A DNA stretch of 63,894 bases, filler included, from Licmophora abbreviata (lineage: Eukaryota), in NCBI GenBank assembly GCA_900291995.1. It is 14 parts of 14 records of this genome, joined end to end, with 100 filler letters (N's around TTAATTAATTAA, not from the genome) between each part and the next. Parts side by side here need not be neighbours in the genome. Positions count along the whole stretch, not along the records: positions 42,544 to 43,606 come from OLMU01000951.1; 13 more parts are not named here. The stretch is one strand, 5' to 3'. The position numbers and the translations under genes were made by a program. The notes under the pieces were generated by a model. That model saw nothing but the letters and a program-made list of their open reading frames with translations, was not told the origin of the DNA and did no database searches. Position 1 is the stretch's first letter. The number at the start of each line of letters is the position of its first letter. Positions 1-63,894 of this stretch are shown one piece after another.

Positions 1-326
1 TTCCAAGGCAGGCGAAAAGCGCAAGGACGATCGCGTTGAGAAGCGAAGTGTGACGCGATCGGCACAGTCGACGACGGCTCCGATCCATACAGGTGTGTCG
101 GCGTAGACTTCTTGCTCGTCAAGATACAATACAGAGTTCTGGAAGATCAGAGCGAACTCAGGGTGGAGAAGGAGAATCGATCGATCGATCGATCAATATA
201 AACCAACTGCAAGTGTACAACGAAGACAACTTTTGGGGACACTCTTATTATAACTAAGTCACTTGCTACTACGGTCTCTTATGAATATGCAGCGCTATTG
301 TCGACTTTGAACTTGCTCCAGTCGCA

Positions 327-2321
327 TCACAGAACAAACTCTTGTTCGGCGTCAGCGCCAATGACCCACGTCTTTACAATCTCATCTCCCACCTTGACGT
401 TCCACTGGTGACCTTGAAATGTATTGGCGGCTAGAATCACATTTTCTTTGAGCTCGCCCCAATAACCTGCTTCGTCAAAGTACAGTGCGGCATCCTTGTA
501 GTCGGGATTGGTACCGCTGTTGCGAAATCTAGCATGGAGTTGCACTGGCTTATTCTTGTTCCGCTCTTCACGGTACGAGTCTTGGAACGATTCCTTAATT
601 GGGGCACCTTCAAAGTCTTCGCGAGGGGTGCTCCACACCCAGAGCTGGAAAAGAAAGGTCGAGAAAAACGGCGGGGGTGAGCGAGCCAGCAAAGTGGCAA
701 GCGACTCTCAATACACACACACCGTCCCACGTACGTTTGCAGCCCACTTTTCGCCCTTCAGTATGGGACAGGCGCCGTGCTTGGACATTGGATCAGGCTT
801 GCCATCGGGAAGTTGTGAATAAAAAAGGACAGCACGGGCTGAGTTCGGTCGCACAGAAAGACGCGTCCTGCACTCTGCCGCAAGTTGCTCCTCCCACGAT
901 CCTTCTTCGAGGACCTCTTTGGCATTGCCCGCCGCTCGCAACTCCTGAATCGCTTGGTCCAACTCGACACGTCCATCTTCCGGCAACTCCGGGGGCCATG
1001 CCTCTGAAAAAACCGTTTCACCGCCATCGCCTTCTTCCAAGTCACTCATGTACAGCAAGATGGTGGCGTAGCGATTGCCTCCTTTGTGTACAGAGTCGTA
1101 GTCAAAGGGTTCCTTGGCTCTCGACGTCATGTAGTCCATGTGAGGAATATATGCATTCGTTTGGTTGTAACGCAAGATTTGAAGTCCATCGGAATGACCT
1201 TCTAAATACTCGTCAAAGCCAAGGACATCGAAGCAGCGGCTGTCGAGAGAAACATGAGTGGGGGTGTGAGAAACTTATTACGTCACAAGCAAAATTGCAG
1301 GTCCACGCTGCCCGTACCGTTTGACTTGCAATGCAGTCTTGCCATGAGTATCGAATCCATTTTCCGATGTCCGTCGCGAGTTGACCGAGTTCTCGACTGT
1401 GCCCGTCGTGCTGCGCTTGAGCTTGTGGGTTGTGGATGTCTCCTTGAGCGCCCGCTCGACCAACTGGGCTGACTCTTCCTTGGTGAAAAAGTTAAAGATA
1501 TCAAGGACGACGGGCGAGAGACTGAGCGTCTCTAGATAGACGGGTTCGCCATTGGGTACCTGGACATGCTCCAAGTGAAAGATTTCTCCGACATGCGAGG
1601 GTGCGAAGAGAAAATGACGTCCGGCCGGCACGGCGTAGAGATGCAACTCAGCGGTGTTGGCTTGACACGTCTGAGGATCGTTTTCCTCATCATTGCTGCA
1701 TCCGCGCGAGTTCCTTACGACATCCGCCAGATGCTGCATATCGACGATGCGCAGACCTTCTCGCGTGTGAAAATGACACGGCAAGTGTCCGTCGACTTCA
1801 ATCAAGTCATCATGGTCGAGCAAAATCGGAGTCTTCTCCTCGCCCATGTCACAAAAGTTCAAGAATCCTCTCGGATACTCCTCGTCCGTGGACGAACAAG
1901 CCTCCGAATCCAGCGTTTGCTCCAGCATGTCCGTCAAAAGCGCCTCGAACTCGTACTTGTCCATTTCGCTGCAGTGAAAGCCCGAGTCGGCCAATGACTG
2001 CTGAAAGACCGCAAGGTTGCCCTTGGCTCTGCCGCAGTGCGCCGCTTCTCCGTTGCGATGCAGCACGAACTCGATATCATCGAAAAGAGGGGCCTCCTGT
2101 TCTTTCAAGAACTCATTCACTTGAGCTGTGCACTCTTCGACGGACGCCAACATCTCTTCGGCCTCGAGCAAAGATTCGTGTAGAACTTCGTCATAGTACA
2201 GCTGATGATCTCTCGTCGTGTCGGTCAAGACGCGGCTCTGAATGACCACCACTGCCGCGAACAGGAAAATGGCCGCTATGAGGGGACGAAACATCCTTTG
2301 ACGGATCAACGAGGACGCCAT
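327..2321 (-). CDS. P4H: Prolyl 4-hydroxylase (2OG-Fe(II) dioxygenase), type II membrane; 3 exons (introns 1240-1317, 645-734)
   Basis: N-terminal TM; RRTSENGF; LQILRYNQTNAYIPHMD (HxD); NRYATILLYMSD; GGETVF; SKHGACPILKGEKWAAN-LWVW (distal His, 2OG-binding Lys). GT-AG introns join the three ORFs in frame. Confidence 0.9.
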
Positions 2322-2739
2322 GGAGAAACAACCAACAAACGAGCCACGATTTGTCAGTGCCCTCTTGTGGTCATCGCGTTGCGAATGTCTCGCTAGCGAT
2401 CGGGATGTTTTGAGTTCTGATGTCTGTTCGCATTGGAAGTGTCAATATGACTTTTACCTATGTCGGTAGAACGTCTTCTGAGACACTTAGCAAGCATTCC
2501 TCTCGCATATCGTTACGGAGCCCATTATCCACATCGAATGCTATTCCCTTATGCAAAGCGTTTCTTCCTTACACGGCAGACGCAATCAGCTCAGGACTAG
2601 AGAGTACTTGTAGAGCATTACTATCTAGCTAAGCCCCGACTCTGCCCAGATTCGACTTCAACGCCGATCTTGTGTGAGCCACAAGCGCTTTCAAAATGCC
2701 AGCCACCAGCTTGCGCCCCCTACAGCCAAGAAGCTCGTA

Positions 2740-3543
2740 TCAACATTCATCTTCACGTCCATTAACCCAGATTACATCGATGGCACATCCACTCGCCACC
2801 ATCATGTTGGCAACGGGACACCGTAGTTCCGTCTGGTGTGACAAAAGTGAAAGCTCTTCTTCCGACAGCTCTTTCTTTCCCTTGGTATACACCCGAATAG
2901 TCCCAGTTATTCGTTGCAGGCGTGCATCGATCGATGGTACAATATCAATTGGCAACTCAAGTGCTCCTCGCTCATCTCGATCCGCCGTTAGATTCATTTC
3001 AAGCCGATCAATCAGGACTCGGGGCGTCATGTGCCTACCGACAAAGAGGGCAGTCGCCTGGGTGCATCCAAGCAGCGAAGCCAATAACGTTTCGACGGGT
3101 TGGGGCGCCGTATCAGTACCTCCCATAGTCTTGGGAACATCCGTATACAAACCATGTCCCGTGTTGGTGTGCATCTCGACGACGCTGCGCTTTCCCACGC
3201 CACGAACGGAGCAAGACTTGATGAACTCTGGAGGGATCACACCAGTGCCAGCAAAAGCATCAGTTGTATCAGGAGTAGTAGTATTGGTGGCATCGGTCCG
3301 TCGTGACACCATCGAGCGAGTGACAAGAGTATGATGGATCGGAAGAGGACTCAGTGAGCCATCTCGCGCGTTACGAATGGGCGACAGAAAGGCCGGTCGT
3401 GGACGGATCTTGTTCATTTTGTTGGCGAAACCATCAGGTAAAATCGATGATATCCCATTCGCGAATCGAAAGGAGAGTGACACTCGCATCGATCCCATTA
3501 CTATAATAAGAAGAGAAGTAGAAGTCGCGGTCAGGATGTTCAT
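2740..3543 (-). CDS. OsmC/Ohr-family protein with N-terminal targeting-like extension
   Basis: GGTDTAPQPVETLLASLLGC and ELRCPVANM give the two conserved Cys of the OsmC/Ohr fold; first ATG at 3543. Confidence 0.85.
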   Translation of the reverse strand: MNILTATSTSLLIIVMGSMRVSLSFRFANGISSILPDGFANKMNKIRPRPAFLSPIRNARDGSLSPLPIHHTLVTRSMVSRRTDATNTTTPDTTDAFAGTGVIPPEFIKSCSVRGVGKRSVVEMHTNTGHGLYTDVPKTMGGTDTAPQPVETLLASLLGCTQATALFVGRHMTPRVLIDRLEMNLTADRDERGALELPIDIVPSIDARLQRITGTIRVYTKGKKELSEEELSLLSHQTELRCPVANMMVASGCAIDVIWVNGREDEC

Positions 3544-3816
3544 GGTCGGAAGCCAGGATGGGATGAGATGGATGCGATGCTGATCCGCCGATTGATTCAA
3601 TACGACACTCGTGACTCATTCCAAAATCTCGTGACTGAATCAACTGTTCGGGAAAGGGCGTGTGTTGAACGACGGACGTGTTGCTGTGCAACCATGGCGA
3701 GAACCGACACACTGTGCTCGGGGCATAATCATCCGTTAGCTCTGCCGCTAGCTGGCATCGCGTTGTACGGCACTACAGTTCCACAGTCTTTCACGTTGCG
3801 CACTTTGAGGGGCGTC

Positions 3817-5103
3817 ATGGTTTCGTACAGCGGCAGCAATCCGTCGCCGTTGTCCAGAAGAGCTGGAGTACTCCGTGGTGTTGGTCATCCTCGTACACCA
3901 GCCTCATCGTCGTCGATGGTGAGCCGGTGTCTACAGCACCGCTGGGTGATTCTCTGCGCTGTGTTTTGCGGGCTGCTTTGTTACTTGACACAATTGGACG
4001 TTGACGGGACCTTTGGAAATTTTCAACAAATGTCAAGTTACGAGGGGATTAAAATCTTGCCATCGCCTCCATCAGTCGAACAAGAAACTCTAGCATCACC
4101 TCCTCCTCCATTGCACAAATTGCGTTTTGATTGGACCAACATGGAACTTCGTTCGGAATTGGCGAAACGAATTCTTGCGCAGCAATCGGACTGCTCCTTA
4201 CCGCTGGCCAATTTCCAATGGAAGAATCGATTCGGTCTAGGGAGCGACTTGCATGTGTGGTCGCAGGCATTGTGCAACAGCATGGAGCAAAATGTACGGA
4301 TACGAACGCCCGCTCCTTGGACATGGCTTGATGAAGAAGGCTGCAATGTAGACACAGCAAGCAGTAAGTCGAGTCTGCTGTGCTACTTTCCCCAAGCGGA
4401 GCTACTGTGCGACAATGACTGGAAACATATCGATTTGCAATCGAACGTCACTGAGACTGTCGCGAGTCCTGTCAAGGTCAAGTGCGATCAGATTATGGAG
4501 AAGGAAGGCATCAACGCGACTGTATTTCGCGCTGCTTCATCGGAACTACTGTTTCGTGCCGTGTCGCCCTTGGTAGTACAGGAAGCGGAACGACAGCTGA
4601 ATCTCGTCTTTCCTGACGGTGTACCAGAAAACTTGATAACCGTACAGATGCGATGGGGCGACAAGAAGGCCGAAGTGAAGTTGCCGTCGGCCACTGACTA
4701 CTACAGGGCCGTGGTACGATTATTGGATAAGCGAAAGAGTACCCTTGGAAATGATGAGATCAACATTTTTCTAGCTAGCGAAGACCCGAGAGCGATTGAG
4801 GCATTTCGCAGCAAGGCACCCAAAGAGTGGAAGATCTACGTCGATCAGTACTTTTTCGACATGTTGCCTCACCGACAGGAAGGGGATGTGTACAATCAAG
4901 GCCCCAAGACATCACGCGCAACCAAAGGGAAAGCGGGTCTTGTAGCGCTGGGATCGTTGCTGTTGGCCATGGAGGCCAATGACTTTGTCTTGATGACGGC
5001 AAGCAACTGGAGTCGACTGATGAACGAACTGCGCAAGAATGTAGTGGATCCGAGATGCAACGGGTGTACGCACATGGAAGATCTCAAGTACGGAGAATGG
5101 TAA
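3817..5103 (+). CDS. Alpha-1,6-fucosyltransferase-like (GT23/FUT8-like) type II membrane glycosyltransferase
   Basis: Single N-terminal TM; FGLGSDLH, VQMRWGDKKAE (cf. FUT8 HVRRTDK..E), IFLASEDP and DFVLMTASNWSRLMNELR GDP-fucose-binding motifs. Confidence 0.7.
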   Translation: MVSYSGSNPSPLSRRAGVLRGVGHPRTPASSSSMVSRCLQHRWVILCAVFCGLLCYLTQLDVDGTFGNFQQMSSYEGIKILPSPPSVEQETLASPPPPLHKLRFDWTNMELRSELAKRILAQQSDCSLPLANFQWKNRFGLGSDLHVWSQALCNSMEQNVRIRTPAPWTWLDEEGCNVDTASSKSSLLCYFPQAELLCDNDWKHIDLQSNVTETVASPVKVKCDQIMEKEGINATVFRAASSELLFRAVSPLVVQEAERQLNLVFPDGVPENLITVQMRWGDKKAEVKLPSATDYYRAVVRLLDKRKSTLGNDEINIFLASEDPRAIEAFRSKAPKEWKIYVDQYFFDMLPHRQEGDVYNQGPKTSRATKGKAGLVALGSLLLAMEANDFVLMTASNWSRLMNELRKNVVDPRCNGCTHMEDLKYGEW

Positions 5104-5937
5104 TACGTACTCTACAAGTAGTGTAGCTAGGGACAGTCAACCCACTGTAATATAGCTCTCGACGTCGACACTGTCGACCCTAGATTCGACTCGCAGTGCT
5201 TTCTTTCTACTTACCAATGGCCATCCCGATGAAATGGTTCGTCGTCATGTGTGTCGTCGCCGTTGTCACCCGTGCCATAATTGGTCATCTGCAATTCCGA
5301 TCGGACAAGTCTGGTTCGTTCGACCTTGGAGGTGAAGTCCCGAGGCGTGCAAGGCACGCGCGATGTTGCCGATGCCATTCCCAATCACAGGGATGTTGTT
5401 GGGGATTTTAAGGATTCAGGGATGGCGGGATATTTCAGTGCAAGAGGTTTGATCATCCGTCAAGGCAGTGCCGCTCGACTGTCTCTGCTGCGATGCTTGT
5501 CTTGGACCTGATAAAATATGCATAAGCGCTCCCAATTTCTCATCTTGTGAGGAGAAAAAGAACAAAAAGTGCGCGTGTGACTGATGTCAGGCCCTCAATT
5601 TGGTATTTAACGATCGGACATTGAGCACTTTTCACACATACGAAAGACATCTCTTCAGTTGAAGTTCACACTTGGAGGTCAAGTTGAAGTTGGATCGAAA
5701 AGACGACACAGCCGACAGCTTGCAAGTCGCAAGCTGGTGTTGAAGTCCAAGTCGATGAGAAGGCAGTTCTGTCTTGCTCATTTTAGCAGTCTTGCTTGAC
5801 TTGTTGCACCCCTTTGTTACCTGACGAAGCTCGAATCTACTCGAGCGGACGAAAAGCTTGGAGAATACCGTGTTCTAGAGACCCTGTTCGACCACACCGC
5901 TGCCCACACTCAGAACGCGAACCAGAAGAAGTTGAAG

Positions 5938-7158
5938 ATGTCGCAAGAGTCGATTGAGGAGCGTATCGTGGGAAGCTTCGCCTCTCTCTTGTCTTCCGCT
6001 GTGACATTCAACGGCGATGGCCTTGAAGCACTGGACACTGAATCCTCGGCCACTATACCGCGTTTCCTGTCGTCGGAGGGGTCGAAGGCGGACGCGATCG
6101 TATGCACCATGCCTTCGCTGAGACTCAAACACAGCAAGTCCTCCTCACTGTCCAAGGATGGGGCGGCCATTGGCGAAGTCGCATCAAGGAATCTAGCTTT
6201 GCCTGTGACTTTGAATCGAGAAGAAGTAGAGAATGCTCCTATGATCTTGCTCACGAGTCTCGCCGATTCTTTCCTGTGCCTCGTCGACTCAAGGCTACGC
6301 TCGGCACTCGGGGCTCTGATAGGGAAGACGCGGAATCAGAATGATCCCACCCTCACAAGAGTCATCGTCGGCCTCTTGGCTTCCTCTTCGAATCCCATCA
6401 CCCCGTCGGCCGTTGTCACCTCCTTCCGAGTACTTCCAACGTCTCACCGACCTACGCATCGTGAATGCGTACTACCTCTGGTCATGGAGACGGTCGTCGA
6501 CATGAACATCTTGGGAAGCCTTGTGACGGTCAATATCGTCGCACCAGGGACCATCCAGGGATTCTTCTGTTCAAAGTCAAGGGACACCATGCTCTCCAAA
6601 GTGGAAGTCATAGTTGACACAACGGATTTCCTAAAGTCCATGATGAATCAAGCGCGCTTTGTGGTTCGCAATGCCATTTCGGTTGCGACCGACACGGCCT
6701 CCAAGCTTCTTCTTCCGTCCACTGTACTAATGCCCTCCGAGTCGTCGACTAGTCTCGATCCACGCATGCCCGTTAGATCTGTCGGCAGCCTCACGGCTGC
6801 TATGGAGCATGCTTCCGAAGGTGGTGAAACTTCGCTCATGCCGCCTCCTCCTTGTCGCGAACCAAGCCGAAAGAGTCTCGGGAACCTGCGTCCTGTCCGT
6901 TATCAATCGGCGGCGGCTGGCACCAACAATGCCTCCTGGCCTGCTCCAGCTCCTTCGCATTTAACGTCGCCACAGACTACAGAGACGGGACTGTCGCTTC
7001 TTACGGCGGCTGCCGCCGGCATGAAGCATCCGAATACATCATCGACATCAAACCACTATGCCGCCGCGGACATCTCGTGTAAGAGACAACGTACCGCCGA
7101 CTCGTCTACAGCAATGTCCTCTCGAGTGCCAAGTTGCCCGAGCCTTACGCCAGTCTAG
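5938..7158 (+). CDS. Hypothetical protein (ordered N-terminal domain, disordered C-terminus)
   Basis: Uninterrupted 406-codon ORF with protein-like composition; family not recognised. Confidence 0.7.
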   Translation: MSQESIEERIVGSFASLLSSAVTFNGDGLEALDTESSATIPRFLSSEGSKADAIVCTMPSLRLKHSKSSSLSKDGAAIGEVASRNLALPVTLNREEVENAPMILLTSLADSFLCLVDSRLRSALGALIGKTRNQNDPTLTRVIVGLLASSSNPITPSAVVTSFRVLPTSHRPTHRECVLPLVMETVVDMNILGSLVTVNIVAPGTIQGFFCSKSRDTMLSKVEVIVDTTDFLKSMMNQARFVVRNAISVATDTASKLLLPSTVLMPSESSTSLDPRMPVRSVGSLTAAMEHASEGGETSLMPPPPCREPSRKSLGNLRPVRYQSAAAGTNNASWPAPAPSHLTSPQTTETGLSLLTAAAAGMKHPNTSSTSNHYAAADISCKRQRTADSSTAMSSRVPSCPSLTPV

Positions 7159-7413
7159 CAAGGCAATACTCGTAGAGAGAAAGGGGGGCGCATTCTATCA
7201 TTTGTATATATTGCACGTGCATGTCTGCGGCGACAGCCTGCTCTATCAATACGTGTTACCCATGTATCGTTTTACTTTAAAATAGGGAAACGATTCAACG
7301 CACAATCGATTGACAGTCTAGTAGAAGGTCAGCATCGGCGCTCGCCATTGGTCCTGTGCGCTTCTTCATTCATAGCGAGCTAGTGCCAACAACACATGGT
7401 TGCTTCACCTTGC

Positions 7414-8250
7414 TCATAAGTACAGCTCCAAGACAGGTATCAGGGGCTGTGCTCTATCAAACAAGGGAGAGTTGATGTAAACTTCCCATCCAATCAAGAG
7501 GAAGATCCCAGTCCAGGCGCCTTTTTCCAACAGCTTGACGAACTTGAACGGGTCTTCTTCTTCTTCTTCTTCCGCTTCGTTGTCGCCACCACCGATGAAC
7601 GGAAGGTTAGAAAAGAATCCACCTCCGTCCTCGAGTTCAGCATCTCGTACCTGCGCAGCGGCCTTACGGTCAGCTTGTCGCGCACGCTTCGATCTCGGGT
7701 CCAGAGTCTGCATTGTCGAACCACCGCCGTCTCTGCCGCTACGCTTTTGGGCAAGTTCGGCAAAGTCGGGAAGCGGACTGTCAGGTTCCTCAAACTGAAA
7801 TTTCTTTTCCAAGGAACGATCTTCCAATAGATCCTTCATCGATCGGAGTGAGTTGGGCGCACCCATCATAGCATCTGTGATTTCATCTTCTCCTAGCGAT
7901 GAGGACGACAAGGCTCCTGTAGATCTTTGCTTCTTGGGTGTGGCTCGCTCCTCGTCGTCTTCGCCCAAGTCAAAATCAGGAAGATCGTCACCCACACTGT
8001 CCTGTGAAGTCGTTACTACGCCTTCCTCTTGCTGTTGCTTCTGCTGCTGCGGAGACGGATCTGTGCTCGATTTGCGACGCCGACGCTTCTTCTTGGCCAT
8101 GCACAGCGCGGATGGGGCACGAGGAGGTGCGAACACAGCACGCCCGTTTTGAAGTTTGCTGGACGCTGTCGGCGACACGATAAAGCCGCTTCCCAACGAC
8201 AGGCAAGTGCCTACTAGCAGCACCAGCCACATGAAACTTGCAGCGTTCAT
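7414..8250 (-). CDS. Hypothetical, probably plastid-targeted membrane protein
   Basis: Signal peptide (MNAASFMWLVLLVGTCLSLGSG-F) then Ser/Arg-rich transit-like stretch; C-terminal TM KGAWTGIFLLIGWEVYINSPLF. Start could be 8292. Confidence 0.7.
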   Translation of the reverse strand: MNAASFMWLVLLVGTCLSLGSGFIVSPTASSKLQNGRAVFAPPRAPSALCMAKKKRRRRKSSTDPSPQQQKQQQEEGVVTTSQDSVGDDLPDFDLGEDDEERATPKKQRSTGALSSSSLGEDEITDAMMGAPNSLRSMKDLLEDRSLEKKFQFEEPDSPLPDFAELAQKRSGRDGGGSTMQTLDPRSKRARQADRKAAAQVRDAELEDGGGFFSNLPFIGGGDNEAEEEEEEDPFKFVKLLEKGAWTGIFLLIGWEVYINSPLFDRAQPLIPVLELYL

Positions 8251-8307
8251 CGTAATAACGTTTGCAACACGCGACCGCAAAGTTGACACCATCACTGTGA
8301 CACAGTG

Positions 8308-8407
8308 NNNNNNNNNNNNNNNNNNNNNNNNNNNNNNNNNNNNNNNNNNNNTTAATTAATTAANNNNNNNNNNNNNNNNNNNNNNNNNNNNNNNNNNNNN
8401 NNNNNNN
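8308..8407. other. Artificial contig linker 44N-TTAATTAATTAA-44N; also at 12219, 21826, 27113, 32196, 37623, 40717, 42444, 43607, 52242, 59518, 61070 and 62704 (each 100 bp)
   Basis: Identical 100-bp structure 13 times; TTAATTAATTAA places stops in all six frames. Confidence 0.98.
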
Positions 8408-8628
8408 ACCTCACACCGTTACACACTATCATACTGACCACATCACATCCCCGCACGGGATCTGTTTGGCGTCGCTGTCGCGGCTGTCTTCAAGTTCTAG
8501 CTCGTGTCGGACGACGGAGAGACGGGCGCGCGCAATTTTTTCACATTGGGGCGCAAAACTGAAAACTGAGAAAAGTTGTCTTTGCTCCATGGCAACACAA
8601 CCGGCGGAGACGAGACGACAATAAGACG

Positions 8629-9675
8629 ATGACAGGTCCAAACTCTGCCTCCTTTTCGACTACGAGTAGCTTTGTTCTACCCATTGTGGCCCTCGCATCA
8701 CTGACCGTTGCGTGCGCATACACTCCAATTTCTCTGACGACCACCTCATCCGCCCTCCAATCGACCTCCCCTGCTGCACTCCACCGCTTCCTCGCATCTC
8801 CCGCCAACTGGCCACGCATCGTACTCTCCTCGCACTCAGTGCGACCACCATCAGGGACCCAGACTCACACTTCTGACCTAACCAATCCACTGGACGTTGG
8901 AGCCTCTGTCGATGAAATCTTTGGCTTGCCGCCCCTGTTGCCGCTGAGTGTACAGTGGACCTGTGTCAAGTCGGTCGTACCTTCCGCTGATGACACAACG
9001 ACAAACAAAGGTCGATTGGAATTTCGTTCTCCCAACGGTGTTCCAGGTCTCGCATGTGAATGTCGAATGATATTTGACATTCTACAACTCAATCAGGTTG
9101 GCGACGAAGATTCGACTGCGGTGCAGCTTACCATGGAGTACACACCCGAGTCGCCGCTCGCGGTGTTGGCTGTGCCGGCGTTGACGATCGACAATGCCCT
9201 TGCACTGAAAGTTCTACTACCGCGTGCGTTAAGGAGCGCCTCAGTAGCCGCAGTGGAAGTACGAGAAGGGTCGCCGCTCGACGACTTTCGTCGACTCATG
9301 GGTATGCTGTATGGCATTGCAGGCATAGCACATTTCGCGGACTGCATTCTTGGCGAAAGCATGCTCTTGACGAGTGTGGGATGTGCGCCGTTTAGAGAGC
9401 TGTCGATGGGAGCGCAGCTCTATGTCTATCTGTGGTGCTCCGTGGGTGCGATCGCGTTTGGTCTATCCCGTGTCGGGAATGGTCGGAGCGCCGATGTAGG
9501 CCTCATCTTGTATGGCGCAGTCGAAGTGTTGGGAGCGTGGCTGGTGGGACAAGGAGGCAGTGATATCATGATGAATCCAGTGTGGAATGCAATTCTTGTC
9601 CAGATTATTGTGGTGGCGTCATGGTGGTACTCATCGAGTCGTCCTGCTGATGGAGTGGACGACGCCGCTCTCTGA
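8629..9675 (+). CDS. Putative SRPBCC/polyketide-cyclase-like domain fused to a multi-TM C-terminal domain
   Basis: Signal-like N-terminus; PAALHRFLASPANWPRI resembles the SRPBCC helix-grip start; C-terminal hydrophobic helices (LMGMLYGIAGIAHF...). Confidence 0.55.
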   Translation: MTGPNSASFSTTSSFVLPIVALASLTVACAYTPISLTTTSSALQSTSPAALHRFLASPANWPRIVLSSHSVRPPSGTQTHTSDLTNPLDVGASVDEIFGLPPLLPLSVQWTCVKSVVPSADDTTTNKGRLEFRSPNGVPGLACECRMIFDILQLNQVGDEDSTAVQLTMEYTPESPLAVLAVPALTIDNALALKVLLPRALRSASVAAVEVREGSPLDDFRRLMGMLYGIAGIAHFADCILGESMLLTSVGCAPFRELSMGAQLYVYLWCSVGAIAFGLSRVGNGRSADVGLILYGAVEVLGAWLVGQGGSDIMMNPVWNAILVQIIVVASWWYSSSRPADGVDDAAL

Positions 9676-10369
9676 TGAGGGTGGCGGCATTGTGCTCATT
9701 GGTAGGCCGTTCACAGATCGCGCATCTTCTTACAAGAGCGGTCAACCCACTAGCTCCCAGTACGCTGTCCAATTCGGTTGACGAGGACGTATACTAACGA
9801 TGGATGAGGTCTGCATGATATCAGAGCAATGTTTGAGCTCCTGTCTGCTCCGGACGAGAGCAAGGACGACACTCGACTACGAGTAGTGGTGAGAAGAAGT
9901 AGCCACGCGCTGTTATCCGAATACAACTGCACAGGCGACAATCAAAACCATATAAATCGTAACGTCCTGATCATACACATTAGGCGTTTACACGATGTTC
10001 TTGTACTTCTATTTCGTTTTTATCATAGCCGACAGTATTAAGATAGTCATAGGAACCATTTACCATATTTGTCATATTGCAATGTATTCACAAGTAGTCA
10101 TTGCCTGTTGGTGCCGTACGACGAACTGACGTCTTCTCAATTGGTGCGCCGCTGCTGGCGCGGTCTCCGTAGACTTTATACGGTCTGATACGCATGTGCC
10201 ACGCACCGCGCTCCAATCGACAGACATGGCGGCGACGGTACGGACACAGCGCGACGTGACGACTGACGACCCCATCAGAGAGACTGGTTGCTCGATTGCT
10301 CGATTGCTCGATTGCTCTTTTGACTGGACAGTCCGCAAGACTCTCGCCGAGGTAGTCTAGGTTCCTTCA

Positions 10370-12218
10370 ATGCAGCCATCCGAAGTAGAAGCGATGGACG
10401 TGGACGAAGAAGAGAATTCGGGCGGGACCAAAATGTCCGACTCGGAGGCAGCGACCACTCCTATGGACATGACTGACGACGCCATTGCGACGCAAGAAGA
10501 AGAGGCAAGACAAGCCATCGATATGCTTCGTGGAGACGATGTGTCGGGGCGCGTTGCAGCAGCGAATCGGCTGCAGGCGGTCGCGGCGGCTTTGGGAGAA
10601 GAGCGAACTAGAAATGTGAGTGTCACTGAGTCCTGCGCGCGGCGGGATAGCACAAATTGGTGCCAAGAATCACCTCGAGTCGACCCTGAAAAGTTCGACT
10701 TTTGATTCCTCTCGTCGTCTCACGCTGCCCTTGTCTTTCCCACAGGAACTTATCCCCTTCTTGGCTGATGGAGTTGACGATGAAGATGAAGTTCTCGCGG
10801 CCGTGGCTGCATCGCTTGGCAAGCTCATCGATCACGTCGGGGGGCCTGAACATGCGCATACGCTCCTCTCACCGCTTGAGCTGCTCCTCACAGTCGAGGA
10901 GAGTGCGGTACGGGAAGCAGCGTCGACTAGTGCCCAGACTGTCTCGGACGCCTTGCTGGACGACGCCTTTCAGTCTCTGTACGCCGACATGCTAGTAAGA
11001 TTGGCCACCAAGGAATGGTTCACCGCGCGTCTATCCGCCGCGGCGCTCTTGTCCTGTGCCTATCCTCGGTTGAATGCGGATCTGCAGCAACAATTTCTGC
11101 AGCTATTTTTAGAACTGTGCCGGGACGACACGCCTATGGTGAGGCGTGTTGCTTCTCAGTATTTGGGACACTTTGTTCAGATTGTGGTGCAGGTGCATGG
11201 ACGGGAGGCATTGGCATCGCCGGAAGGGGCAGTTGTGAAGCACCTTATGCCATTGTACGAGGAACTGGCATCCAGCGAGCAACCCGACTCGGTGCGATTG
11301 CAAACAACCGTCAATTGTGTTGCGTTCGGAACGGCCTTGACGACTAGCGTAGCCACCGATACGAAGGAGGGTGACAATGTGTCGTACTCGGAATCGGAAC
11401 TTGAATTGGTAAAGCGATTGTTGCCCTTAATTGTCGCTACAATCGATGATCGCTCATGGCGTGTGCGATGGACCGCGGCCTCCAAGTTTTCAGAAGTCAT
11501 TGATGCGTATCAGGCTCTGCCTAGCACGATGGATGCCCTGATTCCCGCGTACGAGAAGCTTTTGCAGGACCCAGAGGCTGAAGTAAGGACGGCCGCTACT
11601 TTCAATCTGGCCGCGGTTGCGAAATGCCCCGTCTTGGTTCCACTTGCAAATAAGATGGAGAACGAAGGGAGTGAGAACGAGAACGTCGCGGCAGCACAAG
11701 AAGAGTCGGAGGTCGACAGTCCGCGCGTGTCTGTCGCGGAACGATTGGTCGAGCTTGTGACGGGCTTGACGGAAGATGACAGTGAACACGTGCGCGCATC
11801 GCTGGCCATTGTGGCGACGGAACTTGCTCCCATTCTTGGAAAGGATGCGACCATTACGTATCTGGTCCCTCCTGTCTTGTTGTTGCTAAGAGATGCGGCA
11901 TCGGAAGTACGGCTAAATTTGATTTCGTCACTTTCGGCTTTGAACGAAGTGATTGGAGTCGATCTGCTGTCGCAGTCGCTGCTCCCTGCCATTCTGGATT
12001 TGGCTCAAGATGGCAAGTGGCGCATTCGACTGGCAATCATCCAGCACATTCCGTTGTTGGCAAATCAGCTGGGGAGAGATTTCTTTAGTGAAAAGCTGGC
12101 GCCGTTATGCGTTGGGTGGCTAGGGGATGATATTTCCAGTATTCGCCAGGCGTCAGCGACGAATTTGAAGGAATTGGTGGCCTTGTTTGGCACGCAGTGG
12201 GCAAAGGAGTACATTATT
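10370..12218 (+). CDS. PPP2R1A: Protein phosphatase 2A scaffold subunit A (HEAT repeats), 3' truncated by contig end; intron 10616-10745
   Basis: ALGEERTRN|ELIPFL...DDEDEVL; WFTAR; DDTPMVRR; DDRSWRVR; LLQDPEAEVR; EVRLNLIS; SQSLLPAILDLAQDGKWRIR. Confidence 0.95.
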
Positions 12219-12318
12219 NNNNNNNNNNNNNNNNNNNNNNNNNNNNNNNNNNNNNNNNNNNNTTAATTAATTAANNNNNNNNNNNNNNNNNNNNNNNNNN
12301 NNNNNNNNNNNNNNNNNN

Positions 12319-13892
12319 AGGTGCAGTCTGTGGAAGACGATCGGGAGACGTCGTCGGCGGCTGCGGAGGGCGCGGTGGTCCACGAGAGTAGTCTTCCGCT
12401 GTCCAAGGACGAGGAGCATCACCAGGGGGGCTCGGAGAGGCTCCATCAGACCATGTCTGCGCAATTGACGGGTCGACCGAATAGGGCGCACCCGGCATTG
12501 GTCCACCAGATGCAACCCTGGGATAACGCGAATGCGAGTTGACTCGACTCGGCGGATACGATACATAAGGCGGTGCGGGAGGTGGTTCTTGCCAATAGCC
12601 CGAGCCTCCTCGCGCACCAAACGGTGCAGCGGGCATGGACACACTCGCATCGCGCAAGGGATTGACTGAAAGACTGTGGTCTCGAAGTGGCGGCGGTCCC
12701 ACCATTCCACCCCAACTTCCAGAACTCGTATGGGGATATCCGCCGTACCCCGGCATGGGCGGAGGCGGCATGGACCCCCAGCTTTCGTACCTTCCTGTAG
12801 CCGAGTATTGTCTGTGGCGTTCATCGCCCGACATGCCATAGTCTGCCGATGAGTATGTACTGCTAAAGTGGTGAGGCGGTGGAGGCACTCCCATACTGCC
12901 ATGGCTGTTGACGCGTCCGTGTGGAGGATAGGGCTGTACTCCCGGAATACTTCCCTGACTACCGGCGCGACTGCCGTAGGCACCACTGCTTCCGCTCGCA
13001 CTTCGAAAGGGATCCTGCCAGGAAAAGCCCTCTAGCGTGACGGCTTCGCCTGCGTGAAAGTACTCGCGTCCAAGACTGTGATCCCGTGCCAAGACGCCCT
13101 TTCCAACCACAGAGTCCTTTTGGGCATTTGTGCCGGCGGCAAAGCGAGTTGACTTTTTCGTTGGTTTTGTCGTGGTCCTTTCTTGTTTCTTTTTCTGAAG
13201 AGGGACGATGGATGGAGGCAGTGGGTGAAGGTTGTCAGTCGTCACACTATGGCAAGTCGTCATCACGGCTAGTCTACCCCCCTGTATTTTCCGACGCCAC
13301 TACTCACCTCTACTTCTCCATCACTGCTTGCCTTTCCCATTTCTTCTTCTTGCTGCTTTCTAATTAAGGGTGCTTTTTCTCGCAGTGCTTGACTGGTCTT
13401 TTCCCTGGCCTTCTTGTCACCAACGTCAAGCCACAATCCTGTGTCCTCGTCTAGTTTGAGAAATCGGCCAGGCGGCTCCTGCTCCCTCCATTGACGAATG
13501 ATATCGAGCGCCACAAGCGGCTTGTCCAGTCTCTTGGAATTGACATAATCAAGCTTTCGGTCTTCCACCATCTTGCGGTATCGCTTGTTTCCCGGGTGAT
13601 GATTGGTGCCGCCTCCTCGTCCGTACAAGACATCATGCGGGTGGGGTTCCGAAATGTCCTTGATGGGCCAGTCGATGAATTTCTTTTTCTTTTTCGTCGA
13701 CTTTTTCTTCTTAGTTGACTGTTCGATGTCTGCTGCGGACGTTTCGGTGACGTCGTCGTCTTCTAATTCGTCTTCGTCAGTGTTCTCGTCGGTACTCGCG
13801 ATCGTAGGTTCATCTTCGTCGTCGTCTTTGTCGTCCATTTCTTCATCGTTGGAAGCGGATTCGACGCTGTTTTCAATTTCATCCGCTGACAT
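12319..13892 (-). CDS. DUF6824-domain protein with Pro/Gly-rich C-terminus, 3' truncated; intron 13195-13307
   Basis: HDVLYGRGGGTNHHPGNKRYR...PPGRFLK...WLDVGDKKAREKTSQALRE is the DUF6824 signature, a family expanded in diatoms. Confidence 0.88.
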
Positions 13893-14437
13893 ATCCTACT
13901 AAGAGAGCAGAGTGCGTTGAACTGTACTAGAACGGGCAGTCAATGCAAACAAAGCAAACTGAGAAAGAGAAATTTCAGATTGGTCGTGTTTGTGCATCGG
14001 TCAGAGGCCTGTGATAGTGTACTAAAGTATGCTGAGAGAGGCTTTTCATTTTTTCATCCAAGAATAGAGCAAAGGCAAAAGGTCCAATCAGCGACCACGT
14101 TGACTTTGTACTGATAGCAACGGCAAACGTGGATACCTTTTCCGGGTTGGTTTGAATCGTGGGCAGAAAAAGACAAGACACACTGGTTATCAGTCCTGAA
14201 GCCAATCCCGAACACCAATTTCTACGCATTTTCTCGTGGAGTCAGTAAAATGTACCAGGTTCATCGCAGAGCGCAGACTTTCTCGACGCGCTCGGACAGC
14301 CACGAGATGCGCATCTCGACATCGGCATCGGTCTCGAAAGAAATGAAAGAAAAGATCCAGATCTGTCGAAGAACAAATTGAAAATTGAAAATAGCCTTGA
14401 GCGCTATTCAAAAAGATTATCAGGCACTCGTCGCTCC

Positions 14438-16255
14438 ATGAGGATCAGCAGCATGTCGTCGCGTTCGTTCTTGTCCACATATCTTCGTCACTCTCTCGCG
14501 ATCACCATGGGATACGTGATGGCATGGGCTTTTGTGCTCTCTTCAAGAGTGTCGCCTTCACGAGCCTTTGCGTTTGCCTCGAGATCGTCTTCGTCGTTCC
14601 ATCAGCCTGCGGTGTCATCAGTACTGTCGACGACCTCGCATCTACTCAGTAGTAGTAGCAGCAGCAGTACGACGGCATCATCATCGACGGATGCTTCGTC
14701 TTCCAAGAAGACGCCACAATCTCTGATTCCCATGATACTGCTTGGTGGGTTCCTGGGCAGTGGCAAGACGACGACTCTCAAGCATTTGCTCGAAAACACC
14801 GAAAACGTCCGCATCGGCCTCATTATCAATGACGTCGCAAGTATCAACATTGATGCCAAGCTGGTGGCCAGTACTTCTCAAGATGGACTCGTAGAGCTTC
14901 AGAATGGATGTGCCTGCTGCTCCTTGGCCGATGAGCTACTCACGTCGGTCGAAACCATGCTGCACCAGCGTACCGAAGGCCGTCGTCGTTTCGATGCGCT
15001 CGTAGTGGAATTGTCGGGAGTCGCCGATCCGGTCGCCATTCAGCAAAATTGGAAGGTGGCCAAGCAAATGAAACACCCTGCAACGCAACTGACTGACATG
15101 AGCAGGATTGTTACCGTAGTGGATGCCTCCACGTTTGGAACCGACTACATGACTTGGGATGTCGCATACGAACGTGATGGATGGGTCAACGAAGGAGATG
15201 ACGGTGCTGGCACTCGCAAAGTACCGGAACTGCTTGCAGAACAAGTGGAAGCGGCTAATATCATTCTTATCAACAAAATTGATATCGCTGGGAAGCAACA
15301 AACGCAAGTCGCCAGTGAAGTGGCGCGTGGGTTGAATCCAAAGGCCGAGCTACAAGAAGTGGAGTTTGGAAAGGTGGCGCCTCAGCAAATATTGGGGAAA
15401 CCACTCTTGGAGAGTGAGGTGCTGGAGGAACACTCGTCTTCTCATGACTCGCATGATCACAGTCATTCCCATGATCATGGTCGCAGTGAACTCGATTGTA
15501 CCGACGAGTCCCATTCGCATGCTCATTCGCACAGTCACGATGACCACGTTGCCGATTGCACGGACCCCGACTGTACCGACTCCTCACATTCTCATTCTCA
15601 CTCGCATAGTACCTCGACGGATAAACTGGGCATCATGAGCTTTGTCTACAAGGCTGAGAAGCCGTTTGAGACGCAAAGGCTCATGGCGCTGTTAAATCAA
15701 TGGCCTATTCCTATCAAGGACTATCTAGATCTCAAGCTATTGCACGAAGCCCAGGAAGACGGGTACGAATTGGATGGACGAACGCAGGCCGCATCACCTT
15801 TCCTTGGTGTACTACGATCGAAAGGATTTTGTTGGTTGGGGCCGACACAGTGGTCAGGTAGGCAGAGTGACGTTTGGAGACATGACACGGCGATGTTTTG
15901 GTCACATGCGGGCAAGCACTTTGGCATTAGCTCTGCTGGCAAGTGGTGGGGAACCATACCGAAGGATCGAATGAACGATTACTTTGTCGGAAATGAGCAA
16001 GAGTTGGAACGTTTATTGCGAGAGGACTTTGTTAGTGACGAATGGGGCGACCGACGGCAGGAGATCGTCTTTATCGGAACGAATCTGAATGAGCGCGAGA
16101 TTACGTCGTCTTTGGACGACTGTCTCTGTACCGAGAAGGAGATGGACGGCTATCGACAGAGACTTAGGAACTACATGGACGATGCGATGAAGCCCGGAAC
16201 AGTTCCAGGCCTGTTTGATGTCGGCGGCACTGACCATATGGACCAAGAACAGTAG
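14438..16255 (+). CDS. COG0523/CobW-family metal-chaperone GTPase with His-rich insert and likely targeting peptide
   Basis: Walker A GGFLGSGKTT; LQNGCACC (CxCC); VELSGVADP; NKID; His-rich linker; CobW_C (LRSKGFCWL, WGDRRQEIVFIG). Confidence 0.93.
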   Translation: MRISSMSSRSFLSTYLRHSLAITMGYVMAWAFVLSSRVSPSRAFAFASRSSSSFHQPAVSSVLSTTSHLLSSSSSSSTTASSSTDASSSKKTPQSLIPMILLGGFLGSGKTTTLKHLLENTENVRIGLIINDVASINIDAKLVASTSQDGLVELQNGCACCSLADELLTSVETMLHQRTEGRRRFDALVVELSGVADPVAIQQNWKVAKQMKHPATQLTDMSRIVTVVDASTFGTDYMTWDVAYERDGWVNEGDDGAGTRKVPELLAEQVEAANIILINKIDIAGKQQTQVASEVARGLNPKAELQEVEFGKVAPQQILGKPLLESEVLEEHSSSHDSHDHSHSHDHGRSELDCTDESHSHAHSHSHDDHVADCTDPDCTDSSHSHSHSHSTSTDKLGIMSFVYKAEKPFETQRLMALLNQWPIPIKDYLDLKLLHEAQEDGYELDGRTQAASPFLGVLRSKGFCWLGPTQWSGRQSDVWRHDTAMFWSHAGKHFGISSAGKWWGTIPKDRMNDYFVGNEQELERLLREDFVSDEWGDRRQEIVFIGTNLNEREITSSLDDCLCTEKEMDGYRQRLRNYMDDAMKPGTVPGLFDVGGTDHMDQEQ

Positions 16256-16310
16256 TACAGTTCGACATGATGAACGTTAAAAAACAACTATTTACAGTAT
16301 CACGCCAACT

Positions 16311-18804
16311 CTATTGGAGAACACAGCCACCCTTTCGCCGTTTCGTCTTCGTCTTCCTATTGACACCCTTCTTCGCCTTTGACCTCTTGCTGGACGAAGT
16401 GGGAGAAGACGGAGGAGACATTGTCGCGATAGGTGACGCGGCGGCCGACTCTATTTCTTCGTTGGGTATCCCATCTGTTGACTTGGGTTCGCTATCGCAA
16501 CTCATCATGGAGGCGTCTGATTTCATGCTATCCGTAATCTTGCGGTCGTGTGGGATAGTAAATAGCGTTTTGGGGAGAACGAGGTCGGAGCTTCTCCCTG
16601 TGTCTGACGCGGTGCTCGAGCACGATGACAACGTACTGTGCTTCTTGGTGAGTATAAACGGGTGTGACAACGAATGGTGTCGAGACGAAGGTGGTGTGTC
16701 TTCCTGTTGGTCCAGTGAAGAGTGCGACGACTGGGAGTAGAGAGACGACATGCGATCTCGGGCTGCTTGGTACGTTTCCTTGAGTTGTTTCTTCGCTGTC
16801 ATGAGAAGTGCGGCGGGGTTTGGAATATTGACAATTCGGAATGCCTATGCGAAAAGAAAAAGCAAGGGCGAGTGTAGATGAGCATTCTGTCTCTCAATGC
16901 AAACCATGTTTCCGCACTCTTTTGCATTCTCTCTTCTCATACGTACCCACGAATTTCGTCTTCGCCCACAACCAGTTGCCGCTTGCCGCTCCGCTCCAAT
17001 TCCGCGCTGAGCTGCCGAATGCGCTTCTCGCGAGCCACTTGCAAGAACGGGTGCTGCAGACAATCTCCGACTCCCGCTCGCTTGGCTGGATCTTTCGCTA
17101 ATGTCGCCTTTAGCAAGTCAATCAACGAGTTGCTCAATCCCAATCCCTCGTATGGAACTTGCGCTTGTGCAATCATATCAAACAGATCCGTGGGAATGTC
17201 GGAATAGAAAGGCAGTCGTCCTGTCGCGAAAATATACAAACATACTCCTGCAGCCCATAAGTCGGCAGCATATCCGGAAAAGGCCGACGAGCCGGAGCTG
17301 CACATTTCCGGAGACCAAAAGCACCAAGTGCCTTCCGTCTTGGTAAGCAGACCGGCGTTATGCATACCGGTCATTTTCAATGCCGAATCAGTCTCGCTGC
17401 GAGTAAGTCGCTGGTACTGCTTAAAGCAGAACTCGCCGCTGGGTTGCTGATCGTTGGTACTGCTGGCACTGGCGTCTTCGTCGCTGCTGCCATGCCGACT
17501 ACTCCCTGAAGCACTATCACTGATCGGCAGCGTACCAAATCCATGCTCTTCCTTGAAAAAATAAGACACTCCAAAGTCAGTAATCTTTACAGTGCCGCGA
17601 GCGTCGAGTCTGTGAGCGATAGATCGAGAACATGGAGCGTACAGAACGTCAGGACAGAATCGGTTCGATCGCCGCTCTCACAGATTCCCATACTCCTCAC
17701 TACTTACAAAATGTTTTCCGGTTTTAAATCACGGTGACAAATGTGATGCATGTGTAGGTATGCAAGTGCGTGGAGTATATCGACAAAGTACAACGCAGAA
17801 TGGACTTCGTCAAAGTACCCACGCTTGTTGACACCTTCGAGTTTCGGTTTGCCATCCTTTCTCGGTCGTCGTCGAAACGTCCCATTGTCTTGATACGTAA
17901 GTATTTCTCCGAGTGGCATGTACTCGAGCACCATGTAAAGCATATTGGTATTCGGTGAGTCAATGACCTCAAAAAGTGTTACGAGATTTGGATGCCTCAT
18001 CTTTTTCATCAATGCAATTTCGCGTTCGACCTTTTCGAGTGCCGTCCGTACTTTCACTTTATGCGTCACACTGTCACGTTCCATGGTCCTCATGCGTTTC
18101 AGAATACTCTTGGAACATATCTTGACAGCGACCAGTTCATTGTAGGTAGGGTTTGCGTCGCTTCGGTGGTCGTCGTCGAACAGCGACGAGATTGTGGAGG
18201 AAGCACGTCTGACAAAGCCAGTGGGAGAGAATAGTTTCAAGGTCGAGTCATCTTCTTCGCTGGTCTCGTCGGCCACGTTATGACTGTTGCGACGACGGAA
18301 TCTCGTACCGCTGGTAATTTCGGTGTCGTCTGAACTTCGGGCGAGTGATCCACTATTGGTCATGTTCGCACCGTGACGGCCTGTGAAAAAGGCAGTTGAC
18401 CCGGGAGCCGATGCACTTCGATAGAATCCATCTCCTTTCGCACGTCTCCTGTTGCGTCTCCTGGTGTGTCGATCCGGTGTCCCTGTATTGGGGGGACTCG
18501 TCGCTTCAGAGTCTGGAGGATCCGGCGGGGGTACTCGACGCCGTGCCAACCTTACTGTGCCATACGCTCCCTTTCCCAGGATGCCTTCAATGAATTCAAG
18601 ATTCGCGACTCTCAAGGGGTTTCCGTCCTCATCGAACTCTTCCTCTGTCTTACTAGTAACTGTGGTGGTCGGAGCTTCTGTCTGCGGAGCAGTTTGTGGC
18701 AGAGTAGCAGAGATGTCGAACGCGACTTGCAATGGCTGCTGTTTCGAATCTTGTTGTGAATCTGCAGGTACCGGCGCTGCGTGCTCCACATCTGCAGGCG
18801 CCAT
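16311..18804 (-). CDS. CaMKK/SNF1-activating-kinase-like Ser/Thr kinase; intron 17610-17707 plus a second intron about 16845-16945
   Basis: LGKGAYGTVRLA; VAVK; EREIALMKKMRHPNLV; HRDLKPENIL|LDARGTVKITDFG; GTWCFWSPE; DLWAAGVCLY. The second donor position is ambiguous. Confidence 0.88.
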
Positions 18805-20100
18805 GACCACTATACAACAGCAGGTCCTACACTTGCAGCCAGGATTCAATCTTCCAACCAAGCAACCAGCGAATGAACGAATGAACGAATGAACGAATGA
18901 GAATGACAAATGACGCGGTCGTGAAAGAGAAACGGCAACGCGAACTCTGAACTCTCGAACTTCGGCATTGTTGGGGAAGCGCTTTTCTTTCCGACTCGAT
19001 GAATGTCGCAGGTGTGTCCACTGATATTTCCAACATACATCGTACCCGGTATGATATCATAGTCAAAGGAGTCGAGTCGAGTCGAGTGAGTCGCGTCGAG
19101 TTGGAGAAAGCAAAGTTCGAAGCGACGTTCGCTCGCCCTGAAACCCCGGGTATCATACCTAATCCTAGCTACGAGTGGAGGGGAAATATGCAGGCTGCAT
19201 TGACAGGTCATAGCGCTGAAACAGTTGGTGAGACTAACAGCGGGCTACCAGGTTATGCTCTTTGTACTTGACGTAAATGGTTGTGCCTCTGCATCTATCA
19301 CATCAAGAACGACGAGACAACGCGTTATGTGTTAGTCGACGCATCGTCATGCGAGAGCGTGGTTGTCATGTTGGATAGAGGACTGACGCAGCGGCCGTGG
19401 GGGGCGCGTTCCAATCGACAACGAGTCTTGCACACAAAAACTGTGTTATATCGCAGAACGCTGCCATTGCTGGAACGCGACGCGATACTCTCCATACAGA
19501 GAATTGGGCCTCGGCGCTAAATAAACTCCGTCCAAGCAATACTGTTGCATCCGCATGAAGGCTGCCCTCGTGTGTCATAATACCACATCACACGTGATGT
19601 TGGTCGACAAGGAGCCGAAAAAGGGTGCGAGGGACGTATGGGTCGCAAATTTGGAACGTACCTTCAAATTGTTGCGCCCCGCAAATGCTGCACTTTCGAA
19701 ATCTGCGAAACAGTTGCATCGTGTCGAAAAAGACAGCATAAGAAAGTGAGAAAGACGAGTTCGGAGACGGTGCTGCATTGCGTATTGTCGGGGAGCTACT
19801 AGCAACGACATGGTAGGAACAATTCATGCCATTGCTAACGAAAAATCTCCTCAATCACTCTTGCATTGCATCGTACGAACGCCATCTGCGCAGTTGATCG
19901 CAGAGGCCGTAAACGAATGCGCGTCTTGTCTTCTCTCAAGGCTTTCCATCAGCGACGGCTCAGAAATTTAAGCATATAAATTGGACTCTCATGGGGTATG
20001 GAAAAGAAAAGTCAAGCAATCGCATTTTTCCTCATGGCCAGTCTCGCAATTCAAACACAACGCTCACCACTACGACGGTACGAGCAAACCAGTCGTACCT

Positions 20101-21414
20101 CTATCCCAGCTCCTTTCGCCATAGAATAATCTCCTGCTGCTTGAAATATCGACGATCTTCTTCGTCGACGAGCACAAGATTGATAAAGTATCGCACCGCG
20201 AATCGATTATTCACGGCCGTGTAGGTAGGAGTCAAATCGGCTGGAATGCCCTTGAGACTGAGTCGCACGGGAATCACTTCGCCTTTGACGGGCGCGCCGT
20301 CCATTATTTCGTACTTGACCAAGGTCTGTGTTTCTGTAAATATGTTTTCGGAATTCCCAGCTGCTGCGGACATGGCAGCCGTGCTGGAACCGGTAGCGGC
20401 GGCAGCTGCCGCAACTCCTTCTCCCGATGTTTCTCGCCGGATAATCGCTACTTCCATGTGCTTTATCTTGATGCGCACAAGAAGGAAATGAATCTTGCCG
20501 TGAATCGTGTCGTTCAAGTGATAGACCCGACGATCGTACTCGAATTCAATGTGCAAACAGTCTTCGATTCCCACTTCCATCTTGATTGCCTCGTTCTCTT
20601 TCGGTTCTTCCCCTGGAATTTGAATCCACACGTCTTGTTCCTTGGTGAAAGGCGGAAGAAACTTGCGCTCGACGACGGCACGGACAAAGTATCGAACACT
20701 GACATTGCGTCCATTGTAACTCTCGAACTCCTTTTCCATATTCTTGAAGTCAAAGGGCAGTTCCGTGTGGGAATTGTAAAGTACGCCAGGCGGGGAGAGT
20801 TCCTTGGACAGCGAAATGAAGTCGTAATGCGGACGACCCTCCAGCGCGCCGTGACTCTGGAGCGTATGAGACAAGGAAAACGCGATGGGTCCGTTAGAGC
20901 AAAAGTGGAAGACAGATATGAGCAAAGTGAAATGAGTCTGTTTGCTACGTACCATGTCGATTCGACCAATGAACTGAATCTTGATTCCCAGGTGATCGGA
21001 CTTCTTGCCTGGAGGGAGCGATAGAGATACGACACCCTGCACACGTTCCGACGCTTCGTAGGCAAACATGACACTGTTCCTCGATTCAGCAACTCGATTC
21101 ATCGAGCTGGGTGGTATTTCACTACTCGGAGAAGCGCCAGGGGCGACGGCGGCCAACGAGGGATGTTTGACTCTCCAAAAGGGGTTCTTACGCATCTTCC
21201 AACTCGGGTGGTGTTCGAGAGGAGCGGCCTTGGCATCGTTGTTGTGAGTCAGCGTAATGTCTACCTTGAGCCCACCGCCACTCAAATTAGCAAGAAAGTC
21301 CTGTACCGATAGCCGATATTGAAGTCATGATGGGTAGAGAGTTTCATGTTAGAGAACGGGAAGGACTGAGAGAGAACATGCCAAGATACAAGATACACCG
21401 GCGACTCTCACCAT
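20101..21414 (-). CDS. VPS26: Retromer subunit VPS26; ATG-only first coding exon, introns 21301-21411 and 20857-20952
   Basis: [78 protein letters not shown] C-terminus. Confidence 0.96.
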
Positions 21415-21782
21415 AGGGTCACTCTGGATTTTCTGAAGTTTCCTATTACCAGTCTTTCTTTTCCAACTTTCACAAAACAAAGTTTAGAAGGACGAAGCTA
21501 CCTAGTTTCCAAGTAAGATCTGGATACAGACGGCGCTTGGCTTTCATCAACTTTTTGTTTGTTGTGTGTGGCATGTGGTCACGACGCTCTCGCTGCTGGG
21601 TCGTGGTGTTGTGTGGTATCGTACCAGGTACCGGTATACGCGCGGTCGCACCAAACCTATCATGTGCGAGCGATTCAGCGCAGTGAAAAAACAAGCACGA
21701 AGCGAACTAGGTCCAGGAAGCTCCCACTTTAAACTTTCTAAGTCGATTAACAGTTTCCGTCACGCCAAGTAACAACGTTAGT

Positions 21783-24447
21783 TCAGTTCTGAGCGACAGC
21801 TTGGGCACTCGGTGCGAGGAAAGTCNNNNNNNNNNNNNNNNNNNNNNNNNNNNNNNNNNNNNNNNNNNNTTAATTAATTAANNNNNNNNNNNNNNNNNNN
21901 NNNNNNNNNNNNNNNNNNNNNNNNNACAGCTTGGGCACTCGGTGCGAGGAAAGTCTCCATAGGACGCTCAATATCTGAGTCCAGAAGCTCCAGCCGTAGT
22001 GAGTCGGGCGTGGCCACAAAGCCTTCCTCGGCCGTAAGCGTAACATTCCCAGAATTTGAAAGCGAGAGGGACGCCAAGAAGAGTCGACACACCTCGTATT
22101 GTTCGCTTGTTCTTGTGACGGAATGAAAGTCCACCGTTTTCGCTGTCTGTACGCATCACGAAGTGTAGGTTGAATAGAGTGGTTCAAGGAATCAATCAAG
22201 GAATCGACTATGTGAGAAACGTGAATAACTGGCGGCGGCGACGACTCTCGATGCCGGCGCACGAAACTTCTTCTCACCTTTCCGACGGTCCCTTTGCCTT
22301 TGGTGTCGCATCGCGTCTTGATCAACTCAATGATGTGGTCACTGTAGCGGTGAATATCGAATTCCGGACGCTCATCTTCTTCTTCCAGAATGGGAGCCAG
22401 CTTAGCTTGCCACTCGCCAACGCGCTTGGTCAGATTCGTCTCGGCGGCATACTTTTCGGCCCCTCGAGCAAATGCCCGCACGTGAGCCCTACAGAGCGCC
22501 TCAAACTCGAGTGCGTCGACGTTCGACGTGTCTGCGATTGGCGCGAGAGCAATTTTCAGAAAGGTGAGTAAAACGTGGATGTGTATCGTTCAACGATCAA
22601 TCGTATGCGACCTGGCACAACCGGACGTACCTCGTTCGTCCACGTCGTGCGACCGAAAAGCGTCTTCCAATGACGCAAATCCCGTGTTGCCCACTACTGG
22701 ACCGACGTCCTGCTCGTCGTTCACATACTGATCACCATCGTCGCCGTTGTCGAAGGCGCCAAAGCCGCCATAGTCCTCGTCGTCGTTATCGCCGAATCCC
22801 AAGAGCTGATCCGCCTCTTGTGGCGCCACGGCGTGGGGGTCTTGTGATAAGAGCTTTCGACGCTCCCTACGCTCGGTGGCCTTTCGCTTCGCCGCAGCCT
22901 TGGCAATGTAAGCAAACTCGTCGCCAAAAACGAGTCCTTTGAGTGGAACATGCGGCCGCACAATGTCAATGTACGAAGCATCTTGTGTGTTGTCGACGGA
23001 CATAACGGAAGAGTCATCGGCAGCATGACTGACTCGATTAAGTCGTCGACGCTTTTCGTTCTCCATGGTAGCCTTGAAGGTTTCAGTGGCAATGCAGACG
23101 GTGTGCTTTTGATGATGCGTCGTTCGTTCCGTGGAGGTGCGAGCAGCGGGCTTGCGGCGGGTGTGCGCTCCTGTTACGAATTTGGACGGAGGTTCGTCGA
23201 GCCCTTCCGGAAGTCGGTAGGTAATTCCGACGCGGAGGGGGCGGGCCTTGGTCGTGCCAGGGTCGTGCGGGTCGAGAAGCGACCAAGGGTCCGCCTTGCT
23301 GGTAGCGGCGGCCTTGGTAGGTACAAAAGAGTGCGGTGCTTCAGACCCCTGTGTCGCAGACGGCATGGGTTCGTCGTCATCGTCCATCAATTGCAAGCCA
23401 CCTCCATCGCCGTCGTCGTCGACACTTCCACCTCCAAAGTCATCGTCCTGGTCCGACGTAAGGTAAGCGCGCTCTCCTTCCATGCTGCTCCTTGCACCAA
23501 ACTGCGCCGTCCCGGGCATGACGAGGACCCCCGTATCACTCATATCACAACGACCGTGTACGAGACGCAAGTTACCTCCCGCTGTGTCTGATCCCTGGGG
23601 GTGAAGTGTTCCAAGCAGTGCTCTCCGCGCCGCACTGGATCCAATGGAGGTTTGATCGACCAAAGTGTCGCCACCAGCAAGCGTCGAGCGGAAAGTGGCG
23701 CTACCGCGTGAGAGACTGGGACGGCCACCGGCAGCAAAGCCCAATGGATCTCTATCTCCTTCGTCATCCATCAAGTTGATCTTGTCTCCACCTTGCGTAT
23801 TGTCCGTAGGCAGGACATCGTCAAGGAGAAGAAAGTCGACCTCTGGATCGAACGAATCGAACTCGTCAATATCAGCGTCGACAGTGCGGCTGCGCGACTT
23901 CTTGGACGCCTGATGTCCCGACGTCGAGATGAGATTGTCGAGAGCCGCGTAGACTAGGGAGTAGAGGTACTCGACCTTGCGACCGTACACATTGGAGGAG
24001 TTCTGCACCAAGAGCGCCGCCTGCGCAAAGTTGGGAGGGCCGTCAGGGGAGGACACATCGGCGGCATTCTCGTCGTGATCCTCGTGTGCCAAGTGACCTA
24101 CAATGTCTGCTAGATAGTCCTGGAGACTGGATAGAGTGCGAAGGGGAATCGTGTAAGTCAACGAGTGGAGAAAGGCGCTGCAGCACAGCATGAAAGAGAT
24201 CACGGTCGGTCGGCCACTTCAGGATTTCAGGCACCGGGTGTCTCGCGTAGCTCTTGTACCAATTCCTACGGACGACAAATTATGGCGCGGCCAAGCGAGC
24301 GTCCCTCTCATTTTCATCACTTTCCACTTACCATGAGGCAATATCGACATCCCAGTTGCGTGATAAGTCTCGAATAGGCTGTATTTGGGACAAAGCAGCC
24401 TCGACGCGCTGTGCGGTGGGGTCAGACGACCCAGGATTCGTCGCCAT
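21783..24447 (-). CDS. NCAPH2: Condensin II kleisin subunit CAP-H2; introns 24127-24331, 22532-22630, 22147-22277; last codons lie across the linker
   Basis: IQPIRDLSRNWDVDIAS; NFAQAALLVQNSSNVYGRKVEYLY; WQAKLAPILEEEDERPEFDIHRY; YEVCRLFLASLSLSNSGNV. TGA at 21783-21785 is reached through a 30-bp contig overlap. Confidence 0.9.
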
Positions 24448-24881
24448 GGTGAAGCCAGTTGATGGTCGAGAATTTTGAATTTTGAGGATTCATCGGGTCG
24501 ATTGATTCAAATCCACAAATGACCACATGTGTATCACAAGTCATTGTGACATTTCTGATGCGTAGTCGAATGAGTCGAGATAGTCGAGTGAGTCGCACAA
24601 TCAATCAACGTGCCAACTTCCAAATTCGAAAATTGAAAAATCCTGCCATTGCATTTTTCTGTGTTGACACGGAAGTTCTGTTAGAGTTGTCACTCACTGC
24701 GCTTCTCTGGTGTCGTGGACTTGACTGCCTCCATCGAAAATACGCTTTGTCTTTACGATACGCCATTGGTCCCACTGTCGCCATTGTCTTTTCAGCCTGA
24801 AGTCATTTCTTGCTTCTAATTGTACTGATCAAGGCCGTGTGAGTTGAGAATCATTTCATCTCAAGTCGATATCCACGATCC

Positions 24882-26957
24882 ATGTCTACATCAACCGCGA
24901 CAGGAAAGGCGAAGCCAACGGCGTCCTGGATCGAGATTCCGTCCGATTCAGACTTCTCACTGCGCAATATTCCCTTTGGCGTCTTTTCCTGCCCTCCTGA
25001 AAAGCCCAGGCCTCGCTGTTGCACCGCCATTGGACACATCGTCGTGGATCTTTCCATTTTGGCCGAAGCAGGATTGTTCGACCGTTGTACTAGCAGCTCT
25101 GAGTTTGCTCCTCATGTCTTTTATGAGTCAACATTGAATAAGTTTCTAGCGTACGAGCGTCCAATTTGGGAGTCGGTACGAAACAAGCTTATTGATCTCT
25201 TTGCCACCGACGGAGACGACGACGCACTTCGTATCAACGAGCCACTACAGAAAGCGAGTCTCCACAACCTGGAACTTGTCACGCTACACTTGCCCGTAAA
25301 AATCGGTGACTATACAGACTTTTACTCGTCGCGTGAGCATGCGACCAATGTTGGAACAATGTTTCGTGGAAAAGTCAATGCCTTGCAACCTAATTGGCTT
25401 CACTTGCCCGTAGGATACCATGGTCGGTCCTCGACTGTATTTGCATCTGGAACTCCCGTGCGCCGTCCCTGTGGACAACTACAGAAAGACCCGAACGACC
25501 CGACACAGGGCAGCACTTTTGGGCCGTGTCGACTCATGGACTTTGAATTGGAAATGGCGTTCTTCGTCGGCGGAGCTCCCAACCAGCCTGGACAACGGCT
25601 TGACATTTCGCGTGCATACAATCGCATCTTCGGCTTTTGTTTGACGAATGATTGGTCTGCGCGTGACATTCAAAAGTGGGAATATGTGCCCCTCGGACCA
25701 TTCACTGCCAAAAACTTTGCCACAAGTGTGTCACCCTGGATTGTTACCACCATGGCACTCGAAGAGTTTCGATGCGACACATCGGCGCTCTGTCAGAGCG
25801 ATCCGACGCCTCTACCGTATTTGCAAGATGCCAACTACAGCTCGTTCAACGTCGTGTTGGAAGTGCAAATCCAAGATGAGTCGATGAAGAAGCCAGCTAC
25901 CGTGTGTCGCTCCAACCTGCGAAACATGTACTGGGACGCAGCTCAGCAGTTGGTCCATCACTCTGTGACGGGATGTATTATGGAAGCAGGTGACATGTTG
26001 GCGTCAGGCACCATTAGTGGTTCGTCGGAAACATCGTTTGGTAGCATGCTGGAATTGTGCTGGAAAGGAACGAGAGAAGTCCCGTTGGGGTCTACGGGTA
26101 AAGTACGAAAGTTCCTGCAAGACGGCGACACCGTTCTTATGAAGGGATGGAGCGAAACGAAAGGCCGCGCCCGTGTCGGTTTCGGTGTTTGCGCTGGCAA
26201 GATCCTACCAGCCTTGCTCCCCGGTGATAACAAAGGTCCGATGAACCTGCCAACGTCAGTTGCCTGTCGCTATAAGGACTTCAAGTTGTATGCGTTTTGG
26301 AGATCGTCTTCGTCGTGGCGAGTCAGGATTGCTTTGCACGCCAAGTCGATCGACTATCAAGTAATTTCGGTCAACCTAAAGGAAGACGAGCATGCATCTG
26401 CCGATCATATCGAGCGTAATCCCATGGCGCAGGTCCCAGTCCTTGAGTTTACGGATACAATGATGAATCGCCAGGTGCGCTTGTCGCAGTCGGTAGCTAT
26501 CATTGACTTTTTGGAAGAAACTTTTCCGACTCGTCGACCTCTTATGCCCATGGATGCTCTCGATCGAGCTAGGGCGCGTGAAATGGTGGAAGTCGTCAAT
26601 TCCGGAACACAACCGCTGCAAAATGCGTTCCTTGCCCGCAAGGTAGAGAAGCTTTCTGAAGGAAAGATTGTAGGCAAGGAGTTTGCTGCCCAGGCGATTG
26701 AACGGGGATTCCGCGCATTGGAGCGTATGGTTTTGTCGCGTCGATTGCAAGAGGGTGCGCGTGGGCCTTTTTGCTTAGGAACGTTTTGGCCCTCGATTGT
26801 AGATGTATACATGGTACCTCAAATGTACAACGCGCGACTCTTTGGGGTTGACGTTGGCCAGGTGTGTCCGTCTCTTGTCGCCATCGATGCTCGGTGTGTC
26901 CACCACCCTTGGTTCATGCCAGCGCACGCAGACCTACAACCGGATGCAAAAACGTAG
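24882..26957 (+). CDS. FAH: Fumarylacetoacetase fused to zeta-class GST (maleylacetoacetate isomerase)
   Basis: FAH: GDYTDFYSSREHATNVG, LPVGYHGRSS, DFELE, NDWSARDIQKWEYVPLGPF, SGTISG. GSTZ: LYAFWRSSSSWRVRIAL, NPMAQVPVL, SQSVAII, SGTQPLQN, AHADLQPD. Single intronless ORF. Confidence 0.93.
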   Translation: MSTSTATGKAKPTASWIEIPSDSDFSLRNIPFGVFSCPPEKPRPRCCTAIGHIVVDLSILAEAGLFDRCTSSSEFAPHVFYESTLNKFLAYERPIWESVRNKLIDLFATDGDDDALRINEPLQKASLHNLELVTLHLPVKIGDYTDFYSSREHATNVGTMFRGKVNALQPNWLHLPVGYHGRSSTVFASGTPVRRPCGQLQKDPNDPTQGSTFGPCRLMDFELEMAFFVGGAPNQPGQRLDISRAYNRIFGFCLTNDWSARDIQKWEYVPLGPFTAKNFATSVSPWIVTTMALEEFRCDTSALCQSDPTPLPYLQDANYSSFNVVLEVQIQDESMKKPATVCRSNLRNMYWDAAQQLVHHSVTGCIMEAGDMLASGTISGSSETSFGSMLELCWKGTREVPLGSTGKVRKFLQDGDTVLMKGWSETKGRARVGFGVCAGKILPALLPGDNKGPMNLPTSVACRYKDFKLYAFWRSSSSWRVRIALHAKSIDYQVISVNLKEDEHASADHIERNPMAQVPVLEFTDTMMNRQVRLSQSVAIIDFLEETFPTRRPLMPMDALDRARAREMVEVVNSGTQPLQNAFLARKVEKLSEGKIVGKEFAAQAIERGFRALERMVLSRRLQEGARGPFCLGTFWPSIVDVYMVPQMYNARLFGVDVGQVCPSLVAIDARCVHHPWFMPAHADLQPDAKT

Positions 26958-27860
26958 CCAAGAGGCGACGATGCACTGAGGGTACTTCATATTTCTAATT
27001 AAATATCAGCAAAGCGAAGTAAACAAGTGATCTAGTGAACGACACTTATTGAAACTAGTTGACATCGAATCCTTCAGGAAAAATCGGAGACGAGACGAAA
27101 AACAAAGTGTGCNNNNNNNNNNNNNNNNNNNNNNNNNNNNNNNNNNNNNNNNNNNNTTAATTAATTAANNNNNNNNNNNNNNNNNNNNNNNNNNNNNNNN
27201 NNNNNNNNNNNNCCTACTCGAATATTTCCCCCGTCCTCTCGAGGGGAGACAGCGAACGTTAGGGATGCACATTGACATCGAATCCCGTAGGCTAGATACC
27301 AGAAACACCGTAGGGTTGACATCCCCAGTCCTTCGGGTTGCACCGCTGCAGGGTGGGGGGAGTTTTGTATCTCACCTGTAGAATCTCACGTTGCTGACGT
27401 CGACTGGGGGGCTGTACACGGGCTCCCTTAATCAGCCCTTATTTTAGTCCATATGCTGTAACTTGCCGCTCTCCAATCACGTTGCGTAGAGAGATTCGTG
27501 ATTTGTGATTTCGTGATTTCTTACCGGTAGTGCACTAAACGTATGGCAGCCATACTCGCCTAAGACGTGTGTACAGCCAACAGAGCATACCAGCAGTCCA
27601 CGAATCTCTACGAGTAGCTAGACCTCAACCCCCCCCCCCCCCCCATCGCTGCGCGGGCGAGGTATCTGTGACATGGCGACACTGTTTTATCTTCTTCCTA
27701 TTATCGTACCGGTACCCGTATCTGGTGTCCTGGTACCGGTTGAGCTACCTTCTCGCAGGTTCTTCTACCACGAACGCTTACCCCCCCCCCCCCACCCCGG
27801 TCATTCCACGCCCTTCTAAGCCGAGTATTGACTAGATCGACACGCAAGATCCAAGCATGG

Positions 27861-30800
27861 CTAATGCTTGATAAAGCCCAGCAGATGCTCTGCGCCGTTG
27901 GCAAGAAGTGGAACTCCAAACCATGTGATAGCTCCTGCCGCCACAACAATAGAACCGATTTTGGCGTACGCAACCATGTCGGAATCTTTCTTCACAGAAG
28001 CCGCAGGAGTGCTCTTGTCGAGGAGCTTCGGGTGCTTCGTCGGCTGACCAGCCGGTGCTTCGGTGAAAGCCTTGTTTTCAATCTGAAGATGCGACGGTAG
28101 CGCGAGGCAAAATTTCAACGCGTAAGGTACAAAATTGACAAGCTCGTCTAGAGAAGGGCTGCGACCACAGAGTCAACATACCTTCGGAATCATGTCGCCA
28201 ACAAGGTGCTGACCGGGCAAACGAGTTCGGTTGTATCCTGCTTCCTTCATGGCCAACTCGGCCAAGCCGAGCGGCTTCGGTCGGTACGGAACGGCGCTAG
28301 AGTCTGGGAGCGGGACATCGCGTTGAAGGTCTTGCTTCAGAACAGGCACCTTAGTAATGAACTTCCCAAACATGAGTTTCTTCATGTCTTTGAGCTTGTT
28401 TGCGCGCTCGCGCTTGATTCGAGCATCGCTGACCGCCTCTTCAAGTTTCTTGCGTCGCACCTTTTCTGCGTCGTCTTTCTGTTGTTTCTTCTCCTCCTCC
28501 GTGGGCGGCTTTATCTTGCTAACGTAAAAGACGTCGACTGCCTTCATCCAGGGTCCGAGGAGGGCCCAGACGACAATTCGTGAACCCCACTTGATTAGGA
28601 AGAACCACGGGACGAAGAAACAGGCAACAGACAGAACAATACAGCCAAACGTGATCCAGAAAGCTAGGTAGCATTCTGTCCATAGAGCAACATGCCGAAC
28701 AATTCGCAGATAGCCGCACGCGGCGCCAAGATACTGCTGGATCGGATAGAGAAATGGTTTGAACACGTCGAAAGACACCCCGCCGCCTGTCTTGGTGCTA
28801 ATATCTGTGTTCGTCCCACCTACTTCCTCCAGCTCCCTCATCTCTTCTTCTTGCTGTTTGATCGATTCTTCGTACGCGACCTTCGCGGCTATTTCGGCGT
28901 CCTTGATTCGTTTCTCGCGCCACGCCTCGAACTCTGCCGCTTCTTTCGCATTCTCCCCTTTGGCGATCGAAAAAGGTGGGGACATTGATCGGCCTACGAC
29001 AAGCGTTTTCGAAAGCTCTCCAAAAGACTTGCAGTCCTCCCAAGGATTCGGAATATTGCGCCTCCAGCCCATGATCGCTAGCATCAGCCACGAAATGCCA
29101 GCGAAAAAGAAGCTCGGCATCATCTGAGGGCGCTCGACAAGAATGACTCCTAAAATGAATGCATTGATGGAGTGTAGTGGGAGCTTGGTGGTCCTTTTCC
29201 CCAACTGCACGGGAAAGTGCCCTCGCCAGAGTAGAAGGTGAACTATTGCATCCTGGACATAAAAGAGAAGGTGCTGGTACGCGAGCAACTCTTCGGTGTA
29301 CCTGGAAAAGATAAGCGACAGGTTGAGACAATCAGCAATAGCAAAAACGGTAAGAAAGTGAACCGGCATACTTACGAGTTGATAATGTTCATGCTGTACT
29401 CGTTCATGTCGTATTTCCCTCGACACGTGTATCGCATTACCCGGAAATCCTTCTTCTTCTTCACGTTCACATAAATCTCTGGCGGCGGCTCGAGGCTTGC
29501 GAGAAGAAGCTTTCGCTCATCGTCGACTTCCAAACGCACACGAACGGTGATCGTCCCCTGCCGTTTGCGTGAGATCATCTGCGCCGTCGGAAAGATATCA
29601 TACTTAAGCGTACAGACGGAGTTTGGACGTAGATTGGCCAATTCTATGGCTACCCGACCGATTAGATCGTGGTCGTCCAGTCCGCTGTCAAAGTCGAAGA
29701 CGCCTAGAAAGAGCTGACTGCTGGGATGAAGGAGATGAAAGATGAACGCCCGTTTCGACCAAGGAAGCCACCTCGGTTTCAGACAATCGTCGATGACATC
29801 CGTCTTCATCATGGAATCTTCGAAGACGACGGCAACAAACGCATCGGTCTTGTTTCCAAACACTCCGCCCGTATCAAGATTAGGCAGATCGTCGCATCCT
29901 AGCACCTCGACATACAAGCGACCAAGAGATCCGGAACCACTGTCATACCAATGGAAAGATTCTCGATCCACTTCGCGCTCGACCTCCTCCTCGGTCAACC
30001 AAGCTGTCTCGTCCTTCCGCTTTGGGTCTGGGCAAGGTCGAACCCGAAACTTTTCGATTTTCTTGTCACCGACCCTTTCCGTTTTCTTGGTACGAGTAAT
30101 CATGGAACGAATATTGCCCTTACCTCCCTTCGATTTGGCGCCCTTCTTGGAGAGAACTGATAGTCCGAGCACATCGCTTTTGTCGTCGTCGTGGAGACTC
30201 TCCATAAACTTGATATCGTACTCCGAGGCGTGGCGGCACCGAATTGCGAGCGACCCTTGACTCTTATCTTTCGCTTGACCTTGTGCCTTCATGAGCTTGA
30301 ACTCTGTTCGCTCTCCAGTTCCTTCGTAGAGAATCTTCGGTGGGACGGTCACTGCCCCCAGTCTGTCGTTCGTGTCGAACCGGTCGAAATCATTGATTTC
30401 ACAGACGAGGCCCTCGCCGCTGAAGAGCTGTTTGACGGAACATGAGAGCAAGAAGAGCGAATCCGTCTTTACAGTCCAGATGGGATCCAGACTTCGGATA
30501 AAGGAAGAAAGTCGCGGGGATTAGTGCGTCGTTACCAAGGGTTCGCAGAGAGATACACTTGCACTTGGCCACTACTCACGTGTTGGAAATGCGCTTAGTG
30601 CGATGGACCGGCTTTGAATTCAGGTAGCACTGAACAAAAGGGTCCGACGAGCCGGACCCTGTGGCACTGAAGTCCGACGCAGGAAGGTCCCACGCGGAAA
30701 CAATTTCGACGAGAAGCGTCAACTCCTTTTCGAGCGCAACGTTGTCTGTTCCCAAGCTGGCCTTGAGCTTGGCCGCCGCCCGTCGCACCTCTGCCCGTTT

Positions 30801-31635
30801 CTGGGTTTCCATTAGCTGCGAGAATTCGCTTGCCTCCGCTTCAGAGTGAAAGATGAACTTCCGAATGTGTTTGAGAATACCGACCTGTGCGACACAGGCG
30901 ACCTTGTTCCGATGCACGCTCTTGATTTCAAGCGCGCTGACAGGCACCCGATACTTGGCTCTCCATCCGGCGTAACTCAGAGTCTGCTCTCTTCCCGCGT
31001 CGGCAAACTCCGCCAAGGTGACACTGCCATCTCCGTCGTCTAACAGTGACTCCTGAACGGATCCGCCACCCGCGTGAGACTGCGCTGCTAGCTTCGCCTT
31101 CATGCGAGCCTCCTTTCCTTCCTTGGTTTGTTCCGGGAACAGGATGCTGGAGTGATGAAAGGCCGCCATCGCTGTGTTAGAGCTACAGAAAATACGCACT
31201 TGTACAGTCCTTATGCGCGCTACCAAGTCTTACCGAACGATACAATCATCATAGTAGTCGACGCCCTCTTTGGCGTTCGGTCCCGTCTTTCCGCCGATAG
31301 TGGTAAAGCGATGAATTTCGAGACTGATGCGCCTCTTCTTGTGCCGTAACGCCAGGGCCGATGGAAGTAGAGTTCCCTGTGAAATTAAGAATGCAGAAAT
31401 TGAAAACAACGATGAGAACATCAAGCAAGTTTAGTCGGTCGTCGCGGACTTGGTCGCCGTGACAGGGTACCGTATCTTTGCGTCGTACCTTCAGCGTGTT
31501 CGAAGGAGGCGGAGACTCGACATCCCACACCTTGGACCATATCACAGTAGAACTCTCTTCATTTTCAATGATCGCGGATGCCGGAGCAGACTCCGGGGAG
31601 GCAGCTTTGGCCTTGGAATCCACCATGGTCGACAT
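27861..31635 (-). CDS. Multiple-C2-domain transmembrane protein (MCTP-like), multi-exon
   Basis: C2 motifs LLVEIVSAWDLPASD..SDPFV and LYVEVLGCDDLPNLD..KTDAFV..VFDFD..DDHDLIGRV; C-terminal TM hairpins; GT-AG junctions such as 28083-28181. Confidence 0.8.
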
Positions 31636-32295
31636 CAGCGAACAATGATCGCTCGATCGCTTTTGGGGCTTCTCTCTCATTCAAGTCGGGACTGCCAGTC
31701 GAGTCAGTCAAATTCTCGAATTTTCTACTGCAATTTACATAATTCCTACATGCGTGATCGTAGTACTTGAAACACGCTTCGCCAATGAACCCACCCGGAT
31801 TCATTCGATTCATTCCGGAATCCCGCGGTTGTGAAAAACTAAACTCGAGCTAACTTTTATTGTTACAATTGAAGCTCGCACGAGCGTCAGTCCTTTCACA
31901 AAGTACTCGGAGTATGCATTTGTGACCATGTGGCGTCCAACGAAAATGAAACTATTTAACGGATCCGGAATACGACCTCCAATGTGACACCCGAACTTAT
32001 TGGAAGTTGTCACAACAACGAACAAGTTCGAAAGTGCGTAGAGCAACGTGACGATTGTAGCGCCCAGTACACTGTACGTATTCTTCTACCATTTTCCCTT
32101 TTTGCATCTTCCCGCCACAGAGATGCAACCAAACTTCCGGAAGTCGAGGGTGTGGCAGAAGAAAAAGTCACGCTTTTTCCTTTCGCGCTTCCCTANNNNN
32201 NNNNNNNNNNNNNNNNNNNNNNNNNNNNNNNNNNNNNNNTTAATTAATTAANNNNNNNNNNNNNNNNNNNNNNNNNNNNNNNNNNNNNNNNNNNN

Positions 32296-33476
32296 TCTCG
32301 TAAGTTCGATTTGAGTTCATCCAGTGTCGATGCGTAGTCTCTTTCCTTTTCATCAAACACTTCCTTCAGATCGTGGATGGCTTTCGTCCTTTGCTCCTCG
32401 AACTTTTCTTTCTCGGCTTGAAGGGTCGACTCGGATAACGATTGCTGCTTCTCGATTTTTTCTCGCAGAGCAGTGACCAGCGATTTCTCCGACACAATGT
32501 CCTCTTCTAGTCTCGCCGCCTTCTTTTCAAGTAGGGATACCGAAGAGTTGGATTCTTCCAGTTTCCGCTTCACGGAGTCCCCTAACTTAAGCTCCTCTTT
32601 TGCTTCTCGTAGTTCAATTTTTGTGGTCTCCAGTTCTGTTTTTGTTTCGTCCAACGCAGTCGATTTCATACCAAGATCAACGACGAGCTTTGCTCTGGAC
32701 GATTCAGCTCTATCGCCTCGCTCCTGCAGACTCTTCACAGTTCGTTCAAGACTACCAATCGCTTCTTCTAGTTTGAACCGTTCTTGATTAAGAAGTTCCA
32801 TCGCTATCTTTTTCTCCTTTGCCAGCTCTTCTGCACGCCTTTCGCTCGTTAATCGACGAGCATCCATCGCATCGCTCTGTTCGAGTGCTTCGAGTCGCTC
32901 GTGTGCCATGTTTCTGAGGCGATCTTCAAGATTCTGGACTTCACGAGCCGAATCTTCTTTCTCTGATTGTAGTGTAATTTGTAACTCAGTCGCCTCCTTG
33001 TTCATATCTGACTTCTGCTGGCGAAGAATCTGGATCTCCTTTTCAAGGTCCAACTTTTCTTCGACGATTCTCTCCAACGCCACACGGGCAACACGTTCTT
33101 GCTCTAATTTCTCGGCGGACTCCTTCAATTCATCAGAGAACGATGTAAGACGTGCGTCTTTGGTAGCCACGCTATCACGCAGACTTCGAATCTGCTCCTG
33201 GAGCTGTCTCTGCCGTTGATCTGCTGGAGTCGGTCCTTTGAGGACGGACTTGGTTGGGGTGTCGAGAAGTATGATTTGCTTTAGCGCCGCAAGACTCGTC
33301 ATGAATCCATCTTCGTGCTCACGAGACCGGGATCCTGGAGAAGTTTGATTCGCACCTGCCCCTGGGATTGGGGAGGCCTTCGTCGTGCTGCTCATCGTCT
33401 TCGTCGTGAGCTTCCAACGCCATAGTGACATCGCTGAAATTCTGAACCAAAACACGAAAAAGGATTTCAGATTCAT
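32296..33476 (-). CDS. Long coiled-coil protein, 3' truncated
   Basis: Over 390 codons of E/K/L/Q-rich heptad sequence running into the linker; identity unknown and start uncertain. Confidence 0.7.
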
Positions 33477-33695
33477 GAATTAAGCTTTTTATCGGAGCGC
33501 GAGCTCGCCTGGTTTCATTTCTACGGTTGCAATGGATAGACGGACGGACGGCAGGAAGCGTGGCCTCACAAAAATGGGCGGGAAACAACACGAAAAGACG
33601 ACGACCTTTTATCCTCTCAATTGTTTAGGATCGTGCTTCAAGTGAAGCCAAATTAGTGATTCACAGTACATCCCCAGCGGCTAGTGAAAGAAGCC

Positions 33696-36600
33696 ATGTC
33701 TAATCCATATAGCTACACGAACAGAAACAGCAACAAAAATGACGGAAGGGGATCGAACGGCGGCGGAAATCAGAATCCTTGTCCCCCGCGCCGCCAGAAT
33801 GTACCGCCCAGCGTGTGGGGGCAGCCGCCAGCAGCTCCCCCGCCAGGCACCGCGCCTCCCGCGACCAGCAGTTTGCAGCAAGCTGCTGCTGGAGCGGGAT
33901 ACGCAGTACCTCCACGAATGCCGTACTATGCTCCCAATCCGTACGCGGCGTACGGTGCACCGCCGCCGCAACAACCGGGCATGCATCGCCCCGCCCCGGC
34001 TGGTATGTGGCAGCCAGCACCACCGACGAGCGGGATGAATGTTAATCCCTATTCAAATCCTGGTGTAGGTAGGATGTCGTCCTCGTCGATGACATACTAT
34101 CCCAGTACGGCTGCGGCGGCGTCCTCTCCGTCTCCTGCTGCACCCCCACCGGCTGCGCGCAAAAAGAAGGCTCTGGTCATTACGGTACGTTTAAACGCGC
34201 TTTCCTCGCTGCATGCACATCTTGAAATCTGCCGTGTGCTTGGAAGTGTTCTATTGAGTCGACACTAAGCACAACGTGTCCTCCCGAACCCTTATTCTTT
34301 TAGGACAAACACGGAAATGTCGTGGACTTCTCCAAACAGGCCGGCGACCCCAAGCAATCATCGCTTCAGGCGGCCGCCGCCGCCGGGCCCCCCGCTACGG
34401 CGACTACCCCTGCACCCGCGCCGGAAACGAAAAGTGCCGCATCAGCAGGTTCCGATGCCGGAGCGAAACTGCGGCAGATGGCAATGGAACGGCTTGCTGA
34501 GGACGAAAAGAAGAAACAAGAATCCGACGGCGCGAAAGCAAGAGAGGCGGACGTCGCAAAAGTGCAGGGAGAGAAAGAGGCACAAAAGAAGCGAGAAGCC
34601 GAAGAGTTTTTAAAAGTAAATGAAAAGAAGCGCGAGGAAGAGCGACTTCGTGGAGAAAAGGAAGCGGCCGCACAAAAGGCTGTTGCGTCTACTTCGGCAC
34701 CTCCGCCCGCAAGGTCAAGGCCCAGCTCTTTGTCTTCGCTTGCTGCCAGACTCGAAAAACAGGAACCTACGAACGATGAAACGGTGGAGTCCAAAGAGGA
34801 GGTCAAGCCGTCGACCTCGACGTCAGAACCGAGTCCCAAAGCGTCGCTGCCATCTCTCGCTTCCAGACTCGAGCGACTAAGTAGTAATGGGGAGGAGGAT
34901 TCTAGCTCCCCCGAACGCCGCGGAGTTAAGGACATGCAGACGGTGACGACTGTATCCTCTCCAAGCAAGACGACAGCATCGTCGAGGAACGTATACTCTA
35001 AGGATCAGATGCTACGGTGAGTTTTTCACTCGACTGCTACGCCCTAAAAAGACTCTCTCAATCTAAACCATGCTTTGCCATCTGCTTGTAGGTTCAAAGC
35101 CCTTGACACTTGCTGTGTTCGCCCTGTTAATCTGCCGGACTTGACGATTCAGTTGATTTCTGTGGGCGGAGCTGGTGGTGGCGGAGGAGGAGGTCAGCGC
35201 CGTGGTGGACAGCGTGGCGGTGGTGGCGACTGGTCACGCGGAGCTGCGCCTCCTCGACAGAACTCCGATCGGAGAAATTCAGCGGGTCAACAAGACACTC
35301 CTCAGTGGTCACGTGGACAAGCTCCTCCAAAACCTCCTCCTCAAGGACGGGGTGGTGGGCATCGTGATGGTCGTGGTGGCCGAGGTGGTCGCGGAGGAGG
35401 TCCTCCACCCCTGTACGATGGACCGATTGCTCCACTGGTCAAGTCTGACAAGGGTTGGCGACCGCAGAAGGATACCTCAACTTTCGCTGTTACAGAAAAG
35501 AAGGTCAAGTCGATCCTCAACAAGATGACCCTGGAGAAGTTCGATCGACTGGCGACACAAATGTGTGAGATACGCATTCTCAGCTACGATATACTGAAAA
35601 TGATGATCCACAATGTTTACGAAAAGGCGATCTACGAGCCTACTTTCGGTGAGATGTACGCCGAGCTTTGTGTTAGGCTTTCGCAGTCTGCCAGTGCGAG
35701 CAGTTTTCTTCAGATTATCGAAAGTGATGAGTCGCTCCCGGAGGGCGACGACAGTGGTGGTGAAAAAGTGTATCGATGGAGCAACGACGTGAATACTAGC
35801 GATGCTGAGGTCGTCGGCCCGTACAGCTCTGCACGCGAGTGCATCGAAGCGGCGCTGGAGGACGAGGACGAGCCATCTGCACGCGGAGATATGGAACTCG
35901 AGCTCGACAGTCTTACTATCACCGAGGGAAAGTTCATCAAGATAATGAAGAAGGCTGACTCGACAGACGAAGACGGTGAGAAGGTGTTTTACACAGTCTT
36001 TTTCCCGGTAGATCAACACGAAGAGTGTGGTCAGCAGCTTTCTGGAATCTTCTCCACTGAGAAAGACTGTCGGACTGACTCCACGAAGCGCAATAGCTTC
36101 AGGCGGTCGTTGCTGAACAAATGCGAAGACGAATTCATGAAACAGGACATCTACGTTGATTGGAAGAAAGAGAAAGCAGAGTACGAGGCAGCGAAGGCAT
36201 CGTTAACCGATTCGGAGCAGACTGACAAAGAAGAAGAGCTGGAGTTTCGTCGGATCAAAATCAAGAAGCAAATGCTCGGTAATATCAAGTTCATTGGTCA
36301 GTTGTACAAGAAGGGCCTGCTGAAAGAAAAGATTATGCGTTCATGTATCGCATCGCTGCTCAAACTGAAGAGTGACGAGGAGGCATCAAAGTACCCGGAG
36401 TATGTTGACTCAGGCGACATGGACCTAGACGACGAAGACCACGAAGCTGTGCAGAGTTTGTTCACGACGATTGGGAAAACGATTGACTTACCACATGCAT
36501 CCTCTTTCATGAAGGTTTGCTTCACGAAGATCACCAAAATCAGTGAAGACGACGCTTTCAATGCTCGATCGAGGTTCATGTACAAGGATTTGATTGAACT

Positions 36601-37622
36601 ACGCGAGAATCGCTGGCAGCCGAGACGGAAAGAGGAAAAGGCCAAGACATTGGACGAGATTCGAAAGGACGTCGAGCGCGAAGAGCGCCGACAGGCCCAG
36701 CAGTCAGCCCAGGCGAACTTTCGTGGGGGCAAAGGCGACCGGCGTGACTCGTATTCCTCACGTAATAGGGGAGGCGACTATCGCGGCGGAGACAATCGTC
36801 GCGGTGGACAAGGTCACGACAGCAGAGGCGGTGAGGCTCGACAACGTTCAGTCTCGAAACCCTCCACGGACGAAGACGGATTCACGCAGGTACCAGTGCG
36901 CCGTTCGGTAAGCAAGCCGCAGATGTCTGGCCATTCGGACGAACGAGGCGACAAGCCTATCAAGATACTAAAGAAACCTGTGACCGAGCAGCGAGGAAAC
37001 GAGCCGGAACCAGGTCCCGATCCAGAACGTGAACGATCTGCCGCCGCTGAAGCTGACTCGGAACCGCGGGCGTCCAACGCACCAGAGCCGCTTAGTAGAG
37101 AGAAATTGGAGCGCCGCATCGATACGATCCGGAATGAGTATATACAGGACCCAAACAACGAGGACGAATTGCTTCTCTCTGTAGACGAGCTTTCAGGGAC
37201 ACCTGATGCTGGAGTAACTCTTGTTTCGCGAAATGCTGATCGCCTGATGGACTGCAAGGACTCAGAGAGAGAGTCTATTATTGCAATGCTTTCTTTGCTC
37301 TTCGAAAGAACGAAGCTTACCAGCAAAGATGTCCAAGACGGAATGGCGGAAGTCGTTGAGTTTATTGACAGCTTTGTTATTGATTCTCCGAAAGCGTACG
37401 AGTACCTAGGTGCTGTCCTCGGCGAGCTGCTGCACGTAGAGGCTGTTGATATCGACTGGTTCATCGCCCAGAGTCAGAAGGCAAAGCCCGACCCTAGCTC
37501 AGATGCGGCCTCCAAGATCGTTGCAAAGACAATAGCGTCCGTCAAGTCTTCGCACGGAGATGGTGACGTCAAAAGGCTGTTTGGACGACAGTCCAACAAG
37601 CTGAGTGCCCTACTTGGCGAAG
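33696..37622 (+). CDS. EIF4G: Translation initiation factor eIF4G (MIF4G + MA3), 3' truncated; introns 34185-34303, 35017-35091
   Basis: eIF4E-binding-like YSKDQML; KVKSILNKMTLEKF; KAIYEPTFGEMYAELC; MLGNIKFIGQLYK; RSRFMYKDLIELRENRW; MA3 region IDSPKAYEYLG. Confidence 0.93.
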
Positions 37623-37956
37623 NNNNNNNNNNNNNNNNNNNNNNNNNNNNNNNNNNNNNNNNNNNNTTAATTAATTAANNNNNNNNNNNNNNNNNNNNNN
37701 NNNNNNNNNNNNNNNNNNNNNNAACCTGCTCTAAATACACAAATTAAATTGATGAAGTTTCAATTAACATAATATGTCTACTAGTAGGTTCAGTTGCGAA
37801 TTACTTTAATGAAATATAAGATATTACGTCATGAATAAAATTTAGCGATGTGCTTCGCCGCTAAAACCTGACCGAAGCGCACAAAATCTCTTACCTCAGC
37901 CGAAACTGGAAATTGACACACGCTAACGTAGACAAGGTCCGACTGAATGCCCTGTG

Positions 37957-40577
37957 ATGACCAACATGCAAGCTCCTTGGGATCCCCTCTGGAGGTACAT
38001 TCTCGATGAACATTCCGACGACGAGTCTACTCTCGAGAGCTATCAGCCAAAGCGGCAGCCAAAGGGGTCGAGGAGGCGACGGCGATTCCATATTCCACGA
38101 CGTGACCGGCAATTGCAGTCATCAAGATCCGTAGACGAGGCTGAAGCTACTACTTTCCTACCAGATGAAAGGGATCGAAGTACAGGGGGAAAATCGAATC
38201 ACCAGAACCGGGAGCACGATAGGAAGTGGAGCCGGATAGAAGGTACGAAGAGCACCAACGTCGACGCGCGATCCGATGCACCGTCCATGGACAGAAGGCA
38301 AGTGACGCCAAGTGCCCGCCAACAAAAAGATAAAAACAACAATGGCGTCCTGGAACTGATGAAGAGGTCTATGTTCAATGAGGAGAAATTCGATAAGCAT
38401 GACACTGATGCTCGTTGTGCAAATGGTTACGTTCCACTCGACACGCCAAGTGTCGCGACCTCGGAAGCTTCAGAAGGCGAACTGGGGGTTTGGGCGTATG
38501 GTGACCAAGTGGAGTGCGTTCGAGACTCTCGAGACGATGTTTCGAGCCGATCCGATCAGTCTGAAGATTCTGCCTGCTCAGTTGAGTCGGAGTTTAGCAA
38601 GTTTGTGGGGACCCGGGCAAGTTCGTACATGCCGAAGAGTAGTACCCCGACAACGCCCCTCGGTCGATGCACAAATTCCACCCAGGTAATGCCAACTTCG
38701 CCAAAGTGCCAACAGGGTTCACCCTCAAAGCCCATCGCGGCTATGGCACAGGATGCTGATCCAGGAGATGCTTCGTGCCCTCATCTCAACAACGAGCACA
38801 ATTTCGAATCAGGTGCTGTAGAGCACGACAACGATACTGGTCATTCTCAGTTGCAGGAGTCGGTCATCGACTCGAACGACAAAATTGAAGAGGGAAGAGG
38901 AGACATGAAGTGCTCGAATCCGGAAGACTTCGATAAGTTTATCGAAATGGAAATGGAAAGGTTAGCCGCTGAGCGGAGGAAAAGACTAGGTACAGTGTTT
39001 TGCCGTAGCGTCAAGGACCGGGGGGAGGAAGATTCAAGAAAACTCCGGGGTGGACCGGGGACCGCACCGAGAGTAGCGTCTCGCTCAGCGAGTCTCAGCG
39101 ATACGAACAAGACAGCAGTGGTGTCTCGTCGTTGCTTTGGCGAGCGGGCTGGAGCGAAGCCGAATGCGGACTTTCCTGTTGTACGTTTGGTTGCTGACGA
39201 AGAAGGACCACAACAGGTTGTTACGGCCGAGCGTTCTCTTCTTGCACCAGCTCATCTTGCTAGTCGGAAAGGCCCACAATCAGTGTTCGAATATGACTAT
39301 GCGTCAGAAAATCATATGGACGTGGTGTATGATCAATTTGGAGTTAATCCTCGATCCTTGATTCACGTGCGGAGCTTTAAAGCGCCGAAGTCAATTCACT
39401 TGGAATCAGACGAAGTGCTCTTGAAGGTTGAGGTAAGTCCATGTTATCTTCTTGTCTGTCAAACGATGCGGCCCGTGCGAGAGGCTAATGGCCTTGTGTC
39501 ATTCGGGAATACAGGCGTCGACTGTTTCTCCAACTGATTGTTCCATTCGACGAGGGCGATGGTGGCGAGGGGATAAGATTCTACTCCCTTGTACCCCGGG
39601 GGCCGACCTGCTCGGAAACGTTTGCCAACTTCATCCGAACATGGCTTCTAAGTTCAAGTTAAAGAAAGGCGAACGCGTCCTGTCCCTCGTCAAATGGGGC
39701 GGAAACGCTCGCTACGCTAAAGTCTCCCCAGAAAAGCTCGTGAAAGTGCCAAGGGACGTAGATGCAGCCAAAGCGGTTTGTTTGGTACAATCTTTTCTGT
39801 CGGCCTTTCAGGCTCTTCACCTGGGACAAAGAAATTCTCAGCGCTACCGTAAGAACGCGTTATTGGGAAAGTCGATTCTTGTAGTTGGTGCCATGTCGAA
39901 CGTGGGCAGAGCCGTACTCGAACTGGCTCGCGAAGCAGGAGTCTCCGTGTACGCAATCGGCAAAGACAAGCAGCATCAGCGACTTAAATCTCTTGGAGGA
40001 CTGCCGCTCGGAAAACAAGTCGAGTCGTGGTTTCCGCACGTCGCGGGAAGGATGGATCTCGTAATCGACGCCAGTGGCGACAACGTTACCCAGTCCGCAT
40101 CACAGAACTACTTGAAGGCACTTAACGAGCACGGTCAACTGGTCTTTATCGGACAACCAGTGAATGTTGACGCCATGGGGGCTCAACTTACGGGATCGTC
40201 GAAGTCGTTCTGTATCTCCAAATCCAATTCTCATGCCAGGGATCGAATCCAGTATCTCGATGTCTTCGAGAGTTGGTCCACCAATCTTGAACGCAGCAAG
40301 GTAAGTACCGGTACTGCATCTGATAGGTATCAAAGGATGACATTATCGCTCTTCGGCATACTTATGCACGTTGTCCACTCAACCTGTCCGACTGTAGAAA
40401 GACCTTGAGCACCTGCTCAACCTGTTGCGATCGCAGACAATAGAGCCTGTTGTGATCGACCGCATCCCGCTAACAAAAATTGGTCGTGCCCACGAAACGC
40501 TTGAGGGGAAGAGACTCCACGGCTTCCTCGTTTGTGAGCCCTGGATAAAGTCTAAACAACGGGCGGTATACTTGTAA
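37957..40577 (+). CDS. MDR-family (zinc-free quinone oxidoreductase-like) protein with long disordered N-terminus; introns 39433-39514, 40301-40397
   Basis: EVLLKVE|ASTVSPTD, PCTPGADLLG, GGNARYA, Rossmann SILVVGAMSNVGRAV, C-terminal IGRAHETLEGKRLHGFLVCEPW. Confidence 0.8.
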
Positions 40578-40887
40578 TCTCTCGACAGCGGACAGTGGCC
40601 CAGAAGCCGGCAATATATATGCATTCTAAACACCCGCTCTCGTTTCATGGTGGCTTGTATATCATTATCGTCCATGTTCCTGTTCTCGATGCCTCAGTCC
40701 CATCTTTCCTCTGGCGNNNNNNNNNNNNNNNNNNNNNNNNNNNNNNNNNNNNNNNNNNNNTTAATTAATTAANNNNNNNNNNNNNNNNNNNNNNNNNNNN
40801 NNNNNNNNNNNNNNNNCCACGCATGCCTACGTATAACGCGCGGCTCCCCTCTCACATTTTTGTCGTGTTAAGAACGAGCGAAGCACC

Positions 40888-41964
40888 ATGGCGACGAGGC
40901 AAGGCGACCACGACGCCATCGACGACGTGCCCCCGGACGTTTCAGAGTCTTCCTGGGTTGATACGTTCTCAACTGTGGAACCAAAGGTAAGCAGAATATT
41001 ATGGAGAAACCGTAAAGCCACTGCGTACAACTGTCGACGCTGTAATTGTGTGTATCAAACGTCCAGTCCATAACATTGACCCCAGTGCGCCTGAACGCTC
41101 ACGGATCGCGTACTAGTATCGCTTATTCTCACATTGCAATATCCTCATTTTGATTCCGCTACGACCTATGAATACCAGCCATATCTGCAAAGATTTTTGT
41201 CACGCAATACTCGTGTCGATGGGAGACTCGAAAGTTCCTGCAGACCGACAACTATCACGCAGCATATCTTAACGCGCAACACTGCCGGATCCGCCTTGGT
41301 CAAACTAGGATCGACACAAGTCCTGGCTGCCGTTTCATTCTTGGTCGGACAACCGTCAGCTGATCACGGTGGAATGGGCGACCTCATCGTCTCGGTTTCA
41401 TCATCGCAATGTGGCTCGTCGTCGCGGTCGCCCAAACACGCCGGCACGTCGTCTTGGTTGCAGCGCGTGTTGATCGACAGCGGCCTTGTTGATTTCTCGA
41501 GTCTATGCATCGAGGAGGGCAGGTCTTCGTGGCGACTGCAGCTTATCTTGTGTATCATTTGCGATGACGGAAACGCCGATGATGCTGCCCTGCTAGCCTC
41601 TGTGGCGGCCTTAGCGGACACGACGCTGCCATCGACGGTGGTCGACATGAAAGGGGCCGTTCAGGTTAACGCAGATGGATCCCGGACACAGCTCAAAATT
41701 GATCAAACTCGTATCCCCATTCCACTCACTGTTGGCCTGTACCAACAGAGTAAGGACACGAAAATGCTGGTTGATCCGTCTGCGATAGAAACGACCCACA
41801 TTGTCAGCGCACGCCTTACCGTTGTGGTGACGAATGAGTCAGACGAGCTTGTCAATGTCAGCCAGGTCGGATCATTTGCCGTGTCATCGCAGGAGATGGC
41901 TCAGGTCGCTAGTTTGGCGTTTGGGCGTGCAAGAGAAGTAAGTCCACTATTGTTGCGGCGATGA
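40888..41964 (+). CDS. EXOSC8: Exosome core subunit RRP43-like (RNase PH fold); intron 40987-41178
   Basis: FSTVEPK|PYLQRFLSRNTRVDGR...GSALVKLGSTQV; LCIEEGRSSW; DDGNADDAALLASVAALADTTLP; MLVDPSAIE. Confidence 0.82.
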
Positions 41965-42544
41965 GACGTTGGTTCTCAGATCGACAGAACCCAGGTCTGT
42001 TGTGGAACGGGGACACTGGATTGATTCATCAGATGCTTGTTCGTTACCACTCATGATTCATGGTCGACAAACCAATGAAGGCACGCGAGCCGGCACCCGA
42101 ATAGATTGGGAAGATACGATATTTGCCACCGGACTGCACAGAACCTTAAGAAGTCATTGTAGGGCAATCATGCCATTAAACCACGGTACTGTAAAAGTTC
42201 GGACGGTCCATGTAGTTCGAATCCTCAACATGCCGATGCGTTGGCGTCCAAGGCGGCTCAACTCGTCCACGACCTCTGCAGAGGAGTCGGAGAACCATTA
42301 CGCTTTCCAAGTGGCAAAATATAGAGACAAAGTTGGGAGCGACACTCTAGCTAGGGCGAACCTTCAAACGTTAGAATATCATTTGCTGGAACATGTGTAG
42401 TACGATTTAGTAACCTAGTGACGAAGTAAGTCTGGGTGCTCTTNNNNNNNNNNNNNNNNNNNNNNNNNNNNNNNNNNNNNNNNNNNNTTAATTAATTAAN
42501 NNNNNNNNNNNNNNNNNNNNNNNNNNNNNNNNNNNNNNNNNNNT

Positions 42545-42629
42545 TGGTGGGCGCGCGACGCGGCAAAAGTGTGTACGTTTGAACGACGTATTTTTCACTA
42601 GAATTTGCTAGCGATTCAGATATCTTATA
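42545..42629. repeat. Small dispersed repeat, copy 1 (interrupted by mariner); inverted relative to copy 2
   Basis: Reverse complement aligns to 48288-48382 with a few substitutions and one short indel. Confidence 0.85.
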
Positions 42630-43454
42630 CTCCCTCCGTTCGGAAATAAGTGTAACATTGGCGAGTTCGTGCACCTCAAGCTGGCATTTGTACAATGACC
42701 GAGTACGTTACCCCTTCTTATATAAAATAAAGGTGATATACGTATAGAACTAATCCAGAATTTTCAGGTCAGGAGAAGTTAATGGCATGTAAAAGGCGGG
42801 AAAAATTGGCTGTGTTTTGCGAAGCACAAACTCTTTTGCTTGGCCACCACAAAACGACAAAAAACATGCCCGACCCTCCCTTCAACAAGAAAAAGAAACC
42901 AAATCAGACTCAAGAAGAGAGGAAGAAGCTTTGTACCTTCTTCTCTCTCCACATCATTCAGGGGTCTGATCCGCTCGAATTGAGGCGTGGGGCATGCGTT
43001 GCGGCAGCTAAAAAATTCAATCTTTCTCGCGCGCAAATAAGCAGGATTTGGGAAAAAACGCGGGAAAACTTTGAGGTCAATCAGAAACTCTCCGCGACGC
43101 CAAAGAAAAAGAAAGGTCGTCCAAGGAAGTTTGATCCTGATGAGATGCGATCTTCTATTAGGGAGCTCTCGCACCAGGACAAGAAGTCCTTGAGAAGCAT
43201 TGCCTCCAAGCTGGGAATTTGCGTCTCCACCCTGTGGAGCTATAAAAATCGAGGTGACGACGACGACGATCCCATTATTCGCTCGAACCGAAATGCTGTG
43301 AAACCCAAGCTCACTCCTGAGCACGAAGTAGCCAGAGTATTTTATTGCAGAAGTAAGTTAGATATGGACTCTCTTTCCTACGATGACTTTCTCCAATCTG
43401 TACATGTGGACGAGAAATGGTTCTTTCTTACCGAAGCGGAGCAGAGGCTATGGC
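42630..43454 (+). mobile_element. Tc1/mariner element of the plant-mariner (Stowaway-related, DD39D-type) group, 3' truncated
   Basis: TA target at 42628-42629, then TIR CTCCCTCCGTTCGGAAATAAGTG (Stowaway/Osmar-type CTCCCTCCGT terminus); transposase ORF downstream; no right TIR. Confidence 0.9.
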
Positions 43455-43534
43455 TTAGGGGTAGGGTTAGGGTTAGGGTTAGGGTTAGGGTTAGGGTTCG
43501 GGTTTTAACGGGAGACGGGATCAAGACGGGTTAG
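42782..43534 (+). pseudogene. Truncated mariner transposase running into telomeric repeats
   Basis: HTH AAAKKFNLSRAQISRIW; GRPRK linker; second HTH SLRSIASKLGICVSTLW; NAVKPKLTPEHEVARVFYC; first catalytic Asp in VHVDEKWFFLT; then (RV)n encoded by TTAGGG. Confidence 0.88.
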
Positions 43535-43606
43535 GGTTAGGGTTAGGGTTAGGGTTAGGGTTAGGGTTAGGGTTAGGGTTAGGGTTAGGGTTAGGGTTAG
43601 GGTTAG
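43455..43606 (+). repeat. Telomeric (TTAGGG)n array with one GTAGGG variant and a 34-bp non-canonical block at 43497-43530
   Basis: About 7 units, then the insert, then 12+ perfect units to the contig end, G-rich strand pointing toward the end. Confidence 0.95.
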
Positions 43607-43738
43607 NNNNNNNNNNNNNNNNNNNNNNNNNNNNNNNNNNNNNNNNNNNNTTAATTAATTAANNNNNNNNNNNNNNNNNNNNNNNNNNNNNNNNNNNNNN
43701 NNNNNNCCACTACGGTTATCACAGAAATGGTGCCTATA

Positions 43739-45457
43739 CTACAGCTCCCCATTCACGTCTGTCGACCTTGCTGACAAAGGCCCTAACAGCAAATGATGCA
43801 AGACCACACCGACCGCCTGAAACGAGCAAAAGACAGCTATTGACAGTAGAATTCCTGCCAGGTGCGTCCCCATCGGAGAACAAAGACATATCACCATTGA
43901 TGAGACACCGCAAGCTGTGATCAAAGCCAAATCTCTGTAGCAGCCTAATCCCAGCATGACACCTTCGCCAGCAAACACTGGTCCATTGATGACATGGATA
44001 AGCGATGCAATCGTGGCTGGCAGCTTGACGGCTTGCTGAACTTGGGGTAATGTCGAGAACAACGGCACCATGGCGGGCAGCGCCACGTAGTTTAACAGTC
44101 CCAATAGTGTGCCGACAATGCTACCCCAAACAAACATACGGTCCGCAACTTTTCTTGCGTTCATCCTGCCGTTCTTGGACAGAGTCAATGGAACAAGGGC
44201 AGCTGCGGCTCCTTGGATAGCTAGGTGCGACACAATACCGACCGAATACATTTGCATCACGATACCATACGCTGCTGCAGAAACTCCCGATGGATCCATC
44301 GTTTGAGCGCGCCGAGCCGCTGATATAAGACCCACATTGATGGCTACTTGCCGTGCGAGCATTGCTGCGCCACCTTGTAATATCGGAAGAAGAGCCTTCC
44401 ATGACGGTGGTCTGAATATTCTCGACCATCTGGCGAGTCTGCGCCGAAGTAGTAGCCGGAGGTAGACGAGTCCTGAAGCCGTCTCTGCCATCGCCGTTGC
44501 AACAGCGGCACCAATGTATCCCAGCCCGGCGTGAAAGATCAGAAGCGGATCAAGGACAAGATTGACAGCATTAGTGGCAAGCGATACTTTCAGGGGAGTC
44601 ACCGTATTGAGCAAACCGCGATATGCGGCAAAGCCCGTAGCCGAAAGTAGAGCAGGGATCATGCTGAGCGCTCTCCATCGGAGGTAGGGCGCTGCATACT
44701 CCATCGCAGGTGCACCCGATGGTAGGACCATAGATAGTCCTGTTCGAGGAAATGCAACTAGAAGCACAGTTCCGAGACCACCCAGGACATTACAGAGAAA
44801 GAGAGACTCGCAAACCCTTGCCTGCGCCGCTTCGTTGTCGCCCGACCCAACCGCAGTTGCGACAAGCGGCGCCGTGATTGTTGGAAGAAAAGCGACAAGA
44901 AAATAGAAAGTGAAGAATGCTTGATTCGCGGCCGCTTGACCCGCCAGCGCCAGTGCAATGCCCATCCTTCCCACCCAGAATGTATCCACACTGTTGACTA
45001 GCGGTACAACTGCAAGGTTGATCATGCTTGGAATCGTTGTGTTGAGTATCTTGCGATCAAGCGCGTCACCGCCTTGTCCGAGACGTGGGATTGCATCAGC
45101 TAAACGTACTTTCCAATCCACATCAGTTGTCGCCAGAGAAGCAGGGGTCATCACTATTTCTGTAGCGTCCACGAAGGGGCTCGTTGTGTTGGTCGCAGTT
45201 TCTGAAAGACTCGACAGTGGCAGTCCGAGCTGTGTCGACTCCATGATCTGTTCCATTGAGGAACCGTCGACCCCACAGAAGAATTCCTGCGGGCCATCTT
45301 CGACATCACCATCCACTGCCCTCCCCGAAGAGATCCAAGTGTGCGTGACTCGTGAATTGAGAGTGAAAATCCGCCCAGTGTTTGAGTGTTGAAAGCATGT
45401 CGAGGGCGTCGCCGCTCCAAGGAAGACCGCCAAAGCCACACTGCTTCTCTTGCTCAT
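43739..45457 (-). CDS. MATE-family transporter with probable bipartite plastid-targeting peptide
   Basis: PLVNSVDTFWVGRMG..LAGQ; YLRWRALSMIPAL; AAYRGLLNTVTPL; NLVLDPLLIF..GYIGAAVAT; many TMs; N-terminal signal ending STC-F. Confidence 0.9.
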   Translation of the reverse strand: MSKRSSVALAVFLGAATPSTCFQHSNTGRIFTLNSRVTHTWISSGRAVDGDVEDGPQEFFCGVDGSSMEQIMESTQLGLPLSSLSETATNTTSPFVDATEIVMTPASLATTDVDWKVRLADAIPRLGQGGDALDRKILNTTIPSMINLAVVPLVNSVDTFWVGRMGIALALAGQAAANQAFFTFYFLVAFLPTITAPLVATAVGSGDNEAAQARVCESLFLCNVLGGLGTVLLVAFPRTGLSMVLPSGAPAMEYAAPYLRWRALSMIPALLSATGFAAYRGLLNTVTPLKVSLATNAVNLVLDPLLIFHAGLGYIGAAVATAMAETASGLVYLRLLLRRRLARWSRIFRPPSWKALLPILQGGAAMLARQVAINVGLISAARRAQTMDPSGVSAAAYGIVMQMYSVGIVSHLAIQGAAAALVPLTLSKNGRMNARKVADRMFVWGSIVGTLLGLLNYVALPAMVPLFSTLPQVQQAVKLPATIASLIHVINGPVFAGEGVMLGLGCYRDLALITACGVSSMVICLCSPMGTHLAGILLSIAVFCSFQAVGVVLHHLLLGPLSARSTDVNGEL

Positions 45458-45883
45458 ACGAGTGAGTACCTGGTAGTAGATTCAAAGCCTCTTTCGGTAT
45501 CTACTCAAACACTTAGGCCACAGTCGAAGCACAAGAGTGGGCCACTGTCCTGGTTTCAGACTTCACGGATCTGTTCGCTGGCGACACTGATCTTGCTTCG
45601 AAGTTCCGCCTGCTAGCCGGAAAACAGGCTCGACGTAAGTACGTGTTGGCAGCAAACTTGGGACAACCCGGATAAGTCGCGTACGTCATTCGCGTTGGGA
45701 ATGAATCAAATCAATCGAATGAATCTTCATCATTGCAATCATTGTGAACTTCTAAATTGAAAACGACACAATGATGGCACGACGACACAGCGGCGATGTC
45801 CATTTCGTCTGGACCTTCCTCTTCTTTGGAACTTCTGAAGAGCTTGTCCAAAGTCAAGTTTCTTTTAGAACGTGTGACTTACC

Positions 45884-47338
45884 ATGGTGTCGCAGGCGCT
45901 TAGCTATCAGATATTCACGACGTTTGTAGCGTCGATTCGAAGCGTGGGAACTGCTTGCACGCTGGCTGGCGTCGGAATATACCTCCACAGGCGCGACTTC
46001 ATTCGAGACAAGAAGACGCTTGCATTGATCTCGCAGCAGGTCACCATTCCCCTCTTTCTGTTTACAAGACTGGTCTGGTGCAACCAAGACTGGTCTGACG
46101 ACCCTTGTCCTGATATTACAAAGTCACTGGGGGATATCTGGTTCCTCATTCTCTGGCCCGCCTATGTCGTTGCATGGGGCCTCCTCGTTGGTTGGGCGGC
46201 CGCCCGACTATCTAACACAACCACGGGCGTCAAGGCCGTTTTGGCAGCTTGCGCATTTGGAAATTCCACCGGCCTTCCCATAACTCTCCTCACTGTAGTC
46301 CATACGAACTTTCCCGCCACCACGGAACTCGGACAGATCGACCCGACCTTGTTTCTCTCCGTCTATCTACTTCTTTACCCTGTTCTACAATGGAGTGTCG
46401 GTGGGTGGCTCCTTGCTCCTGAGCAGCAAAAAGAAGAGTCGCCTGATCGCCCAACACTTGATAGACGGGACTCTCTTCGGAATGTGCTAAACAATGATGC
46501 GATGGAGACGAAATACAGGAAGCGACGAAAGGGACTGTCGGAAACGGACGCAAGTATGTACATTTCCACTGCGGATCTTGTCCAGCTGGCACAATTTCAG
46601 CAAGATAAGGTCATTGCGCAGGTTGCATTACCATCGCCTTCTATTGATTCTGCCCCAAACTCGCTCAACGAACATACGGCGCTTCTACCGACCTCGACGG
46701 GGGCAGTCGATGAGGGCATGACGTCTATGGATATGCCGCCTTGGCATCAGCATTCACTCTGGCAGACGCTCAGCAAGATTGCTGCTCGTGTCTTGCAACC
46801 CCCTGTGATTGGCGCCATGCTAGGACTGGTCGTAGCTGCCACTCCGCTGCGTGGAATCTTTGTGGATTTGGTCGATCGAAGCTCCGACGCCCCGCTGCAA
46901 TGGTTCTTCGATGGTCTTTACGCAGTTGGACAGGCAGCAGTTCCACTGAACATGATCATATTGGGCTGCAATCTTTCTGCCAGTCACTTGAATGCGACAT
47001 CTCCTACCGGCGACAAGAGCAAGCTTCTGCCTGCAAAGACGATGATCGCAATTGTGGTGGGCAAGATGCTCGTAATGCCGATCATTGGAATATTTTCAGC
47101 CGTACTAGTGACGGAACTACTGGATATTCCAGACAGCATCAATGCTTCATTTGCACTGGTGGCGATGATTGTGTTTATCACTCCAACGGCGAACAATGTC
47201 ATGGTCATGGTCGAGTTGAGCGGGAGTGGCTCAAAGGAAGGCATCGCTCAGGTCATAGCGTGGCAATATTGCGTGGCGCCAGTTATTCTGAGTTTCACAA
47301 TGTCTGTTGCTGTTGGAGTAGCTAGTCATTGGTCTTGA
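45884..47338 (+). CDS. Auxin efflux carrier family (PILS-like, Mem_trans) transporter
   Basis: ACAFGNSTGLPITLL; central hydrophilic loop; QPPVIGAMLGL; VGQAAVPLNMIILGCNL; TPTANNV. Confidence 0.85.
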   Translation: MVSQALSYQIFTTFVASIRSVGTACTLAGVGIYLHRRDFIRDKKTLALISQQVTIPLFLFTRLVWCNQDWSDDPCPDITKSLGDIWFLILWPAYVVAWGLLVGWAAARLSNTTTGVKAVLAACAFGNSTGLPITLLTVVHTNFPATTELGQIDPTLFLSVYLLLYPVLQWSVGGWLLAPEQQKEESPDRPTLDRRDSLRNVLNNDAMETKYRKRRKGLSETDASMYISTADLVQLAQFQQDKVIAQVALPSPSIDSAPNSLNEHTALLPTSTGAVDEGMTSMDMPPWHQHSLWQTLSKIAARVLQPPVIGAMLGLVVAATPLRGIFVDLVDRSSDAPLQWFFDGLYAVGQAAVPLNMIILGCNLSASHLNATSPTGDKSKLLPAKTMIAIVVGKMLVMPIIGIFSAVLVTELLDIPDSINASFALVAMIVFITPTANNVMVMVELSGSGSKEGIAQVIAWQYCVAPVILSFTMSVAVGVASHWS

Positions 47339-47683
47339 GATGGTGAGCATGCTCAAGGCTGAGAACGCCCGCTCTAGCCGAAGATGAAGATGGTCGCATC
47401 GTTAACGAACAATATGCAATATTCGATATCAGCGCCGGCCGCCCTATACTAGAGCAACGTGCCCTCGCGCTTTCACAGGACGGGAACGCTTTTCATCTTC
47501 CTGGACGATATGTAGTGTACGCTCCGACTGCAGAACGCGGCTAGGCACTAGAGTGCAGATAGTATATTGAATATGATGATACGCTGTAACCTGCGTCGTT
47601 AGAGCGAAAAAGGCTGCAATTTGAAAATGGTGCAAATACTAGTACAATGGATCGTTCTTTTTGTGCTCATGGTGCGTCTCTAG

Positions 47684-48000
47684 CTAAAAGGGAGTCGGTG
47701 CCCTCCAAACAACAGGATCCTGTGTGATGGGATGTCGAAGTCGCAGCAATCTGGCATGCAAGCACATCGTGTGCTTATGCAGTGACATTGAATTGTACAT
47801 CTCCATGACCACATCGTGGTGGTGCTTCGTACTTGACTGGCTCGGCCTAGTCGCTTGTGGCAAACTTTCCATCATCATGGCAATGTAGACCGCATCGCCA
47901 CCCACCACGCGACGTTCATACGAGTCTGCCAGAATGACAGCAGCACTAGTGGATTGTCGTAATGGATGGATTCGCCCGGGAAGATTGCCGTAGCGACGAG
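47684..48000 (-). pseudogene. Degenerate C-terminal fragment of an RluA-family pseudouridine synthase
   Basis: GRIHPLR (cf. GRTHQLR), VVGGDAVY (cf. PIVGDxxY), MCLHARLLRLRHPITQDPVVWRAPTPF* (cf. LHAxxLxxxHPxT...APxPF); no catalytic HRLD upstream. Confidence 0.55.
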
Positions 48001-48287
48001 CGGAATTCCTCACGAGTCTCATTGTCTTCGACGACCACCACCAAGTCATGACGAACGACACGGCCATGTCGACCAATTTAGCGATTCGGCATGATTGTTT
48101 CTCGTTTTTCAGACAAAGCGTCTCCCCCAGTAGGACGTAGGGCTCTCTTGTTCGTGTCTTCCATCAGAGGAAAGCACAAAAGCATTCAATAATTCAATCA
48201 AACCGCTTCTCTGCACAAAAGCGATGAGTCAAGACTCATCGCCTGCGATCTGCGATTGTGGCTGATTTACCAGTACAAAAAATGTCT

Positions 48288-48382
48288 TATCAGATATCTT
48301 AATCGCTAGCAAAAAACAAAAAATGCTAGTGAAAAATACGTATTTCAAACGTACACACCTTTGCTGCGTCGCTCGCCCACCA
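48288..48382. repeat. Small dispersed repeat, copy 2 (no mariner at the corresponding TA)
   Basis: tatcagatatcttaatcgctagcaaa...ctagtgaaaaatacgtatttcaaacgtacacacctttgctgcgtcgctcgcccacca matches the reverse complement of 42545-42629. Confidence 0.85.
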
Positions 48383-48655
48383 TGACGCGCAGCATCAGTC
48401 GGAGAGCCTTTCGGTCTGTCTGTCTAGCCCTGCGCGCGACCGCACATTCCTGTGAAAACAAAACCACGAAAAGTCAAGAGTAAAAGAGGACCACAGCTGC
48501 ACAGCGAACAGCGGTGTTGCCGTCTTTGGGAAAGGAATTGTACCTGGTACCGGTACGATCGACGCCACTCCTGCTTGTCGCTCGCTGATCCTAGTCGTCG
48601 ACTCACAGGGGAGGTTTCGCAGTGCGTCATTGTCGTGAGCAAGAAGGCAAGAAGA

Positions 48656-49423
48656 ATGCCGACGAACAAGTGGAGCAAGAAGAAGAGACCGCCCCCGGGA
48701 TTCGACTACATTGAGCCCGTTTTGGAGGCTCTGGAAAACGAACTGAGAGACAAAGTCAAGGAGAGTAATGTAGGAAAGCGTAAGACTGAAAGTATGTGGC
48801 CCGTCCATCAGATAAACTGGCAGAAGTCTCGATACGTATACGATCTGTACTATACGCACGACAAGATCACGAGGCAAGTCTACGATTACTGCATCCAGCA
48901 AAAACTCATCGACGCCGCTCTAATCGCTAAGTGGAAGAAACCAGGATACGAACGCCTCTGTTCTACCTACGTTATCAATCCTACGAACTTCAAGTTTGGT
49001 ACCACGTCGATCTGTCGCGTCCCCCTGAAGGATCGAAGCGATGCTCAGCAAACTGCCCGAGATCCGACGACTGGGTGTCTGGGTTGTGCGTCGGGAAAGG
49101 GCGCAGGACCCAAGAATATTTTTGGCAACAAGTACGGACAGAATCTTGCAGCGGTACAGATTGCTAGAGAAAAACGTTTGGAAGGGTTGGAGGCGCGCAG
49201 GGTGGAGCAAGAACGACTGAGGCGAGAGACGGAACAGGAAGCGAATGACGACGCTGGCGATGAGGAAACCGACGACGACACCGACGACGAGGACTACGGC
49301 CCGACGCCCGCTGCGGGCGTATGGGCCGGAAGCAAGAAGCTGCAGGCGGAGAGCGAACTCATTGAATTAGGGGATGACAATGAGACTAGTGGTCCTCCTT
49401 CGAAGAAACTGAGATCAGAGTAG
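48656..49423 (+). CDS. BUD31: BUD31/G10 splicing factor with C-terminal extension
   Basis: PPPGFDYIEPVL; ESMWPVHQINWQKSRYVYDLYY; DAALIAKWKKPGYERLC; ICRVP; GCLGCAS. Confidence 0.93.
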   Translation: MPTNKWSKKKRPPPGFDYIEPVLEALENELRDKVKESNVGKRKTESMWPVHQINWQKSRYVYDLYYTHDKITRQVYDYCIQQKLIDAALIAKWKKPGYERLCSTYVINPTNFKFGTTSICRVPLKDRSDAQQTARDPTTGCLGCASGKGAGPKNIFGNKYGQNLAAVQIAREKRLEGLEARRVEQERLRRETEQEANDDAGDEETDDDTDDEDYGPTPAAGVWAGSKKLQAESELIELGDDNETSGPPSKKLRSE

Positions 49424-49524
49424 GAGTGTAGGGTCCACTTGTCAGCTTACCGCTACAGAGCCGCACTGGTCCGATGAAACTTTATTTATACATCAAGGGT
49501 ACTTTGTGCCGCATCTCCAATCGT

Positions 49525-50656
49525 CTAGTCGTCCTTCTTTTCACCCGCTACAAGAGGGTCCTCCTCCACCTCATACACAACTATGTGCCTCTCTGCCGTT
49601 GCTCTCGAATATCGATCAATTTTATTGAACAAGACTGGGATAACGAGAAAGAATAGCAGCAGAGCAATAATTTGTTCCGTAGCCTGTCCGAAGATCGACT
49701 CCGGAATCAAGGCGACAAGCCACTTCATGAAGGAAGGAGCAAGTGCAGCAAAGAAGTGGTCGAATTTAAGAATCGCGTCGTCAACACCGACGACGTCGAG
49801 CGCACCCAAAACCCACTGGGTGAGGTACGGGACAAGCAGAATCAGTATACCGTAGTACACTGCGATTCTAGAAGTCACTTGCGAGCACAGAATCACCATT
49901 ATCTGATCGAACTCTGCTTGGTCGATTCCGCCTGAACTATCATCGTCGCTCGCTTCGAACAACTCGTCTACAACCGACCGCGGAGGAGGCTGAAGATGAA
50001 GAAAGAGAGGTATCCATACAAATCGTTAGCTCATTGTCTAGTCATCCAGCAAAATACAGTCAATAGCGGCTTCTGGAACATACGTAACACGCTGCGGGAC
50101 CAGCATACTTTGCTAGATTCAGATGGACAAGTAAGAATCCTGCATATAGCTCCGTCTTGTTGATATACCCCGTGTCGTTGGCATCCATAGTGGCAAAGGC
50201 CTACGAGGGTTAGAACGAAAAAACGTCAGGACGCCGGTGAGCAACGATATAGCCGAGGCGCTCGTGAGCAGCGTATGGTATGCGACAGACAGGAGGAAGG
50301 CATCTATAGAGCCAGTCGCTTGACGTTGCTGTACTGCCGCTGGAAGCTCTCCCCCGTCAACTCGGCCAGGGCTCCAGGTGCCACCTCGTTTCGAAGGAGC
50401 TCAGCTCACGCAACACTCACCCACTCGGTTAAGCGTCTGAAAGGGCCACTTCTCGTCAAGTAGTTTCCCCTTTTTCTCTCTGTTGGAAATACAACATGAG
50501 GCAATGAGAAAGGAAGCATCGGCCGTCCGCTATCGTCGAAAGTCAACAGCGGGAGCGGCACACCAAAAGTCGTCGTATCGGTATCCTTTCGCTGTGAGAG
50601 TGAACTTAGAACTTACCCGTTTTGGTCGCCTCTGGTCTTTCGGTTCCGGCTGTCAT
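49525..50656 (-). CDS. EF-hand membrane protein, paralog A (4 exons)
   Basis: Spliced MTAGTERPEATKT|ERKRGNYLTRSGPFRRLTEW|AFATMDANDTGYINKTELYAGFLLVHLNLAKYAGPAACY|PPPRSVVDELFEASDDDSSGGIDQAEF; two EF loops, two hydrophobic segments. Confidence 0.8.
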
Positions 50657-51169
50657 AGTCGTGGCTTCCTGTGCTCTCCTATGGCGCCAGTCGTCTCAAA
50701 AGTGGTCTTGCTATAGCTTGCGAGCCATCAAGCGCCCGTCGAATCGAGAGAGTACCCTGGTAGCATCGAACAAACAATCGTCGACAGATCGTCGCCGCCT
50801 TCCGTGATCAAGTGATCACTGAAGAATGACATGCTTCTTTAGCACGGAATGGAGCTCGTAAGGTATCGATTATCGATGCCATTTATATTTTGATGCCCAA
50901 GATGCAACTTCGCAAGTCGACTATGATACTCGTATTGTTTACTCAAGTACGAAGTATATCCCAGGTGTTCCCAGCTGCGCGCAATGTTTCTCCAGTAGTC
51001 TACGGAGCCGCGTCGCATTCAACACAAATCAAGACCTCACGTTCAGGGAATACTTCGTAGTACATTGCATGTATTGTTGCTATCCCTGTTTCAATAGGAG
51101 ATCTTATAGTTCGTGAATCGAACCGAATCTACTAATCATTATTGTCGCATGCACCGCAGTTACGGCTGT

Positions 51170-52138
51170 CTACTCGTCGACGTCCTCCACCTTCAAATTC
51201 TTCTTGTTCTTCTCTGCTAGATCCTGAAAGTAATCATCGATCTTGAACAAGGCGTATGGTACAGCCAAAATACCGAGAACGCACGAAATCAAAGTCAAGG
51301 GAATCGTATTCCAAACGCTTTCCGGCACCTTCGCTAACAGTGTCCCAACGGTGGACGTAAATTGCAAAATCGCACCTGGAGTTTTGTCGAGCATGGAGTC
51401 CCTCACGCTTTCAATGAACAGCTCCAACTTGTCCATAGTTGGACTGTACTCGTCGAGGTCCATGATGAATTGCCAAAAATGAGTGTTAGCGAAGTAGATC
51501 CAGTCGAGGATGTATTGTGCGAGGAGCGGCACGATAATGAGAGTCAAACTCCACTGGACAATGACGCGCGTCAACACATTCGAACAAAGTACTTTCATGA
51601 CCTCCTCAAACTCGTCACGATCAAGCGTTCCATTCTTGTCGACGTCCATCTTTTGAAAGACGTCGTGCACTCTCTGTCGATCGACAGGCTGCGTTATTCG
51701 GCAACAGACACGAGTAAGTAAGTAACAAGAGAGGCCATAAATCGAGACGCATCATTGGAAGGACAAACACACCCTACAAGCAGCGGGCCCTGCATAGCAT
51801 CCAAGTTTTAAGTGAATGAGCAGCAGTCCCGAATAAAGCTCCTTCTCGTCGACGCAGCCCGATTCATCGACGTCTACGAGAGAAAAAGCCGAAGCCGACA
51901 TGTTTTGGAACGCCTTGGTTCTCGTCAACCAAGTAGATTTTCGCGTCACTCGTTTCTTCTTCACGACAGGGCTTTTCGATTGACCAGGCTTTTTGCCGTC
52001 GACACGCACAACACTCGGCGGCGGGGCGATACGGGGCATAGCAGCGGCCACAGTTGAAGTGTTAGTTGCCTTGGCCTTTTTCCGTCCAAACAAGCGAAAT
52101 CTTCGTTTCTTTCGAGCAGAGGAGTCTTCGTCCGTCAT
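51170..52138 (-). CDS. EF-hand membrane protein, paralog B; intron 51689-51772
   Basis: DVDESGCVDEKE and DVDKNGTLDRDE EF loops; LYSGLLLIHLKLGCYAGPAACR matches paralog A; C-terminal TMs. Confidence 0.82.
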
Positions 52139-52806
52139 TTTAAGGTGCTCGACGGGCTAGATGAATAAAGGAGCGTCGAGAAAAGCCGTAAGCGGGGCCG
52201 TGTCTGGCGTCGACATGGTCTAGTGAGTCAAACGTTACCAGNNNNNNNNNNNNNNNNNNNNNNNNNNNNNNNNNNNNNNNNNNNNTTAATTAATTAANNN
52301 NNNNNNNNNNNNNNNNNNNNNNNNNNNNNNNNNNNNNNNNNCCTGCTTTCTGCTTTCCCAGCTGAAAGAGATTCTTGTTACCGGTATATACTACGATACC
52401 ACAATGCTGGTTGACCTCTAGGCAAAGCTTAAGTACAGTACACCAAGTACACTGTGTAGACTACATCGCACCCAGGCTTTTCACTGTACACCATCAGTAT
52501 CATACACTAATCGTTTGATACGATACGGCCATGCCAGGGCGCACCAAACCTCAACCGCGAAAGCATCACAGCTCTCCTTCATACGTCTCCTTACAGCTAA
52601 GAAGGACAGTGAGGAAACAGACTCAGTCAGCACTATGTCATGGGACCATCATTAAACTCTGCTGAGACGCAGCAGGAGTCATAAAAAATTAAAAACAAGC
52701 TCATCACAGAGTATCAGTCCTATCGATCCTTGTGTTTGGTAGTGGTCGATCATCCTCCGGCACGGTGCCACCAAGCGCTTCTTTCAGGCCACTCACCATT
52801 CGCTCA

Positions 52807-55800
52807 TCACTTTGCACCCAGCTTCTTCCGAACCATGTGGTATCGACCAACGTCCCCTCTTCTTCGAGGTCCGTTCATGGCGAACATAAGCTTGAAGTCT
52901 TCTTCCGCGAAATCGTCGTTGTTCGCACGATAGTATGCTTCCAACTAATGTGAAAAGGCAGAAGCATCATGAACGAGCATACACATAAGTATCACGTCCG
53001 ATATCCTGTGACACTGGCGCAATACATACACCCAACACGCACCTCTTCCATCTCCAGTTCCATCATCGCCATAAAGCTGGCAGATCTCTCAAATGAAATC
53101 GCGGCCAATTCATCGTCCCAGAACGAGTTATCGAAGCTTGTCGATCCCTTCAAGTCACGATACAACACGGAACCACTGCGATCGAGAGCCTCGATACCAT
53201 TGAGCGTTAGAGGGGCCTTTGACACGATGCCTTCGCCGTGTGCAATCACTCGCACTGTCTGCATAAGGAACAACGGGATGTACTGCTCCAAAGACGAAAG
53301 CGTGTACGCCGTCACAGCGTTCCCAGCGGCTTCGCGCAGATTGTCGCTAGCTGCGGTCAGATACTCTCCCAAGTCATTGACGCAAGACGGAATGCGAACA
53401 GCGTCCTTGGCCACAATCGTCGAGCTCTTGCAGATCTTAGCGAGACGGGTAACGCTGCAGGAGCCAACAAGAAGCATTAGCAATGTAGTGGTAAGTACAA
53501 GGTTTGTCCTGAATATACGGTGATCACTGGACCGAAAACTGAAAACTTACGTCTGTAACAACATATCAATGCGACAGAACTTGGCCATCTTGATACCGTG
53601 CGTCTTGATTGTTTTAATAGCTTCCCGTAAAGCACGCGTCGATGTGAGCACCTTCTCGAAACTGCCGCTGCCTCGAGTCCGAAGACGACTCTCGAGAAGA
53701 CTTGACAGCTTCAAGAGACTGTGCGCGAGACACGATGCTTTCATTAACTCTTCATCCGAACAAACAACGATGCTGCTGGAATGGCTTTCCTTGGTGAATT
53801 CGAGAATAGACTGAAGATGCGACAACTCAAGAATGAGATTCTGTTCCTCGCGATCGACACTTCCAACAAGATCAAGATCGCCCCCCGACGATGGAGATTT
53901 GACGTCAGCTGTTCCCGAGCCACGAGCTTTCGTGTCGTTCGCTGGAGGGGCGAGGGGAACGAGGTTGGAGTCTTTGCTGACGTCGTTGGTCTCTTCTACA
54001 GTCTGGGCCGCCTCCAAGAGATCACCGTCGGCGTACGCCTGTAAGAGCTGCGCAAACGCCCGACGTCGCTCGATCGTCAGGTTGAATGACTTGTCTTTTC
54101 CCTCTTTTCCTGAGTCCAGCAGCAAACGCAGTGCCAGTTTGCCATTGCAAATCTGGCTCACGCGAGGTTTGATGCGCGAAATGAAGGTGAGGATTGCATG
54201 TTCCAAAACTCCGACGACGTGTAAATACATCTTTTCGTCCCTGGGCAACCGGTGCAGTGCTTGGAAGAGGGGACCCGTCGAGTAGTGCACAGCCTGACAA
54301 GCGACACACATGTCGACGTCCTGAGGTTCGTTCGAGTTTGGTCGCCCGTACAAGGTTCGGTCAATGACCGGGTCAAATGCGTCGCCTCTCTCCAGCGCAT
54401 GAGTAGTACCGTTGAGCGCGTCGTCTTGGAGAATCGGGATAAGCTGCTTCTTGATGACAGAGTCTAGCAAGTCTAGAGCTGTCTGTTCCGTCTGCATCTG
54501 GTACGACGGTGATGACGTATCCTGTCCCGATACCAAGGCAAGCTCTTTCTTGAGTGCGTCGTTCTCGGACGCCCACTTGGCAAGGACCTTGCGAAATTCC
54601 AGCGCATGTCGCACCTGAGGGGTGTTGTTCGTCTTGGGAAACAGAACTAAAGACACGAATTGATCTGCAGGCAATTCCATCGTGTTGGCACGCGACGCCG
54701 CCAGGCTGCCGTATCCGGCCTCCTGTTTGTTTGCATCGCTTGCGATTCCCAAGGAAAAGAAGCCGCTTTCGTGAGAGGAAATACCATTGGACGCGACGCT
54801 ATCTTCGTTGGCTGTCGTTTCTGTCTCCTTCAAACAAGCCGTCAAAAACTGCTTGACCTCGCGCTGAATACAGTCAAATGCTGAAACGAGCACATGGTGC
54901 ATGAATGTCGATGGATCACGCACTTTTCCGTTCTCGTCATATAAAACAGGCTCCTTGTCCGTCATCTGGGTGGCATTCGACATGAAGAGTTAGTGAAACG
55001 CTCACACAAAAGCGATGGCCACAAGTACACGGTGACAAGACTTACAATGCGGTGTCGCAAAATTTGAGCCAAATGCGAGTAGCGCACCATGACGCATCCA
55101 AACGACGACAAAAGACCCGCCAGATGCCGCCGAAATTCTTTCAAGTCACGTGAGTGACGCTTGTGAGATCGACGTTCCAGTCGAGCCAACGTCCTGGCCT
55201 GCTCCGTCTGGGCAATACGTCGAAGCTCAGAATAGAGTTCCTCCAACAAATGACGCTCAACGTCAGCCAAGCGGCGGAGTTTCGCCAAACACTCTACGAG
55301 AATCCTCAATGCCAAGACGTGGTCAGCGTACCGAGGCAAGCTGCGATCCCACTCGCTACCACTGGATATGCCGAAGCTTGATTCCAGACCTCGGCGCTCG
55401 TCCGCGTCCAAGTCCATTTCAGCATCAATCAAGGGAATAGGAATCATCATGCGCGTCGCAAGGCCCCGTTGCGACTCCACAGTGGACGATGCGGCAGTCG
55501 TTGCAGTAGAGTTTTGCCTCGATCCCTTGGAAGAATCCCTGGAGAAGAAAGAGGTATCGCCCGAGTCATAGCTCTGAACCGACTCGTCGTCCAACTGCCC
55601 GTCCTCAGCGAAAGATCGAAGTCTACCTTGCCGAGGTAGAAACGGATTTTGAAGAACGCTGGAAGTTCCCGCTGACCGTTTGGAGCTGACGCTGGCGGCC
55701 GACGAAGAAATCCGTCTGGGCGTGGCTTTTGCAGTCGATGCATTCTGATGTACGATTCCATTTCCCGTTCGAAGGTAGAGTACATCCTGGAGTGTCTTCC

Positions 55801-56707
55801 AGATGATATCTTCTGCAATCTGCTGACGCTCGAGCAACTGTTTGGTAATAGAATGGAGCGCCGCCACATGAGACACGCTGTGCTCAAAGGCAATCGCGAG
55901 GGCCGAACTGAGGGTCAAAACCGCCCCACCAATCCGACAGGGCCCGCCACCGCGTGGGCGAATGCAAAGATCAAACTGCGTTGGTGCAGCTCGCAATATT
56001 TCCATCTTTTCAAGCAAGGTAAGTACAGCTTCACACTCGAGTTTCTTCAACCACAATTCTCGAAGCGACATTGCAGCTGCCGACGCACCGTCGCGAGTTG
56101 AAACTGCGCCATTCGCATCTTCCGGCAAGGGAAGACTGTGACTGCTTCCAAGCGTTTCCTGGATATCATTGACCTGTCGTCGTAGTTCTCTGACCTTCGT
56201 AACCGCGTCACGAAACTGACGAGCCACACGCCCTACCCTCACAACAGATCCATTGAGTTCGGCACAGTGCACCACAGCCAAATGCTCGATGGCGTCTTCG
56301 ACAACCTGTTGCTGTTTCTTGAGGGCCTTGTATGCTGGGTTATGTTTACGAAGATTTTCGTATTCCTTGGTACTGTATGGAGTATTCTTATTGGATGTAT
56401 CTTCAAGCAACTGGGCTCCCAGTACGTCAATGACACGGTGGAGAGTGTGGAATGCCTTGGGATCCTGAAAGAAATCGGTGTCGACTTGTTCCTCCAGAAG
56501 TCGCTCCAGTTCATCTAAATCATCGCGATGACCACCCTTACCACGACGCTGAGTGGATTTCGGAGGGGAAGCAGCAGAATCCGACAGAACACGGCCGCTT
56601 CCTGCAGACTTGGCTTCGTCCCCGTCGTCAAACGGATTGCTGTTCTGCTTGCCGCCTTGTACTGGTCTAGGTCCTCGGCTTCCGCCGCTCTGTGCGCTTC
56701 TCGGCAT
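52807..56707 (-). CDS. SEC8: Exocyst subunit Sec8/EXOC4-like; introns 54966-55045, 53455-53550, 52945-53042
   Basis: N-terminal coiled coil VVEDAIEHLAVVHCAELNGSV...LRELW...LEKMEILRAAP resembles the Sec8 domain; large helical protein; in-frame GT-AG joins. Confidence 0.7.
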
Positions 56708-57286
56708 TCTTTCTTTTTCAGGATTACTCCCACGGGTGCCAATAGATTACAGAGGGCCTTGGGAGGGCGTTCCACAAAGCAACAAGGTCGCAAGTTTTCT
56801 AAATTTCCACGCAGGTTTGGTTCTCCATGGTTCCCGAGGAGTTGAGATTATTTCGAGAGTTCGCGGTCGCCGTCGCGGAGAGCGAGCCGACCACTTTTGG
56901 GTGCGCGCGCGCGCTCAACGGATCCCCAAACATTGACTCGTTCGACTCAGTCGAGTCGAAACATGCGATCAGCGAACAAATTCGACATTCGACACACAAC
57001 AACGGATCACAAATCACGGTACGATACAAGTCACAGTCTATACTGTCGTTCCGGCGGTATTCTGGCGTCGGCGAATCGGAGAAAGCTCGCATCCTCACCA
57101 GCTGCTCAATCTCTGCTATCCCGATATCTTTTGGAATAGCTGAGGTCGCGTTGACGAGTCCTCGAGCCCGTATGAAAGTTCAGCTCGAGGCAACGAAAGA
57201 CGAAAGGAAGCGCAAGTTTCACAGAACGCGCACCACTTCAACATTGACTCCGTCTCCTTACTCGTTTCGCTCTATACGCACCTAAG

Positions 57287-59297
57287 ATGGAACGAGTTCT
57301 ATTCAACTTACACTCGCAGGTGTGCACAATGGCACTCCAGAAAACATCGAGTCGAGTACGAAGTCTCACCGAAAAGACGCTACTACTGGCGGCAGTCTGC
57401 GGATTTGGCGTTCTGGTGATTTCACACCTCTCCTTTGTACATCGACAAAGCACGCCGTCGCAACAGCCCAACTGGGGCAGGCATAGACCACCGAAGTCCA
57501 TACCCAGAACCTGCTTATTCAGTATACCTGGCTTTCGACAAGATGCAGATTTGACACACATCGTGCTAACACAAGATGAGACTTCCTTTGCGTACACTGT
57601 CGGCGAAAGGGCTGTTGAAACCGCAGATAATGCAACATGCAATTCGTCGGGAACAACCGGGATCGAGAGCAGCTTGGCGACAACTCTGAACACAACTTTT
57701 TCCTTGTCGTACTCAAGGACGAAGGGCTTTCTGCTTTTGACGCCCGAACTCTGCTCGCGACATCATATTTCTACGCAGTATATCCACGTCGCAATGACCG
57801 ACGCGCGTTGTTTCGGCGAACCTTTTCTGCAGACAATGGTCTTTCATATTCTCGGTCCTGACACAGTGGTTCTCAATTGGCTTCTTGCGGTATATGACAG
57901 TCAGGGCTACATTAACAATCCGCGAACGAAACGTATGTTGGACTTGAACGACTACGCGTCGCCGCTCTGGGGGCGAGCGCAGGGGGTCAATGAGCACTAT
58001 CAATACCAGCTTGTGTTTAAAATGGGAGTCATACTGACGTCCCTGTTTCTGTTTTTCATTACAACGACGCTCGTGTCGTTTACATTGCGCGAGACACAAG
58101 ATCGGATGCTGGCGTTCACATTCCAACTTCAGGCGCACGTGCAGACGCAACGGCCGCTAGCGCAGCTCGTCTTTACCCACGTCGTCGAGAACCTTGTCTT
58201 TGTCCCAGTTATGGTCGGAATGATGTTCTTCCTTATTGAATTCTACGGAGGCGATAAGTTCCTAGCATTCATGGTGCTGAGTGTCGTCTGGGTATGCGAA
58301 GTTTTCTCCATTGTATGGTGAGCAATCATTGGATACAGTGCGCCCGATGCAACTACCGTAGATCTCACCCACCTTCGACCTGTTTCCCTTTAGCTTGCGA
58401 ACGACGCAGGGGATGCAATTCTTTCCAAAGATCTTTTTCTTGCTCTTTACGGCGTTTCACGTCTACTTCTTTTCTTGTCCATTCGGCTTTTCCTACACAG
58501 CCCTGGCGTCGACTGTGTGGTTCATGATTCATTCGATGATGTTCTTCTGGCACCGATACGAACTTCCTGCCGTTGCTCGAGGGCTCGTTACTCTCGAGCG
58601 ACCGCGTATGAGTGTTGTCTCTCCCGACTCGAACGCGTCGCTACCGGTGATTCCGGACGACTTGGATGATCACACCGAGACTCGTCTGTTGGCGCGTCGC
58701 AATGGTCTAGCACGGCATCACGGCCACGAACGGTCGTACACTTCCATGTCCACCCTGGGGCGCACCGGCTTACCAGGTCCGCCGACTCCGAACGGATTTC
58801 CCCCTGACGAGGACGAGGATGACGATGGAGACGGGTCGTACATGTATTTTATGGATGGGGAGGTCGTGATGCATCGTGATGAGCGTGGCACCGCTCGCAC
58901 GCCATCACCAATACCCATCGTAGGGGCATCTACTGGTGGATCGCAGCACAGTCAAAATGACCTAGCTGACTTTCAAAGCGACGACAGGGATGAAGCTTTG
59001 GGTCTGGCCTTGACTGAGATTCCCCGACGCATCCTGACGACATCTTCGGTGATCGAACATGAGGAAGCATTGTCACATTGTGCTAATGAACCAAGTATCA
59101 GTAGTGCCTCTTTGGAAGGGCTAATCGAAATGAGTCAATCTGACGGCGCTGTGGGAACACCCGTAAGAGCATCCGTTTCATCAGAGCAAGACCCAAGAGC
59201 GACCGCGACACCACGAGTGGACAATTTGAGCACCCACGTCCACGAGCATGTAAGCGAATCGGCGCCGCTGTTCCCATTTCCGAAGTTTGGCAGGTGA
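57287..59297 (+). CDS. Membralin (TMEM259)-like ER membrane protein; intron 58318-58393
   Basis: YSRTKGFLLL; CFGEPF; LVSFTLRETQDRM; LVFVPVMVGMMFFL; FFPKIFFL; HSMMFFWHRYELPA. Confidence 0.85.
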
Positions 59298-59849
59298 GCA
59301 AACACTACGGAGAAAGTTCAAAGTAGGTTAGTCTACCAGGCACCCGTAGACTAATCTACTGTAGCTAGTCTCTCTACGTCGGAGCCAAACAAGCCTAATG
59401 GTACCTGGCAGTCTATCCGTTGGCTTGACCGGACCGACTGACTGTCTGACTCGACCTTCGAACTCCCCTCTTCAGTCCGCTCTAAAGCGGGTGACTCACT
59501 CGACTGAACTCATCAGTNNNNNNNNNNNNNNNNNNNNNNNNNNNNNNNNNNNNNNNNNNNNTTAATTAATTAANNNNNNNNNNNNNNNNNNNNNNNNNNN
59601 NNNNNNNNNNNNNNNNNGAGTCGCACGGCGATCCTATGTATCTCTCGCGTCATCTGTACTCGTACCTGGTAACAAGACTGAAACGACCAACTACGAAGTA
59701 AGTGTTGACACGCGATGTACGACGTATTTTCGTTACGACTCTAGAAGTTGCTGTAATAGAGTTTAGTGCACCGAACGATACTAACCTCGCGAAGGCGGGG
59801 AGTGTACTGCCACACTGGACGTTCGACGTCATTCTATTGTCATCATAAT

Positions 59850-61069
59850 TCAGTTCAACACTGCAATCGGGCACTTGAACCCACCCTCCGGAAACGTGGG
59901 AGGCTCGCACTTGCAGCACGTGCTGTCTACCATTCGGAAGTCATTTGGAAGCTGGGCAACGAATGCTTCTTGCTCGTCGAACAAAGCCTCGATGTAGGCG
60001 TACAACTGCAGATCGTACATATTCTGATGCTCGAGCAGCTCCCATGCGTTGCTACCAGGCTGTGGCTTGTCTTTCTTGTTGGAGTTTCGGTTTGAGCCTC
60101 CACCTAGCAATCGCTCGCGACACACCTCTTGATTCGTCGGGTTGACACGAAAAGTCCAACGAAAGAACTTCTCGAATCGTGCCGTCGTTTCTTCAATCTT
60201 CGACATCAGCCCTACCATGAACTTCCGACGGATGACATCCATGGCAATCGTCAGGTGCTCATCGGTCAAGTCGCCACTCAGGGCATTGGCAAGTTGCCTG
60301 GTCATCCAATTGTTTCTGTTGTCGACGTTTTCATCATAACGGTCAATGTTAAATAGTGGTGAGTCACGACTCGTACAGCTCCACGTAAGACAAGGGCAGC
60401 AGCAGAGCAAACACTCACTCCACGATATCACTGGTTGCGTATTGCTCCAGCGTCCTGTAGGGAGAGATGGCCGACGGCGCTAGCATGAGCACAGATTATG
60501 AAGCATTCATATCAGCGCGGCCACAAGCTTCTTACCAAGACTGGAGTTCGGGTTTGTAAGTTGGCTCCCAAGTAGCCACCTGAATGTAATAGAACATTGA
60601 GATGGCTCGTTCAATAGGATGCCTGAACACAGAGAAGGCTCTACCTCTCGCGGTCAAAGTGAACAAATCGTTTGCTTCATAGATGAATGGTGTCACCACC
60701 ATATCCGCGAGCCCAGAGTCCGCAAATCCCATCTTCTTGGCTCGTTCAATTCCTGCAACGGTCGTGGTATCAACATTTACGAATGGAGAGCGGTCCTTTC
60801 CTTCTTCTCCACCCTTGGGATAGACGACGGCGATCTCTGTGTCCTTGTCATGGCCATCTGTTACTCCGAATTCGGTTGCCATGACCTTGCGATGACAACT
60901 CCCTACAACATCCTTCACAGTCGAACCGCCGGCTTTGGGAATATGCCAAAACACGGGAGTGTCACTCCTCTCGTATGGGTCCCACGAATCCTTAAACATG
61001 GCGAGTTGGGGGAGTGAATCTTCTGGCGCTTCCATGCCCGTCGTTGCCGCCTTGACGACTGCTTCGTCC
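59850..61069 (-). CDS. Sulfotransferase-family protein, 5' truncated; introns 60455-60535, 60316-60418
   Basis: 5'-PSB motif FWHIPKAGGSTVK; 3'-PB motif VFRHPIERAISMFYY; ENNWMTRQL; NMYDLQLY. Confidence 0.85.
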
Positions 61070-61169
61070 NNNNNNNNNNNNNNNNNNNNNNNNNNNNNNN
61101 NNNNNNNNNNNNNTTAATTAATTAANNNNNNNNNNNNNNNNNNNNNNNNNNNNNNNNNNNNNNNNNNNN

Positions 61170-61493
61170 ATGATCGATTGGGCGTCGAACGATGTGGACA
61201 AGCTTATTGACGTGGCAGAGACTCAGTTGGACCGTGTCGGTGCCAGTAGTATGGAAGAAGCCAAGATGAAATCTAGCAGATATGCCATCGCGATGCCAAG
61301 GATGAGCGTCGAGACAGGTCTCATCTGCTCGATCCCGATCGGTAGGTTTATTGGCCGGGGCGGTAGCAATCTGAGGAGCCTTCAGAGGCGCACCGATACG
61401 TTCATCTACCAAGATCGCGAGAAGCAGACTTGGTTTGTCTTTTACAACGAGAAGTCTAATTTGGCTTCGGTGAAGCGCGCCATGGGATACTAG
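61170..61493 (+). CDS. C-terminal fragment of a KH-domain RNA-binding protein
   Basis: IGRFIGRGGSNLRSLQ (GxxG KH loop); 5' end lost in the linker. Confidence 0.65.
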   Translation: MIDWASNDVDKLIDVAETQLDRVGASSMEEAKMKSSRYAIAMPRMSVETGLICSIPIGRFIGRGGSNLRSLQRRTDTFIYQDREKQTWFVFYNEKSNLASVKRAMGY

Positions 61494-61902
61494 TACGATT
61501 GAGGAGTGTAGGTAAAAATAGTATCATAGTCATGATCACACAAACATCACTGTTCACGACTTGACTCAATCTTGGGGAGAAAGGTACGGTCGATCCCGCT
61601 CTCTGTAGGTTAAAATCTTCCCAGGTGACGGTATCTGTATAACTTGCCCTGCAAAGGACATCTGCGTCGCTCCTCTGAGTCTTCAAGACACTGATGGCGC
61701 AGCATCTCTCTCGCATTCAGCCTCTGTCGTTCATGCTCAATCGTCGCGTCTCGTCGCGCAGATTGAACGATGGCATCGCGCGCCATATGTACCATGAAGA
61801 CGACACATCCGGCGATGTGACCACAAAAGCATCAAAACGAGGATTATAGTGTTTTGCCTATCATACAACACCGTGGATGCGGTCTAATTGCTCATCGCGA
61901 CG

Positions 61903-62703
61903 ATGGTGGTGACGATCAAGGCAGTCTTGTTCGATTTGGACGGCACGTTGCTGGATACGGAGAGTTTGAGCGACAAGGCCATTCTGCAGGCGCTGGGCGA
62001 CTCGCTGCCCGATCACGTCAAGGAAGAACGCCGAAAGGACGGCCATCGTTTGCCATGGGAACTCAAGAGTCAGATTATTGGCTTGAAAGGCTGCGACTGG
62101 ATCCCCATGGTCCTTGCTTATAAGCAGCAGCACTGGGGACCACTTGCCGCCGACCAAGCACCACTACCTCCGCTTCGATCCGTGTACGTACTACTTGTAC
62201 ATTGTTTGTCGTCGTCAATGACCCCCATCACCGCACCACAGACGCTTGTCTTTAGTTTGAGACCGCTTTCTCACACTTTCATCCTCTATCGCTTTCATAC
62301 AGTGACGAACTATGGAAGGAATGGGAAATCAATCTCAACAGACTGGGTCCACAAGTCCACGCATGCGCGGGAGCGACACAACTTGTCGAGGCCTTTTCTG
62401 AGAACACTGACCTTCTCTTGGGCATTGCCACGTCCAGTCGCAAGGTGGCAGTGTCAGGCAAACGCGTAAAGTAAGTTTCCCCCCTCTATCAATTCTATTA
62501 TTATAGCGCAATACCGCATTCCGTACTGCCGCCATTGTCTCACCGTCTGTCTACCGGTATACTCGCACCACCACCATCACTTGCAAAGACACGAACGAAT
62601 CTTTCAAAACATGCAAGTTATAGTCACAGGCGATGATCCGGCAGTCAAGAATGGAAAGCCAGCGCCCGACATCTACATCGAGGCGGCGCGTCGTCTGGGT
62701 GTC
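61903..62703 (+). CDS. HAD-superfamily phosphatase (HDHD1/pseudouridine-5'-phosphatase or FMN-hydrolase-like), multi-exon, 3' truncated
   Basis: AVLFDLDGTLLDTE; GIATSS; IVTGDDPAVKNGKPAPDIYIEAARRLGV. Confidence 0.85.
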
Positions 62704-62805
62704 NNNNNNNNNNNNNNNNNNNNNNNNNNNNNNNNNNNNNNNNNNNNTTAATTAATTAANNNNNNNNNNNNNNNNNNNNNNNNNNNNNNNNNNNNNNNNN
62801 NNNCA

Positions 62806-63894
62806 TACGACGTGTGCATTGTCGGTGCGGGGTTGTCTGGTGCCGTGATCGCGGAGCGGTACGCCAACACTTTGGGCAGCTCGATCGTGGTCATGGAGAA
62901 GCGCGATCACATTGGAGGCAATGTCTACGACTAATAGACGAAGACACGGGGATCCGAGTCAGCAAGTACGGCGCTCATCTGTTCCATACCAAGTACGAGC
63001 GCGTGTGGGAGTACGTGCAGCAATTTTCAGAGTGGACTCCATACGAACACAAGGTGCTTGGGTACGTGAACGGGAGTCACGTGCCGATCCCGGTCAACAT
63101 TGACACGGTGAACGAGTTGTTCGGGCTCTCCATCCATGACGAGAAGGAAATGGACGAGTGGCTGGAGAAGGAGCAGGTGCACTTTGAGAACGATCCTGTA
63201 AACTCGGAGGAGATGGCGCTGTCTAGAGTGGGCAAGCGCCTGTACGACATGATCTTCAAGCCGTATACGAAGAAGCAGTGGGACAAGGATCCGAGTGAGC
63301 TGGGTCCGGAGGTGACGGCGCGAATTCCGGTTCGTAACAACCACGACGGACGGTATTTCGACGATCCTCATCAAGCACTACCGACGAACGGCTACACGTC
63401 GATCTTTGAGAAGCTCCTGGGGCACGATAACATCGAAGTGCATCTCGAGACTGACTACTTTCGGGCTCGCGACTCTTTGGAGTGCGGGCGGACGTACTTT
63501 ACGGGTCCGATCGATGCGTATTTCGCGCATTTGGGCTGGGACAAGCTCGAGTATCGAAGTTTGGACTTTGAGCGGAAGGTGGTGAAGAACGTAGACTACT
63601 TCCAGCCGATATCTGTGGTGAACCATCCGTCGGGCGACGTGGACTTTACTCGCATTGTGGAATACAAGCATTTGCTGAATCAGACGTCGGATCACACGGT
63701 GATCTTCTACGAGCGTTCGAGGGACGACGGCGATCCGTACTATCCTGTTCCGAACCCCGAGAACAAGGCGTTGTACGCGAAGTATCAGGCGATGGCACTG
63801 AAAGAGAAGAACGTGACGTTCGTTGGTCGCTTGGCAAACTACAAGTACTTCAACATGGACCAGAGTATCCTGAACGCGCTAGAACTGTTCGACG
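62806..63894 (+). CDS. glf: UDP-galactopyranose mutase (bacterial glf type), partial, with a 1-nt frameshift at about 62933 (pseudogene or sequence error)
   Basis: YDVCIVGAGLSG; EKRDHIGGNVYD; after the shift IDEDTGIRVSKYGAHLFHT; KPYTKKQW; FTRIVEYKH; GDPYYPVP; FVGRLANYKYFNMDQ. Missing from the supplied ORF track because it runs off the window. Confidence 0.92.

What the first reader, a model, noticed from the sequence alone, without database searches (positions are those of the whole stretch)
42630..43606. Telomere array fused directly into the catalytic domain of a mariner transposase
Seen: an intact left TIR and an undisrupted transposase ORF run to ...DEKWFFLTEAEQRLWL, then switch with no subtelomeric buffer (TGGC|TTAGGG) to telomere repeats oriented toward the contig end. 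The remaining catalytic residues and right TIR are gone. Known: telomerase can heal double-strand breaks using minimal seed homology. Inference: a recent chromosome break healed inside a young element. Alternatives are a telomere-capped extrachromosomal fragment, or a recurring process that cuts and caps transposon copies. The truncated product keeps both HTH domains and could act as a dominant-negative TIR binder.
Basis: partly seen in the sequence, partly recalled or inferred. Interest (0 to 1): 0.75.

Follow-up and report, generated by a model that had tools for sequence, protein, structure and literature searches.

The report
Telomere-capped broken transposon in a diatom
A diatom transposon copy is cut off inside its enzyme gene and capped by telomere repeats that carry a short piece of another telomere-linked repeat, most likely an ordinary scar of repeated chromosome-end repair that no sequencing read has yet confirmed.

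Summary
The junction is in the sequence: a TA-flanked DD39D-type (plant-mariner-like) element in a diatom runs without a stop to 15 codons past its first catalytic Asp, then into TTAGGG repeats at the end of a 1,063-bp contig; no C-terminal half was found in the assembly. That piece is the exact start of a repeat ('X') that follows short TTAGGG tracts at three other loci with unrelated flanks. So this was not one fresh telomerase event: the end was extended by, or copied from, an X-bearing end and capped again. The element also sits inside another repeat that lies near telomere tracts elsewhere. Terminal position is unproven: 2 of 5 long contig-end arrays in this assembly point inward, and no laid public contig reaches the junction. 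No relative (0 of 55) is telomere-capped, so a recurring cut-and-cap process is unsupported; a dominant-negative role has no target found. Closest known: MoTeR truncation/relic structures and subtelomeric mosaics. No reverse transcriptase could be tied to X. Modest interest.

The parts
42444..42543 (.). Artificial linker (N44, 12-mer, N44) between records; same at 43607-43706. Not biological.
   Evidence: 13 identical linkers in the window; C951 = 1,063 bp
42545..42627 (+). Repeat Y (host of the insertion); multi-copy, another copy at window 48288-48382 on the minus strand
   Evidence: 11 other contigs match these bases; empty sites in C4336, C3082, C952
42628..42629 (+). TA target dinucleotide, left side
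42630..42865 (+). Left TIR (start CTCCCTCC..., length not definable without the right end; about 30 bp in 7 of 9 complete relatives) and 5' untranslated part
   Evidence: other family ends: C7443 (89-90% over 100-108 bp), C5299 (16/16 at a contig end)
42866..43456 (+). Transposase remnant, Met1-Leu197; first catalytic Asp182 at 43409-43411; frame stays open through the cap to a stop at 43532-43534 (222 aa with an Arg-Val tail)
42911..43252 (+). Two three-helix bundles (residues 16-72 and 91-129), the bipartite HTH DNA-binding part
   Evidence: block pLDDT mostly 85-97; Pfam HTH hits all below curated cut-off
43455..43496 (+). Proximal telomeric tract, 7 hexamers, second one GTAGGG
43497..43530 (+). 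34-bp relic of repeat X, truncated at a GGG
   Evidence: 34/34 to C6468 and C7562, 33/34 to C7463
43531..43606 (+). Distal pure TTAGGG array, 12 units + TTAG, running off the contig

Best explanation
A real scar of repeated end repair in a repeat-rich, telomere-linked region of a diatom chromosome. Step 1 (shown): a DD39D-type mariner inserted at a TA in repeat Y. Step 2 (inferred): the DNA broke or eroded inside the element just after the first catalytic strand, losing about 0.9-1.2 kb of element and everything beyond. Step 3 (inferred): telomeric repeats were joined on a TT seed. Step 4 (structure shown, mechanism inferred): the new tract gained repeat X, which elsewhere follows short TTAGGG tracts; X was cut back to 34 bp at a GGG and capped again. 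Steps 3-4 may be one copying event from another end that already had tract + X piece + array (telomere capture by template switch or break-induced replication; about 55% within this reading), priming of an X RNA on the G-overhang (about 35%), or telomerase read-through (about 10%). The element is dead; the 222-aa product keeps its DNA-binding part but no function is shown.
For: Junction and composite cap in sequence. X start identical at 3 other tracts with 3 unrelated proximal flanks; 4 loci in the assembly in all. Seed: Leu in 27 of 42 relatives, next Arg 0 of 42. Loss size from 9 complete relatives among 55 loci. TERT with Telomerase_RBD E 4e-35. Diatom host: silicon transporters E 2.5e-212; TTAGGG is the repeat of P. 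tricornutum and T. pseudonana (PMC8329260 passage). Y-family sequence lies upstream of tracts in the same orientation in C7481 and C2031, and in C3426 whose end overlaps telomeric C7378 at 97%. Left insertion junction matches a 151-nt public contig with 0 differences.
Against: No read or public contig spans the junction; cover stops at 43057. Of 21 tracts on 19 contigs, 13 are internal, 5 run outward off a contig end and 3 run inward; among arrays over 65 bp, 2 of 5 are inward, so an array at a contig end is not proof of a chromosome end here. Consecutive records are scaffold neighbours in at least three places, so C951 may lie mid-scaffold. Gaps of about 0.5 kb fall in single-copy genes, so a missing half can be a coverage hole. 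Y is dispersed (42 contigs); enrichment at tracts is P=0.004 against all contigs but 0.16 among the short late-numbered contigs, and two of the three links are to the second module of Y, not the part that holds the mariner.
Confidence: 0.52

Rival explanations
1. The junction is real but internal: a former end, or a telomeric insertion at a break, now joined to other DNA (relic internalisation or interstitial telomeric sequence); the contig stops only because short reads cannot cross the array.
For: Inward long arrays at C2542 (single-copy riboflavin synthase stop codon abutting 22 CCCTAA) and C7699; 13 internal tracts; C951 is numbered among scaffold-ordered records. Internal MoTeR relics with tracts on both sides are described (10.1101/845669 passages).
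Against: No contig that starts with an inward array continues the transposase or repeat Y; C952 does not start with telomeric repeats.
Confidence: 0.26
2. Library or assembly chimera: the transposase contig was joined to telomeric sequence through the TTAGGG node or by an amplification artefact.
For: Fragmented assembly (7,734 contigs) with a human-L1-like contaminant contig (label recalled); odd gene-to-array junctions elsewhere; no independent span.
Against: Two ordered junctions within 80 bp, the second at a GGG seed, and a private variant in the proximal tract would all have to be artefact; a minority chimera should leave the true continuation assembled, and none was found.
Confidence: 0.13
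3. X is the 5' part of the telomerase RNA, copied when telomerase runs past its template boundary, so the cap is made by telomerase alone.
For: Polarity fits (X lies 5' of CCCTAA on the C-strand); telomerase-RNA pieces inside interstitial telomeric sequences are known in rodents (PMC2246262 abstract); no diatom telomerase RNA appears in the survey passages seen (PMC8287931, 'diatom' 0 hits).
Against: X runs on for at least 410 bp and is built of modules shared with other repeats; copies differ by 2-3%; none of the 4 loci looks like a template-plus-pseudoknot gene (flanks unrelated); no Rfam match.
Confidence: 0.05
4. One reading: a capped extrachromosomal fragment, or a recurring process that cuts and caps mariner copies.
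For: Only the short contig itself.
Against: The left end runs into flanking repeat Y, not a telomere; 0 of 55 related metagenome loci hold even two telomeric units; the other two family ends in the assembly are not at tracts; tracts here abut many unrelated sequence types.
Confidence: 0.04

Closest known systems
MoTeR truncations and relics, Magnaporthe/Pyricularia (10.1101/845669 and PMC8381367, passages seen)
   Same: Short element terminus attached to a telomeric tract, truncated and capped by de novo repeats from a 1-nt or short seed; some relics have tracts on both sides; mosaics of captured sequence at ends.
   Different: MoTeR1 encodes an RT with REL endonuclease; no RT was tied to X. 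MoTeR's TTCGGG variant run is at its 5' terminus, whereas X's telomere-like run is at the tract-proximal terminus. Host is a diatom.
Endonuclease-deficient Penelope-like elements Athena/Coprina (described in PMC8557442 passages; the 2007 paper was not read, its diatom examples are recalled)
   Same: Element end joined to reverse-complement telomeric repeats in the polarity expected for priming on a G-overhang.
   Different: No PLE-type RT recognised among the RVT_1 hits inspected; no hammerhead match in X contigs.
DD39D plant-mariner-like elements (subgroup definition: PMC4054914 passages)
   Same: TA target, CTCCCTCC-type TIR start, HVDEKWF first catalytic motif, bipartite HTH; 6 of 8 full-length homologues have 39 residues between second and third Asp (counting to the last Asp of SPDxNxxD).
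   Different: This copy lacks the second and third Asp and the right TIR.
Interstitial telomeric sequences made at double-strand breaks (PMC2246262 abstract)
   Same: Telomeric repeats at a break with short homology, sometimes with an extra copied fragment.
   Different: There the flanks resume on the far side; here nothing resumes in the assembly.
Truncated-transposase repressors (P element 66-kDa form; mariner dominant-negative complementation; PMC3687335 passages)
   Same: DNA-binding part kept, catalysis lost.
   Different: No intact partner gene found, no expression evidence.

Membership tests
DD39D mariner-like element | TA target site duplication | tested here: inconclusive
   Left TA and empty site seen; right side lost
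DD39D mariner-like element | Terminal inverted repeats of CTCCCTCC type | tested here: inconclusive
   Left start matches those of 9 complete relatives; no right TIR to pair
DD39D mariner-like element | Transposase homologous to the group, bipartite HTH, first Asp motif | tested here: met
   53% to P0001, E 2e-54; invariant H180 D182 E K W F F in 33 rows; model
DD39D mariner-like element | 39 residues between second and third Asp | not testable with these tools
   Region absent in this copy; 6 of 8 homologues have it
Telomerase-healed chromosome end | G-rich strand 5'->3' toward the end, host repeat | tested here: met
   repeat type per PMC8329260 passage
Telomerase-healed chromosome end | Array is the physical end of the molecule | not testable with these tools
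   No spanning reads; inward arrays exist
Telomerase-healed chromosome end | Short seed homology against the intact allele | tested here: inconclusive
   No intact allele; TT seed inferred from relatives; GGG seed at the second junction shown
Telomerase-healed chromosome end | Host has telomerase | tested here: met
   TERT on C4665
Telomere-targeted retroelement (MoTeR-like or EN- PLE) for X | Same terminus attached to telomeric tracts at several unrelated sites | tested here: met
   4 of 4 X termini in the assembly
Telomere-targeted retroelement (MoTeR-like or EN- PLE) for X | Linked reverse transcriptase sharing the terminus | tested here: inconclusive
   52 RVT_1 matches, contigs of 45 inspected by translation; CRE/REL elements end without X; X contigs are all under 1.1 kb, and PLE RTs can be missed by RVT_1
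Telomere-targeted retroelement (MoTeR-like or EN- PLE) for X | Hammerhead ribozyme near the telomeric stretch (EN- PLE) | tested here: inconclusive
   Rfam E<=1 on 11 loci gave one chance-level miRNA hit; minimal hammerheads can be missed
Dominant-negative truncated transposase | Expressed, binds TIR, active partner present | not testable with these tools
   HTH bundles modelled; no intact partner found; binding and expression untested

The most novel reading that the evidence does not exclude
X is the terminus of an undescribed telomere-primed mobile element of diatoms (non-autonomous, or with its RT unassembled) that extends freshly healed breaks, and this contig is a snapshot of the whole cycle: break in a transposase, telomerase seeding, 34-nt aborted element addition, re-capping, leaving an in-frame HTH protein with an Arg-Val tail.
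Probability: 0.18. Interest if true: 0.62.

Novelty: new member of a known kind. Interest (0 to 1): 0.3.

Why it matters
Diatom chromosome ends are little studied (stated in a PMC8329260 passage). If reads confirm the junction, it gives a base-level example of end healing in a diatom and points to repeat X as a marker of end dynamics, testable with one long-read run. The mariner part alone is a dead copy and of low importance.

Tried and rejected
Public runs: five listed, all at word share 0.05-0.11, four laid; no RNA holder listed; no cover beyond 43057. X motif in JGI metagenomes, IMG/VR and phage records: no match. CRE/REL LINEs as X's partner: similar strand composition but their 3' ends stop just after the ORF without X or telomeric repeats; rejected. 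The LINE whose 3' end lies near the C6658 tract is dispersed over about 11 loci; rejected as telomere-targeted. C7443 and C5299 as the lost right end: flanks do not match repeat Y. One-mismatch TIR search did not exceed its control (12 vs 21). Loose-end motif of a related copy not in the assembly. PDB sequence search with the homologue profile: 0 hits. Foldseek gave only weak rows (SETMAR DNA-binding domain E 0.31, Tc3 E 0.49) and VIA-align Z <= 7.0 to homeodomain-type bundles for residues 6-73 only: consistent with HTH, not diagnostic. Inverted-repeat scan was swamped by linkers. Scaffold boundaries around C951 could not be inferred. A PLE-specific profile search could not be run. Literature: nine searches listed no paper on such a structure in diatoms; the library lacks most subscription papers and supplements were not opened.

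Full report
Setting. The window is a string of records joined by an artificial 100-base linker. The finding fills one record, G000:C951, 1,063 bp, window 42544-43606, of a 29.2-Mb assembly in 7,734 contigs. The host is a diatom: silicon transporters score E 2.5e-212. It has a TERT gene. TTAGGG is the repeat of the two model diatoms (PMC8329260, passages).

The element. TA at 42628-42629 precedes CTCCCTCCGTTCGG. The 85 bases before it belong to a separate repeat, Y, matched on 11 other contigs; three of them give the empty site and show insertion at TA. A 151-nt contig of a public marine run matches this left junction with no difference. The protein has 8 longer homologues, best 53% identity; 6 of the 8 have 39 residues between second and third Asp, the DD39D subgroup (PMC4054914, passages). 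Homologue starts align with ATG 42866. The frame holds Asp182 in HVDEKWFF and reaches Leu197; that codon position is Leu in 27 of 42 distinct relatives and the next is Arg in none, so the break most likely follows the TT that also begins the first repeat. Nine of 55 related metagenome loci are complete elements of 1.70-2.18 kb, which puts the loss at about 0.9-1.2 kb. Two full-length homologues find only C951 in the assembly, apart from one E 0.96 row. Two other family ends exist: C7443 (89-90%) and a 16-nt exact end on C5299. The model has two three-helix bundles at high confidence and an unstructured tail; Pfam HTH hits are under cut-off and fold matches are weak. The frame ends at 43534, giving 222 residues with an Arg-Val tail.

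The cap. It is 7 hexamers with one variant, 34 other bases, and 12+ perfect hexamers. The 34 bases match 34/34 the sequence that follows short tracts in C6468 and C7562 and 33/34 in C7463; there it runs on for 126-410 bp to the contig end, while each locus has a different proximal flank. A wider search finds these 4 loci only. In the window X stops at a GGG and telomeric repeats resume in register. This is the main new observation: the cap has a history of at least two joins, or was copied whole from another end.

What is X? Its polarity fits a telomere-primed element as described for Athena/Coprina (PMC8557442, passages) and its truncated, tract-flanked form fits MoTeR relics (10.1101/845669 and PMC8381367, passages). 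I looked for a partner RT: of 52 RVT_1 matches the contigs of 45 were translated; by motif (labels recalled) they are group II intron, LTR, DIRS-like, RTE-like, CRE/REL and TERT types. The CRE/REL elements share X's strand bias but end just after their stop without X. A LINE 3' end near another tract is dispersed. X is modular and shares parts with other tract-linked contigs, which fits a subtelomeric mosaic spread by DNA recombination at least as well as a retroelement. Telomerase-RNA read-through fits the polarity but not the length or modularity.

Terminal or not? The assembly holds 21 tracts on 19 contigs: 5 outward at an end, 3 inward at an end, 13 internal (one tract came). Two of the five arrays over 65 bp are inward, one abutting the stop codon of the only riboflavin synthase copy. 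Consecutive records are true neighbours in at least three places, so C951 is probably part of a scaffold, at its end or inside; this could not be resolved. None of four laid runs covers the junction. Y-family sequence precedes tracts in the same orientation in C7481, C2031 and C3426/C7378, but Y is on 42 contigs and the enrichment is weak once short contigs are considered.

Verdict. Real break and composite re-capping at an end 0.52; real but internal 0.26; chimera 0.13; telomerase-RNA read-through 0.05; extrachromosomal or recurring mariner capping 0.04 (0 of 55 relatives). The dominant-negative idea has precedent (PMC3687335, passages) but no partner or expression here. An earlier AI note from another diatom describes a buried tract in a subtelomere; it is unchecked and is not support. 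Nine literature searches listed no diatom description of X-like relics; coverage of the library is partial. This is a new example of known end-repair structures; X is the lead worth following.

Noticed in passing
L016 (G000:C2542) 573-1382: The only riboflavin synthase copy in the assembly ends with its stop codon directly on 22 CCCTAA units, an inward-pointing array.
   Followed up: partly
L026 (G000:C7699) 3-507: A frame with tyrosine-recombinase-like motifs (label recalled; no Pfam hit) is cut by an inward array of 16 units.
   Followed up: partly
L030 105-250; also L032, L062-L067: A rod-like hairpin of about 115 nt in at least 8 contigs, upstream in the X module chain; 39 predicted pairs, only 1 compensatory; no Rfam match on the loci scanned.
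   Followed up: partly
L072, L130, L094, L097: A CRE/REL-type LINE family (label from recalled motifs) with a fixed 3' end just after the stop, suggesting a specific target site.
   Followed up: partly
L128, L024, L129, L068: A second module follows tracts at two loci (C6658, C7481) and links to tandem repeats shared with X-related contigs.
   Followed up: partly
L031 and L022: A duplicated kinase-like fragment is bounded by telomeric tracts on two contigs.
   Followed up: no
window 43057: Contigs of two studies leave the element at the same base with the same loose end, suggesting an internally deleted derivative in related populations; that motif is not in this assembly.
   Followed up: partly
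window 24882-26957 (+): One ORF joins fumarylacetoacetase and a GST N-terminal domain, a possible fusion of two tyrosine-catabolism steps.
   Followed up: partly
G000:C845 1790-6079 (-): Three tandem silicon-transporter units in long open frames.
   Followed up: no
L039 (G000:C6884): RT fragment that reads like human L1 ORF2 (recalled), pointing to contamination in the assembly.
   Followed up: no
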